A DNA stretch of 64,000 bases, from contig OZ024740.1 in NCBI GenBank assembly GCA_964016885.1, positions 86,862,001-86,926,000 on the forward strand, in the 5' to 3' direction. The translations under genes were made by a program, and so were the position numbers. How positions within the stretch are numbered: the stretch's first letter is position 1; every line of letters begins with the position of its first letter. This DNA comes from Eledone cirrhosa (lineage: Eukaryota). Below, piece by piece: positions 1 to 64,000 of this stretch. Under the pieces are notes generated by a model that worked only from the letters and a program-made list of their open reading frames with translations, was not told where the DNA came from and did not search any database.

Positions 1-1400
1 TTCTTCACGGGGAAGGGATTTAGTGTTTACAACAGACACTTTGCCCCGTCTTCCAGTAAGGATATAATCTATCTGGCTGGCGTGTTCCCCTGATCTGTAG
101 GTGATCAAGTGGTTTTCACGTTTTTTGAAGCTTGTGTTACAGATAGTTAGGCTATTTGCGTCACAGAATTCCAGGATTCTGAAGCCCTCCTCATTTCTAT
201 TTCCAACCCCATAGCCTCCATGGATTCCATCATAGCCATCACTAAGTTGTCCAACGTGATCGTTTAGATCGCCAGCAATAATTAAGTAGTCGCTGTCGGT
301 TATTTGGGAGGTATTGTGCATTAGCATCTCATAGAACCTGTCCTTTATAACATCAGGTAGACCAGATTGGGGTGCATAAGCGGATATTATTGTCACAGTA
401 GTTCTATTTAGAACTAGTCTTAATTTAATTATTCTGTCATTCACTCTATTTACGTCAATTACCTTATCTACCCATTTTTCAGCTAACATAATTCCTACAC
501 CACCCTATCCGTTGTCATCTCCCACCCAGAAAAGTTTATAGCATCGTTTTTTACCCACGATGAATCTGGCAGACCCCCCTCTCCACCTAGTCTCTTGAAT
601 ACAACAAACATCAACTTATTTACGTTCAAGCATCTCTACAACCTCATTTGAGCAACCTTTCAATGTTCCTACGTTCATGGTACCAACTCTGAAGTTGGGA
701 GGGTGGGACCTACGTTCATGGTACCAACTCTGAAGTTGGGAGGGTGGGATGGATGGGTTGGATGGGCAGGGAGGGGTGTGGGAGACGGAATTGTGTTGGT
801 CATCCGTATCTGAAATAAAGAGGGGTCCTTGTATTCTCGTCTGGCAGCGGGAAGTGAATTTATCTTTATCTGTGACATTGTCATTGAGTGCTTATACTTT
901 CCAAATTTCAGCAGTCAACCCATCAAACAGGTCTAAACTTAAGGAGTAGTAACCGGGGTGGTAGCTTTGCTATACTGATTTGTTAGAGAACTTACTAAAG
1001 CCGCTGAGTTATGATTGGACCATATAGCAATGGTGGGGGGTGGGGGGTAACTTTAGGAGAAGGTTAGTTTTTAGGAAGGGTCCAACAGATTGAGACATAT
1101 TATTAAAAACATGTAAAATAATAATTGAAAATCCGGGAGGAAAACGGAGAATTTGAATTTTAGACTGGCATAAATAGGAGTTTAAAACACTGCTTATTGA
1201 GAAGAATACTGATAAAAGAAAAGACAAATATTGCTTACATTCTCAAAATCGACAGATCGCCCGTAAGGTAGATTATATAGATAAATTCTGTCCTTGGGAA
1301 CCAGCAAGATTTATTTTATACTTGCGATCAGGCGGAGGGGTGGTATGAGAGAAGGAGAAAAGTGTTTACAAAGTTTGCGAGCGAGATGCAGGAAGGTTCA
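1..1400 (-). mobile_element. 5' part of an RTE-clade LINE: 5'UTR plus degenerate APE endonuclease coding region, runs off the window start
   Basis: Minus-strand translation of ~1-750 gives APE motifs: GTMNVGTL, VDVCCIQETRWRG, GGVGIML, IISAYAPQ, IIAGDLNDHVG, QIDYIL. In-frame stops and frameshifts are present. The 5' boundary is approximate. Confidence 0.88.
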
Positions 1401-1549
1401 TATATATATTTTTTCCTCCGCCTCTATCTTTACACTCGGCCCTTGAAAAAATTGATTCCACTTCATTTACTCTCATCTCGGGAACAATTTTGAATAGCGC
1501 CAGTTCGTAATTTGAATTCGGGAATTTTATATTCTTCGAATGAAAAGAT

Positions 1550-1631
1550 CCTTCTGACGAGAGTTTTTCTTTGCAACGGATGCCGTATGGACTCCGTTTA
1601 TTTTTGAGACTCGAAACCGATTCGGTAAAGG
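1550..1631 (+). ncRNA. Type I hammerhead ribozyme with an extended stem II
   Basis: cctt-CTGACGA-gagtttt..aacgga..tccgtt..gagactc-GAAA-ccga-t-tcgg-TA-aagg. The canonical core is present, stems I, II and III all pair, and the cleavage triplet is GUA. Confidence 0.8.
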
Positions 1632-1700
1632 TAACGATAGTAAGTAAAGTTAATTTTTTTTTATTTATTTTGAAACTTTTTCTTATTTGCTAAACCTTGA

Positions 1701-1749
<49 letters not shown>

Positions 1750-1808
1750 TATGCATACGTAAATGCATATACATATACATATGTACGTATGGGTTACATC
1801 GAACATTA

Positions 1809-1996
1809 ATAATTGGTTCTACTTTTGGCACAAGGCCAGCAATTACCCAGTGTATTACTGGTACTTTATTTTATCGACCCCATAAGGATGAAAGGCAAAG
1901 TTAACCTCGGCGGGATTTGAACTCAGAATGGAAAGGGCCGTAACTCTTTGCGTCAAAGCATGGCGTCCGACCCTCTACCGATACTGCCAATCCACC
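1809..1996 (-). mobile_element. tRNA-derived SINE, family A
   Basis: A-box-like TGGCAGTATCGGTAG and B-box GAGTTCAAATCCC, then central GCCTTTCATCCTTATGGGGTCGATAAAAT. There are many homologous copies in the window. Confidence 0.85.
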
Positions 1997-2519
1997 ATAA
2001 TGTTTGATTCGTTTGTAAACAAACGGCCCGATATATGTATATATGTGGGTGTGTAGATGTGGATATGTGTGTGTTATGGGGTATATTTCAATATATGACA
2101 TCTTATAACATTTCCATCCACTGTTACATGCATTGTGATACTAAAAGTAAAAGTAAATCTGGTAAGAGACTGGAAATGACAGTATTGTTGATCAAATAAA
2201 GACAATATGAGGTTTGAGACAACTTTTCAGTATTGACGAACAACTGACAACCTCTCATCTATTAGTGTCATTATAAAACACACCCAAAAATGCACCCAGT
2301 AAACCATGTAAGGTGGCTGATATGAGGAAGAGCTTCCACCCATAGAAACCATGCCAAAAATGGAATGTATGACAAGATGAGGTTGCTTTGACCCATCTGG
2401 TCATGACAACCTGTCCAAAAATGACAACGATGTATACATATACGTATATACATATATATATGTGTGTCTGTATGTGTGTGTGTGTGTGTGTGTAAGTATG
2501 TATGTATATATATATAAAA

Positions 2520-4068
2520 TAAAATGCATTATTTATGTTCATACACAGAAAAAAGGCGCTACTCAGGTTTAGAAGGCGACGGCCTACTACCAGCGCCTTC
2601 CAACCAACATCTTCGTGTACATAAACATGGAAGAGGTAGGAAGAGTGCACCCGAGCATAAAGTGAAAGGGGCACCGAACGGGCGACTGCGCATTAACACA
2701 CATAAGAGTGGTCACCTAGATAGAACCACCCGTAGCAAAAGTACAAGGACACGTAATCGCCACCGTAACGTCCTATGGTTCCCCCCCCCCTACTCTCGGA
2801 GTGTGGCCTCCAACATACCCCGGATATTCTTCGAAGCTTTACAGAAGAACTTCCCGCCCAACCATAGGTATAGAAAAATTCTTAATAGGAACAATATAAA
2901 AATATCTCCTAACCTAGCAGACATCATAGGAACAACGAACCACAGTAAGATCACCAAGACACAGCACCTCGACACAGACGCACCTACACCTGACAATAAC
3001 TATATCGGCCTTAACAACTCCCTGGAAGCATCCAATAGTGTTGGCAACGGCATCCGCAGACGCAACCAGCATAACCGCGAAATGACTGGAGACCATGCAG
3101 GACATGACGTGCGGAATAACAATCGCACATCCCCGCGTGCTGTGGGTTGTAATGGTGCTAACGACAGCTGCGGTAGCGTAGGTAACAACGTAGGCAGCAA
3201 CAATGATAGCCTTACCGTGGGAAATAGACGGAACCGCGACAGAAATTGCAACTGCCGCGACAGAGGACGCTGCCCCCTTAGAGGATACTGCTTGACTGAT
3301 AGGGTTATATATAGATGCACTATTACCAGCCACAATAGCGTTAAACATTATATAGGGGCTACCTCCGGCCCGTTCAAAATTAGGTTTCGAACACACCTCC
3401 ACTCTTTCACAAATAGAAAACTAAGGCACTCCACTTCGCTCGCGGACTACATCACATCACTAAAGGACTTAAATATCAGCTTCTCCACGCACTGGGAGAT
3501 TGTCGGCAGGGCTGCACCGTACAACTTCAAGAGGAAATGCGATCTTTGCCTCATGGAGCTCTACCACATCATAACTGCACCCCAAGAGCTCATCAACAGC
3601 AGAGCTGAAACAGCGATAAGTTGTACACATCGCTTAAAAATATCCTTCTTCAGATGTGTTAAGGATGAGGAGTGAAACCGTACACCGGATCTCCCTGCAA
3701 CGAGTCTTAACACCCCGGCGGGCAGGCGCTGCAAAATAACACCCAGGAAACAATCCTTGCGTACCAGACCCAGCCTCAGACAAACGGTTGCGGTAAGAAA
3801 AAAAAAGAAAGAAAAATTGTCCGGGGAAGGACTGCCCTAACACCGGCCAGAGTTACCTCCCTTGATCTGCTGCAAAATCAAAACAAGATATTTCTGCGAG
3901 CAATGAACCTTGATGTGGATTTAACCCCAAAAACTCTTTCCGAGCAATATAAGGAACACTTGTGATTATTGATGCCCTTGAGAAGTCCAACTGGTCGAAA
4001 CGTACGTAGGTGCTGTTTTAAATAAACATGTTTTAACGGTCTATTCTCCGATTTTATACTTTCCCACG
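2520..4068 (+). mobile_element. 5'-truncated Penelope-like retroelement flanked by microsatellites
   Basis: The ORF above, plus a 3' region with an HHR-like motif (3974-4013) and AATAAA (4021). It is bounded by (TG/TA)n on the left and (TA)n on the right. Confidence 0.8.
2524..3675 (+). CDS. C-terminal part of a Penelope-like element ORF (linker plus GIY-YIG endonuclease); no RT catalytic domain in this copy
   Basis: 383-aa ORF with WFPPPYSRSVASNI..FPPNHRYRKILNRNNIKIS, CNC..CPLRGYCL, VIY..YIG..FKIRFRTH and CDLCLMEL, typical of the PLE RT-distal/GIY-YIG region. Confidence 0.85.
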   Translation: MHYLCSYTEKRRYSGLEGDGLLPAPSNQHLRVHKHGRGRKSAPEHKVKGAPNGRLRINTHKSGHLDRTTRSKSTRTRNRHRNVLWFPPPYSRSVASNIPRIFFEALQKNFPPNHRYRKILNRNNIKISPNLADIIGTTNHSKITKTQHLDTDAPTPDNNYIGLNNSLEASNSVGNGIRRRNQHNREMTGDHAGHDVRNNNRTSPRAVGCNGANDSCGSVGNNVGSNNDSLTVGNRRNRDRNCNCRDRGRCPLRGYCLTDRVIYRCTITSHNSVKHYIGATSGPFKIRFRTHLHSFTNRKLRHSTSLADYITSLKDLNISFSTHWEIVGRAAPYNFKRKCDLCLMELYHIITAPQELINSRAETAISCTHRLKISFFRCVKDEE

Positions 4069-5421
<1,353 letters not shown>

Positions 5422-5799
5422 CATCATCATCATCATCGTTTAACGTCCATATTCCATGCTTGCATGGGTTTGGACAGGAGTTTTCCCACTTGAGGCAAGA
5501 GTGGTTGTCTTGCTCGCATAGGACTGTCTGGCGGGTTTTCTACGGCTGGATGCCCTTCCTAACACCAACCACATTTACAGTGTGGAACTGGGAGGTTTTT
5601 ACCGTGTTACCTACACGGCCACATTACAGCGTGGACTGTGTGTTTTTTTGTTGTGACACCTACACGACCTCATTTGTTTCGGGCTGGATGTTGTGGTACC
5701 AACATAACTTTACATTGAAAGGGGTGGTGTGGATGGGGTGGGGGTAGTGGGTCGGGGGATTATTTTGTTAGAGGTGCCTACTCACTGTAGTAGGTTTCG

Positions 5800-6098
5800 C
5801 TTTGTACTTAGGTAAGGCGGGTCTTCTCTATTACTGTGTAGTGCCAAAGATCTTGGTCCAGTGACATTGTCTTGGAGAGGTGTAAGTGTGTGAGGTCGGA
5901 ATTTATCAAGTCGTCCCAGGTTTTTCTGGGTCTGCCTACTCCGTGGCTACCGTCTAGTTTTATTGCCCTGCACTTTTTTATACAGCTGTGGTCTTTCATG
6001 CGCATCACGTGACCATACCAACGTAGTCTTCTCTCGAGTAAACAACATCTGATCCCTCTTATTTCTAATTTTTCCCTTAGTTCGTTTATGCTTTGCCC

Positions 6099-6100
<2 letters not shown>
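5800..6100 (-). mobile_element. RTE LINE 3' fragment
   Basis: Translates as RLRWYGHVMRMKDHSCIKKC..GRPRKTWDDLINSDL. Confidence 0.8.
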
Positions 6101-6161
<61 letters not shown>

Positions 6162-6385
6162 ATCATCATCATCATCGTTTAACGTCTATCTTCCATGCTA
6201 GTGTGGGTTAGATGGGAATTGTCCCATTTGAAGCAAGACTGCTCGGGTGACCATGTCTCGCTCATGGTCACCCGACCAGTTTTTTCTACGGTTGGATGCC
6301 CTTCCTAACGCCAACCACATTTACAGTGTTAGCTACATGACCACATTACTGTGTTTTTTTTTTGTTGTTGTTTTATATATATATA

Positions 6386-6676
6386 TCATCATTTCATTTT
6401 ACGTCTGCTTTTCCCTACTTGCAAGGGTGGGACGGGAAATGATTCTGGTTTGATTTCTAGAGCTGGATGCCCTTCCTAACACCAAGCTCATTTACAGTTA
6501 GTGCTGGGTGCTTTTTTTCCATGGTGCCTACACCTCCACTTTACAGTGTGGGCTGGGTGCTTTTTTTCCGTGGCACCTCCACGACCACTTTGCAGTGGAA
6601 TGATATGGACCCCAGTCCTATCATCTCATTTCTACACCTGAGTAAACTGGAGCATTGTGAAATAAAGTGTCTTGCT
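6386..6676 (-). mobile_element. SINE family B, 5'-truncated copy
   Basis: Reverse complement of the 6853-7194 element body and tail. Confidence 0.8.
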
Positions 6677-6852
6677 GAAATATATATATATGTATATATG
6701 TATCCAAAATTAAATTAAGGGTGTCATGTCAGAGAGACATGTACCATATCCACTGTAGAATATGCTCAAAGATTCCAATGAATATATCCGAGCATTTCAT
6801 ATCAACTATGTCAATCAATTTCTAGTTGATATGTATATATATATATATATAT

Positions 6853-7194
6853 GGAGGCACATGGCTTAGTGGTTAGAACATTGGCCTTGCAATCGAAAGG
6901 TTGTGAGTTCAATTCTCAGACCGGGTGATGTGTTGTGTCCTTGAGCAAGACACTTTATTTCACATTGCTCCAGTTTACTCAGCTGTAGAAATGAGATGAT
7001 AGGGACTGGGGGTCCCTATCATTCCACTGCAAAGTGGTTGTGGAGGTGCCACGGCAAAAAACACCCAGCACTCACTGTAAATGAGGTTGGTGTTAGGAAG
7101 GGCATCCAGCTGTAGAAATCAAGCCAGAATCAGTTCCCGTCCCACCCTTGCAAGCAGAGAAAAGCAGACGTAAAATGATGATGATGATGATGAT
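6853..7194 (+). mobile_element. tRNA-derived SINE family B, full length, inserted in (TA)n
   Basis: TGGCTTAGTGGTTAGA A box, GAGTTCAATTCT B box, GTGTCCTTGAGCAAGACACT central motif, and an RTE-like tail ending in (ATG)n. Confidence 0.9.
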
Positions 7195-7482
7195 ATATAT
7201 ATATATATACATATGTTTATATATCAGGACTCTTTGAAGAAATGTTTATATATCAGGACCTTTGAAGAAATGGTCTTGCTGATTATATCAAAACTGGTTA
7301 GACAGAATTCGATGAAGGGGACATGTATCTATGGTTGTTCAAGAGATATAATGGGATTACAGGCTGGTTAAAGGAGAAGATAAACATTGTATACAGCAAA
7401 TGTATAGGAAACACACAAACCACACATGGAATATATTCCTTCAATTGCCTAGGTGGCTCTCTAGACGTCTTGTATGTATCTA

Positions 7483-7531
<49 letters not shown>

Positions 7532-7755
7532 GTGTGTCTTTCTGTATCTTAACAATGCAACAAAAAAAAAAGATTGATAAAATAAGTACCAGATATGAAA
7601 ACTATGTACTGGGATTGGTATAATCAACTAAATCAGAGTGGTGTCCCAGCATTCTACTGAGTGATATAAGTAAAACAAAATTATAGTTAGAATAACAGTA
7701 GAATATATTGGGTAAAGTATTATTATTTATAGTGTTTATATGTATGTATATTTAC

Positions 7756-7851
7756 ACTCACATTTACACAATGCATACATACATTCCTGCTTATATACAT
7801 ACATATATGTATATAAGCAGGAATGTATGTATGCATTGTGTAAATGTGAGT
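7756..7851. repeat. Perfect 46-bp inverted repeat with a 4-nt loop
   Basis: actcacatttacacaatgcatacatacattcctgcttatatacata-cata-exact reverse complement. Confidence 0.92.
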
Positions 7852-9731
7852 TTATAGACGGTGACAGACAAACAGACAGACAAGAAATGCTTGTAAGACA
7901 ATATTTATGTTGGTTTCTCATGTTAGAAATGATATACAATTGTTCATGAGGCGTGTCTTTTGTTTTATTTTTAACAAACGGACATTGAAGTGCATAGCAC
8001 AATATCATACAGTCAAGTACAGTTTGTAACTAACTAAAGAGAAAGACACAAAATAGAACACCTATCAGATATAGAAAACCTGTAAAGGAAAGCTATAAAA
8101 TAAGTTATATGGGAATAGAGAATATAAGCTGAAATAGACTGATGGAGTTATGTCAGCTGGTGTTGGCTGATGTATCACATGTGTGGCTTACAGATGTGAT
8201 AACACTCATTCTGATGGTGTTTTCTGAAATGTTTAGTGCAGCTGTGTGCATGTCAAGTGAGTTTCGAGGTGTATATGTGATTACGACTCTACGTGTGTAA
8301 TTGAATGTGTTTATTTCCTTGTGTATCAGTGCGTGTGTATGTGTGCCTCAGTGCATATCAGCACCTGCATTTCTGCATGTGTGTCAAGTGGATTTTGGAA
8401 TGTGTACATGTGTGTATATGTAATGAGTCTATGTATGTATGTGTTTTTTGCCATGTGTGTGTGTGTATATATGCGTGTGTGCGCGTATGTGTGAATATGT
8501 TTGTGTGTCTGTCTAATGGGGCTTGTGCATAGTTGTGTGTATGCCTGATTGAGTCTATGTGTCAGTATATGTTTTTCTATGTGTGTATGCATATGTGAGT
8601 GTGTACATGTGCACTTGTGTATGTATGTGTGTGTGAGAGTGTGTGCGAGCAGGATTGTTTTGTTTTTTTCTATTTGACAGTGTCACAGATGCTGCATTGC
8701 AATGCATCACCCGCATCACACTAATTATCTCCATTATAAACCAGTGATGGAGCCTCTCTGAAGTAATTTGACCAGATTGAAATCCAGACAAGCCTCATAT
8801 CAACACACATTAATGTCTTTTAAAAAATACCCATTAAATAAGGTATTCACAGCTATACTATGTTTGATATGAGTAAAAATATAGTGAAATGTTTATGATT
8901 GGAACATAAATCTGCTGTATAGTACTGACCTAGGATTAAATAACTAAAAACAACTGGCAGAATTATCTTGAGAGAATTCTCTATATTGTGTGGTGAGAAT
9001 TACGATTTCATTCACATAATATTACGATTTCATTCACATAAATGCACCCAGGACAAAGGGGTTGGTGATAGAAAGGGCATTCAACCATAGAAATCTTGCC
9101 AAAATATAAACATATGAACAAGATGTGGTTCTCTGAAAGAAACAATCCTTCCAACCCATGCCTACATGGAAAATATTCATAATATATTTTTATAATTACA
9201 CTCATTTATTGCACATCTAGAAATATATTGTGACCATTACACTTTATTTTACAATATATTGCTATCAATACACTCTATTATTCCACATTTCACATTATAT
9301 TGCTATCATTATAACCTATTGTCTGAGTTCAAATCCCGCCGAGGTTAACTTTGCCTTTCATCCTTACGGGGTCGATAAAATAAAGTACCAGTAATGTACT
9401 GGGTAATTGCTGGCCTTGTGCCAAATGTAGAAACAATTATAACCTATTGTGGTGATGGTGGTCATGGTGACAACATATTCCTGCATATCGTATAAGACAA
9501 CTAAAAGTTCATGTGCCAGGACGGACAGTGGTTGTAAAACATTGCTTCAAAAAAAATAACAACCGATGCTCTGGGATTCACAAGACTATCCCTTTCTTTA
9601 GATAGGAAGATAGCCATGGTGATATTTATTGTTGTTGTATATCTCAGTATATATTGTTATTATTATACACTGTTATTATTATACACTGTTATTCGTCATC
9701 TCATAATATATTGTTATATATTATTATATTA

Positions 9732-9953
9732 GGGGCGGTAGATTGGCAGTATCAGTAGAGGGTCGAACGCCATGCTTTGCAGCAAAGAGTTACGTCCCTT
9801 TATGATCTGAGTTCAAATCCCGCCGAGGTTAACTTTGCCTTTCATCCTTACGGGGTCGATAAAATAAAGTACCCGTCACGCACAGGGGTCGATTTAATCA
9901 ACTTTCCCCTCCCCCAAAATTGCTGGCCTTGTGCCTATATAAGAAACCATTAT
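9732..9953 (+). mobile_element. SINE family A, full length (partial copies at ~9320-9440, 10157-10320, 11590-11700, 13215-13385, 36540-36675, 41045-41325)
   Basis: Same head and GCCTTTCATCCTTACGGGGTCGATAAAATAAAGTACC core as 1809-1996. Confidence 0.88.
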
Positions 9954-10379
9954 GAATTCTATTCTATTAAACACTTCATTATTATTTTATTATCCATATA
10001 TAAACAACTGATATTTATAGTTTCTCATGTTCTATCTTTTGTGTATAGTTAGTATGTATAGTTTCTCTAAATATTCCTATTCATCAGTAGTCAATGAAGA
10101 TCATGACTTTGGCTACTTTACTGGCTGGATTGTATGTGTCCATAGATAGATGGTGGTGAGGCGGTAAAATGGCAGAGTCATTAGAACATCGGATAGAATG
10201 TGTTGGGGTAGTCATTCCAGGTGTCTACACTCTGAGTTCAAATCCCACCAACTTCAACTTTGCTTTCATCCTTTTGAGATCGATAAAAGAGGACTGGTCT
10301 AGTACTGGGTCAATTCTTCCTCTATATCTCTTTCTTACTTCCTCTCTATCACTCACTCTCTCTCTCTCTCTTTCTCTAG

Positions 10380-10870
10380 AAGAAATCAGCTATGTTTAGA
10401 TCTGGAGAGGTGACGGGCTCCACCAGGTTTTACAAAATGCCTGAGAAACACCCCATGTCACTATGGCACACCTACAACAAAGCCATATGCCTCTATGGCA
10501 CCCCTACAACTCCATCAGGAGTTACAGGTAAAAAGAAGATAGGTGGTGAGTCCAATTTTGGCACTGTAGTAGTGACAACAGATAAGACACATGTGTTCTG
10601 TGGCTTTATTTGAAGTGTCAGCCAAGGAAGCTTTGTAGAGCTGGAGATTGGTTTTTTCGCTGTCTGGATGTGTTTCTCTTGCAGGGGTCTTGTGTTTTTA
10701 TGAATGAAGTGATTTATGAATGGGTTGGGTTTATTATGAACAAGCTGTTCCCAGGATTTTATATCAATGCCCATGGCTTTCAGTATTGGGGGCAAGTTAT
10801 CCTTAAGCATTTATTTCATGTCATGAGCTACTCTCTTCCTTGTAGAAAGCTCACCATCATATATATCTAA
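10380..10870 (-). mobile_element. Degenerate RTE (BovB-like) LINE 3' end
   Basis: MLKDNL..AMGIDIKSWEQL segment and a decayed C-terminal zinc-finger region; similar to 15081-15530. Confidence 0.55.
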
Positions 10871-13859
10871 CTTACCTACAAATGCTATTTCTACAGCTAT
10901 TTCTACGTAGTTAACAGTTGTGTATTGGCAGCATGACTAATTTAAGCAGAATCCAATGAAAGACAATGAACATGAATCTGATATCTCTAATACATCTCTA
11001 TATTTAGAGATTCCTTGCACAGCAAACATGTAACTTCCATAGAGCTTAGTCTACTAATTTTTTTTTTTGTTTGTTTTCATGTTGGGTTTAATGAAAATGT
11101 ATTTAAGATTATTATAGTTATTATCATAGGACAAAACTTTTATATTTATCTGAAGGTGAAGGATTGTCAGAATCATTAGTAAGGTATTTGTATAGGATTT
11201 TTTGGAGTTCAAATCCTACCACAGTAAATTAGTCATTCATCCATATGGGGTTTGGAAAATAAAGTACCACTCTGGTACTAGGTTGATATAATTGACTATT
11301 CTTCCCCTAACCACAAACAACAACACTCCCAAAAATGCTTGCCTTCAGCCTAACTTTTTCATCTGCTTCAATGGAACTCAACCCACATGTAGAGTGTGCT
11401 GCATAGGCTTCCTTCAGAGGACGAGTGTCTCAGGATAATTTTCATAATTATTTTAAATTCGAAGGCGCTGTTTTTCATTTGAAATATGGTGATGAAAGGG
11501 TTAAAAAACACAATGTATTTCTTGGAGATATATTGAAATACAGATTTAGTGACAAGGTCGTAGTTTCATGCCAAATGACTTTAATACTTAATAATTGTTT
11601 CTACTTTAGGCACAAGGCCAGCAATTACCCAGTGCATTACTGGTACTTTGTTTTATCGACCCCGTAAGGATGAAAGGCAAAGTCAACCTCGGCGGGATTG
11701 ACTTTGCCTTTGATACTTAATAATATGAGTGAGACATGATCCTTCAACCTGTCTAGAATGTCAGTAACTCTGAAAAAGAATTGACTATGTCTATAACGAC
11801 CTATCCAATCGATGCCAGCACATGTTAAGTGAGGATGATTTTGATAATCATAAGGAAATATTATGGCATGTGTGTTTTAACCCTTTCATGCCACATGTTT
11901 AGTGCATGACACTGCCAAACAATTTTTATATAATCAAGCATATGGATGAATTCATAATACAACTAATTTTCTCTATCAACACTTTAAAAAAACCAGAAGC
12001 AGTTTCAGGAGGTTTGGTATAAAAAAAAAGGTTAAATGGCTATCATGGCTATCAGTGCAGCTTAAAAGATCTCGCAGAATTTAATAATAATGCAAAGGAC
12101 TGTGTAAAGAAATGGGAAACTGTCATCTAATCATATGCTTCGAAGATACAAAAAGACGAATGGCTATTACAGTACAATACCATTGTCGTCGTTATCATTG
12201 TTATTATCATCCTCACCATCATTATCATCTTAATCATTGTTGTCATCATAAAACATTATCATTGTCATCGTCAAACATCGTCATTGTTATCGTCACCATC
12301 GACGTCATACTCATCATCATCATCATTTGTTTCATCTGTTTCAACACTACATTCTTCCATTTGTTGGATCTTCAGCTCCTCTGTGATATTTGGTATCCTG
12401 ACATCAATCCTTCCCAACTCTCTCCACCATCTTCAATGGTCTTCTACTTGCACACCATTCAAACACGTATGTTTATACCAGTAAAGACACAGTCATTATA
12501 TATAGTAGATTGGCAGAGTTGTTAGAGCAGAGGACAATATACTTTGTAATATTTCTTCTTACACCAGGGTCAACTTTGACTTTCATCCTTTTTGGGATAA
12601 TGAAATAAAGACCAATCTGGGGTGGTAGATTAGTGTCAGACAGGATAGCTTGTGGAACTTGGCTTGGCTCTTTACATTCTCAGTTAAAATCCCTCTGTAT
12701 CCTATTTGAGCAGTAGACTTAATTTCTTGTGCAGTTTCATATAATCACTTTGTCCTTTAGTGCTTTTAATGGAGTTCACTCTAGTGCAAGCACTTGGGCC
12801 AGTTCTTCAATTTGAGGATGCCACATCTGGTATACTATTCTCGGAGTCCCTAAAAATAGTCATGAGCACTGTCTTTATGTCAATGGCTTAGCAATAAAAA
12901 CACTACTGTTGATACTTCTAGTATCCACTTTTTATCTCAGCACACTTGTGCTCCATCATTCATCTACTACTGACATTGAACAGCTGGTGAAGCAAGTTCA
13001 CTTCATTTCTTCACACTTCTTATATTTCTTTCTTGATTATGTATCTATGTATGGACATGTAACCCCTGCTAGAGTCGTATGGGTGCCATAATGACATATG
13101 GAATTTTTGGGGCATTTGTAAAACCTGACAGAGCCCATCATTCTCCAGCCGATTTCATCTAGAGAAGGAGAGAAAGAGAGAGAAAGTGTGATAGGGAGGA
13201 ATTGAGAAATATATATAAAGGAAGGATCAACCCCAGGACTGCACTGGTACTATTTTTATTGATCTCGAAAGGATAAAAGTCAAAGCTGACCCCAGCAGTA
13301 TTTGAACTCAGAGTTCAGTGAGTCAGAATGTACACCACAAAACATTGTATCTCATGTTTTAAAAACTCTGCCAATTTGCCACCTATTTTCTTGATAGTCT
13401 ATCACAAGCCCAAAGGCTCACCAAGCCAGTGATTATCCTAGTTTCCATGGCATAAAGTGACTGAGTGTACAAGACTTCCCCTGAACAGTATACCTGTTCA
13501 TCACAAGGTTAAATCCCTCCTCCATCCAGCTATTGCTGCCATTCATTTCAGCTGAGTATACAATGTGAAATGAAGTGTTTTGCTATTTTCTTGATAATAC
13601 ATTCTAATTAACAAGGAGGAAAGTATAGCAGAGTTGGTTCAGAAGTTGATCTCACAATCACAAGTACCTGAGTTCATTCTCTTTGTAGCTATGGTAAAAG
13701 ACAAATGTCTGTTACCATAGCTACAGCTTGACATGAGCCTTGTCAATGAAATTGGGTAGGCAGACTGTATGGAAGCTTGTTAGGTAGACTGTACCTGTTG
13801 ATTCAAATTGTCACACAGTATGATATGCCAACTCTACTATAGAATTATATTATTGGGGC

Positions 13860-14370
13860 ACATCCTATCCTATCCTCAGTCGTCCAGTGGGATGCTCCAC
13901 TGATTCCACACGTGCTTCCATTCATCCCCATCTTTCACGATGGTCTGGAGCTCCTCTACTGTCTTTATCTATGTGTCTTCTAGCAGAGTGTCCATGTAGG
14001 TGATTTTTCTCCATCCTCTATACACTCTTCCCTAATTAGTTTGCCAAAGCACTAACTGGTTTGCCACCTCATCATTGTCTGGTGTGGTGGCCTGCAAATC
14101 ACATTGTTCTTTGTTGAATTTTTAATGAAACTTTTGGAAGATCATCATAAAGTTCTGCATTTGTTACATGGCTTCTCCATGACACATTAAGTGCCATTCT
14201 AAGCATTCTTGTGTAACAGCCATCTAATTGGTTTTTTGAAGGCTTTTTATAAATGTCCATGTCTCTGCTTCATAAAGAAAACAGATTCTACTGTAGCTAT
14301 GAACAATTTAACCTTCAGTCTTCTTGACTGCTTGGAGTTCCATAGCTGTTTTAGTTTATGGCACGCTGTC
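13860..14370 (-). mobile_element. Degenerate RTE-type LINE RT C-terminal fragment
   Basis: Minus-strand RMLRMALNVSWRSHVTN..FAGH..QLVLWQ..TYMDTLLED-like residues, with stops and frameshifts. Confidence 0.6.
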
Positions 14371-15080
14371 CATGCTAGAACTTTTCTTACCGAGAAGGTT
14401 TTTACAGAACTTTAGGTGGAATAGTCAGCTATTTTGCACAATAGTTCAAGTAGGTTGTTCATTTGATCAAACAACTGGATACCTGTTCTCTGTGAGAGTT
14501 CATCACTATACAATTGATGAATTTAATTGTTAATGATTAGACTAATCACTATAACATTCATTAATTTATACTAATTGATTGAAGGTGGATGGCTTAGTGG
14601 CTAGAGAATTGAAATCACAATTGTGAGGTTGTGGGTTTTACTCTCTGATCGGGCCATGTGTTAAGTCTTTGAATAAGGCATGTTATTTAACGTTCTTTCT
14701 GCCAAACGTTGTGACTGGTAGATAGTTTCAGCAATGGGAAGACCAGTGGAAATGTATCCTTGGTTCACTTTGATGAGCCTCACACCACTTGGTAAACAAG
14801 TGAGGTCTGGGATCATATTAATTGATCAACTGAACTAATAATTATCCTAAACTGAATTATTTTCAATGTTCTTCAAATGAAACATTTAGTAGGAAACGTT
14901 GCATTTTGGTGGATAAAGAAAGTTTCTATTGTATTTTATTGTTTAACACACACACACACACACACACAAGCACAGACACACAGAGACATATAGAGACCTC
15001 AACCACACTTTCACATATACATACAGACACTACAGAAATAGACACACTCATACACACACAAAATAGGTAGATACATACAT

Positions 15081-15530
15081 TCATGCATATATATGATGGC
15101 TGCAAACTCTGATGTGGGACGCTCGGATATGGCTTTTCAAGCCTGCTAGAGACTTGCACTCCTTCACACACTGACGACAACTATGGATCTCCCTGGCTTG
15201 AGGTCCCACATCAGGTTGCCCGTGAACCCTCACAACACCGTGGAGATCATAGTTCACTGGTTCTCTTTGAACATGGCTGCGACTGTGGCTCCTGAGACCA
15301 GATTTGCTCAAGCAAATTTTTCCACACTCAGGGCACTTCAATTCAATGGAGACACCGGTCGTTTCGAGAGATACACCAAGGCATTGCTTACGCACATCCC
15401 ATTTGATCTTCTCGTGCTCTATGTGTCTGTCCTCAAAATTATGGACCCCATCATTCACCATTCCACGACAAGTCTCTCTTTCAAGAGCTTCTATCTCCCA
15501 GTCAGCCATCATCAAACCAGTTTTTTTCAA
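15081..15530 (-). mobile_element. RTE-like LINE ORF C-terminus with two C2H2 zinc fingers
   Basis: DWEIEALERETCRGMV..CPECGKICLSKSGLRSHSRSH..CRQCVKECKSLAGLKSHIRASH. Confidence 0.7.
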
Positions 15531-15635
15531 TGAGTCCTTTAGACAATCCTATACATACATACATATACATACATATATGCGCACATACGAGTGTATATTG
15601 ATGTGTATGTATGTGTCTATGTACACATGCATGTG

Positions 15636-15682
<47 letters not shown>

Positions 15683-16397
15683 ATATGCGTATATTACTTC
15701 GTTAACCTCTGTATTAACTCAACAACTATTTAGCTTTGACAGTGTTGTCCCACTCATGTATACTATTGAAGATGAAAAGAAAGACTGTAAACACAGGCTT
15801 ATCTTTATAATTTAAAATTGATACACACTTCGATACTCTGTACATGCCAAACTCTTACTTTTGCCTCATGGCAGCTAGTTTTACACGCCGTAACGTTAGA
15901 TACATTATACCCCCCCCCCCACCTAAGTAATGTCAGGTTCTCCTCAAATAATTTATTAATAGCATTGTTGTAATTGTTGTTATTGTTCTAATTGAATGCC
16001 ATTACTACTTCATATAGTAGCCTGTATATTCTTTTCTTGCCTGTGTATTTTCTTCATTCTCGCATGCTCCGAAGATCTGACTGGTTATAATTTTGTATTG
16101 GCGATCGAGTAACGTGAAAATAAGCGAATAGCGATCTCTAGACCTACCAGTTCAGAGAAACAATTGTCAGCTATGAGATTAAAAACCTTTTTTGTATAGC
16201 AAACCATGTCAACCTTCTTTCCTGATTTATTATTACTCCAAGTGTTTACAACATAGGAATTATGGCATACCCGCAGCATCACTATGAAAACGCCTTGTTG
16301 AGTCAAACCAAGCCAAGCGTTAATATCATCCACTACCTGGAATACCATAACTGGACTTTACCTAAGTGGACTGCATTTAACTATTATTTGTTACCCC

Positions 16398-16437
<40 letters not shown>

Positions 16438-16438
<1 letters not shown>

Positions 16439-17408
16439 AATGGAAAAAATGAAATTTCATTTCTCACTCTTAGTATGGCCGATACCTAAATGTAAGTATG
16501 TACAAGTACATACATATATGTATACAGACGTATATATATACATACATGCACACATATATATATGTATGGGTTTACTGAACATTCATCATAATGTTCGGTT
16601 TGTTTGTAAACAAACAGCCCGAATTAAGCTGTACAGTGTTCGACAACCATCGTTGCCCTTTTGTTCAACACTGACAAAGGAAAAATGAACTAGTTTCTAG
16701 CTTATTAGCTGTCATCAGCACCGTATACCTTCCTGTCCGTCGATTGAATGTTTGAAAGTATATACTTTCCCTATGCATATTAACGGCTGAGCAGCCTAAT
16801 TTACATATCAAGTGAGTTAGTCGGCCGGGCGTACCGAAAACGATAAATGGAAAAAATGAAATTTCATTTCTCACTCTTAGTATGGCTGATACTTAAATGT
16901 AAGTATGTACACCTACATACATATATGTATACAGACGTACAGTAGTATGTATATACATACATACATGCACATATATATATATATGTACGTATGGGTTTAC
17001 CGAACATTCATCATAATGTTCGGTTTATTTGTAAACAAACAGCCCGATTTAAGCCGACTAACTAACTCGATACGCAAATTAGGCTGCTCAGCCGTTAATA
17101 TGCATAGGGAAAGTATATACTTTCAAACGTTCAATCGACTGACAGGAAGGTATACAGTGCTGATGACAGCTAATAAGCTAGAAACTAGTTTATCTTTCCT
17201 TTGTCAGTGTTGAACAAAAGGGCAACGATGGTTGCTAAACACTGTACGGCTTAATTCGGGATGTTTGTTTACAAACAAACCGCACATTATAATAAATGTT
17301 CGGTAAACCCATACGTACATATATATATATGTGTGCATGTATGTATGTATATACATACTACTGTACGTCTGTATACATATATGTATGTACGTGTACATAC
17401 TTACATTT
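16438..17408. repeat. Composite direct/inverted repeat A-B-A-B'-A' (unit ~407 bp)
   Basis: A starts recur at 16438 and 16845. B (16621-16825) is inverted at 17052-17260, followed by an inverted A to ~17408. Confidence 0.85.
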
Positions 17409-17774
17409 ATACATATTTACATATACGTATCAATGCATATATATATATATGAAAAATGGCGTGCTGCGTTGTTGCAAATGGGATACATATGAATAAAATT
17501 AGAGCAAGAAGACAGGACTGTCCGTCATCAGTGATCTTCCAGCCATCATCGGTATTTCTTCGCATTAAAGACCATATACCTCCGGCTGGTGCGAGCAATA
17601 ACTAAAAAAAGTTATTGGGACGAGTAGAATTGGGTGAGAAAGCGAGACGTGTAAACAAACAGAGATGGTAATGCAACGGAAAGAGAGGAAGATGAGAGAC
17701 AAGGCCGTGATATATGTGAACTTAAGTTAGAGAAAATCGTGAACGAGGAGAGACAGACGCGTCCACACACCGTG

Positions 17775-19140
17775 AGATGGGTGGGTGTGTAGAGATGGGT
17801 GGGTGTGTAGAGACGAGTGGGTGTGTAGAGATGGGTGGGTGTGTAGAGACGAGTGGGTGTGTAGAGATGGGTGGGTGTGTAGAGACGAGTGGGTGTGTAG
17901 AGATGGGTGGGTGTGTAGATGGGTGGATGTATAGAGATGGGTGGGTGTGTAGAGATGGGTGGGTGTGTAGATGGGTGAGTGTGTAGAGACGAGTGGGTGT
18001 GTAGAGATGGGTGGGTGTGTAGATGGGTGGATGTATAGAGATGGGTGGGTGTGTAGAGATGGGTGGGTGTGTAGATGGGTGAGTGTGTAGAGATGGGTGG
18101 ATGTGTAGAGATGGGTGGGTGTGTAGAGATGGGTGGGTGTGTAGAGATGGGTGGGTGTGTAGAGATGGGTGGGTGTGTAGAGATGGGTGGGTGTGTAGAT
18201 GGGTGGATGTATAGAGATGGGTGGGTGTGTAGAGATGGGTGGGTGTGTAGATGGGTGAGTGTGTAGAGAGGAGTGGGTGTGTAGAGATGGGTGGGTGTGT
18301 AGATGGGTGGATGTATAGAGATGGGTGGGTGTGTAGAGATGGGTGGGTGTGTAGATGGGTGAGTGTGTAGAGATGGGTGGATGTATAGAGATGGGTGGGT
18401 GTGTAGAGACGAGTGGGTGTGTAGAGATGGGTGGGTGTGTAGAGACGAGTGGGTGTGTAGAGATGGGTGGGTGTGTAGATGGGTGGATGTATAGAGATGG
18501 GTGGGTGTGTAGAGATGGGTGGGTGTGTAGATGGGTGAGTGTGTAGAGACGAGTGGGTGTGTAGAGATGTGTGGGTGTGTAGATGGGTGGATGTATAGAG
18601 ATGGGTGGGTGTGTAGAGATGGGTGGGTGTGTAGATGGGTGAGTGTGTAGAGATGGGTGGATGTGTAGAGATGGGTGGGTGTGTAAAGATGGGTGGGTGT
18701 GTAGAGATGGGTGGATGTGTAGCGATGGGTGGGTATGTAGAGACGGGTGGGTGTGTAGAGACGGGTGTGTGTGTAGAGATGGGTGGGTGTGTAGAGATGG
18801 GTGGGTATGTAGAGACGGGTGGATGTATAGAGATGGGTGGGTGTGTAGAGATGGGTGGGTGTGTAGAGATGGGTGGGTGTGTAGATGGGTGGGTGTGTAG
18901 ATGGGTGGGTGTGTAGAGATGGGTGGGTGTGTAGAGATGGGTGGGTGTGTAGAGATGGGTGGATGTGTAGAGATGGGTGGGTACGTAGAGACGGGTGGGT
19001 GTGTAGAGACGGGTGGGTGTGTAGAGATGGGTGGGTGTGTAGAGACGGGTGGGTGTGTAGAGACGGGTAGGTGTGTAGAGATGGGTGGATGTGTAGAGAT
19101 GGGTGGGTGTGTAGAGATGGGTGGATGTGTAGAGATGGGT
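17775..19140. repeat. G-rich 18-bp minisatellite (GAGATGGGTGGGTGTGTA)n with ~280-bp higher-order period, decaying into (TG)n-rich repeats to ~19510
   Basis: The unit is visible directly. ORF starts and ends in the track recur every 280 bp (18075/18355/18635; 17986/18266/18546). Confidence 0.95.
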
Positions 19141-19422
19141 GTGTGTGTATTGTGTGGTCTGAGTGTAGAGATGTGTGTGTGTGTATATTGTGTGGTCTGA
19201 GTGTAGAGATGTGTGTGTGTGTGTGTATTGTGTGGTCTGTGTTTAGAGATGTGTGTGTGTATTGTGTGGTCTGTGTTTAGAAATGTGTGTGTGTTGTGTA
19301 GTCTCTGTGTGTAATGATGTGTGTGTGTGTGTATTGTGTAGTCTGTGTGTAACGATGTGTGTGTGTATTGTGTGGTCTGTGTGTAAAGATGTGTGTGTGT
19401 ATTGTGTGGTCTGTGTGGAACG

Positions 19423-19501
<79 letters not shown>

Positions 19502-19630
19502 GTGTGGTCTGTTATGTTTAGATAAATATTCTGTTCAATAATTTTATCTTTTTTGGCCACACTTCCACACATACTTCACCCAACAATCTACATGTGTGTA
19601 TGTATGTGTATGGGTAAGTGTATGCAATGT

Positions 19631-19694
<64 letters not shown>

Positions 19695-20035
19695 GGAGGC
19701 ACATGGCTTAGTAGTTAGAGCATTGGCCTTGCAATCGAAAGGTTGTGAGTTCAATTCTCAGACCGGGTGATGTGTTGTTTCCTTGAGCAAGACACTTTAT
19801 TTCACATTGCTCCAGTTTACTCAGCTGTAGAAATGAGATGATAGGACTGAGGTCCCTATCATTCCACTGCAAAGTGTTCGTGGAGGTGCCACGGCAAAAA
19901 AACACCCAGCACTCACTGTAAATGAGGTTGGTGTTAGGAAGGGCATCCAGCTGTAGAAATCAAGACAGAATCAGGTCCCGTCCCACCCTTGCAAGCAGGG
20001 AAAAGTGGACGTAAAATGATGATGATGATGGTGAT
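19695..20035 (+). mobile_element. SINE family B, full length, in (TA)n
   Basis: Near-identical to 6853-7194. Confidence 0.9.
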
Positions 20036-20789
20036 ATATATATATATATGGGGGGAGGGGGGTATATACATTTGTGTGTGTAGCATGTGTGTGAGGGTGT
20101 GTATGCATGTGTGTGTATATATGTATGTGTACTTTTTAACTAGATATATCCTGGTCAAGTAGTTAAGAGGTTCACTTTACAATTATGAGGTCCTGGGTTT
20201 GATCTGACCACATTCTATGTAGAGTATGTTTTACCATAACCTCATGTCCTCCTAAGCCTTCTGAGTGAAATTGAGGAGACAGAAACTGTGTGCAAGTGAA
20301 TCATTTGGATAGCCTTTACCTGTAATTCAAAGGGCCAGCTTGTCATAAGCTGTCATACTGAATCTCCCTGAGAATTACGTTAATGCTCCACATGTCTGTA
20401 GGATATTCAGCCAAATATATGTTAATTTCATGACCAAGCTGTTCCATTGATCAAACCACTGGAACACATCATCAAAACTGATAGAGATCTATTCGATTTG
20501 TGTATGTATGTGTGTATGTGAGTGTGAACGTAAGTGTGTGGGTACTTATGTGTATACATGTGTGTGTGTACTTATGTGTGTAGTATACAAGTTTGTGTAC
20601 TTATGTGAGTGCGTACGTATGTGTGTGTACACATGTATGTATTTATGTGTCTGTAACTGTGTGTGTTCGTGTGTGTACTTGTGCGTGCGCGCGTGCGTGT
20701 GTGTACGTACGTATGTGGGCGTGTACGTGGGTGTGTATATACGTATGTGCGTGTATATGTGTGAGTACATGTGTGTGTACTTATCTGTT

Positions 20790-21460
20790 AGGCCAGGTTC
20801 CTGCCTGTTGCTGGTACCATATAACCCAGTAATAACCAGTTTCATGGTTGGATGGTAGGCGACAAAACCAGCTACCTCAGCAGACCCTGGAGGGTAAGTG
20901 GAAACCCAGCAACACAGAAATAAGAGCTGTCAAAGTGCAGATGTCAACGGCCATCCACTCCAAGTATACGTTAAATAATCCCTTCAACCTGCAATTGGCC
21001 AAGCGTGGAGAGTATGGCTACACCAAACTGGAGAGATTAAACTCCATGACAATAACACATGCTATCCTCGTAACTGTCCTATTATCTTGCCTTGGCTTGT
21101 CACTGGACAGATAGCTGCGGGGGTGAAGTGGGTGCTATGTGTGTGTAGCACAAACACAGAGCATTGCCATCTTTGTGTCCAGATATTTCTTCACAAGCCT
21201 CACAGCTGTGTAGGAATCGCAACGTGTGCAGATGCGATTGGTTAGAAACACATAGTCATAAATCTACCGCTGTTCAGCTCGAGTCATATCTTTACGTCGC
21301 TGCACTGTTAACCTGAACAGCAACATGCTTCGGCAGAGTCTTGAGCGGGTGGGCAGCCTTTTTGGGGGACCCACTACTCACCCATAGCACATGGGTAGGG
21401 TCTGAAAAAGGTGACTTAAACAAAGCCTGTTCAGTCATCAAACTGGCCAGCAGCCTACAA
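20790..21460 (+). mobile_element. Probable RTE LINE 5'UTR remnant
   Basis: GC-richer segment whose start resembles 63525-63650 (ctggta..cccagta..ggcgac.aaac.gc.acc), which precedes endonuclease-like sequence. Confidence 0.4.
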
Positions 21461-21472
21461 TTGGTGGTGGTT

Positions 21473-21665
21473 AATAATTGTTTTTACATTTGGAACAAGG
21501 CCAGCAAATATCCTAGTGCATTACTGGTACTTTATTTTATCGACCCCGTATGATAAAAAGCAAAGTTAACCTCAACGGGATTTGCACTCAGACCATAAAG
21601 AGCCGTAACTCTATGCTGCAAAATATGGCGTGCGACCCTCTACCAATACTGCCAATCCACCGCCC
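21473..21665 (-). mobile_element. SINE family A
   Basis: Homologous to 9732-9953. Confidence 0.85.
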
Positions 21666-21724
21666 TCACCTGGTTAATAATAGCAGGGGATTAATTGAAG
21701 AGGGGCAGTCTTCCATAAAGAAGA

Positions 21725-23410
21725 GTACATGTGTGTGTATATGTGTATGTACGTGTGTATGTGTACGTGAATGTGTACGTATATGTGTGTACGTGTGCGT
21801 GTGCGTTGTGCGTGTGCATGTGTGTATACATGTGTACTTATATGTGTGTACGTGTGTGTGTACATATGTGTACGTGTGTGTGTACATATGTGTACATATG
21901 TGTGTGTACATGCGTGTGTATACGTATGTGTGTGTATACGTATGTGTGTAAGTACATGTGTGTGTACGTATGGCGTGTGTACGTGTGTGCATACGTATGT
22001 ATGTGAGTGAACATGTGTGAGTACATGTGTGTGTGTGTGAACGTGTGTGAGTACATGTGTGTGAGTACATGTGTGTGTACATGTCTGTACATGTGTCTGT
22101 ACCTGTGTGAGTGTACATGTGTGTGTACATGTGTATATATACATGTGTGTGTAGATGTGTCTATACATGTGTGTGTGTACATGTGTCTCTACATGTGTCT
22201 GTACATGTGACTCTACATGTGTGTGTACATGTGTCTATACATGTGTGTGTGTGTACATGTGTCTATACATGTATGTGTACATGTCTCTATACATGTGTGT
22301 GTACATGTCTCTATACATGTGTGTGTGCATGTGTATATACATGTGCGTCTGTGTACATGTGTCTATACATGTGTGCGTGTGTACATGTGTGTGTAATGTG
22401 TCTATACATGTGTGTGTACATGTGTCTATACATGTGTGTGTACATGTGTCTCTACATACGTGTGTACATGTGTGTGTAATGTGTCTATACATGTGTGTGT
22501 ACATGTGTCTATACATGTGTGTGTACATGTGTCTCTACATACGTGTGTACATGTGTGTGTACTCTCTACTTATGTCTGTACGTGTTTTCATGACTTACAT
22601 TCTCTTCTCAATAGTATTTTTGAATAAAAAAAATCAATAACTGTTATATTTAATATGGTATATATTACTAATTGGTGATAATTCTTACATAGTCTGCTAG
22701 TGTGTGTGTATGTATGGGTATATATGTATGCATGGGTAAATGTGGGTATGTATGTGTGGGTATGTGTGTGTATGTATGGGTATGTATGTGTGGGTATGTG
22801 TCGGTATGTATGGGTATGTGTGGGTATGTGTGTGTATGTATGGGTATGTATGTGCGTGTATGTATGTATGGGTAAATGTGGGTATGTATGTGTGGGTATG
22901 TGTGTGTATGTATGGGTATGTATGTGTGGGTATATGTGGGTATGTATGGGCATGTGTGTGTATGTATGTGTGGGTATGTGTGTGTATGTATGTGTGGGTA
23001 TGTATGGGTATGTGTGTGTGTGTATGTGTGGGTATGCATGTGTGTGTACGTATGTGTGTGTATGTGTATGTGTGGGTATATATGTGTGGGTACGTATATA
23101 TGTGTATGTGTGTGTGTGTATGTATGTGTACGTATGTGTGTGTATCTGTGGGTATGTATATGTGGGTATGTATGGGTATATGTGTGTATGTATGTGTGGG
23201 TATGTATGTGTATGTATGTGTGTGCATATTTATATATATGTGCATGTATGTGTGTGTATGTGTATGTATGTGTATGTATGTGTGTATATGTGTGTATTTG
23301 TGAGTATATGAGTGTATGTGTTATATGTATGTGTGTATGTGTATGTGCGTGTGTATGTGTGTGTGTATGTGTGTGTGTATGTATGTGTTATATATATATA
23401 TATATGTGTG
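21725..23410. repeat. Degenerate (TG)n/GTAC-, CATGT- and GGGTAT-based simple repeats
   Basis: Directly visible. Confidence 0.9.
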
Positions 23411-23740
23411 TAAGTCTGTGAATAGACTAGCTTAAATCATCTTCTTTAATGCAGACATACAATTTAGATATTGTAATGAATGAATAGTTTTTATAATGTT
23501 GATTATGTTAATGATGATGATGAGGGGGGGGGAGAAATGAGGACTGTAGTAAGTAGTAGTAGTAGGAGGAGGAGGAGGGGAGGGGAATGGGGGTAGAAGT
23601 AGTAGTGGTGGTGGTGATGGTGGTGGTAGTAGTAGTAGGAGGAAGAGGAGGATGAGGAGGACGAGGGGGAATGAGGCGGTAGTAAGTAGTAGTAGTAGAG
23701 GGAGGAGGAGGGGAGGAAGGCAGTAGTTAGTGATGGCAAT

Positions 23741-26345
23741 CTGTAACACTGACCAACACACTAACACCATCCTGTAACACTGACCAACACACTAACACCA
23801 GCCTGTATCAATGACCAACACACTAACACCATCCTGTAACACTGACCAACACACTAACACCAGCCTGTAACACTGACCAACACACTAACACCATCCTGTA
23901 ACACTGACCAACACACTAACACCAGCCTGTATCAATGACCAACACACTAACACCAGCCTGTATCACTGACCAACACACTAACACCATCCTGTAACACTGA
24001 CCAACACACTAACACCAGCCTGTAACACTGACCAACACACTAACACCAGCCTGTATCAATGACCAACACACTAACACCAGCCTGTATCACTGACCAACAC
24101 ACTAACACCATCCTGTAACACTGACCAACACACTAACACCAGCCTGTATCAATGACCAATACACTAACACCAGTCTGTATCAATGACCAACACACCAACA
24201 CCAGCCTGTATCACTGACCAACACACTAACACCATCCTGTAACACTGACCAACACACTAACACCAGCCTGTATCAAAGACTAACACACTAACACCAGCCT
24301 GTATCACTGACCAACACACCAACACCAGCCTGTATCACTAACAAACACACTAACACCAGCCTGTATCAATGACCAACACACTAACACCATCCTGTAACAC
24401 TGACCAACACACTAACACCAGCCTGTATCAATGACCAACACACTAACACCAGCCTGTATCACTGACCAACACACTAACACCAGCTTGTATCAATGACCAA
24501 CACACTAACACCAGCCTGTATCAATGACCAACACACTAACACCAGCCTGTATCACTAACAAACACACTAACACCAGCCTGTATCACTGACCAACACACTA
24601 ACACCATCCTGTAACACTAACAAACACACTAACACCAGCCTGTATCACTGACCAACACACTAACACCAGCCTGTATCACTGACCAACACACTACTACCAG
24701 CCTGTATCACTGACCATCACACTACAACCAGCCTGTATCACTAACAAACACACTAACACCAGCCTGTATCACTGACCAACACACTAACACCAGCCTGTAT
24801 CACTGACCAACACACTAACACCATCCTGTAACACTGACCAACACACTAACACCAGCCTGTATCAATGACCAACACACTAACACCAGCCTGTATCACTGAC
24901 CAACACACTAACACCATCCTGTAACACTGACCAACACACTAACACCAGCCTGTATCAATGACCAACACACTAACACCAGCCTGTATCACTGACCAACACA
25001 CTAACACCATCCTGTAACACTGAGCAACACACTAACACCAGCCTGTATCAATGACCAACACACTAACACCAGCCTGTATCACTGACCAACACACTAACAC
25101 CATCCTGTAACACTGACCAACACACTAACACCAGCCTGTATCAATGACCAATACACTAACACCAGTCTGTATCAATGACCAACACACCAGCCTGTATCAC
25201 TGACCAACACACTAACACCATCCTGTAACACTGACCAACACACTAACACCAGCCTGTATCAAAGACTAACACACTAACACCAGCCTGTATCAAAGACTAA
25301 CACACTAACACCAGCCTGTATCACTGACCAACACACCAACACCAGCCTGTATCACTGACCAACACACTAACACCAGCCTGTATCAAAGACCAACACACTA
25401 ACACCAGCCTGTATTAATGACCAACACATTAACACCAGCCTGTATCACTGACCAACACACTAACACCAGCCTGTATCAATGACCAACACACTAACACCAG
25501 CCTGTATCACTGACCAACACACTACAACCAGCCTGTATCACTGACCAACACACTACAACCAGCCTGTATCAAAGACTAACACACTAACACCAGCCTGTAT
25601 CAAAGACTAACACACTAACACCAGCCTGTATCACTGACCAACACACCAACACCAGCCTGTATCACTGACCAGCACACTAACACCAGCCTGTATCAAAGAC
25701 CAACACACTAACACCAGCCTGTATCAAAGACCAACACACTAACACCAGCCTGTATTAATGACCAACACATTAACACCAGCCTGTATCAACGACCAACACA
25801 CTAACACCAGCCTGTATCAATGACCAACACACTAACACCAGCCTGTATCAATGACCAACACACTAACACCAGCCTGTATCACTAACAAACACACTAACAC
25901 CAGCCTGTATCACTGACCAACACACTAACACCAGCCTGTATCACTGACCAACACACTAACACCAGCCTGTATCACTGACCAACACACTAACACCAGCCTG
26001 TATCACTGACCAACACACTAACACCAGCCTGTATCAATGACCAACACACTAACACCAGCCTGTATCACTGACCAACACACTACAACCAGCCTGTATCACT
26101 GATCAACACACTACAACCAGCCTGTATCACTAACAAACACACTAACACCAGACTGTATCAATGACCAACACACTAACACCAGCCTGTATCACTGACCAAC
26201 ACACTAACACCAGCCTGTATCACTGACCAACACACTAACACCAGCCTGTATCACTGACCAACACACTAACACCAGCCTGTATCACTAACCAACACACTAA
26301 CACCAGCCTGTATCAATGACCAATGCACTAACACCAACCTGTATT
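23741..26345. repeat. 31-bp minisatellite (CTGTATCACTGACCAACACACTAACACCAGC)n, about 84 copies
   Basis: Period 31 (23741 to 23772) maintained over ~2.6 kb with recurring variants. Confidence 0.97.
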
Positions 26346-26349
26346 TAAG

Positions 26350-27700
26350 ACCAAACAAGCTTCACTTTTTTCATCTCCAAATCCATTATTTAGCCATCTA
26401 TTACCATATCAACATCCTTCAGATCCTCTGAGCCTTTTGTAGTCAATGTTGTACATCTCATATTTTCCCACCTTACAAGAATCATTGCCTCTCAAATCTT
26501 CTGCTACTTCAGCTGAACTAATGTTTTTATGGTTTCAGCAAATGAGGAAGGGCATTGCCCATTACCTTTCAGGGTCCCTGAAACTGGTGAGGTGAAATGA
26601 GGAACAAATGGTTGTGTTAAATAGGGCAGCAGACTAAGTCTACTATTCAAAAATAAGGACAGTTTCTCAAATGGGCTTGCACACAGCTTCTGCCAAACAA
26701 ATTTTCCACAAAATGCTTTGGTTATTTCAAGGCTGCAGTGATATTGAACCCCAAACCACAACTGATCAGAGCTCTACTAATTCTATTATGACTAAAATTG
26801 GCAGCAAATGTACATTAACTCTGAGTAATCCAAAATAACTAGGCAAGTTATCAATATTTATTCCTAGGTATATTACTCCACAACTACCCCATATCATACA
26901 CTCCTCCACTTCATGTAGTTCAATTGGTGATGTGTTGTAGTTGTATAGATGAATGCTGTTTACAAGGAGGAAGTTACCTTTCAACCATCAACTGAAGGGT
27001 GTTCACTCAATACTGAAACACCAAAAAGACAACTCTCACACAATATGGTTCCAGCTATAACTGAATCTTGGGCCAAGCTGGTCATCTTTTTTAATCTATG
27101 AAAAAATGCATATATCTTTCACCTTTTACTAAAGTTAGCGTTTGTAAATTAATGTGTTTACATGGGCATTCTCACAGCTTTGGTTCAATCCTGTACTGTT
27201 TCTATATAGGTATACATTTACCAATGAAGCCTTCTTCAATTCTTTCATAAACTTGTAATCTCTCATCCTTAATAACTTTAGCTAGAGATATGTTGTTGTT
27301 CTTTACAATAGTGAAACCTTTGACCTTGTTTAACATGAAAGTCTCATAGCTAAATTGCCAGCCTATGTTCTCCATTCATCTTGGCTAAGATCTTGGTCAT
27401 GTTCTCTAAACTTTGATGTACCCCAAGATAAATAGTTTTCTCCCACATTCATTACTTTGTAATAGCAAATACATCCAATAATATCTCTACCTATAAATAT
27501 CCCTCCTTAACTTTCTGCAAACTTGTGTCATCAACATGTAAACTAAATATTTTACACCATTCATGCAGTGCTTTCATGAAGTTTTCAAGTTATTTTCCAT
27601 TTAGATCAAGAAAATTACAGCAATAAACCGTCGCTGAATATATCAAAGTTTGTTTTTAACCTATCCATCTCTAAACATTGAACAACAACATAAACTAAAA
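26350..27700 (-). mobile_element. Highly decayed non-LTR retrotransposon RT fragment
   Basis: Minus-strand remnants such as LHVDDT and YLGV with many stops. Confidence 0.4.
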
Positions 27701-28689
27701 TTCTCACAGTCACCAAAATCCCAGTCTTTGATGATTTCATATGGTAACCAAAAATACTTAAAATATGATTAGTTGGTTAATTTTGATTCTTTACAAAGTG
27801 ACAGAAAGTATATATCTTGTGATATATAATCTGGCCCCTGCATTCTTGGTTCAAATTTTTCTGCACTTAACTTTGATTGTCATCCTACCAAAGTCGATAA
27901 ATAAAGTACCATTTCAGGGCAGGGGACTAATGGAGTTGTTAAGAGGCCAGATGGGCTGATTTGTGGTATATAATCTTGCATTGTACATTCCGACTTTAAA
28001 TCCCATAGTGGCCAGCTTGTTTGGCTGACTTAATTGGTTGCCCAGTTTAACACCAAAACTCCAAGTTGACAGCATTCAGACCCACTCTCCAGTTTCAGAA
28101 TACCTTTTACCCTCAGTCACTCCCACCAGTTTCTGTGGTACCTAAAAAGTGGCACAGGCACTGACCTTACTTCTGATTAAGTGATATGAAAACTGTCCCA
28201 CATTAGAGTGTTTCAAACATATTTGAGATGGTTCTGCTGCATTACACACACATACCTTTAACTGCATACAAAAGGCCATTCTGTTGATTTGAAAAGACTC
28301 ACTCACCAATACAAGTACTGGTTGACAGATCGACTATATTTCTGTGTCACACTATATAACACCTTTAGCTGACCCAAACAGTGTATCCATTAATCCTCTT
28401 ATCCTCCTTATTGGATCACACCCTCTCTTCCTAACTCATCACTAAACATTGTACCTAGTCCTCCCTCCCCAGAGCAGCATCCCTCTGTAATCACTTGCTT
28501 GTTCATTTCTTCCCTATTGGTATTGAACTACAAGCATTTAAATTCAACATTAATCAAATTGATTTCAATAGTTAGGCTTGGACGACATACAAAGGCCATG
28601 AACACAGCTCTTCCACTTGCAATCAATTAGGGGAATAAAACTTACGGCAAATGTGGATGTGGTGTTAGGGAGGATCTTCACAATGATGT

Positions 28690-29075
28690 TGATAATGATG
28701 ACGGTAGCGATGGTGGTAGTGGTGGTAGTGGAGATGGTGATAATGATGATCATGGTGGTGGTGGTGGTGGTAGTAGTGTAGTGGAGATGGTGACTGTCAT
28801 GGTGATAATGATGATCATGGTGGTGGTGGTGGTGGTGGTAGAGGTGTAGTGGAGATGGTGACTGTCATGGGGATAATGATGATGATGTTGGTGGTGGTGG
28901 TGGTGTAGTGGAGATGGTGACTGTCATGAGGATAATGATGAAGGTAGTGGTGGTGGTGGTGGTAGTGGTGTAGTGAAAATGGTGACTGTCATGGTGACAA
29001 TGATAGTGGTGGTGGTGGTGGTGTTAGTGGTGGTGTAGTGGAGATGGTGATTGTCATGGTTACAATGATAGTGGC
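28690..29075. repeat. ~55-60 bp tandem repeat of (GGT)n-GTAGTGGAGATGGTGACTGTCATGGTGATAATGAT
   Basis: About 6 visible copies. Confidence 0.85.
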
Positions 29076-29129
29076 ATTGAATTGGTTGTGCTCTTTTTAC
29101 ACCTTCCTGTTGCTAACCATTGAATTGTG

Positions 29130-30312
29130 AAATAGGGATTGTAAGTGAATTGCAAGCCATGTACAGAGGAGGTGTAAGGTGAGAATAGGAAGTGAGTTTA
29201 GTGAGGAATTCAAGGTACAGGTAGGAGTGCATCAGGGTTCAGGTCATAGCCACTCTTGTTTATCCTAGTCCTCCAGGACTGGTTTCCCATGGGAACTTTT
29301 GTATCCAGATGATCTGGTTCTCATAGCTAAATTTGTAGAGGAACTACAGAATAAATTTTGGCTGTGGAAACAGAACTTAGAATCAAAAGGGCTTGGAGTA
29401 AATTTAACAAAAGTCAAAATGTTTATAAATAGGAAAGAAGATAAGGCACCAATTCCACCAGGGAAGTGGCTCTGCTTAGTATGTAGAAAAAGGAATAGTC
29501 ATAAACTCTATATGGTGTACCCAATGCAAATCTTGGGTACACAAGAAGGTGTAGGGGGATAACAGGCAGACTAACAAGAAAGGAAGATTTTGTATGTAAT
29601 AGATGCACAGGGTCAATAATTGTTTCTACTTTTGGCACAAGGCCAGCAATATATAAACCTTTTTCAATCTCAAAAAGAATCCATAGAAGTGGTTGATAGT
29701 TTCTGCTGCCTAGGTGATATAATTAGCAGTGGATGAGAGTGTTCGGAGAGCATAGTAGCTAGAAGAAGGACAGGCTGGAAGAAGTTTAGGAAACTGCTAC
29801 ACTTGCTAATGACAAAAGGTTTCTCCCTGCAAACAAAGGGTCAACTGTATGATGCCTGAGTGTGAAGTCCCATGCTGCATGGCAGTCAAACATGGTAAGT
29901 CAATACAGAGGACATGTAGAGGCTGGAGAGAAATGAGACAAGCATGCTTTGATGGATGTGCAATGTTAATGTGCAAGAATGACAACGCATGGATGAACTG
30001 AGGAAGAAATTGTGTAAAAGAGGACTCAGAAGTAGTGTGCAGGTGAGGAGACTGCATTGGTATGGTCATGTGATGTGCATGGATGATGATCACTGGGTGA
30101 AGAAGTGCCAAATAATCCCAGTGGAAGGAAGTGACAGTAGAGGAAGAATGAGGAACACCTGGATGAAAGTCGTGAGAGCTGATCACAGATCTCTATAGGT
30201 CAGGAGAAGACGAGGAAGGAATGTGACAAGTTGACAAATGCTGTACTAAGAAGAACTCGTCCAACCCATGCACAGGTAAAACAATTGATATAAAATGGTG
30301 ATGCTGATGATT
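29130..30312 (+). mobile_element. RTE LINE, RT C-terminal half to 3' tail, degenerate
   Basis: VGVHQGS, LYPDDLVL, WLCLVCRK..WVHKKC, RLHWYGHVMCM..GRMRNTW, and tail ccaacccatgc..(ATG)n-like. Confidence 0.85.
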
Positions 30313-30717
30313 AAGCAGAACCTATATTATATAAGTGCTTTGTTCAGTAGAATAACATAACTGTAATAGTAAGATTTTAACTACAGTCCAGCTCCATCAC
30401 CACCATTTTATTGTTGTCCAGCTTTGAGTGTCTTATATGTTTATTCTGAAATATAACTGAAAGAAATATTCTTTTAAATAACTTAGAGAAGGTGGAACAA
30501 GTCCAATGACTTTTCTGTGTTTCCTTTCCTTGTGGCTATTATCATGAATGAGACATAATATCTGCCTGGACATATCTCTGCCAGAAACATATGACACAAG
30601 TCATATCTGGCTGCCTGCTTTGAATACATAGAACAAAGTGGGCATTTCATCAAAGTTAACTGGTCTTATGCTGAGGCTCTTCACCAAACTTTGTGGCTCA
30701 AATGTATTTGAAGAGCA

Positions 30718-30756
<39 letters not shown>

Positions 30757-30799
30757 TTCCTGAGAGAGTCGTAGAGGCTAAGTCTTCAGATATGCCTCC

Positions 30800-31640
30800 C
30801 AGAAGTTCCTATCAGAAAGAAATGTCTTCAAATGATCTAGCTGGATCCCTAAATGAGATCAGCTGAGCTTATGGATGTTACCAAGCCATCTTGCTAGTAG
30901 CCTACCTCTGGGTCAACTGTCAGACTCTTCCAAGGTTACATATTGTGACCTCTCCTGTTCACGATCAACATAAACACAATTGACATGTGCAACTGCGTTG
31001 GAAATGGTATAAATACTGGAACGTATAGGATTAGTCAGCTGATATTTTCTGATGGCATGATGCTACATCACTCACCAGAAGGTGATCTCTGATGTTTGCT
31101 GCCAAGTGCTGCATGGCAGGAATAAAAGTCAGTGCTGCAAAGACTTAGATATTTGTCCTCTTGAGAAACCCTGCACAACACACTCTACACGTGGGTGAAG
31201 TTACACTGAAGGAGGTGCAGAAGTTCAAGTATCTAGAGTACATTTTCATGAGTGAGGGCGGGCAGAAGGCTAAGTTAAATACAAGAATTGTTGGAGTTGG
31301 TGCAATAATGTGCCAGCTTCTACTCTAAGTCATCAGAAAAAGGGTGGTAAGTGTAAAAGCCAAACTTACTTTCAATCAGGTGTTTGTGCCTAATCTTACT
31401 GATGGTCATGAATCTTGGATAATACTGAAAATATATGATCATGAATGCAAGTGACCTAAATGGAGTTCCTCGGAAAGGTCTTTTGACCAAAGGTACTTGA
31501 TAGGGTGTGTAACTTGGGAAATCAGGGTGTTGCTTCAGGTAGAGCCACTATTTCTCCACATTGAGAGACCACTTTTCTGGTATTACAGACATCTGATGAG
31601 AATGTCTAAGGAAAGAATTGCTGGATAGATTTTTTATAGG
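30800..31640 (+). mobile_element. Second RTE-family RT fragment, degenerate
   Basis: EVQKFKYL, LTDGHESWI and LQVEPLFLHIER..HLMRMSKERI remnants. Confidence 0.6.
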
Positions 31641-32639
31641 TTGGTATCCTAATTTGAAACAATTTTAAGGTAAAATTTCAGAATATCACCATAAACTTTG
31701 TCTAAATCTAAGGATACACTATTGGAAAGTAGGGAGAGGGAGCAGTGCTTTCCTTGATATTGATGGTGAGGATATTTATGAATTGCTGTCTTCTTATTCC
31801 TTCTACATGCCATCTTCATTGCAGAACTCACTGTTGCAACTTTCACAATTTTTCTTGGTATTTTGCAGATTGTTTCTTTTTTAACTGGAGTAAACCAAAT
31901 GACAAACCTACATATATGACCTTATAAGCATTCTATAAACTTAATCAAAGCCATCTCACAAAAGTACATTTAATATATATTCGAAATTCCAACAGATTTT
32001 TCTGTCTATTCTTCATTATGGCCCCTCTGTTCCCATTTCTTTATAACTTACTAAATTTGTTTCTAAACAATACATTTTGTGCTTCTAGGGTTATTGATAA
32101 CACCAATACATTGTTGTCTGTTAATATAAATCATTCCAATACAATATTTTTTATTCACATAGCAGATGATGATCTGTTTATCAATCAATTGTTTGGCCTG
32201 GAATTGCTGCCTCCATACTCTGCCCTTTCTACTGGAGGGCTGATGAGGAGAAGGAAGTGGAAGATGGCAGTAATGGAAATGTTGGTGGTTGTGGTAGTAA
32301 TATTGATGGTGAGGATACTTATTAATTGCTGTCTTCTTATTTCTTCTACAATAGCCTCTGCTCCTTGGAAGTGGCTGACTTCATGCCACTTCCAATTCAC
32401 TCATCTTTCATAAGCTTCTATATTCAATGTCCATGCTTTCTGCAGGAAACATATGGCTAAGCTCATAACTGACCACTTTGAATACATACAACAGAGTGGC
32501 ATTTCCTCAGAGCTGGCTGGTTTCATACTCAGGACCTTTGCCAGGCTTTGTTGCTCAAGTGTTTTCAGAATATTATTGTAGGGCAGTGTACTTCATATAG
32601 AGGCATCTAAAAAAATTTACCTTTCACTCATTGACAGAA

Positions 32640-33035
32640 TCTCTTTGTTTCCAGCAGAGGTACTTACTTCCCAAGCATGTTCTATAGCATTCTTACTCTG
32701 TCTACTATGATTTCAGAATAATCACCTCCACAGCTAATTAGGTAATCTAGGTAGCAGAAGCCATTAAGATCTGGGTATTTAAAATAATTTACTGCTAATC
32801 TTATGCATCTGCTACATAAAATGTCCTTCTCTGTCAGATTGCCTGTGATCCCACTACATCTCTTGTGCACCCATAATTGTCACTAGGGACACTGTTTTGC
32901 ATACTTACCTACTCGTTTTCTGCATATGAAGCATGACCATTTCCCTGATAGCAGGAAAATCATGTCTTCTTTCCTGCTAACTAAAACATTTATCCTTGCT
33001 AGATTTTCTTTAAGACCTCTCTATTCTAGGTTTTT
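32640..33035 (-). mobile_element. RTE LINE fragment
   Basis: WSCFICRK..WVHKRCSGITGNL..CYLDYLISCGG, the same region as in the 29130-30312 copy. Confidence 0.7.
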
Positions 33036-33641
33036 CTTTATGTATGTAAATATATTTCTATTTCTTCTTTTCTTTTTTTTTTGTAATTTATTTCAGTTTC
33101 CATATACCTTATCCAGTATAAGGCATCGTGAACAAGCTGCTAAAATTACAACATTAAAGAAACAAAGAGCTTCAATAGTTTGTGATATATCAAAGTAGAT
33201 ATTCAAAGATAAGCAATCAAATAACCAACCAAACATGATATAAACATTAACACCGAATTATTTGATGGTTGGATATGCTTGATGGTGAGAATGGTGGTGG
33301 TGGTAGTGGTGGTTGTTTTAGTCGATTAAATCAAATGATTCTACCAATCATTCATCCTTAATAATGGTAATAATACACCAAAATGATTTTCATTTCAGAC
33401 AGCTAAAAATTCTTATGAATGAAGGAAAATCATTTTAAAATAGGGTCACTTGTTGACAATGGTAATTTATTAATGCTGATAATGTCTTTATAAGCATTTA
33501 AAGAATCAGAAGCTATTTGGCATAAACAAGAGTTAGTTTGTTTTTTATTCTTTTTATTAGCAAATTATTGGAATAATCTGCTCCTTATGAGTTCTGAAAA
33601 ATAGAGACCCGAAAGGAATTTGATATTAAATAATTCAATAA

Positions 33642-33904
33642 TCTATATATATAAAAACGAAATTGTCTGTCTGTCTGTCTGCAGTCAATGCATTTCCAGT
33701 TTCCATTCAATTTTGTTCAAATTTGATTCATAAGTTATTTAGATTCCAGTGTATGTCAACATATAGTTTAACACTTTCTCCGCCCTAAAATAGCAGAATT
33801 CTGGGGTTATTTAAAGACAATCAGTCATATTGAAGAGAAAGGACGGGGGGTCTTTATTTACAGTGGCGAGAGGTGTGCCTGGCAATGGCGGGCTCTTTTG
33901 CTGG
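33642..33904 (+). mobile_element. Non-autonomous Helitron-like element
   Basis: A|TCTATATATATAAAA 5' end, (CTGT)n tract, GC-rich subterminal hairpin gcctggc..ggcgggc, and CTGG|T 3' end. Confidence 0.65.
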
Positions 33905-34336
33905 TACATAATAAATAAAGAAATCTGACTGTAAAGTGGTCATGTAGGAGTCATGACAAAAAGCACCCATTACACACTGCAAAGTTGTCATGTAGGATTC
34001 ATGACAAAAAGCGCCCATTACACACTGTAAATGTGGTTAGTGTTAGGAATGGCATCCAGCTGTAGAAACCAAGCCAGAAACAGTTCTGTATGAGCAAGAC
34101 ACAGTCACCTGACCTAACTTGCTTCAAATGGGACAACCTGTCTAACCCATGCTAGTGTAGAAAATGGACATTAAACGATCATCATCATCATCATTTATGT
34201 GACAAGGGGGCCCTATTAAAAACTTTCTATATGTCAACAAATGTCAAGTAGAGGAGCTTTCTTTTAGCTAGGTACCTCTCTTGCATTTGCCTCACAGGGA
34301 AGAAGGCATGCATAGTACTTTTACCTGGCACGATTC

Positions 34337-34423
<87 letters not shown>

Positions 34424-34449
34424 CAGGTAAAAATATTATATATATATAT

Positions 34450-34760
34450 ATAATTTATTAGAATTGGTGTTCTGAAATAGCGATATATATATGAATGTAT
34501 ATATAGTGTATTTTGCAATACACTGTATGCTTAATTAAACATTTTGAAGACCTTACGCTATTGTTTTAAAGTAATGACTATGTCACTTCTTTTTTCAGCA
34601 AACAAAGGGAGATAAGCTGACAGATCTCTGTTTCGTACTGTTGGTACTCCTCAGAGCTTACCACTCCCTTTGCTTGCTGAAAATTATGAATGTTAGATTC
34701 TTATAGAATTCCAGTAATAATCAGGAACTGATTATACAGAGCGGTTGCTGGTCCAGCAAT
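34450..34760 (-). mobile_element. Retrozyme-like non-coding element (copy 1)
   Basis: ~310-nt element containing an HHR. It is homologous to, and circularly permuted relative to, 40195-40546, and it abuts (TA)n. Confidence 0.8.
34592..34683 (-). ncRNA. Canonical type I hammerhead ribozyme
   Basis: Minus strand: caaagggag-tgg-taagct-CTGAGGA-gtac-caaca-gtac-GAAA-cag-agat-ctg-TC-agctta-t-ctccctttg. GUC cleavage is predicted between 34619 and 34618. Stem I is extended by ttcagcaa/ttgctgaa. Confidence 0.92.
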
Positions 34761-34761
34761 G

Positions 34762-34975
34762 AGTATCTCAGCCTTCAATGACTGGTAAGTAGTGTCAGTC
34801 GGTGTCTCCAATACGAGATCCTTAATAATTGGGAGAAGTGCCGGAGGAATGGTACTAAGGACGAGGGAACGTTGCTGTGCACGACGACGTTGTTAGCCTC
34901 GAAAAATGCTTCCATTTGAGCGAACCATAACTTCACATTGCCTGTGTAAGTAGGGAGAATAGAATGAGATGCCAT
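34762..34975 (-). pseudogene. Ty3/Gypsy gag N-terminal fragment (frameshifted)
   Basis: LPTYTGNVKLWFAQMEAFF..; in the shifted frame IKDLVLETPTDTTYQSLKAEIL, typical of Gypsy gag N-termini. Confidence 0.7.
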
Positions 34976-35097
34976 TGGTGTAATCTCTGTAAGAGGCCAA
35001 AATGCGTCTCCGTCAAAACAAATCCCTCAAACAAGAGGGGAAAAAAAAAAATCCGCTTGTTTTTCTCCAGAAGTCATGAGTTACGTCCCTTGGGGAC

Positions 35098-35436
35098 TGT
35101 AGTGACCCCTAGTGTCAACAACAGAAGTAAATGGAGTTACGTCCCCATGGGGACTATATATAGAGACAGCCAAAGCGCTCTATCTCTCTTTTCCAATCGC
35201 AGCAGCCCTGGAGAACGGAGGCGACTTCGCCCAGAACACGTGGGATGCAAATACCAGCCTACTCCAGTGAACATGTTAAGAGCAACTCTTTTTACTACCA
35301 ACAGCCTCATGAATCAGCTACACCATTACATCGTTCAACCTTCACAACTTGTGGTAATATGTTTATCATTCTATTTTGACTTCAATGAAGTAAACCTTTG
35401 TATATAAACCAAAAAGCCATTCTTGTTATTCCTACA
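35098..35436. mobile_element. Putative LTR
   Basis: TGTAG...CTACA termini, TATA-like tatatatag at ~35156 and AGTAAA near the right end; adjacent to the gag fragment. Confidence 0.55.
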
Positions 35437-35493
35437 ACTATTATCTATACTAATACCATTCTTCTAAAATATTACTGACCCCACCAGTTACCA

Positions 35494-35688
35494 ACCATAT
35501 ATACTCGAATTTAAGTCAACCCCACTATTTTATGTCTGAGAAATGGGCAAAAATTCAAACCTTATTTATGTAGAATTTGAAGTTGGTGAAAATTGTCAAA
35601 ATATTGACCCCAAATATAAGCTGACCCCTTTCTATGATCGATTTTTTTTGTCACATATTCTTTGGCTTATATTCGAGTATATATTGTA
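35494..35688. mobile_element. MITE (Tc1/mariner-pogo type) with ~23-bp TIRs
   Basis: ccatatatactcgaatttaagtc ... ggcttatattcgagtatatattg. Confidence 0.7.
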
Positions 35689-38600
35689 CTTCTCAGCCGT
35701 AGCCATATAAACGTCTCCACTGATACTTCTACATTGTTTTAATGATTCTCTTCCAGTTTGTTCTCATAATGTCCAGAGTTCATAGTGGAGCAGGAGTTGA
35801 CAGTTATTCAGAGAAATATTTATTTACACCTCTTACCTACAATTTATGCATGTGTGAGAATTCAGTACACTTGGTAAGGTGTTTGGCATTAGGAAGGACA
35901 TCCAGTAATAGAAACCTTGCTAAATATGAAATATATTACCATGAGGTTGATCCAACAAGTCTGGACTCAAATTGTGACAACCCATATCTACATGGAAAGT
36001 GGGCATAAATTGATGATGATGATGACTGTCATATTCAGTAATGTTCTTGGAATTTGAAACTGAAGCTTTATTCAAACCATGGCAATAGATTGCACTCTAT
36101 ATTCAAAATATCCTTGTAACAGTTGTGATGTCACTTGCTCATTCTGGAATTGAACTTATGCCTATCAGGTAAACCACCACACTAAATGCATAATTAAAGC
36201 ATATATTGACCATGCTATTGTTAAACATCTCCCAACATTGTTCCCAAGATTTCATCTCATTAGATCTTTGTTCATCTCCTCTCTGATCTTGACAGCACTG
36301 AAAGTGTGATCTTCATATTCCTTATTCAATAAGATTTCATAGTTACACTTCATGACTCTGGCAATTTTAAGAACATTTCACAAACACCACTTTTGATCTT
36401 TTGACATTGACTGAAAATGTTAGTACTTTACTAAAGATGTAAAGAATTAATGGTTAAAAGTTAATATCAAGATAAGAATGAAGTGTTCAGTGATGAAATG
36501 CTTTTTTTTTTTTGTTTTTGTTTTCTTTTTAGTTTAGGGTGCATGCAGAGCTGAAGAGTTCATATTATCCCACCAAGGTTAACTTTGCCTTTCATCCTTA
36601 CAGGGTCGATAAAATAAGATAACAGCAATGCTCTGAGATAATTGCTGGCCTTGTGCCAAAAGTAGAAACAATTATAATCATTAGGGCCCTAGTTTTGATC
36701 CTAATGCATGGCAGCTTGGGGATGCATTTTTTATTATAACCTCATATTGACCCAAACCCAGAGAGTGAAATTGAATAGATAAAAACTCTGTTGAAGCCCA
36801 TCTAACAGACTGCACCTTTTATTTAAGAAGACCAGCCATGTCACATATTGTACCATGCTGATTCAGGCTGAGCAATATGTTAACAATATATGACTGTGCA
36901 ATACGCATTAATTTAACAAGTTGAACATTCACTTGATCAAACAACTGAATGCTCAATGTTGAAAGTGATAGAGGATCCATCATTATTGAGTTTTTTTGGA
37001 AATGAGAAATGCTCTCACAGCATTCAAAGAAATGCAAAACTGATGGTAGCTGATGTCAAACATATTTTGATGTTGAAACATGTGCAGGAAATATAAATCA
37101 TTAGACCAACTCCTTAAACAAGACAATGATGTTCAACCTGCTAGAATAAGTAGCTAAACCTTTAATTTGAGATAATTTTTACTTTAAGATTTTAAGGGGG
37201 GCGGGCTTAAAGGTAAAAATACTTTTGATTATCATATTATATTATCAAATAAATAATAATTTATCTATTATGCAATCTTTAGATTTTTTTTTTTTATATC
37301 CACCAGCAAAAACTTAATTTTGAGCTACTTTTTAATATGATACATTATGTTTTATTAAATCGATGTGGCAACCCTGGTCCCCAGATTTTATGGCTGCCAA
37401 AAATACCTAGAATGTCTGTGTACTTCTCAATTGTGTGCCTATGTTAACTAAAGGTTTCTTCCAAAATAACCTTCAACAACTGACTCAATATATATTCCAA
37501 CAAAATATGAAGGGTTCCTGAATATCTTTAATAAATCTTGATTTCTAAAATCAACTGGAAAATAATATTCTGTTGGAATCTATCAAAGATATAAGAACTA
37601 ATTTGAAAACAAAATCATTTTACATGGAATCGTTAAAGCATCATAAAAAATACCTTGTTGTATATGATCCTTCCAGGATCAATAATATAAAATACCAGTC
37701 AAGTATTAGGTTCAATATCAATTGTCCACTTTCCTGCAAAGATTCTAATCCTTCAACATGTACTCTATAATGTCCAGTATCCTGACATCAGCTCTCACAA
37801 ATTCTGTCTGTCTTCTTCTTTGCACCATTTGACACTTGTTTCATCCCAGCTGTTATCGTTCATACACATCACATGTCTATAACAGCGTGGGCACATTCCT
37901 TTCGTCATAGGAATTTGGAAGGGTCATCAGTACAGAGGATAACATATCTTGCAGCAGTAGTTTTGGCTCTCTGTGTTTTGATTTAAAATCCTACCAAGAT
38001 TAACTTCACCTTTCCAAAATTTATAAAAGAAAGTACTTGCCAATTATAGGAGTCTATATTGACTGTTTTTCTCCCTAAAACATTTCTAGCCTTTTGCTTA
38101 TGATATAAACAATTGTTTAGAAGAAAGTTCTAAATGATGCCCACGAAATCACTCTATTTTAACAGTAATTGAAAAACTTTCAGACAAAACTTTCTTTTCT
38201 CTAAAAGGAGAAATATACTGAACATTTTACAGAAAGATCTCACCAGAAACATGGTGTAATATTTATATAAGAAACAATAACTCTACATGAAAAGTCAGAG
38301 TAGTGGAAAGAACAAATAAAAGACCTGTAGTAGAATTTTAAGAATGCTTTTTAAATTTGTTTCAAATTATGATGTATTTCTCAATATTTTCAATGTCTAG
38401 ATGGAGAAACCTAATGGTTAAGAAATTAACTTCAGGTTCAATCCCACTGTGTGGAATTTTGACAACGTGCCTTTTACCATAGCTTCAGATTGACCCCAGC
38501 ATTGTGAGTGAAATTGCTCTTAGCTCATAGTCCATAGATGGCCATGGGAAGCACAATGCTGGTGTACAAGCACAGCTTGATGTATGTGAGCCTTCTTGAG

Positions 38601-38734
38601 AATTAGGTTATGTACACATGTCTGTGGAATGCTCAGTCACTTGTACATTCATTTCTCAAGCAGGCTGTTCAGCTGAATGAAAAAAAAGATGTATTCAAAA
38701 ATAAATCCGACCTTTTACGCTATTCTATCTATAT

Positions 38735-38970
38735 GACTGATGTACATGGATAATGATTGCTGGGTGAAGAAGTGCCGGGAAATCCCAGAAAAGGGAAGCT
38801 GCAATAGAGGTAGATTAAGGAAGTCCTCAGCAGAGGTGGAGAGAGCTGACCTCAAATTTCTGAGACTCACAGAGATGACGACGGAGGAATGCAGTAGGTG
38901 GAGAGATTTTGTGCTGAAAAGGACCCATCCAAGTGTGGAAAAACTGATGTAAAAACGATGATGATGATGA
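38735..38970 (+). mobile_element. RTE LINE 3' end
   Basis: MDNDCWVKKCREI..GRLRKS..RWRDFVLKRTHP plus an (ATG)n tail. Confidence 0.8.
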
Positions 38971-40194
38971 CTAGTATGCGCACATGTGTGTGTGTAGTCT
39001 ATTACTAAGTATGGAAAAGTATTGCCTTCAGATATGTGAAATATGTATGCTTTAATAAAAAATGAATACATAAACACATTAAAACTGGCCTTTAGCTTTC
39101 AATGTATTTTCTTCAGTTACTTATAAAAATAACCATCTATAATGCAGCAGATTGTGGCAACATCTGCTAAGTTATTCCCTCAGCTATGGGTTTATAGCTT
39201 AACTTGGAGCCACATTTATAAAATTTGTGGTGTTGAATATAATTTTTTATCTAGCTTTGCCACTTAGAAAAATTTAGAGCTTCCTCCTACATTATAACAT
39301 ACTTTCCTAAATGGAAGGTTTGAGGAAAAGTTTTTAACGAAAATAGCACAGAAAAGGGGTATAAATATAAAAAGCTTCAGGTACAAATATAAATTCACTA
39401 TTATTGGCATTTATTTTAGAAGTCTTTTTTTTATTGTTATATAAAAGTAATTTTTTGTTTAATAGCAATAGTATATATGAATGTCAACCAATGAGAATAA
39501 TACAAAAATAATACAGGTTCATTTTAAATAGCCAAATAGAAGAGATCCTAGTAATTTACTTTAGTAAGCTGATGCAAGTTATTGTCAAATTATTGTAACA
39601 ATGTCTCAGTTAATAATATGACTTTCAACTAGAAAATTAAATATTAAGATACAAAAACCTCAAATGAATTTATTGAAATAGAATCAAATATTATTCGCAC
39701 TTTTCAAAGTTTACTAAATACTTTTTGGATGAGAAATAGATACATTGTTATCCTTGGGCTTAAAAGTATTACTTTCACATTCAATTTATTAGTAATTTAA
39801 GTTTTCCATAATATATACCATTTTTCAGAGAACTTTAAGATGAAATTAAAAGTATAGTTCTAAAAAATGAAGAAAAGATTCTTCTTTTTCCTCGTTGCCT
39901 ACAAAGAGAGAAAAACATATTACCTTCTCCAGCCTATATACTGCAGAAGACTTTGTATATCATAAAATATAATTTTTATTTTATAGCATTTATTAATGTC
40001 TGAGAAACCAAAGAATTTATTCAGATATGCAAACAAACATTTGTGTTGGCAGCTAACAAAACCTGCCTTTACATCCAAAACACAGCTTCTAAGAATACCA
40101 TGTACATAGCACTGATACCAAACCAGTCCTTATTCTAGGATATGTTGTTTCTTTTAAGGTGTGTTTTAGGATATACTCTTTATTTAAGGTATGG

Positions 40195-40545
40195 TTAATT
40201 AAACATACAGTATATTGCCAAATATACTATACATGCATTCATGTAAACATCGCTATTTCAGAGCACCAATCCTAATACCTAATTTTTGCTGGACCAGCAA
40301 TCGCTCTGTATAATCAGCTCCTGGTTATTACTGGAAATCTATAAGAACCCAGCTTCTATAATTTTCGGCAAAGGCAGGGGAGTACGTGGTTCTGATGAAT
40401 GCCAACCAGCGTGAAACAGACTGTCAGCTGCTCTCCCTTCTTTTGCTGAAAAGAAGTGACATAGTCACTACTTTAAAACTGATACCGTATGGTCTTCTAA
40501 ATGTTTTTAATTAAACATACGGTATATTGCCAAATTTACTATACA

Positions 40546-40546
<1 letters not shown>
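40195..40546 (+). mobile_element. Retrozyme-like element (copy 2): 312-nt monomer plus 40-nt terminal redundancy
   Basis: ttaattaaacatac(a/g)gtatattgccaaat(a/t)tactatacat at 40195 and 40507, an internal HHR, and a run into (TACA)n(TA)n. Confidence 0.85.
40362..40452 (+). ncRNA. Type I hammerhead ribozyme
   Basis: gggag-tac-gtggtt-CTGATGA-atgc-caacca-gcgt-GAAA-cag-a-ctg-TC-agctgc-t-ctccc. GUC cleavage is predicted after 40425. Confidence 0.85.
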
Positions 40547-40633
<87 letters not shown>

Positions 40634-40637
<4 letters not shown>

Positions 40638-40972
40638 GCACATGGCTTAGTGGTTAGAGCATTGGCCTTGCAATCAAAAGGTTGTGAGTTCAATTCTCAG
40701 ACTGGGTGATGTGTTGTTTCCTTGAGCAAGACACTTTATTTCACATTGCTCCAGTTTACTCAGCTGTAGAAATGAGGTGATAGGGACTGGGGTCCATATC
40801 ATACCACTGCAAAGTGGTCGTGGAGGTGCCACGGCAATAAAGCACCCAGCACTCACTGTAAATGAGGTTGGTGTTAGGAAGGGCATCCAGCTGTAGAAAT
40901 CAAGTCAGCATCAGTTCCCGTCCCACCCTTGCAAGCAGGGAAAAAGCGGACGTAAAATGAAATGATGATGAT
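40634..40972 (+). mobile_element. SINE family B, full length, in (TA)n
   Basis: Near-identical to 6853-7194. Confidence 0.9.
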
Positions 40973-43297
40973 ATATATATATATATCTATATCAGCATTC
41001 CATCATAATTTTATGTAAAAACCTTTGTCTAGTAATGTTCCAATAAATAATTGTTTCTACTTTAGGCACAAGGCCAGCAATCAACCAGTGCATTACTGGT
41101 ACTTTAATGTTCCAATAAATAATGCTTTCTAACATAGGCACAAGGTTGGCAATTGGGGAAAAGGGAAAATCTTTTGTATTAACTTCAGTACTTAATTGGT
41201 ATTGTATTTTATTGACACTGGAAGAATGAAACACAAAGTTGAGCTTGGTGGGATTTGAAAGTAGAATGCTGGAACAAATACTTCTACACATTTGTCTGAT
41301 GCTTCAACAACTTCGCAAATCCACTATCCTAAATCACAAACTTAATAATGAGAAAATTAGTTATTTTACTAAATTCTTCCAAATTCTTAATTATTTTCAA
41401 AGTTATATGAAAATCAGAGGCAGTGTCCCCCATCAAAAATAGAGTGACAAAAGGGTTTCTTTAAGTAAATAACATTTTATAATAGAAGAAAAAATGGCTT
41501 TGGGGATATTTTGCTGAAATCATGAAAGCAGTTTTCAATAAGTATATTTACCAGGGAAACATCACAAAGAAATACAACTGAAATTTGTAATTTAGTTTCC
41601 CTGGGAGAAGAAACATCATTAGTAAAAATAAAAAAAATAAAAAAATAAACTTTGAAGACAACAAAATTACAACAAGAAGCAGATTTACTTTAATATAAAT
41701 ACTTTTCTTTATATGACGCATTTGCTCACTTAAGAGAGATAGTTGCTTTGTCACAGCAGTTATTCATCACCTGCTACAGTTGAGGAAGTCATATTCTAAA
41801 AAGAGGTCATCAGTTGCTACAAATGTCATTAGTTAGTGGGTGAGGCTTTGCTTTATTCCTTAGACTGGCACCAGCTCATGTAGAAAATCTTATACACACC
41901 TTTATATTTAAGGCCTCCTGGAGGGGAAAATACTTTTCAACAAGAACAAAAAAGAAACAAAATTATAATAAATAAAATAAATCTCTCTCTCTATATATAT
42001 ATATGCATATATATATATATATATATATATATGCATATATATATATACGCATATATATATATATATATATACGCATATATATATACGCATATATATATAT
42101 TCACATAGATACATACGCATATATATATACACACACATATGTATATACACAGATACATATATATATATACACATGCATATACATATATGTATACATGTGC
42201 TGAACCGTCATCAGTTCTGACAACATGTGATCCAGTTGCTTGAACAATGAAACAGTCTGCTCATGAAATTAGCATGAACATGGCTTAGCATTCCCGCAGA
42301 CATGTTCATCTTTAACATATTTCACAGGAAGATTCAGCATGACACAAAGTGTGACATAGCTAGCCCTCTGAATTACAGATACAACTAATTTTTTCCATGA
42401 GTGGCCTGAGCAGTATGATATATAGTCTTGCACAAGGATATAATGTGCTGCCAAAATCAAAATGTATATATACACATATGTGAATACATACATATATATG
42501 AAGCAACTAAAATGGTTGACATAAGAAAGGACATCCAGTTGTAAAACACTGCCTCAAAAAGTCCTGTCCAACCTATTACCAGTATGGAAAAGAAGACATA
42601 AAAACGATGATGACAATGAGGTTGATACATGTAGTTCAATAACCAATTAAAATATAATCTGAGTATGTGTGTGTACAAAAGAGTGAAAACTGAAATTTGT
42701 TTAACTAGACAATTCTCCAATTACCCTTTACTTCATGTTTTATAGTTTAAACACTCATATCATGTTTTACTATTAAAAAAAAAAAAAAAACAAGTATTGG
42801 TTACCTACCACACAAAGTGTTTTCCCTGATACTTTAGTGACTTCTATAAGAGTGCCTCAATGATAAACTAAAAATTATGGATAAAATTAATAAAGTGATT
42901 TGAGTTTACATTTTATGAAATATATAAACTTATGTATTTCCCATCAAACTGTTTCGTCTCAGTTTTAACATTTTGTGTATTGAGTAAACTATTGATTTTT
43001 TTTATTGAAAAGTTGGTGTTGGAACATATTATATTTGATGACAGATAAGATGCATGGGTATATAAGACATCCTGAATATTGAGAAAAAAATCAGGCAAGT
43101 ATCTAATGTTATTAAAACATTTAGCACAACTTTACATATAAAACCCAAATCATACATCTTGAGCCTTTCTTGATAAAAAAAAGAGGGCCTTATATGCCAT
43201 CAAACATGGCAATATCTTTTTATACCGTTCCGTTTCGGGGATCAGTCAGGGGTATTAAGAATTAGTTTACAAGTCGGAGAAATATGTTTATGGCCGG

Positions 43298-43434
43298 TCA
43301 TTCCTCCAATATGATTGGTTGAATTCGTAGAGGAAATTTGCTCTTGTTCAAATCCTCCGCTGGGTTAAATTGTGCTTTTCCAGCAGCTTCAGATGTGATA
43401 TAATATCTACTGAGCTGGTTCAGTACATTTACAT
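43298..43434 (-). CDS. Candidate terminal coding exon of an unidentified gene: (D)VNVLNQLSRYYITSEAAGKAQFNPAEDLNKSKFPLRIQPIILEE*
   Basis: tatcttttag| acceptor, phase-1 open frame to TGA, non-repetitive sequence with higher GC than its surroundings. Confidence 0.6.
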
Positions 43435-45601
43435 CTAAAAGATACACACGCCTTCTCTCACACATACACATATTGAAGATTGGAAAATAATCCATATGTC
43501 AATATAACTTTGAAACCACATGAAGATAAAACATTTTCCCAGGAATTCAAATGCAGACCTTTGGAAGTCATATATATATGGAGACAGAGATAGAGGGACA
43601 TGAAGCAATCATATGTAGATATAATCTACATAAATAGCAGAACATTTGTAAACCAGCAAACCATATCTAGTCAACAACTGGTAAATTCTGCCCTACTGAA
43701 CATGTGCAAATTAAAAAAGAAAAACAAGAAACAACCTTAATCATCACTAAATTTTCTTGCAGACTTTCATAGATAGGAAGTTAGAGAGAAGGAACAGCTG
43801 AGATAAGAGCAGGTGTTAGTAGACACCAACAATAGCAAATTGACTTATCAACAGTGGTAGCAGCATAGCACATGTTAACAAAACTCTCTTCAAATTTTAA
43901 TGAGAGCATTCACAAAATTTTACTAAAATCTGAATGGAGTAGGTGAAAGAGGCAGGGATTTGGGATGATAGACAAGTTGCCTTGCTATTGTTATCACATG
44001 ATATTACTGCTGTCAGCCAATAAATATAAACTAGCAAGTTTTTTTCTATGCCCTTATTAAAAAAATTATTTTTAATTTGGCCTTCCATTTTAGTTTCATT
44101 CCAGATAGTTCCTCTGCACCTAATAAACTGCTCAACCAATGAGCACCTCTACCGTGCACCTTCTCTTAATTCCATAATTTATGGCATTTTCTATCCAGTT
44201 TTGATAATCAAAGTATTTTCAAGATTATCAAATTCAATAAGACCTGGGACTCATTAGCCCTAAATATCTCTTGGCATTGGATTGAAGGAGAATTATACTG
44301 GTTACCAGAATGCTGTATGTAATAGTAGTAGTAGTAGTAATAATAATAATGATGATAATAAAAATAATAATAATATTAATAATAATAAAACTCAAATATA
44401 TTTTAATTTTAAGAAAGATATTTTCCTGGATTTCAGCATAAAACAATTTGGTGATGCAGCATTTAGAACCGTATTTTTTACACAATGATATCATGAAAGT
44501 GTAAGCAATATTTAAAACAGAAATAGGCACACACCACTTAATTAATTTTTCTAGTTTTGTCAATACTAACGTTAAAAAAATGTTTCTCCTCATTGAGTTC
44601 TTTTGTTGGGTTTGAATGACTGATAACAGCAGAGGCAACTAAACACCAGTGCTCAAATAGGTTATATGGTCAATTGTAATCAACAGTTGGTTTGATAGAT
44701 TTAAAAAAAATTATGACAGCAATTATTTGGCATTTAATTCTTGACTCTCAGTTCTATCAATGTATCCAAAAGTGTTTCACATCATGTGTGAGTATAGTAT
44801 GTGTGTATGTGTGTGTTTGTGTCAGTTAACTGAAATAATTAAAAAAGAATTAATCAGGAAAGAAAAGGCAATTTATGAAGCATGTATATTTTTTTTTTTT
44901 TTTTGTTGGTTTCTTTTCATTTTTTTGTTTGTTTTCGTTTTGTCTTTATGAAATATTGAGAGCATCACAACATTCAGCCATAGCCTTCGATGGTTCTGAG
45001 ATCAGTACACACATACACACATCAATTATTGTTATTATTATTATTTAGCACAAAATAGTAGTATTTAAGCCTACAACTGAAACAGTCACACAAGAAATTG
45101 TGACCCTTAAAAAGCTGATATAGCTAAAATCATCAAATGATATCTAGCTTACTACAACCAAAGAAGATCCACCGTTGTCCAGTGTTGCTAATTGTGTTGT
45201 TGATCTATTAATGGATAATGATTGTTTCATAACCAAAAACTGTCACAGTCAATAAGAAATAATGAGAAGGAAGGAGAGGATAAAAAAAACAAAAAAAAAA
45301 CGCTGTTGATTGTAATGCTAATATTATGAAAATAGTTTCTCTGATAAATTTGGTTGCAGTTTTTTTGGTTTTATTTTGTTTTGTTTTTTTTACTGACCTT
45401 CAACTGACAGCTTGTGCAATTCCTTTATTTTTCTTTTTTTCGTTATTTTTTTTTTTAGAAAACTTTCGTGAAATAAAAAAAAAACTTCTCTCATTCATAG
45501 TTGTTTTTCTTTTTAAGAAAATGGGGAATGGTTTGCTGTTAAACCCATGTTCTGAGAAGACACCATACAACTTTCAGTGGCATATAACAAACAGGCCTTA
45601 G

Positions 45602-48310
<2,709 letters not shown>

Positions 48311-48769
48311 CTACTCTCATACACTTGCCATGACATGTATGTAATGTGGAGTAAAGTTCATATGGCATCCAATTAGCATCACAATAGTTCCACCATTATT
48401 ATTATCAACATTAATTTCTTCACCAGATTAAATTCGTTAAAAATTCAAAACCTAAAATGATAAAAGTTGATAATTCAATGAACCCATGATGAATTTTTTT
48501 CTGCGTTTTGTTTTATGAAATACATTTGTTCTCAATCATATATTTTGTTGAGAGAGATTAAGCAGTTAAAGACACCAAGTATTCAAATACCTTGGCCAGT
48601 TTAGCTGATGAATGTATTCAGTTTGATTTCAAGATGAATGAAATATAAATCTGCATTGATGGTTTTAGTCAACAATGGGAGATTGTTCTCTGACAGTTGA
48701 AAAAGAAAATCTGATAATCTGAACACAGATATATCTGCAATATATATATATATATGTGTGTATATGTGA

Positions 48770-48812
<43 letters not shown>

Positions 48813-49014
48813 TATATATATATTTATATATATATGTGTGTATGTATGTATTTTTGTATATATATATATATATATATTGTTCAAAATCTCTAGCTAGCTG
48901 TTTTTTTAATTTCCAAATGCCAGCAAAGATAGTATAAAAAGTCATGTGGTTTTTGTTTTTTTTAAATTATCGTTGTTTTATTCATTGCCATGGAAGGATT
49001 TTGGTAAGCCAGGA

Positions 49015-49154
49015 TTACACCAGGTGACCTTTCATTTCGAGGCTCGTTTGTATTGGTGATTGAAGGCTCCCCCTCGCATTGGTGCTGCGATACTGAGAAG
49101 GGCTTTCATAGCAGGGGTTAGGGACGATGCTGGGAGAAAGTGGTACACTTGGAC
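49015..49154 (-). CDS. Candidate alternative terminal exon: (G)PSVPLSPSIVPNPCYESPSQYRSTNARGSLQSPIQTSLEMKGHLV*
   Basis: atgattttag| acceptor, phase-1 open frame to TAA, and a GC-richer island in AT-rich DNA. Confidence 0.65.
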
Positions 49155-50591
49155 CTAAAATCATAAAAGATTAATACACATTATATTATGTGATGAAAAT
49201 GGTGTAATTATGAAACAATCTTTAGATATTCAAATGACAATTATATGCTAAACTACTCTAAAGAGATCAATTTTGACATAGTACTGTTGCTAATCAAACA
49301 CTGTATATTTTGTAGTTTAAGATATTACTCTTTCCAAAATTTTAGGCAAAAATATAGCCATTTTCTTTTTATCTCTAACTGACAGGTTATGTAAAAATGG
49401 ATAATTTTTTTTATCAAAAACCAGTACTGAATTCTCATATTGAAAAATATCAAGTTATCATTTAACACACTTATAAATGCTTTCATGTATGTACATATTC
49501 AAAAATCTTTAGTAGAGACATACACTGAGAAAATTGAAAAATACACTTTACTTATATTTTAAATTTTAAATATAATCGGAGAAACTGTCAGACGATGTGA
49601 AGGAACAGAGGAAGATGAGGAGAATAAATAGAGAGAGGAATACTGTTAGCAAGCTGCAAAGCTTGGACAGATTGTAAAAGAAAATGTATTTCAAGTAAGA
49701 CATTCATTGGAATTAATGGGTTCAATTTGCTCCTTCAAAGTTATATATTTTTTCTTTTAACTTTAGGAAACGCATGTTTTTATTTTTTTTAATTAGCTTT
49801 TATTGAAGTTTTCAGAAGTTAGATATGAATTAAAAGAGACTAAAGCAAATATAATAATATGAATAACAAAATAATTTACTATTATTATTATTGTTAATAA
49901 TAATAATAATGATAATAATAATATCAATAATATTAATATAAATAATATTAATAATAATAATCTAAAGAAGGCACATTATGGTGAGTGAGAAAGGTAAGGA
50001 AGGCAAGATAAGAAGAGTACTCATTGTGAGAGAAAGAGAAATAATTTTTTCAGATAAAAAAAAAAAACAAGAAGAAATCCATGAGAAATATATTATTATT
50101 ATAGTGTGGGTGTGATATAAATGTCATGATAGCATAGCTGTAAGTTAGTAGAATAAATGTGTTAAAAATTTAAACAAAATATTGTCATGATAAAAATACA
50201 TTAAGAATTGAGATGAGTGGAGAAGATTAATACAGTTACAGTCAGTTGGCATGCAAGTGTACAATTGGTAAACATCTTCCCCCCTTTCCATTGAGAACAA
50301 AAAAAAGCTGCAAATGTTGATAGTATTCATAAGCATCTACATGGTATGAAAAAAGAATTAATGGCTGAAATTGGTAAGAAAATTGCCATGCAAAGGTGAA
50401 GCTAAAGCAATGAAAACATTTTTTTTTCTTTTAATAAGGTTAAAAAACCCCACAGAAAATAATAAACAAACTCAATAAATATAGATATAGATATACAAAG
50501 AAAAAAGAAAATGATAATAAATATGCCTACAAAGCTACATGCAAATTCCTTTGAGATAAGCTCAAAGTGGCAAAGAACAACACAGCAATTG

Positions 50592-50614
50592 TTAGCCTAC
50601 AAGAATATTGTCTC
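50592..50614 (-). CDS. Candidate short alternative terminal exon (G)DNILVG*
   Basis: Strong acceptor attttcttttccttttag|; phase 1 like the other two terminal exons. Confidence 0.35.
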
Positions 50615-52458
50615 CTAAAAGGAAAAGAAAATATTCAGAATTCTAGGGAAGGGGTGGCAGATGTTATATATATACATATATGATGATGATACACGCATAT
50701 ATATATATATATAAAGTGGCATAATGGAAATTTACTTGAAGCAATACTAACAGCTATAAGTACAAAATAAATTGTGCAGCTACTTTGGTATTTCTAGCAA
50801 GGTGTAATAAAACTATATATATATGTGTGTGTGTGCGCGTGTGTGTATACATATATATATATATATATATAGCTTTTGCATTTTGAAAATACCAGCATTT
50901 ATAAAACAAAAATATTTGGTTATATCAAACAGCTAGAATATGGTATTAACCCCTTTATTCCAATGTGTTTTATGTGTAACAATATTCAAACTGATACTTC
51001 ATAGGTTAAAAAGATGGATAGAGTTGATAGTGATGCCTATTAAAGCAAATAGAATATGTTTACATGTAAAGCAGAAAAGAGGTGGAAAAAGCTAGAAATG
51101 TCTGTTGTAGAATACTGTCTCCTATGGAAGTGAAGGTGGGGAACTCTTAGAATATCAAAATCAATAAAGGCAGAACTACGAACAAATGTACTATGAGGAA
51201 GAAGATACAGTCCAATATAAATGGTTGCTACATTTATTTAGAGAATTTGATAAAATGAGACAGCGTTGACCAGAAATATATAGTATGAAGAAAAGCTTAA
51301 CAAAATGTTAGACAATGAATGAAAGGCAGGAATTAGATGAAATACTGTATATGCTCAAATATAAGTTGAGGAATATGTGACCAAAATATTGACGGTAAAA
51401 TGAGGTTGACATATTTGAAAAGGGTTAATTTATTAGCTATGCAAGAGTCTTGATCTTGAATCATGCATTAGATGTCAGGGTTATGATAACCATTTAAAAC
51501 ACAAACACATATGTATCATTATATTCACAGTTGTAATGATATTTAGTCAGACTCAATTACTGATAGATAACTGTCTCAGTTGTGAATAAACCAGAGCCAT
51601 TGACAGAATATATACAAATCCCCATTAACTTTGTCAGTTATTTATTGGTCAATGAAAGTGCTCATCTATGTTCACATATTTGAATTAATATGTTGTTATA
51701 TTTGGATATGGTCATTTTGGCAATAAAAACACATGCACTATTCAATTTTCACTTCAGCTTTGTTATTAGTTAGTCAAAGCTCTTTTGTTACACATTTTCT
51801 GACCTCCTCAATGACCATTTGTTCTTTTTCTCTGTGTTTAAGATGGAGTAAATGGATTAAGACCAAAAAGGAGAAGAGATAGAGAAAAAGAACAAATGTC
51901 ATTGAGGAGGTCAGAGAATGTGTGACAAAAGACCATTCCCAAATATAACAATATCTGTTTCAATACACAATTTCAAACCAAGAATCTTGCAAAACAAATA
52001 CATAAACATAATTAATATATCATTAATGTTTAAACCAAAGGCTGGTAACATTTACAAGGTGTTAACAGTTATAAAGCACCTTCATAAAAAATTGTAATTA
52101 ATTTAAAAAAAAAAAAAAAGAATGTAAAGTTTCAGGTTTCTCTGCCTCAATTAACTATCACCTTGTGATCAAAGTATATGCTTATAAAGATAATTTTAGG
52201 AACATTCATATCTACAGAATGTTTGCCATAATCTTTTCTATAGAATCATTGTGTATGTACCCTATAAAACAGAAACAGGGATACCAATAATTTTCTTATA
52301 TGTTAATCAATTAGGGAACATTTGAAGAATAGCAATGTTCAGTTGTTTATTAGCTCAGAGAAGTGAATTCATGTATAATAAAATCATTAAAAATAATGAA
52401 CAAATGAGGAAGACTATGTAGGCACTTGATGTGCTAAAAATAACCAAATATCTCTTAA

Positions 52459-53536
52459 CCCTTTAGTGTTCAAACTGCCCCAAACCGGCCGCAATTATTT
52501 CCCCTTCATTTGTTCAAACCGCCCGATAACACCCTCACTAAAATATCGTTCTAAAAATAAACAATACTGTCATCAAAATCTCATCAATTTGAGATTACTG
52601 CGAGATTAGGCCCTTACCGCGAAAATTAACACTAAACATAGTGAAACAACTTAAAACAACACGTTTTTTTAACGTTGAAAGTAGAACAGATTTTTTGTTT
52701 GTATCAACATGGCTTATGAAAGTAGTGATACCAACTTTGAAGGTTTAACACACGACGACCTTCAGAATGAACAAGAAACAAAAGATTATATTAGTGATTT
52801 ATCTTCAAATGAATCAGATGTTTATATTTCTGAAATTTCATCCGACGATGATTGTTGTTTTGAAAGTGAAAACGAAGGAGATCTCCAGGACGCCATTGAA
52901 AATATTACAGCAACGTGGTTGAAAAATACCACACCAATAAATGTTCCCGATTTTATTCAAAATACTGGTTCACAACACACATTAGCTCCCGATGCTAAAG
53001 CACTGGATTATTTATTTTTGTTTTTACCACAAACTTTCTTCGAAGTTGTGGCAGAAGAGATTAATCGATATGCCCAACAACAGATATCAAATCGAGGAAA
53101 ACCCGATTTGTTTGGCGACCGACAGATGCTGCGGAAATGCAAGCATTTTTTACCGTAAATATTATGTTCGGTATAAAACAATTTCCAATACTGTGGAATT
53201 ACTGGAGCACTGATATAAGGTTTAGTGATCCTTATATATCAAGTATTATGCTGAAAACAACGTATTTAAAATTAAACCAGTATTTGCACCTGGTTGATAC
53301 TTCAAATGCCCCTATTAATTAATTTCACCTGCCCATAAAAGTCAAATCTAACCAAAAAAATCAGATAAAATTATATAATTGTAAATTATTGATATTTAAA
53401 CAAAATTTCAAGCCTTGAACATAGAAAATTAAGAAAATTACAAACAAATAAAATTGATAACCCTCTTGAGTGATTAACTCAAAATAATGTGAACATATAA
53501 GCATGACATTTGAAAATTAATGCGAATGCTAAAGGG
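52459..53536 (+). mobile_element. piggyBac internal-deletion derivative with TTAA TSDs
   Basis: TTAA|ccctttagtgttc ... gaatgctaaaggg|TTAA. Confidence 0.9.
52709..53322 (+). pseudogene. piggyBac (PGBD4-like) transposase N-terminal fragment, frameshifted and truncated
   Basis: Acidic N-terminus, ALDYLFLFLP..VAEEINRYAQQ, then EMQAFF..MFGIKQFPILWNYWSTD..IM..YLHL. Confidence 0.85.
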
Positions 53537-54669
53537 TTAAATCATACTTTAACATCTTTAAAAAGAGTTTACATTGGATAAGGTAATTCTAGTTAGGAAT
53601 AGTTATCAAAACAAAATCATCATGGCTAAATTGCCTTTGATCATAGGGCTACTTAAATGAAGCTGACATGCTTAACAACAAGATCAACTACAAATAAAAT
53701 CACCTACAAACAGTTGGACTTGACTAGAATAGATGACCTATATTGTCTTTTTTAACGAAGGTTGTGAAACTAATGATAATTCTAAGCAATGAGATTTATT
53801 TCTATATATTCCTGTGTACTGAAACTACAAATTCAAAATATTGAAGAAAGCAAAAAGAAATGAAAATTTGGAAATATGTCATAAAATGTAGTTGTTACTC
53901 ATGTAAATTTTAATTTAATTTAGAATGACAATGAAAATTGTTTATTTCTATTTTGTTTGGATATTTTATTCATTAGTCCCAGAATTGATTGTCAATAGCT
54001 AGTTGTTTGAAATATTCTAATTAGAAAAATAGAATGTTCCAGTTTGTTGTAATCCCTAATTTCAGGAAGTCAATATCCAAACATAGAAATATTTCACACT
54101 TGACATGTTGCCGACTAATGAAGTTGTTTCATCCACTTTTTTTTATAATATGTAGAGTGCATGCCTGTGCATGTGACTCTCATGATCTCATAATTCTCCT
54201 GTTGGTAATTAACATAACAATATATGACAATTACAGAATATCTAATACTACACTCTTTCATCTTCCCTCCACTCTAATTAAGCAGGTTATTTTTCATTTA
54301 CTGATCCTGAGATTCTAATAAAGTGTATGAACTTGCTATTTGTCACTGTTTAGTTTAGCAGAAAGTTGGACTTGTGACAAAAATATTAATTGCACCAAAG
54401 CAATTTACAAACTTCAGCAAATTGCTATGCTAACCATCAAATGTTCTCAACTGCAATGTTATAACACTGTCCATCTTTGTTACATATGCTTGAAGTCATT
54501 TGGAAGTTAAAGTAGTTCAAGGACATTTGCAATTAGGGACACTATTCATTGGAGTGTTAAATTTTGACATCAGAATGTCTGAATACAATTTTATTCTATT
54601 TCTCTGGTGAATTAATAGATGAAATATGACAGTAAGCCAACCTATATATTATTAAATAGGAAGTAAGTA

Positions 54670-55260
54670 AATCATCATCATCTTCACTGTTTTATGCCTG
54701 TCTTCTATGCTTGCATGGGTCTTCTCCAGCACAGCTTCCTTCTATGTGTTGTGTTTCTTTGTCATCTCTATGAGGTTCAGTGATTTGAGATCAGCTCCCA
54801 CCACTTCAGCCCAGATTTTACTCAGTCTTCCTCTTCCACAGCTTCCTTCCAATGGAAGTGTTTGGCTCTTGTTCATCCAATAATCATCATCCATATGCAT
54901 CATGTGATCATATTGGTGCAAACTTCTCTCTGGCATACAAAATTTGATTTGCCTTATGCTTAGTTTTTCTCCCAGCTCTAACTGCATTTCATCTTTCATG
55001 CACATTAACAATACACATCCATCAGTTTGATTCATTCCTGTCCAGTTCTCTGCATTCACGGCCCACATAGCATTGTACTTCTCATGCTGTCATCATACAA
55101 TCTACCTTTCACTTGGAAAGAAAATTCCTTTGTTGTCAACAATAACTCCCTGAGTTTTTCCCATCCAGTTCTTATTTGAGTTATTATACTTTCAGATTCA
55201 GAACAATGTCTTTTGCCGTGAATTAGGGTACCCAGGTAACAAAAGCTATCAACTACTTTT
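54670..55260 (-). mobile_element. RTE LINE 3' fragment
   Basis: VVDSFCYLG..RTGWEKLRE..HMMHMDDDYWM..GRGRLSKIW plus an (ATG)n tail. Confidence 0.8.
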
Positions 55261-55841
55261 ATGCATATGAGTATGAGTGTGTGTGATTATGCAGGTATGG
55301 CTGTGCAGTTCACTTTGCAATCACATGGTTTTGAATTCTATCCCACACTGTGGAATTTTGGGAAGTGTCTTCTACTATGGCTTCAAGCCAACTAATTCCT
55401 TGAGAGTTTAAACTAGTAGACAGAACTAGTAAAAGCCTCATCAAATACATAAATATATATGTGTCTGTACATGTGAGTATGTATATATGTATGTGTTTTT
55501 CTTTTTATCTTCTCTTTAGACTTGACACTTCTAGCTATGACGGTTGTTTGCAAAAGTCTCACAGCTCAGTGGTTTGACAAAAAAAATCGAGTTGACATCA
55601 AGAAGGGCACCACTTTATAGAATACTACCACAAAAATTGTTGTCTAGCCCAAACATGCACATAACTTGTGCATAGAAAAAGAAGGAAAAGAATCACAATG
55701 GAATAATTAAGATGGAGAACAAGGGAGAGGGAATGAGAGAGAAAGAGTGTGAGATTAAAAAGCCATAAAATAAAATGTATTTAGAAAAGGTGCAGTAAAC
55801 CTTGAACAGGCTGGTATGTGCTAACATGTCTATGCTTAAAC

Positions 55842-55987
55842 CAGCCATGGGCAAACTGTAGCCTATTGGGCTTTCTAAATGGCATACTTAATTTCAAAAT
55901 TGCCTTGTATTTTTCAGTAGTGCAGCCTGCCTTTTAATGAGCTACATCTTATGTAGCCTACTGCACGAAAAAGGTTGCCCATGCTTA
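55842..55987. mobile_element. hAT-type MITE
   Basis: TIR cagccatgggcaa/ttgcccatgctta; imperfect 8-bp flanks gcttaaac/gtttatac. Confidence 0.5.
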
Positions 55988-57219
55988 GTTTATACATAGC
56001 ATGGCTCTAACTATTTTGTTACTGGGATCCCAGTTACATTTACATGAACAAATAATCACAGGAAATCCAAATATAGACATTATGAATCTAATATAATGAA
56101 CATTTTTCAGCATTTCGATAAATACGAAAAAATTCCATTTCTTAATACAAAGTAGAAAATAAAACCTCCAGCAATCACCAAGTTAAATGTATGTACCACG
56201 TTTGTACAGAAGATGCCAGAAGATGACTTGAATTAAAATATAACAAGGAGAAATTGAAAACAATGTTCCTAATTCATTAAATGTCATTAGCAATGACAAG
56301 TACAGTTAGAATGTTACCTAAATTAGCCTGTTTCTTCTGTTATGCTTCATTAACCCTTATAGTGCTATAGTCCTTTTTGATTATATAGCAAAAACACTGT
56401 TGCTTAATTGTCAAAAACAATAGAAGAGTATTGTTGTTGTTGTTTTAAGTGAATATATCATTGCTTTTGGCTACTTTACTGAATCTGATATATCACCCTG
56501 ACAATACTGAAAGTGTTAAACGAAAGTGCCCAAGATCAAAGGCGTTTTTATGAATCATAAGGAGTTACAAGTTCACTGCTTAAACCTTGACAAAAATGTA
56601 TTTTGGATAAGACACAAATCTATTTAAGGTAAATTAAAGAAAGAACTTTAAATGTTTTTCAGATAGGTAAACTAAAACAATGTGTTAAATGCATTGTATA
56701 TAGATAAAAGAAAACATTTTCAGTAGACTATAAACTCACAAATTCTGAAATAATAGTCACATAACGTAAGTATTTTGGTTGTTTCACCTCTAAAGTAGAA
56801 ACACAATATTGTTCTTTCATTATAATAGCTATCTAATTCAAATACTAAATAAAATAAGAAGTAGCAGATTGTCTCGAGATTTTATAGGTCAGTATTTTGT
56901 GTCAATAACAGTTATCTGTGAAGATATCCAACTTTTAATAAATGATACAAGAAAAGCAGCTATCAAATAACATTGTCTTGTGTATGCAAGTTACACACAC
57001 ACATTATTTATATATATATATTTATATATATGGAGAGAGAGAGAGGAGGGGGGTAATCATTGCTATCTACAATAATTAATGAGCCTATGTGCAGCATGTA
57101 ATAATTTATAGTGACAGAGGTAAACCAAAGACACATAAAGAATGATAGTCCTTATGGATATTATCAACCAAAGACATAAGAGAGAAGAAGTATCACCTAC
57201 TGTATATTTCCAGTGGTTA

Positions 57220-57273
57220 TTAGGTGAAGATGTCAAACAGATGATTGCGTTTGTGTGTTCCACTGGTAGGTGA
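57220..57273 (-). CDS. Candidate exon (SPTSGTHKRNHLFDIFT* if phase 0; another frame stays open to a donor near 57200)
   Basis: Long polypyrimidine tract followed by ttgacag| acceptor; unique sequence. Confidence 0.35.
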   Translation of the reverse strand, partial: SPTSGTHKRNHLFDIFT

Positions 57274-59399
57274 CTGTCAACAAAATTGACATATACCAAC
57301 AGGAAGCAGCAAAGAAAGAAAATGAGAAGGAAGTGGAGGAGGAAGAAGAAGAACATTAAGATACAAAGCAATGATAAATCAACAAGATTGGTATTAAACA
57401 CACACAAGATTGCTGCAAAAGATGTGATTAGGTAGCAAAATATATATAGAAGTTTTAATGGAATAATTAGTGTTCAAAATGCAAATGGATTAACATTAGT
57501 AGATTATAAGTTAATTATATCATGCTAAGTTAATTATCAAAAATAATTAAATTATACCACCTAAAGAAAACAAAATGTCATGCACTTTTTTTTCAATGCT
57601 ATTTCCAGTATCTTCACAATTTTACACACCCGAGGAAACCTTCAGTTATACACTGCACTTCTCATGGATTATTAACACAATGAGGAATGGAAAAAATGTT
57701 AAAGCAGTGTTTTCTAAAATGGCATCCACAAAACAAAAACCAAAAACAGAAAAAGTATCTGCTATTTTACAAAATAAACTGATTTATAAATAATTCTTTT
57801 TTCTACAAATAAATTTTCTCCCTAAAGCAATTTTTGTTCATTTAATGTCTCAGTAAAATTAAAGCAGTCAGGATAATTTGTAAAATATAGAAATGGGTTC
57901 CATGAATTTTTTAAAATCAAATAAGAGTTCCATAACAAAATAAGTTTTGAAAACCCTGTGCTAGATTGTTTGATGAAATGCTTTGTGATATTTAGTTAGA
58001 ACTCTTTACATTCTGAATGGAAGCCTGTCCAGTCAAAATTTGCATCCAAAGTCAAACTGAATGCTATTTCAATACTGGAGTCCAAATTTGAGTTTTGGGG
58101 CTTATGTTATAAATAAATATTGTAACATATGGAGACAAGAATGCTCATGTTGTGACCAAAGCCCTTCCCTAGAAAAATTAAACAAATATTAATAACAGCA
58201 CAAATATATGTTTTGAAATCTATATTTTCAGTGCCGCCACAAATATTTATATTTCTCTCTGATGAATGGTATTATTAAATAAATTTGTCAATGCAAACCA
58301 CCTCTAAATTTTCATGTTTGCCTTTCAAACTTTCACTACTTGCATATTAAATTGGACTGAAATCAAAATTACTTATTTGATAATTACAAACAGTAGACAA
58401 TAGCAATTCACCATTGAAAGTTCAGTGTGTGTGTAAAATATGGAAATTAACTGAAGAAAACTTGGTATGACACAGCCAAAATATCATTTAAACAACAAGA
58501 AAAACAAGGAAATGCATGGAAAACATGGAAAACATTATAATGAAATATTTTACTAAATATTTTACTAAACTCATAATTTTTACTAAACTCATAATTTACT
58601 AAACAAAATGTTTAAAATCTATTTTTTAAACCAATCTTATGAAAAATTTGCAGACATGGTATATAAGCATTGTTTGAAAAATATATCATAAACTGTATTT
58701 TACTGAATTATATGATTAGTCAGTAAAAATTATATAATAAATGGAGATATTTTACTCCTAATATATATTGACTTCAATTATCCAAACATTTAATATCAGC
58801 TATTTCTTAATTTATTTCAACAAAATTATGTATAAATAATAATTTAAAAAATGTCATGAATAAACTGATGTGCATCCAAAATACAAGTAACAAATATAAT
58901 CCTCCTAACTTATTATTAGCTCAAATTACAGAACACAACTAAATAATATAGGTTTGCAAACAAAAATATTTCCTCATAACTAAAGGTTTTACACAAGTAA
59001 CATTATGAGACCGAAATAATTACAATCAACATGCATTGACTGCTTTTTTTCTTTCATTTGTTACTATCTGTCTATATATCATTACAACCAACATAATGGT
59101 GTTAATAGTAACAAAGAGGAAAATATGTACTCAATACATGTTAATGAGTATAACTATTTCATTTGGTTGAAGCCATGTGTCATTACTTGTGTTTCTACAG
59201 GTACAGGCATTTTACTAGTTTGTAGTGAGAATGTTGTTGGAACAGGAATATCTTTAAAGGATTTTAAATTGAATTGCCTTGTACACAAGCAAAAGGAATG
59301 TTTCATCCCTTACAGCTTCATGCTAGTTACAATTATTACAAAGTCCATGGTATATCTTTGCTTTTGTGACAATACATCACTTAATTATAATGTTCTCTA

Positions 59400-60330
59400 T
59401 TCTTGTTCTTCAAATTCCAGATGTATTTTGACAATGCAGTAGTGTTGAATTTGTTTCTCTATCTCAATGCATAGATGTACTGTGTATGATTTTTGCATGC
59501 TCTAAACAACTACATTGGTACTATAAACAAGCTTCTTTAAGAGACAGTTATGGTTAAAAGGGCAATTATCTATGTTTATGCAGTTTCATTTGTGTTTGGG
59601 TGGTTGTGTGATATTTCTGGATACTTCATTTAGTTGAAAATTTAAGATCCCTAAATTTCCTAAACAACTCTAGCTTGCCTAAATAGAATTCCTATTAAAG
59701 ATTTCCTGCTATCTATAAGGAGAAAGGAAGTGTGAACTTAGAGTTAGGAAGAATGTTGCTATATTTGTAGACATTTCTATAAATGACAGATTATCATTAA
59801 TTTTTCTATTTCATTTTTAGGAGTGATTCTATAAACTTTACCTTCTTATTAAAACCACTTCTTCTTAACGCTTTATTATGGTTTGGGGCAATTTTCTTAA
59901 ATATATTTCTGACTAAATGATAAAGTAGGAAGTATGTATGCTGATATTGTAAGTGAGGTGTTTTACGTCTGCTTTTCCCTGCTTGCAAGGGTTTATAGTT
60001 AATGATATGTCTCAGAAATGTACTATTTAGAAGTTTATTATTTTCTGATTGAAGTGCTTCAATATACATATTTCTAATTATATCCATCTTATTTGTTCAT
60101 ATTATTGGATAAAATGAGTCTGCCCCTTCTGTATAATTGCATATTTATGTCTTTAACTCGATTTCAGAGTGTGTAGCATAAATAAGCTGACAAAATACGA
60201 TATACTTGCACCATCATAACTAGCCATAGACACACCCACAAGATTGTTTCTGTATTTCTTAATCAGTTGTTTTGTGTTAATTACAATATCGATGTAAATG
60301 TTAGTAATAGTGCCTTACATATTACTGAGT
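59400..60330 (-). mobile_element. Degenerate Penelope-like element fragment
   Basis: IFKKIAPNHNKALRRSGF (PLE RT C-terminal helix) followed by NCINIDNCPFNHNCLLKKLVY (CNC..CP..CL..VY linker before GIY-YIG). Confidence 0.65.
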
Positions 60331-63081
60331 ACTAAAGCTTACAGATGAACACTTTTAGAGGTGGATAAGTGCAATATTGGACTGTATTTAAAGTTGATTT
60401 TATCTTTATTGCTATAAAGCCACATGATAAATTCATAACAAACTGTAATTGTTGTATTTATGAAAGCTAACGCTTTAACTAACTATTCTGAGTTTGAATG
60501 CTATAGGGTTAATTGGCCTCTATTTGGAGTTTCCTGTAACATTATGATTATGTGCCTTAAATGTTAAATATGCCTGACAGAGGTTGAAGCATTTAATATA
60601 GTTGACTAACTTTAACTGTAACTTCATTTAATATAATATGCATGTAGAGCTAGTATTATCATATGCATTTTTTATAATGTCTCATATTAGTATCATATAG
60701 TAATACACTACATTATTCAACCACCTCCAACTTCACATTTTATTGTGATTTATCCCATTTCTTTTCATACTATTTAAATAATTATATATTTTATTGGCCA
60801 CATTTCATTAACTCCCATTGATTGTCAACTGGGAATGACATCTCTGGGTTCAATGCTCACTAATTTCTACAAGTCACTCATTAATGATGTAAAGCCTTCT
60901 GTCACTTTTCATATACATTGATTTTTTTCCATTATGGTAAATTACTGTCATCTAAAGCATTAAAAATATGTGGGGACTAACACAAGAACACATATCTAAA
61001 ACTCCAAGTAGAATATATGTATACATCTCTTTCTCTCACTCTCTATATATATATGAATACATACTTGTGTATATATTTACTCATACATATGCATATATAT
61101 GCACACATATATACATATATATACATAGATAAATGCATATAAATATATATATATATATAGTGCTAGTTAATTAACCAACACAAGTGTATGCAGGATAGAG
61201 CACTCAGCGAAGTATACATGTATGTCTGTATACTCTGGAGTATTGGTATAACCATGAAGAAGTCAGTAGGTTAGAATTGTTACACAATCGCTCTTATACA
61301 TATTAATATACATAACAGTGATTGTGTAACAATTAAATGAGGTAAATTCTAACCTAGTGACTTCTACTTCATATATATATATGTGTGTGTGTGTGTAGTT
61401 TGAGAGAGAGAGAAACACAGATACATAGCTATGTATGTATTAATTGTTAATGAGAACTAGAATAAAAATTTATAGAGTCACTTTTATATTGGAATATGTA
61501 TAACTATCATTAATGGCAAAACAATAAAATGAAATGAAAAATGTTTGTAGAAGCACAAATGTACATGTAAATTAATTGATCAGCTGACAAGAATTTGTTA
61601 ACAAGGGAACAATGATAAAGCTGGAAGCAAGCTATATATAAACAATAGTTCAACATTATTTAAAGAGGTGTGTATGTGAGAAAGAGAAAAACAGAGGAGG
61701 AAAGAAAAACATTAAACAAAAATTTCACTATATAAACTGTGTGAGGTTTGGGGTAGGGAAGTTTGTAAAAATGGTTGGGATTGAACAAAATACAACAGAT
61801 TAAGAATCAGAGATGAGAAAAATGATTAAAAGGTAACGCAGAGACAATAACAACAAAGCAAAGAAAACCATATTAAAACAAATAAATAAAGGAATAAATA
61901 AATAAAAACACTAGTTCCAACAGCAAATTAAATTAAATACAAACAAAAACACCCAAGTTAATTAATTAAGCAACAGTAAAAGGAGTATAAACCTAACCAA
62001 ATGTTTTATACAGCTGGCTGCAGTAGGAAAAGCTCTGAAATGGCTCTTATCAAATTTTAATTGAATTTAAAAAAAAAAGAAAGAACACATTTTAAAATAT
62101 GCATTAAGTATCGACTGGAATATCTTAATTGCAGCCAGAATGTAACAAGGAAGATGGGTAAAACAAAGAAGGAAACACATGTTTGCACACACATAAATAT
62201 ACACATAAAATAAGCATCAGTGTATCTAAGGAGAGAGAAATTGTCATTGCTGCAGCTAAATCACATACAAAAGACTATATTCTTTCTCTGGAGATCTTAA
62301 GGAATTGTCATATTTTAGGGTTGGGGGTGAACAGATAATCAGTTCTTTAAATGACTATTTGTGTCACTTACAAACCATAAGCAGATGTATTTTTTTTTAT
62401 ATTAGTCCAGTTACTAGTAAAGAGTGAAAGCATAAGGTTAGGTTTTAGCAGAAGCCTATCTCCAAACATGATAAGTGTGACAATTCAGTATGTTTAATTT
62501 TTAACTGTTTAATCAAGGATGGGAGGGTAAGGACCACAATTCCTTTTCAGGGTCTCAGATACTGGAGCAAGGAAAGAGAGTGACTTCAAACTAGAGACCT
62601 AGCTTAAATGTTTCAAACAAAATGCATTTCATGGTCAGCTGGAGGTGTTAAACCAGGCTAATGGTTAATTCTAACATCTAAGGTTTCTACAGTTGGAATT
62701 GAACTCAGAATGCAAAGAGCCACAACAAATGCCATGATGCATCTCAGCTAATGCTTTAATTCCAGAAATTCTCTACTCTGAGCTGGTACTTTACGTTATC
62801 AACACTGAAAAGGTGAAAGACAACTATAGAGGGATTTGAACTCAGAACACAGAGAATCAGAGAAATATTGCAAAGCATTCTGCTTAATGTACTAATGACT
62901 CTATGAATATGCATTGATAACAATGAAATCTTCAAACATTAATGAATTCATTTGCTTTTCTTGAAATATATATTAGCAGAATAGAGAGAAATCTATATTG
63001 CACTTTACAGCAACTAGCAGCAGCAACAACAACAACAACAACAACAACCACAACAGAAACAGAAGCATAGCAAGGGCTTAC

Positions 63082-63126
63082 TTGACTCCTGGACTGCCAC
63101 TTGGGGCAAGGATTGTTAAAGCTAAC
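63082..63126 (-). CDS. Candidate 45-nt frame-preserving internal exon
   Basis: tttagtag| NAGNAG acceptor and CAA|gtaagc donor; open as LALTILAPSGSPGV or VSFNNPCPKWQSRSQ. Confidence 0.45.
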
Positions 63127-63216
63127 CTACTAAATACGTCAAAAGCAAAATTACTCTTACAATGAATTTGTATGTCTCCAATTACAATAAAATCCAGTAA
63201 GGATTGTGCTAATTGA

Positions 63217-63439
63217 TAATAATGGTTTCTTATATAGGCACAAGGCCAGTAATTTGGGGGGAGGGGAAAGTCGATTAAATCGACGCCAGTGCGTGACTGG
63301 TACTTTATTTTATCGACCTCATAAGGATGAAAGGAAAAGTTAACCTCGGCGAAATTTGAGCTCAGATCATAAAGAGCCGTAACTCTATGCTGCAAAGCAT
63401 GGCATCCGACCCTCTACCGATACTGCCAATTCACCGCCC
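63217..63439 (-). mobile_element. SINE family A, full length
   Basis: Reverse complement of 9732-9953. Confidence 0.88.
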
Positions 63440-63519
63440 TCTTGCTAATAGATAATAATAATTATATATACATATGCATATATATGTATATGTATGTATA
63501 TATACATATATATATGTGT

Positions 63520-64000
63520 GTCAGGTCACCAGTTGGTGTTACTGGTAACATGTATCCCAGTACAACCTGTCTCATGGCGACTAAACTGGCAACCCCACCA
63601 AGGTTTCTTGGTGAGGAGGGTGACTTTGGACATCCTGCAGTTTTAAAAACAAAACCTGTCAAAGGGCAAAGGAGCTCTTAAGAGTCAATGGCCATCCAAA
63701 ATCACTGGGAGAGATGACCCCTTAGCCTTTGTCAAGGCAGAATTCTAGAAGCAAAACTCTGATATAACACCTGCAACCCTGATGGTATCCATTGATGTTG
63801 ACTTGTTCTTCCTTTTGGTAAATATCATCTTGGTTAAGAGAGTGGGATTGGCTTTGTGCAGTGCCTTTGCTCACTATAAAAGCTTCACGGCACAGGCATT
63901 GCTTTATATCTGGAGATCTCTCTGCACTTGTCGTCACATGGTACCATGGGCCCAGCACTATGTGTCAATAATTCTCACAAGTATAGTGTTTGTACCAGAG
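63520..64000 (+). mobile_element. Probable RTE LINE 5' end, degenerate
   Basis: Starts after a (TA/TG)n tract and resembles 20790-20900; decayed endonuclease-like sequence follows. Confidence 0.4.

What the first reader, a model, noticed from the sequence alone, without database searches (positions are those of the whole stretch)
1410..1702. Third, unrelated hammerhead in a ~290-bp island between TA tracts
Canonical CUGACGA/GAAA/GUA core at 1550-1631 with a 4-bp stem I, a near-palindromic stem III (accgattcggt) and an unusually long stem II (gagtttt/gagactc plus an inner aacgga/tccgtt helix). The host segment lies between (TA)n runs and shows no similarity to the 34/40 kb family, so it is a second HHR-bearing family (solo PLE pLTR or another retrozyme).
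Basis: partly seen in the sequence, partly recalled or inferred. Interest (0 to 1): 0.7.

Follow-up and report, generated by a model that had tools for sequence, protein, structure and literature searches.

The report
Long-armed hammerhead in Penelope-type repeat
This is one truncated copy of an abundant animal repeat that carries a complete "hammerhead" self-cutting RNA motif with an unusually long side arm; it was likely spread by Penelope-type jumping-gene enzymes, a known association, and cutting has not been tested.

Summary
The motif is real: a complete type I hammerhead at 1550-1631 (+), predicted cut after 1627, with a 52-nt stem II. Laid reads show that 1415-1701 is one 5'-truncated, diverged copy of a high-copy repeat joined to (TA)n. 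It is unrelated to the 34/40 kb family and to the Penelope fragment 0.8 kb downstream. Other copies vary mostly in stem II and add a fifth stem I pair, and some carry a perfectly palindromic stem III. The layout matches hammerheads of Hydra-clade Penelope-like elements (PLEs), except that stem II is twice as long. A plant PLE has a comparable arm. Best reading: 3' end of a PLE-mobilised, probably non-autonomous (retrozyme-like) element. An autonomous PLE end is not excluded, because tandem arrangement and an attached ORF could not be tested. In folding predictions this copy rarely adopts the active fold in context. Leads: a possible stem I-stem II pseudoknot and a 3' hairpin that competes for stem I. 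It is not the 'third' hammerhead: the window holds at least six motifs in four families. The scan already noted long-stem-II hammerheads elsewhere in this genome and another. New member of a known kind.

The parts
1400..1409 (.). Short (AT)5 run left of the element, likely part of the target site
   Evidence: Sequence; too short for Tandem Repeats Finder
1415..1701 (+). One 5'-truncated copy of a high-copy non-coding repeat (287 bp)
   Evidence: summed depth rises from 329 (1401-1420) to 5,959 (1421-1440) and 69,194 (1521-1540); 139 reads and 7 contigs run on before 1415 into other, shared sequence; 3 contigs go on into TA behind 1699
1550..1631 (+). Type I hammerhead motif, predicted cut between 1627 and 1628 (GUA)
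   Evidence: Descriptor search, shuffle control, folding
1550..1553 (+). Stem I 5' strand, pairing with 1628-1631; most other copies have A at 1549, which adds a fifth pair with 1632
   Evidence: A at 1549 in 79% of X1 depth and 518 of 758 X6 reads
1554..1560 (+). Catalytic core CUGACGA (C3-A9)
   Evidence: Sequence
1561..1612 (+). 52-nt stem II: 7-bp base, 7x7 internal loop, 6-bp inner helix, 2-bp tip hairpin
   Evidence: Mean pair probabilities 0.86-0.95, 0.96-0.97 and 0.99 in four of five contexts (basal stem 0.22, inner 0.87, tip 0.98 in the fifth); most variable part of the motif
1613..1627 (+). GAAA core, near-palindromic stem III (1616-1626) and cleavage nucleotide 1627
   Evidence: Hairpin -2.0 versus self-duplex -14.3 kcal/mol; one base missing at 1621 in 179 of 584 X6 reads makes a perfect palindrome
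1541..1575 (+). Candidate pseudoknot: 1541-1548 pairs with internal-loop strand 1568-1575 (5 contiguous pairs, one mismatch, 2 more pairs)
   Evidence: weak statistics (2.6% of random 7-mers, 11.5% of shuffles); mismatch position is pairable in a diverged subfamily seen as a loose end
1628..1698 (+). Predicted 3'-terminal hairpin; 1628-1632 pairs with 1694-1698 and competes with stem I
   Evidence: Pair probability 0.53-0.87 in transcripts ending at 1701, 0.93 in the 3' product
1702..1747 (.). (TA)23 run at the element's 3' end

Best explanation
The island is one 5'-truncated copy (1415-1701) of a high-copy repeat with a complete type I hammerhead motif 74 bases before its (TA)n-joined end, likely a protein-free element copied by the enzymes of a Penelope-like (probably Hydra-clade) retrotransposon, whose RNA is predicted to cut itself after 1627. 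Inferred mechanism: a PLE endonuclease nicks (TA)n DNA, the PLE reverse transcriptase starts on the element RNA near the base now at 1701 and copies leftward, and for this copy it stopped at 1415. In full-length source copies the hammerhead would cut multimeric transcripts into units, most efficiently as a dimer through the palindromic stem III. The long stem II is an elaboration built on an ordinary 6-7-bp stem II. This copy has lost a stem I pair and rarely reaches the active fold in predictions, so it is probably a weak or dead remnant. Shown: the motif, high copy number, edges, (TA)n end and independence from the other families. Inferred: the PLE partner, non-autonomy, cleavage and dimer use.
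For: Multi-copy: 864 contigs (X1) and 1,650 reads (X6) laid, most under 95% identical; summed depth up to 69,194 over the motif's flank against 5.7-30.6 for single listed contigs (not a copy number). Depth climbs stepwise from 1415 towards the 3' end, as 5' truncation would give. Of the 40 substitution rows shown (of 151), 7 fall in stem II and none in the core, stem I or stem III. Changes that keep or add pairs: 1549 (fifth stem I pair), 1565 (G-U to G-C), 1577 (G-C to G-U); 1563 A in 281 of 653 reads with T at 1610 in a 133-read loose end (unphased); the 1621 deletion gives a perfect palindrome. Published Hydra-clade hammerheads have the same short stem I, 3-4-bp stem III with a 1-3-nt loop, mostly 3'-terminal position and (TA)n preference (PMC8557442 Files S1-S2). 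A Hydra-like PLE fragment lies in the same window. No ORF in the island. Animal retrozymes are reported as non-autonomous PLE derivatives (bioRxiv 10.64898/2026.07.22.740005).
Against: No link to any PLE ORF was shown, and the island does not resemble the neighbouring PLE's own 3' end (61 of 300 shuffles score as well). No tandem joint was seen apart from one 49-base local duplication in one contig, though the stretch laid could not reveal a monomer longer than itself. 140 non-coding bases upstream of the motif would also fit an autonomous element's 3' UTR (about 300 bases in the neighbouring PLE). 111 substitution rows were not shown, so core invariance is not established. G-to-A at 1579 (298 of 560 reads) and T-to-A at 1567 break predicted stem II pairs unless partners change, which was not seen in the rows shown. 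The depth ramp could reflect subfamily divergence instead of truncation. The active fold has probability 0.16 in isolation but 0.0001-0.0006 with the upstream flank from 1415 (pseudoknots and dimers not modelled). In an anole PLE, hammerhead cutting was not needed for insertion in vitro (PMC11167929).
Confidence: 0.55

Rival explanations
1. The island is the leftover 3' end (solo pseudo-LTR) of an autonomous Hydra-clade Penelope-like element whose ORF was lost by 5' truncation; same mechanism, but the source element encodes its own enzyme.
For: Hammerhead layout, 3' position and (TA)n target match autonomous Hydra elements. Most PLE hammerheads occur as dispersed single motifs from truncated elements (PMC4209133). 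Depth falls about tenfold within 130 bases upstream of the motif, with no sign of tandem units.
Against: No ORF link seen; the only PLE ORF nearby has a different 3' end. No motif match in the published Naiad/Chlamys/Hydra supplement (4 motif terms, 0 hits).
Confidence: 0.3
2. A hammerhead-bearing repeat spread by another route (a LINE enzyme, or DNA-level satellite amplification), with the (TA)n end coming from the genome's abundance of microsatellites.
For: TA tracts are very common in this window. A LINE fragment lies at 1-891. What follows 1701 in other copies rests on only 3 contigs.
Against: No poly(A) tail or target-site duplication is visible. The motif type is the one described for PLEs. 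The other hammerhead families of the window also end in TA-rich tracts.
Confidence: 0.1
3. A chance match to the hammerhead consensus inside an ordinary repeat, with no catalytic history.
For: Folding energy is not better than shuffles; no Rfam hit; a loose descriptor hits 10 of 300 shuffled windows; the active fold is disfavoured in context.
Against: 0 of 300 shuffles reach the observed stems. Family variants add a stem I pair, perfect the stem III palindrome and cluster in stem II.
Confidence: 0.04

Closest known systems
Hammerheads of Hydra-clade Penelope-like elements (Craig et al. 2021, PMC8557442; passages, section 11 and supplement part 2 of 59 read)
   Same: Type I; stem I 3-7 bp (one longer, bulged); stem III of 3-4 pairs with a 1-3-nt loop; near the 3' end in most rows; (TA)n target; GNRA loop on stem II in 5 of 26 rows, and a GNRA tip is seen in one diverged subfamily here.
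   Different: Stem II spans 52 nt against 12-26 nt (my count of the 26 Hydra rows). No ORF link shown. No sequence match in that supplement.
Metazoan non-LTR retrozymes (Cervera and de la Pena 2020, PMC7229834, passages and section 14; Li, Clavereau and Pollet 2026, bioRxiv 10.64898/2026.07.22.740005, abstract, section 5 and part 1 of 2 of Results)
   Same: Non-coding, AT-rich, high-copy repeat with a type I hammerhead; monomeric remnants are common in such families.
   Different: Tandem units and circular RNA not shown here; stem I is shorter and stem II much longer than the canonical 6 and 4 bp.
Minimal PLE hammerheads (Cervera and de la Pena 2014, PMC4209133, parts 1-2 of 4 read)
   Same: Helix I 4-5 bp, helix II 7-8 bp, G10.1-C11.1 pair, palindromic helix III suited to dimer folding.
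   Different: No extra nucleotide between A9 and G10.1; a real 4-bp helix III; helix II extended by a second helix.
PLE-X1_sMoe hammerhead of Selaginella (File S2 of PMC8557442)
   Same: PLE hammerhead with a 9-bp stem II and 35-nt loop, about the same arm length.
   Different: Plant, endonuclease-less, rDNA-targeted element; unrelated sequence; tiny stem III.
Pseudoknotted hammerheads (Perreault et al. 2011, PMC3088659; passages and section 7 read)
   Same: A base-paired stem I-stem II contact is predicted for about 40% of hammerheads, in all three types.
   Different: Here the partner would be an internal-loop strand inside a long arm; only weakly supported.

Membership tests
Type I hammerhead ribozyme | CUGAnGA, GAAA and NUH core in order, enclosed by three stems, stem I open | tested here: met
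Type I hammerhead ribozyme | Core conserved and stems covarying across copies | tested here: inconclusive
   no core row among 40 shown of 151; several pair-keeping changes, two pair-breaking ones; changes not phased
Type I hammerhead ribozyme | Site-specific self-cleavage | not testable with these tools
   Needs a bench assay
Type I hammerhead ribozyme | Stem I-stem II tertiary contact | tested here: inconclusive
   Candidate pseudoknot, 2.6-11.5% by chance
PLE-type (dimer-forming) hammerhead | Short stem I, 7-8-bp stem II base, palindromic stem III | tested here: met
   compared with PMC4209133
Hydra-clade PLE terminus | Hammerhead near a 3' end joined to (TA)n | tested here: met
   74 bases from cut site to (TA)23; 3 contigs also end in TA
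Hydra-clade PLE terminus | Attached ORF with RT and C-terminal GIY-YIG endonuclease | not testable with these tools
   No genome held; reads reveal only 30 letters upstream of 1415; the neighbouring ORF belongs to another family
Hydra-clade PLE terminus | Tandem or inverted pseudo-LTRs and a one-sided 30-40-bp tail | tested here: inconclusive
   This locus has one arm only; other loci could not be read
Non-LTR retrozyme | Tandem non-coding monomers, each with a hammerhead | tested here: inconclusive
   Single copy here; no monomer joint within 1101-1700, but a longer monomer would not show
Non-LTR retrozyme | No protein-coding frame | tested here: met
   For the 287 bases present only: the one open stretch over 80 codons is antisense and has no recognisable content by eye
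Non-LTR retrozyme | Circular RNA intermediate | not testable with these tools
   No RNA run could be laid

The most novel reading that the evidence does not exclude
The family carries a regulated hammerhead of a new build. The stem I-stem II contact is a pseudoknot made from an internal loop of the long arm (1541-1548 with 1568-1575), a GNRA-type hairpin is pushed out to the arm's tip as a free module, and a 3'-terminal hairpin (1628-1698) captures the 3' strand of stem I. That hairpin would switch cutting off once the RNA end is made and mark where the Penelope reverse transcriptase starts. This would tie ribozyme control directly to PLE priming.
Probability: 0.17. Interest if true: 0.6.

Novelty: new member of a known kind. 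Interest (0 to 1): 0.3.

Why it matters
As it stands it adds one more family to a known association between hammerheads and Penelope-type elements. Its practical point is that a 52-nt stem II escapes the Rfam models and the 7-17-nt spacer of a published core-motif search (PMC8557442), so such families are probably undercounted. If the pseudoknot and the competing 3' hairpin are real, the family gives a compact test of the open question of what hammerheads do for PLEs, since cutting was dispensable in the one in vitro system (PMC11167929).

Tried and rejected
Genome-wide search: no genome is held for this window. Run search: no RNA holder listed. Molecule ends in the RAD run X6 looked like fixed element ends, but 5 of the 6 shown sit exactly on AATT sites and the sixth within a base of one that variant copies gain; rejected as library cuts, together with the low-agreement loose ends at 1453, 1522-1523 and 1655. 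Island as 5' pseudo-LTR of the PLE at 2518-4068: rejected, no similarity to that element's 3' end. Left neighbour 1000-1405 as an inverted arm of the island: rejected (215 of 300 shuffles score as well). Motif scans of metagenome contigs and viral contigs: 0 loci. Genome contigs gave 2 bacterial matches without convincing stems I and II by eye, taken as chance. Look-ups of earlier scan notes by sequence or relatives: none. Rfam: only TA-repeat microRNA noise and weak snoRNA/lncRNA hits. Lunse et al. 2017 on dimeric PLE hammerheads is not held; I saw its title only. A second laying of reads over the motif and the 3' end was not obtained, so the full variant table of the core and what follows 1701 in other copies stay open. 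Supplements of the bioRxiv preprint could not be seen and may hold related consensus sequences.

Full report
Observation. On the + strand, 1550-1553 pairs with 1628-1631 (stem I), CUGACGA is at 1554-1560, stem II runs 1561-1612, GAAA is at 1613-1616, stem III is 1616-1626, and GUA at 1625-1627 predicts a cut between 1627 and 1628. A loose three-stem descriptor found 3 sites in the window (this one, 34.6 kb, 40.4 kb) and at least one site in 10 of 300 block-shuffled windows. With the observed stem lengths, chosen after the fact, 0 of 300 shuffles hit. Folding energy alone is unremarkable, and Rfam reports no hammerhead here. The island is not related to the 34/40 kb pair, to the 3' end of the Penelope fragment at 2518-4068, or to its left neighbour (nine comparisons, the best unrelated one reached by 2 of 300 shuffles and out of register). 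It is not the third hammerhead: motifs at about 3973-4011 and at 16.7/17.2 kb bring the window to at least six in four families.

What it is. No genome is held, so copy information comes from one laying of four public runs on 1101-1700 at 80% likeness (4 of the 8 runs listed). From organism A, 864 contigs (X1) and 1,650 RAD reads (X6) were laid, most under 95% identical. Summed X1 depth is 329 at 1401-1420, 5,959 at 1421-1440, and climbs to 69,194 at 1521-1540. It dips to 12,000-14,000 inside stem II, where copies diverge, and is 44,000-102,000 from 1601 to 1700. Single listed contigs have depth 5.7-30.6. This is no copy number, but it suggests thousands of copies. At 1415, 139 reads and 7 contigs run on into other, largely shared sequence, so this copy is cut short at its 5' side. 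Three contigs continue into TA behind 1699. The sharp molecule ends in X6 coincide with AATT sites (5 of 6 shown exactly) and are library cuts. Ten contigs under species label B and two under label C hold pieces, at low depth.

Variation. Of 151 substitution rows, 40 were shown. Seven lie in stem II and none in the core, stem I or stem III; the 111 hidden rows mean that invariance is not proven. A at 1549 (79% of X1 depth, 518 of 758 X6 reads) adds a fifth stem I pair that this copy lacks. Changes at 1565 and 1577 keep their pairs. A at 1563 (281 of 653 reads) has a fitting partner change at 1610 in a 133-read loose end, but the two are not phased. Loss of one base at 1621 (179 of 584 reads) turns stem III into a perfect palindrome. 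A diverged subfamily (6 contigs) keeps the inner helix and has a GNRA tip loop. Against: A at 1579 (298 of 560 reads) and A at 1567 break predicted pairs unless partners change, which the rows shown do not reveal.

How it likely works. Stem III is weak as a hairpin (-2.0 kcal/mol) and strong as a self-duplex (-14.3), the build described for dimer-acting PLE hammerheads (PMC4209133, parts 1-2 of 4 read). The 26 Hydra-clade rows of File S2 in PMC8557442 share the short stem I and the small stem III, and most lie near the 3' end; Hydra families prefer (TA)n. A Hydra-like element sits in this window. I therefore infer that a PLE endonuclease and reverse transcriptase inserted this copy into a TA tract, starting near 1701 and stopping at 1415. 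PLE mobilisation in either form I put at about 0.85. I favour a non-autonomous source (0.55) over an autonomous PLE end (0.30). This copy itself is probably weak: the active secondary structure has probability 0.16 alone, 0.002-0.16 with a start at 1545 depending on the 3' end, and 0.0001-0.0006 with a start at 1415 (pseudoknots and dimers not modelled). In the one PLE studied in vitro, cutting was real but not needed for insertion (PMC11167929, passages).

Two leads. First, the eight bases before stem I (1541-1548) are complementary to the 5' strand of the stem II internal loop (1568-1575): five contiguous pairs, a mismatch, two more pairs. The diverged subfamily has a pairable base at the mismatch, and none of these positions is among the variant rows shown. 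Chance is 2.6% for random 7-mers and 11.5% for shuffles, and 7 of 170 other island windows pair as well, so this is suggestive only. Such stem I-stem II pseudoknots are common in hammerheads generally (PMC3088659, passages and section 7). Second, 1628-1632 pairs with 1694-1698 at the very end of the element (probability 0.53-0.87; the 5-mer falls in the last 15 bases in 0.6% of shuffles, a test made after seeing it). This hairpin competes with stem I and could silence the ribozyme in finished RNA. Earlier notes describe 3' hairpins near the ends of Hydra-type elements (e1-8804881, e1-8671399); I did not check them.

Comparison and novelty. It works like a PLE or retrozyme type I hammerhead. 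Membership of either the autonomous PLEs or the retrozymes is unproven, because the ORF link, tandem units and circles could not be tested. The arm of 52 nt is twice the longest Hydra arm (12-26 nt, my count), but a Selaginella PLE has a 9-bp stem with a 35-nt loop, and the same paper mentions core halves 35-50 nt apart. Eight literature searches listed no paper on this family; most subscription papers are outside the library, Lunse et al. 2017 was not held, and preprint supplements were closed. PMC7229834 was read as passages and section 14, PMC10085705 as passages. That the host is a cephalopod is my recall of the repeat landscape plus first-reader titles in earlier notes, not a result of my calls. 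The scan has already noted long-stem-II hammerheads in this genome (e1-8664355, e1-9545524, e1-9560118) and in another (e1-8667016, e1-8666544).

Verdict. A real motif in a real, separate, high-copy family; a new member of a known kind; interest 0.3. The bolder reading (pseudoknotted long arm plus an off-switch hairpin at the priming end) has probability about 0.17 and would merit 0.6.

Noticed in passing
window 2518-4068 (+): 3' part of a Hydra-clade-like Penelope element: open frame with CxCX5C linker, HYIG, CxxC and CxH motifs, 32% identical over 302 alignment columns to a 698-aa relative. Its own 3' end carries a decayed hammerhead with a U3-A8-like core and palindromic stem III at about 3973-4011, then a TA-rich array from 4069.
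   Followed up: partly
window 16554-16825 and 17053-17324: Two-armed inverted repeat (272 nt, 93%), each arm with a minimal hammerhead-like motif (16674-16718 minus, 17160-17204 plus) that has a mismatch at the base of stem II and a palindromic stem III. A fourth hammerhead family in this window.
   Followed up: partly
window 1748-1815 and 1990-2035: Terminal piece of the 16.5/17 kb family, split by an insert of about 180 bp (SINE-like by recall), facing the same (TA)23 run from the right: elements of different families have piled into one TA tract.
   Followed up: partly
window 1101-1400: A separate multi-copy repeat (summed depth 230-5,238), unrelated to the island; possibly the 5' region of the minus-strand LINE whose endonuclease frame lies at 1-891 (Pfam PF14529 on 1-504, E 5e-5, below cut-off).
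   Followed up: partly
window 1415-1423 and 1330-1338: The first 9 bases of the island are an exact inverted match to the flank 77 bases upstream. At 1419 this copy has the base that makes the match perfect, whereas 99% of X1 depth and 140 of 153 X6 reads have another. May record template switching at the 5' junction.
   Followed up: no
window 1628-1645: Two splice-donor-like sites just after the cut site (GT at 1631 and GTAAGT at 1640-1645), followed by a pyrimidine-rich tail. An intron abuts hammerhead helix I in Drosophila Penelope (PMC4209133). Not tested.
   Followed up: no
window 1661-1700: The last 40 bases have the highest depth (82,000-102,000), and 9 contigs join them from a diverged upstream sequence: the extreme 3' end seems shared by related subfamilies, though low-complexity matches may add to it.
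   Followed up: partly
runs X4 and X5 (organisms B and C): Low-depth contigs (depth 2-6) with 64-148-base pieces about 84-93% identical to the island: the family, or its DNA, occurs under other species labels.
   Followed up: no
window 40641-40704 (+): tRNA-like Rfam hit just above threshold, probably a tRNA-derived SINE head.
   Followed up: no
window 668-749: Perfect 41-bp tandem duplication inside the LINE fragment.
   Followed up: no

Follow-up and report, generated by a model that had tools for sequence, protein, structure and literature searches.

In the 64,000-nt stretch of Eledone cirrhosa DNA analysed here (the window; contig OZ024740.1, positions 86,862,001 to 86,926,000), positions 34457-34759 of the minus strand hold a slightly 5'-truncated copy of a 318-nt non-coding repeat unit, running from u214 round to u204 (u1 is the C of CUGAGGA) and 95% identical to the unit of the dimer at locus L031; the unit length was read from a natural head-to-tail dimer. 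Within this copy, on the same strand, a type I hammerhead motif with a 26-bp stem I occupies 34592-34683, as judged from anatomy, folding, a structural descriptor and covariation. Towards its 3' end the copy contains an internal (TA)n (34483-34492, minus strand) at which other copies stop, then a 26-nt tail (34457-34482, minus strand), and beyond the insertion's 3' end, at 34437-34452, lies a (TA)n tract that is its likely target. On the 5' side there is a gypsy-like remnant (34761-35468, minus strand) made up of an LTR-like part (35066-35468) and a leader with a broken gag-like start (34761-35064), with weak DUF7041 matches below the cut-off in two frames. A second, older member of the repeat family (80% identity, 1.2 units, of a subfamily with a short stem III) lies on the plus strand at 40195-40562, with its core at 40392-40425; it is followed by (TACA)n(TA)n and then by a tRNA-like stretch at 40641-40704.

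Read on the minus strand, the motif has CUGANGA, GAAA and UH arranged round a three-way junction with stem I open, as expected of type I. The core CUGAGGA lies at 34654-34648 (C3 to A9, with G5 at 34652 and G8 at 34649) and leads into stem II, in which GUAC at 34647-34644 pairs with GUAC at 34638-34635 (pair probability 0.93) under the loop CAACA (34643-34639). The following stretch, 34634-34619, holds GAAA (34634-34631), stem III, formed by ACAG (34631-34628) and CUGU (34623-34620) with the loop AGAU, and C17 at 34619; the predicted cut falls between 34619 and 34618. Stem I has six proximal pairs (34660-34655 with 34618-34613), an internal loop in which UGG (34663-34661) stands opposite U1.7 (34612), and a distal part of 20 bp that reaches 34683 and 34592. 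U1.7 is a candidate tertiary partner of the last base of loop II, an A, a role given to these two bases in the available text of PMC11875169; it is a U in all 22 intact-core arms of the flank-selected sample defined below, and in the window copy it faces G34661, so that a G-U wobble is possible. The structural descriptor found two sites in the window, this motif (34592-34683) and the core at 40392, and none in 300 dinucleotide shuffles. The sequence-only reading had placed the core, the three stems and the GUC cut at exactly these positions, and its description of a full-length canonical type I hammerhead is backed by the anatomy and by covariation among subfamilies. A hit to an Rfam hammerhead model, which that reading had named as a check, did not appear: the hammerhead models of release 15, RF00163 included, gave no match in the window at the gathering threshold, where only chance snoRNA and miRNA rows were returned, and none in 34400-34900 at E<=10. 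RF00163 does match a different hammerhead family within the same genome.

Structure prediction gives a divided picture of this motif. The segment 34580-34700 folds at -43.5 kcal/mol (z -6.1; 0 of 200 shuffles equally good). The minimum-energy structure, at -43.0 kcal/mol, is a non-hammerhead fold in which the C-A-G-A of stem III is taken up by U-C-U-G from the junction and core, and the hammerhead fold lies at -42.5 kcal/mol with U1.7 paired to G34661 or at -41.4 with U1.7 free. Stem III has a pair probability of 0.28 in the window copy, and the inactive fold is predicted at 0.65 there and at 0.23-1.0 across 12 arms from several subfamilies. The competing UCUG/CAGA helix is the alignment consensus and shows no covariation; because energy models ignore tertiary contacts, it neither proves nor excludes activity. 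Cleavage of a monomer by the window hammerhead is plausible given its 4-bp stem III, and an isoenergetic inactive fold competes with it. The predicted circles of three natural monomers have circular minimum free energies with z of -6.2, -5.6 and -2.8 (60 shuffles each) and are 58-62% paired, much of the pairing being contributed by stem I. A hairpin with an 8-bp stem at window positions 34502-34521 (minus strand), just before the internal (TA)n at which short ends stop, is a candidate recognition signal.

The unit belongs to a large family in this 3.0-Gb genome. A 30-nt flank word has 1,753 exact genomic matches (reversed control 0), and the copy number is at least that; exact cores number 69 for the window's subfamily and 84 for a second one (reversed controls 0). 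From these more than 1,700 copies, 135 loci were fetched, 129 of them distinct after removal of six duplicates; the rows left out were L025-L027, L138 and L139 (the same places as other loci), L041 (a segmental duplicate) and L071 (the window itself). The flank-selected sample comprises 40 loci, the first listed places on C1 among the 1,753 matches minus four already fetched or known from their cores. A comparison with window positions 34457-34759 gave matches at 30 of 30 fetched loci. Natural units measure 314-318 nt, have a GC content of 0.32-0.35 and carry one type I hammerhead each and no linked ORF. Set against the majority letter in each column of 66 loci, the window copy departs at 6 of 303 columns and is therefore young. 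Insertions are mostly dispersed and 0.5-1.5 units long, the longest arrays seen reaching about 3.5 units; segments of 500-1,097 nt consisting of the unit only occur at 12 of the 129 loci, an array of three hammerheads at 314-nt spacing was found, and at least two consecutive complete hammerheads are present at L009, L046 and L136, whereas the window copy holds one. One insertion appears in four copies spaced about 44 kb apart (G000:C2:338330083-338463079), a tandem segmental duplication. A pattern scan of metagenomes gave 0 matches, and the literature on hammerheads, Penelope elements, cephalopods and retrozymes yielded no description of this 318-nt family, which retrozyme supplements or repeat libraries may list.

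Several comparisons among copies bear on selection on the ribozyme. When 16 rows of the window's subfamily are compared with 16 of the second, both sides have changed in 7 of 33 pairs, and 94.7% of cells are paired as against 42-54% in slid controls; two subfamilies are two lineages, so the seven double changes do not count as independent branches. Among the arms of the flank-selected sample, 22 of 47 keep the intact core pattern, with several stem II types among them, and in an alignment of 27 intact-core rows three of the four stem II pairs have changed on both sides. A tree of 31 copies, built with the core and stems II-III excluded, sets three stem II changes on three separate starred (supported) branches. 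The rows of alignment A2 were chosen for an intact core; there the core letters are invariant and stems I and II covary. The 66 loci of the column comparison were chosen by core match, so their per-column core conservation is not counted as evidence. Stem III is invariant, with no double changes, and is therefore uninformative for covariation. The same tree nests the window's GUAC/GUAC type of stem II inside AUAC/GUAU, and stem III lengthens along the same path; the root is a midpoint root only, so the direction is taken from the nesting and from the shorter end branches in the clade with a long stem III. In older subfamilies stem III is 3 bp long and is capped by a triloop or by the palindromic loop GAUC.

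The ends of the insertions fall into two main classes. Among 225 unit segments of at least 60 nt in the 129 loci, 101 have a 'short' 3' end (u163-187, at the internal (TA)n), 88 have a 'long' one (u196-212, after the tail) and 36 end elsewhere. Segment ends grade into (TA)n. Of the 48 long ends in the first 66 loci, 43 have a (TA)3 no more than 20 nt beyond them, as do 41 of 53 short ends; among the remaining 19 ends it is 5. Head-to-head inverted pairs are present at 74 of 129 loci (76 pairs in total), and 47 of the 54 classifiable pairs combine one short with one long end (binomial p 2e-8 against an even split). The window copy has a long end and the (TA)n, without an inverted arm. The family as a whole thus displays 5' truncation, a head-to-head inverted arm, one tailed end and a (TA)n target. 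The available text of PMC8557442 and PMC3846280 describes insertions of Penelope-like elements (PLEs) in the same way: they are truncated at the 5' end, where an inverted copy is joined, form partial tandems, bear a tail of 30-40 bp at one end and favour (TA)n. A template starting at the hammerhead cut site was considered and rejected: six 5' ends lying 4-19 nt short of the site among 66 loci were not significant in 129, where the upstream cut site showed no pile-up of 5' ends (6 of 17, p 0.17). The insertions therefore show no sign that cleavage shapes the template.

The genome contains several PLE families, with Neptune-like and Hydra-like as putative clade names, and those that we read carry minimal hammerheads of their own, different from that of the unit. 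A young intact family, arranged in 4.2-kb tandems, combines a 775-aa frame and GIY-YIG domain with a minimal hammerhead, and shows both end types, with 12 short and 16 long ends in 30 loci. In two loci of this young family (L127, L128; G000:C26:20691500-20701400 and C4:322581000-322590900) the 4.2-kb tandems are arranged head to tail with the minimal hammerhead, an upstream frame of about 450-500 aa overlaps the 775-aa frame, and many intact copies exist genome-wide. In another family (L079-L084, L087-L092, L129, L130) the PLE frame is followed by a long AT-rich 3' region that ends in a hammerhead above the RF00163 cut-off, and the insertions are likewise inverted and (TA)n-ended. Comparison of the unit with three PLE families revealed no homology (best E 1.3), only adjacent unit copies and AT-rich pieces; any reading of the unit as 3' terminus of the 775-aa PLE, the RF00163-matching family or the PLE fused in L069 was accordingly rejected. 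At L069 (1994-2663) an arm of the repeat unit and an arm consisting of a 5'-truncated PLE frame fragment form a head-to-head chimera, a single case that could have arisen when two RNAs integrated together or by deletion afterwards. Upstream of the unit, 66 of the 87 arms reaching u217-227 run into the end of a previous unit and 14 abut an inverted arm; of the rest, one visibly continues and six, the window copy included, abut unshared flank, and no non-unit upstream sequence is shared among the 87.

The gypsy-like remnant is interrupted at the 5' junction of the unit, and six other copies of it extend about 0.7-0.9 kb past that point. A connection of the gag-like remnant upstream with the unit was rejected because the unit is in none of seven other gypsy-like loci; since the other copies continue and lack the unit, the two are chance neighbours. 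Those other copies look like a short LTR-bounded form of about 2 kb. The gypsy-like LTR points at the hammerhead and could be a source of read-through transcripts. Elsewhere in the window, two minimal hammerhead-like motifs with a one-pair stem III and a palindromic CUAG loop stand head to head at 16680-16718 (minus strand) and 17160-17198 (plus strand), probably another Penelope-type insertion. Locus L094 (2539-4411; G000:C4:68945100-68947100) holds a tandem array of at least five 468-nt units with a hammerhead-like core in each, possibly a second retrozyme family.

The motif alone is ordinary, since short animal repeats commonly hold type I hammerheads and these have been described. The metazoan non-LTR retrozymes (Cervera and de la Pena 2020, PMC7229834) resemble the 318-nt family, as far as the main text of that paper goes, in a non-coding, low-GC unit of 150-450 bp with one type I hammerhead each, in head-to-tail copies, in having no LTR, PBS or PPT, and in coexistence with PLEs that bear minimal hammerheads. 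The family described here, with arrays of at most about 3.5 units seen against up to 62-mers in coral, consists mostly of dispersed insertions of 0.5-1.5 units and not of long arrays; circles and cleavage, demonstrated in PMC7229834, are predictions for the present family. The inverted tailed arms and the (TA)n targeting are absent from the main text of PMC7229834 (0 occurrences of 'inverted' and of 'microsatellite'). The retrozymes of Li, Clavereau and Pollet (2026; 10.64898/2026.07.22.740005) are alike, in the available text, in an average unit of about 316 bp, in the excess of monomers over arrays and in their co-occurrence with PLEs; they are tied there to pLTRs by sequence, whereas we found no homologous pLTR and the link is the insertion layout, which that text leaves undiscussed ('tail' 0 times, 'inverted' just in a reference). 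In those portions of the retrozyme literature, mobilisation by PLEs is argued from co-occurrence and pLTR homology (PMC7229834, 10.64898/2026.07.22.740005).

The EN+ PLEs, as presented in the available text of PMC8557442 and PMC3846280, share with the 318-nt family the 5' truncation, partial tandems, inverted copy, one-end tail and (TA)n bias, and a hammerhead near the 3' end; non-autonomous head-to-tail derivatives of PLEs are also known there, such as MRC1 of Chlamys. The unit differs from EN+ PLEs as characterised in those texts in having no ORF, a tail of 26-36 nt, and full rather than minimal stems I and III. The sequence-only reading had set the motif apart from minimal PLE hammerheads, which is right only in part, since the motif sits in a high-copy non-coding retroposon with Penelope-type insertions. 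The Sm-alpha hammerhead of Schistosoma mansoni, according to the available text of PMC6155905 and PMC11875169, has the same type I topology, an unpaired U seven bases past the cut and a loop II that ends in A; in comparison, the window hammerhead, a predicted ribozyme, has no RF00163 score, G at N7, a 5-nt loop II and a 20-bp distal stem I.

We consider the locus to be a complete type I hammerhead in a 318-nt non-coding unit that is likely a non-LTR retrozyme, copied in trans by a Penelope-like reverse transcriptase/endonuclease into (TA)n, and we give this reading a probability of roughly 0.78. By its sequence and layout the family appears to belong with the non-LTR retrozymes; the family itself is apparently new, the kind already known. 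A source array would be transcribed, and successive hammerheads would cut at GUC to give unit-length RNA, perhaps circularised, as the available text of the retrozyme literature suggests (PMC7229834). A Penelope-like enzyme would then prime cDNA at a U/A-rich stretch, which lies about 140 nt past the cut for short ends and about 165 nt past it for long ends, and synthesis, to judge from the layout of the insertions, would run back over the hammerhead and pass the junction between units until it dropped off at a random point. Copying back across the junction means that a circular or multimeric template is needed. The window copy, with its single hammerhead, would therefore be a dead-end product that might cut a read-through transcript and could release no monomer. 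Cleavage is not to be taken for granted in such units: in the available text of 10.64898/2026.07.22.740005, eight of nine predicted retrozyme dimers gave no cleavage product.

The copies could instead be the 5'-truncated tail ends (pLTRs) of an autonomous PLE whose coding part was not among our loci. The insertion layout equals that of this genome's PLEs, 19 of 135 loci have a fragment of a PLE frame no farther than 2.5 kb from the unit, and our sample covers about 130 of more than 1,700 copies. In these roughly 130 copies, however, no unit is continuous with an ORF (an RT and GIY-YIG frame); ten loci with nearby PLE frames, read by eye, involve several families and either have the unit separated from the frame by (TA)n or another repeat or have it joined directly to different PLEs at the truncation point; long arms always run into a further unit, up to 1,097 nt; and the PLE families read bear different, minimal hammerheads. 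We regard this origin as unlikely. Also improbable in our judgement is that the unit is a non-autonomous PLE passenger with a hammerhead that is mostly inactive or active only as a dimer, its stems being kept for RNA shape or enzyme recognition rather than for fast monomer cutting. Such a passenger would accord with the competing UCUG/CAGA helix, which is both minimum-energy fold and alignment consensus, with the short stem III and the triloop or GAUC loop of older subfamilies, with the absence of a 5'-end pile-up at the cut site and, in the available text of PMC8557442, with the spread of Naiads without canonical hammerheads, but the core is invariant and stems I and II covary in alignment A2 (rows picked for an intact core), the competing helix lacks covariation, and the energy models leave out the tertiary contact.

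That the window copy has been domesticated as a cis-acting ribozyme, for example ending transcripts from the upstream LTR remnant or processing a host RNA, seems very improbable. The copy is intact and the LTR-like remnant upstream has the same orientation, but the 2% divergence from the subfamily majority is as expected for a young insertion, and there is no sign of locus-specific conservation and no host gene identified at the locus.

The subfamilies may also record how the ribozyme of this family changed. One older subfamily shares its stem II, UUGC/GCAU, with the minimal hammerhead of the active PLE, a match of eight letters that is only a hint. We put forward, tentatively and as the less probable possibility, that the retrozyme hammerhead began as a weak, PLE-like form and was rebuilt, one subfamily after another, until it was competent as a monomer: in stem III, 3 bp and a triloop would have given way to the palindromic GAUC loop and then to 4 bp and a tetraloop, stem II would have passed from NCGC/GCGU through ACAC/GUGU and AUAC/GUAU to GUAC/GUAC, and the G10.1-C11.1 pair would have been gained last, in the window's own subfamily.

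What the 318-nt family adds to the known retrozymes is the PLE insertion signature itself, the inverted arm, one tailed end and (TA)n, on a non-coding unit. The intact PLE frames of this genome could serve in a mobilisation assay, and the subfamilies are a natural set of hammerhead variants for comparing cleavage rates. Should the stepwise rebuilding be true, they would make up a natural series in which the tuning of a ribozyme by a parasite of Penelope elements could be measured and, together with the inverted tailed insertions, would be a direct genomic sign of retrozyme integration by PLE enzymes.

What the first reader, a model, noticed from the sequence alone, without database searches (positions are those of the whole stretch)
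40362..40452. Second hammerhead shows compensatory changes relative to the first
Relative to copy 1 the core is conserved while the stems are rewritten but still pair. Stem I taagct/agctta becomes gtggtt/agctgc, stem II gtac/gtac becomes atgc/gcgt, and loop II CAACA becomes CAACCA. The stem I bulge UAC and CAA-type loop II recall the Sm-alpha tertiary contact. Stem III (acag-a-ctgt) is near-palindromic with a 1-nt loop, suggesting cleavage as a dimer within multimeric transcripts. The covariation implies selection on RNA structure during element propagation.
Basis: partly seen in the sequence, partly recalled or inferred. Interest (0 to 1): 0.75.

Follow-up and report, generated by a model that had tools for sequence, protein, structure and literature searches.

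The report
Decayed hammerhead retrozyme copy, rewritten stems
This is one aged, likely inactive copy of a widespread 312-base jumping repeat that carries a self-cutting RNA motif; its stems differ from those of a neighbouring relative by matched base-pair swaps, as is already known for such animal elements.

Summary
The hammerhead at 40362-40452 is real (Rfam HH9, 22.8 bits, below cut-off). It lies in a ~312-nt non-coding unit; copy 1 (34759-34456, minus strand) is 78% identical. All 14 core bases match and 20 of 20 inner pairs pair in both copies (simulated P 1e-5 to 2e-3; two-sequence shuffle 28/500).

Reads of other copies refine this. Four Watson-Crick double changes in helices I and II are subfamily-level, one hidden here by CpG decay. 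One 'compensated' pair is U·U in over 90% of related reads. The UAC bulge is not shared (UGG in copy 1; UAC or UGC in relatives). The short helix III is the subfamily norm, readable as 3 bp plus a triloop; dimer cleavage is plausible but untested, and this locus has only one ribozyme.

The family is high-copy, forms tandem and inverted joints, and ends in (TA)n at two sites 35 nt apart, a Penelope-like footprint. Verdict: a new member of the metazoan non-LTR retrozymes. The scan noted same-sized retrozyme families elsewhere in this genome; no sequence match linked them. One oddity: helices I and II differ at 55% of sites, the flanks at 13%.

The parts
40191..40554 (+). Copy 2 of the repeat: 5'-truncated partial tandem (about 1.15 units, period ~312 nt) with one hammerhead, running into (TACA)n/(TA)n
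   Evidence: 40195-40250 repeats at 40507-40562 (49/56 identical); read depth jumps from single-copy at the 40188-40203 bin; joint 40521->40210 goes back 312
40362..40452 (+). Type I hammerhead with a long outer helix I
   Evidence: HH9 22.8 bits, E 0.0016 for 281 nt, gathering score 52
40386..40391 (+). Helix I proximal 5' strand (pairs with 40426-40431); bulge 40383-40385 lies just 5'
40392..40398 (+). Core CUGAUGA
40399..40412 (+). Helix II (4 bp; A10.1-U11.1 at its base instead of the usual G-C) and loop CAACCA
   Evidence: pair probability 0.99-1.0
40413..40425 (+). GAAA, short helix III (40416-40424) and GUC; predicted cleavage after 40425
   Evidence: no indel here in >=8% of related reads
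34456..34759 (-). Copy 1: single 5'-truncated unit of a sister subfamily, ends in (TA)n
   Evidence: (78% identity over 335 columns)
34592..34683 (-). Copy 1 hammerhead, helices I proximal, II and III all Watson-Crick
40540..40633 (.). (TACA)n/(TA)n tract at the 3' end (inferred insertion target)
   Evidence: family ends followed by TA repeats (table 7)

Best explanation
The stretch is a type I hammerhead motif inside a ~312-nt, protein-free, high-copy repeat, and this copy is likely a decayed, inactive single insertion of a non-LTR retrozyme that Penelope-like element enzymes likely paste into (TA)n tracts. In intact tandem arrays, transcription through successive units followed by cleavage after each GUC would release unit-length RNA, which a host ligase would likely circularise and a Penelope-type RT/endonuclease would copy back into DNA (inferred from the known families). 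Copies 1 and 2 belong to two subfamilies whose helices I and II differ by real compensatory pairs, because only RNAs that still fold and cut are likely propagated. After insertion this copy gathered C-to-T changes (three at CpG sites) that turn C-G pairs into U·G or A-U pairs and so look like covariation. It has one ribozyme, so it cannot cut out a unit in cis, and it is predicted to misfold. SHOWN: motif, pairing, family variants, tandem and inverted joints, TA-tailed fixed ends. INFERRED: cleavage, circles, Penelope mobilisation, inactivity.
For: Core 14/14 and pairs 20/20. 4 Watson-Crick double changes in helices I and II against family-majority letters, simulated P(both) 0.0005-0.004, and 2 more in the outer helix. 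6095 contigs of one run and 4414 and 3804 reads of two others lay on the 479-nt stretch. Head-to-tail joint (back 312) and opposite-strand joints; ends at 40242 and 40277 followed by (TA)n in 255-338 reads and 34-36 contigs each. The 35-nt offset matches the 30-40 bp tail of Penelope-like insertions (10.1101/2021.04.23.441226). Unit 312 nt, 39% GC, circular fold z -4.4, within the retrozyme range (PMC7229834). 7 minority letters in this copy's 91 nt, 3 at CpG, with G-to-A raised at the partner CpG bases. Active fold 8.7 kcal/mol above the MFE and helix I pair probability about 0.01, against 1.7 kcal/mol and up to 0.97 in copy 1.
Against: No cleavage or RNA data. Read tables give letter shares, not linked haplotypes, are weighted by RAD depth, and include only reads >=80% like copy 2. 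Copy 1's own subfamily was not sampled, so its letters stand for one copy. Pair 40387/40430 is U·U in the family, and 40399 is T in 9-29% of reads with no partner change at 40412, so two common states break pairs. Core sites C3 and G8 are changed in 4-10% of reads, similar to other decaying sites, so the core is not visibly spared among genomic copies. Core versus flank divergence between the two copies is not significant (0/14 vs 21/163, p 0.38). Rfam score is below the gathering cut-off, and copy 1 has no hammerhead hit. No Penelope ORF in 63 reading frames between the copies. Nearest-neighbour energies ignore Mg2+ and tertiary contacts.
Confidence: 0.8

Rival explanations
1. Module exchange: the two subfamilies share one chassis but carry central ribozyme modules of different, older origin, joined by template switching during reverse transcription or by recombination. 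The pairing is still selected, but the changes did not build up stepwise in this lineage. Compatible with the retrozyme identity.
For: Central non-core sites differ at 14/34 (plus 2 indels), the outer helix at 7/41, the flanks at 21/163 (p 0.0003 central vs flanks; p 0.46 outer helix vs flanks). Unpaired bulge and N7 positions differ too. Flank depth is about 2-5 times ribozyme depth when reads are laid on copy 2, as if other ribozyme versions share these flanks.
Against: Paired positions can drift fast through G·U intermediates while flanks are held by protein recognition; 5 of 6 double changes are transition pairs. Hammerheads of Penelope-like elements are reported as extremely variable within a genome (PMC4209133). 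Restriction sites and truncation also shape the depth.
Confidence: 0.3
2. Obligate dimer switch: single units fold inactive, with UCUG of the core pairing to CAGA of helix III, and cut only when two tandem units swap strands to build a long helix III.
For: Helix III hairpin +2.1 vs duplex -6.9 kcal/mol in copy 2, and -1.8 vs -12.2 in copy 1. Both keep one extra complementary pair usable only between units. The core/helix III mispairing is the MFE in both monomers. For copy 1 the active dimer (-89.8) beats two MFE monomers (-84.6). Copy 2's subfamily lacks G10.1-C11.1, and the axolotl Amex2 ribozyme, weak at that place, gains from dimers (PMC7229834). Tandem units exist.
Against: Any hairpin is self-complementary. 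Helix III here has as many pairs as the invertebrate type reported to cleave efficiently as monomers. A 20-bp outer helix would fold locally first (inference). For copy 2 the active dimer (-71.3) is less stable than two misfolded monomers (-77.6). This locus has one ribozyme.
Confidence: 0.25
3. Solo pseudo-LTR of an autonomous Penelope-like element rather than an independently copied retrozyme.
For: Partial tandem, inverted joints, TA target and 35-nt tail are features of Penelope-like elements. Retrozymes derive from pLTRs (10.64898/2026.07.22.740005).
Against: The unit's 3' end runs on into its own 5' part (joints 40476-40533 to 40195-40255, table 5c), not into coding sequence. No RT or GIY-YIG hit in 63 frames. 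Canonical ribozyme with helix III rather than the minimal type typical of these elements.
Confidence: 0.12
4. DNA-level repair of an inverted repeat (template switching) made the matched changes, with no selection on RNA.
For: The element is a long imperfect hairpin.
Against: Double changes concentrate in the 4-bp helix II. All 3 single-sided changes that keep pairing are A/G opposite T on the sense strand, none A·C (small n). An intact 14-nt catalytic core has no DNA-level explanation.
Confidence: 0.04

Closest known systems
Metazoan non-LTR retrozymes (coral, mussel, axolotl; Cervera and de la Pena 2020, PMC7229834)
   Same: Type I hammerhead in a 150-450 bp, low-GC, ORF-less, tandem-capable repeat in thousands of copies; several ribozyme families per genome; well-paired circular fold
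   Different: Family-specific sequence; 3-bp helix III with triloop and A10.1-U11.1; no expression, cleavage or circle shown; this copy is a solo unit. No cephalopod is named in the main text; its supplement could not be read
Retrozymes as non-autonomous derivatives of Penelope pLTRs (Li, Clavereau, Pollet 2026, 10.64898/2026.07.22.740005)
   Same: Monomer/dimer/multimer organisation; solo copies count as inactive offspring; insertion marks typical of Penelope-like elements
   Different: That survey covers vertebrates, insects and a coral; the partner element was not identified here
Rfam Hammerhead_HH9 (RF02275)
   Same: 6-bp helix I, UAC in the bulge, CAA-type 6-nt loop II, 4-bp helix II, GUC
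   Different: 22.8 bits vs cut-off 52; mobile multi-copy repeat; copy 1 is not hit
Axolotl HHR_Amex2 and newt satellite 2 dimer-dependent hammerheads
   Same: Weak helix III; U·U at the base of helix II occurs here as a 9-29% variant
   Different: Helix III is longer here than in Amex1/newt; dimer dependence untested

Membership tests
Type I hammerhead ribozyme | CUGANGA, GAAA and UH core in type I order with three helices | tested here: met
Type I hammerhead ribozyme | G10.1-C11.1 pair typical of canonical motifs (PMC4209133) | tested here: not met
   A-U in copy 2 and its subfamily, U·U in 9-29%; G-C in copy 1. Typical rather than obligatory
Type I hammerhead ribozyme | Loop 1 bulge / loop 2 tertiary-contact nucleotides | tested here: inconclusive
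   UAC and CAACCA align to the HH9 consensus, but the bulge is UGC in up to 48% of reads and UGG in copy 1
Type I hammerhead ribozyme | Self-cleavage | not testable with these tools
   needs an in vitro assay
Rfam HH9 (RF02275) | Score at or above 52 bits | tested here: not met
   22.8 bits
Non-LTR retrozyme | 150-450 bp unit, GC below 50%, type I hammerhead, no ORF | tested here: met
   312 nt, 39% GC; no ORF of 60 aa or more covers the ribozyme or the full unit
Non-LTR retrozyme | Tandem repeats of the unit, many copies | tested here: met
   family level: head-to-tail joints and 6095 contigs laid; this locus is only a partial tandem
Non-LTR retrozyme | [quoted passage not shown] | tested here: not met
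   one ribozyme at this locus
Non-LTR retrozyme | Linear and circular unit-length RNA in tissue | not testable with these tools
   no RNA run was listed
Penelope-like element pLTR | Adjacent RT and GIY-YIG ORF | tested here: not met
   0 of 63 frames in 34760-40190; rest of the genome not available
Penelope-like element pLTR | Partial tandem or inverted insertions, microsatellite target, 30-40 bp tail | tested here: met
   tables 5 and 7

The most novel reading that the evidence does not exclude
Retrozyme subfamilies in this genome share one mobilisation chassis but exchange, or rewrite 3-4 times faster, a ~50-nt catalytic cassette, and each cassette is a dimer-gated switch: the core pairs with helix III in a lone unit or circle and is released only in tandem transcripts. 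Thousands of dated copies would then give a natural record of ribozyme stem evolution through G·U and U·U intermediates, and a direct test of how circles avoid recutting.
Probability: 0.15. Interest if true: 0.55.

Novelty: new member of a known kind. Interest (0 to 1): 0.27.

Why it matters
On its own, little: animal retrozymes with covarying hammerhead stems are described, and this scan has noted many of them in this genome. The case shows that G·U 'covariation' read from one genomic copy can be CpG decay, and that decay can also hide a true double change. The contrast between fast-changing catalytic helices and conserved flanks, if confirmed family-wide, would say that the flanks carry sequence-specific signals for the mobilising enzymes while the ribozyme is held by shape only, or that ribozyme cassettes are swapped.

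Tried and rejected
No genome is held, so no family alignment or R-scape-type test was possible. Rfam at gathering thresholds found only a tRNA-like head at 40641-40704. No RNA holder was listed; this says nothing on expression. A family-specific pattern gave 0 matches in metagenome, prokaryote and viral contigs. A generic pattern gave 12 metagenome loci, 0 of 12 similar to the element by blastn; by eye two are unrelated type III-like hammerheads. My first idea that the short helix III is a deletion private to copy 2 was wrong: no indel there at >=8% or >=4%. Read-end pile-ups at 40197, 40281, 40336, 40360 and 40512 were rejected as element ends: four sit on AATT and the fifth does in the majority allele, so they look like RAD restriction cuts. 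An RNA-editing signature in this copy was not seen (3 A-to-G among about 14 minority letters in the rows shown; one search hid 122 of 162 rows). A Penelope ORF between the two copies was not found. Sequence look-ups in earlier findings gave no look-alikes, so identity with the 310/311-nt families noted elsewhere is not shown. Literature searches for cephalopod retrozymes (term counts) listed none; one supplement was unreadable and one file unsearched. The fold energy of the family-majority ribozyme was not computed.

Full report
Observation. The window holds exactly two type I hammerhead motifs under a relaxed descriptor: 40362-40452 on the plus strand (core at 40392) and 34683-34592 on the minus strand (core at 34654). 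None appeared in 300 block-shuffled windows. Rfam gives the plus copy a sub-threshold HH9 match (22.8 bits, E 0.0016 in 281 nt, cut-off 52) and copy 1 none. Of 20 inner pairs, all pair in both copies: 12 unchanged, 4 changed on one side to G·U, 4 on both sides, of which 3 are Watson-Crick. The 14 core bases are identical. Placing the same number of substitutions at random gives this outcome with P 1e-5 to 2e-3, depending on scope and transition bias. The two-sequence shuffle cannot go below about 1/16 and gives 28/500. Two details are wrong as stated: the UAC bulge is not in copy 1 (UGG), and the 1-nt loop is particular to copy 2's type (copy 1 has AGAU).

The element. The two regions are 78% identical over 335 columns. 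Copy 2 is preceded by the 3' part of its own unit (40191-40277), giving a partial tandem of period about 312. A full unit is 39% GC and folds well as a circle (z -4.4; copy 1 -6.4; 60 shuffles). No genome is held, so I laid public DNA runs on the locus. 6095 contigs of one run and 4414 and 3804 reads of two others fit the 479-nt stretch, the flank left of about 40188 being single-copy. Summed depth suggests thousands of copies or more, but it is not a copy number. The reads show a head-to-tail joint going back 312 nt, other joints from the unit's 3' part back to its start, and opposite-strand joints. They also show two fixed ends, after 40242 and 40277, both followed by (TA)n. Copy 2 ends at the first type and copy 1 at the second. 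Partial tandems, inverted arms, microsatellite targets and a 30-40 bp tail are marks of Penelope-like insertion (10.1101/2021.04.23.441226, passages). No RT or GIY-YIG domain was found in 63 reading frames between the copies.

Testing the covariation. One search lists every letter seen in at least 8% of reads over 40350-40476 (30 rows, none hidden; 823 contigs, 673 and 503 reads). This copy carries the minority letter at seven places: 40370, 40373, 40390, 40400, 40430, 40444 and 40447 (shares). Three are C-to-T at CpG sites, with G-to-A raised on the partner base for two of them, which is ordinary decay after insertion. So the U·G pairs at 40390/40427 and 40400/40411 are C-G in most relatives. 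This removes two wobbles from the evidence but reveals a hidden double change (U-A in copy 1 vs C-G). Pair 40387/40430, counted as compensated, is U·U in 93-98% of reads; a rare G makes it pair here. Against majority letters, helices I and II show 4 Watson-Crick double changes, 1 G·U change and 1 broken pair out of 10 (P 0.0005-0.004), and the outer helix adds 2 double changes. Against the reading: 40399 is T in 9-29% of reads without a partner change, and core C3 and G8 are altered in 4-10%. The cleavage triplet is GUU in 24-29% (tolerated, from established knowledge). Limits: shares are unlinked, RAD-weighted and biased to reads like copy 2, and copy 1's subfamily was not sampled.

Dimer idea. 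No indel is listed in helix III, so the short form is the subfamily norm. As a monomer it is 3 bp plus a triloop (+2.1 kcal/mol); as a duplex between units it is 8 pairs (-6.9). Copy 1 gives -1.8 and -12.2. In both monomers the MFE pairs core UCUG with CAGA of helix III. For copy 1 the strand-swapped active dimer beats two monomers (-89.8 vs -84.6); for copy 2 it does not (-71.3 vs -77.6). Published invertebrate retrozymes with a two-pair helix III cleave efficiently alone, while axolotl motifs gain from dimers (PMC7229834, results parts 1-2 of 3; PMC7761336, passages; PMC4209133 and PMC6155905, passages). Dimer enhancement is therefore likely possible but obligate dimer cleavage is unproven, and this locus has a single ribozyme.

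State of this copy. Its active fold lies 8.7 kcal/mol above the MFE and proximal helix I has pair probability about 0.01, against 1.7 kcal/mol and up to 0.97 in copy 1. With one ribozyme it fails the two-unit criterion for an active retrozyme (10.64898/2026.07.22.740005, parts 1-3 of 5; supplements not seen). It is most likely a dead insertion (inference).

An oddity. Helices I and II differ at 11 of 20 sites, the flanks at 21 of 163 (p 5e-5). All central non-core sites differ at 14 of 34, the outer helix at 7 of 41. Either stems drift fast through wobble intermediates while the flanks are constrained, or the catalytic module was exchanged between subfamilies. High within-genome variability of such motifs is already reported (PMC4209133).

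Comparison and verdict. The element matches metazoan non-LTR retrozymes in unit size, GC, ribozyme type, tandem habit and lack of ORF. Cleavage, circles and the partner Penelope element are untested. My searches listed no paper on cephalopod retrozymes (one supplement unreadable). That the host is an octopus rests on recalled repeat features and on earlier scan notes, not on a test here. Those notes describe 310/311-nt retrozyme families with the same two-end footprint in this genome, but no sequence match tied them to this one. New member of a known kind; interest 0.27.

Noticed in passing
window 34759-34456 (-) and 40191-40554 (+): The two copies point away from each other 5.4 kb apart, and each ends at a different one of the family's two fixed TA-tailed ends, like a two-armed insertion; but they belong to different subfamilies (78% identical), so two separate insertions are more likely.
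   Followed up: partly
window 34761-35026 (-): Frameshifted DUF7041 fragment (E 1.4e-4 and 0.034, both below cut-off; a Gypsy gag-type domain by recall) joins directly to copy 1's truncated 5' end in the same orientation, and no continuation is seen past the copy; possibly a template switch or a deletion.
   Followed up: partly
window 40634-40986, also 6829-7214, 19674-20049 and 6679-6374: tRNA-derived SINE-like repeat, 93% identical between the full copies, sitting in (TA)n; one is inserted in the TA tract right after copy 2.
   Followed up: no
window 23741-26344: 31-bp tandem array of 84 copies, 92% matches; other long arrays at 17774-19185 (18 bp) and 45604-48310 (TA-rich).
   Followed up: no
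window 40453: About a quarter to a third of related RAD reads carry a 4-nt insertion just after the outer helix, and 40399 T, 40406 A and 40425 T have similar shares (20-29%) in those reads, suggesting a further sub-subfamily with U·U at the base of helix II and a GUU site.
   Followed up: no
run X4: A second organism holds the unit's flanks and the 312-nt tandem joint, but no contig was laid on the ribozyme (18 contigs in all), consistent with a more diverged ribozyme there.
   Followed up: no
window 32685-32879 (-): Weak PHD_2 finger match (E 1.2e-5, below cut-off), probably a LINE ORF fragment.
   Followed up: no
L009 601-637 and L011 601-637: Unrelated type III-like hammerhead folds in two low-GC metagenome contigs.
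   Followed up: no
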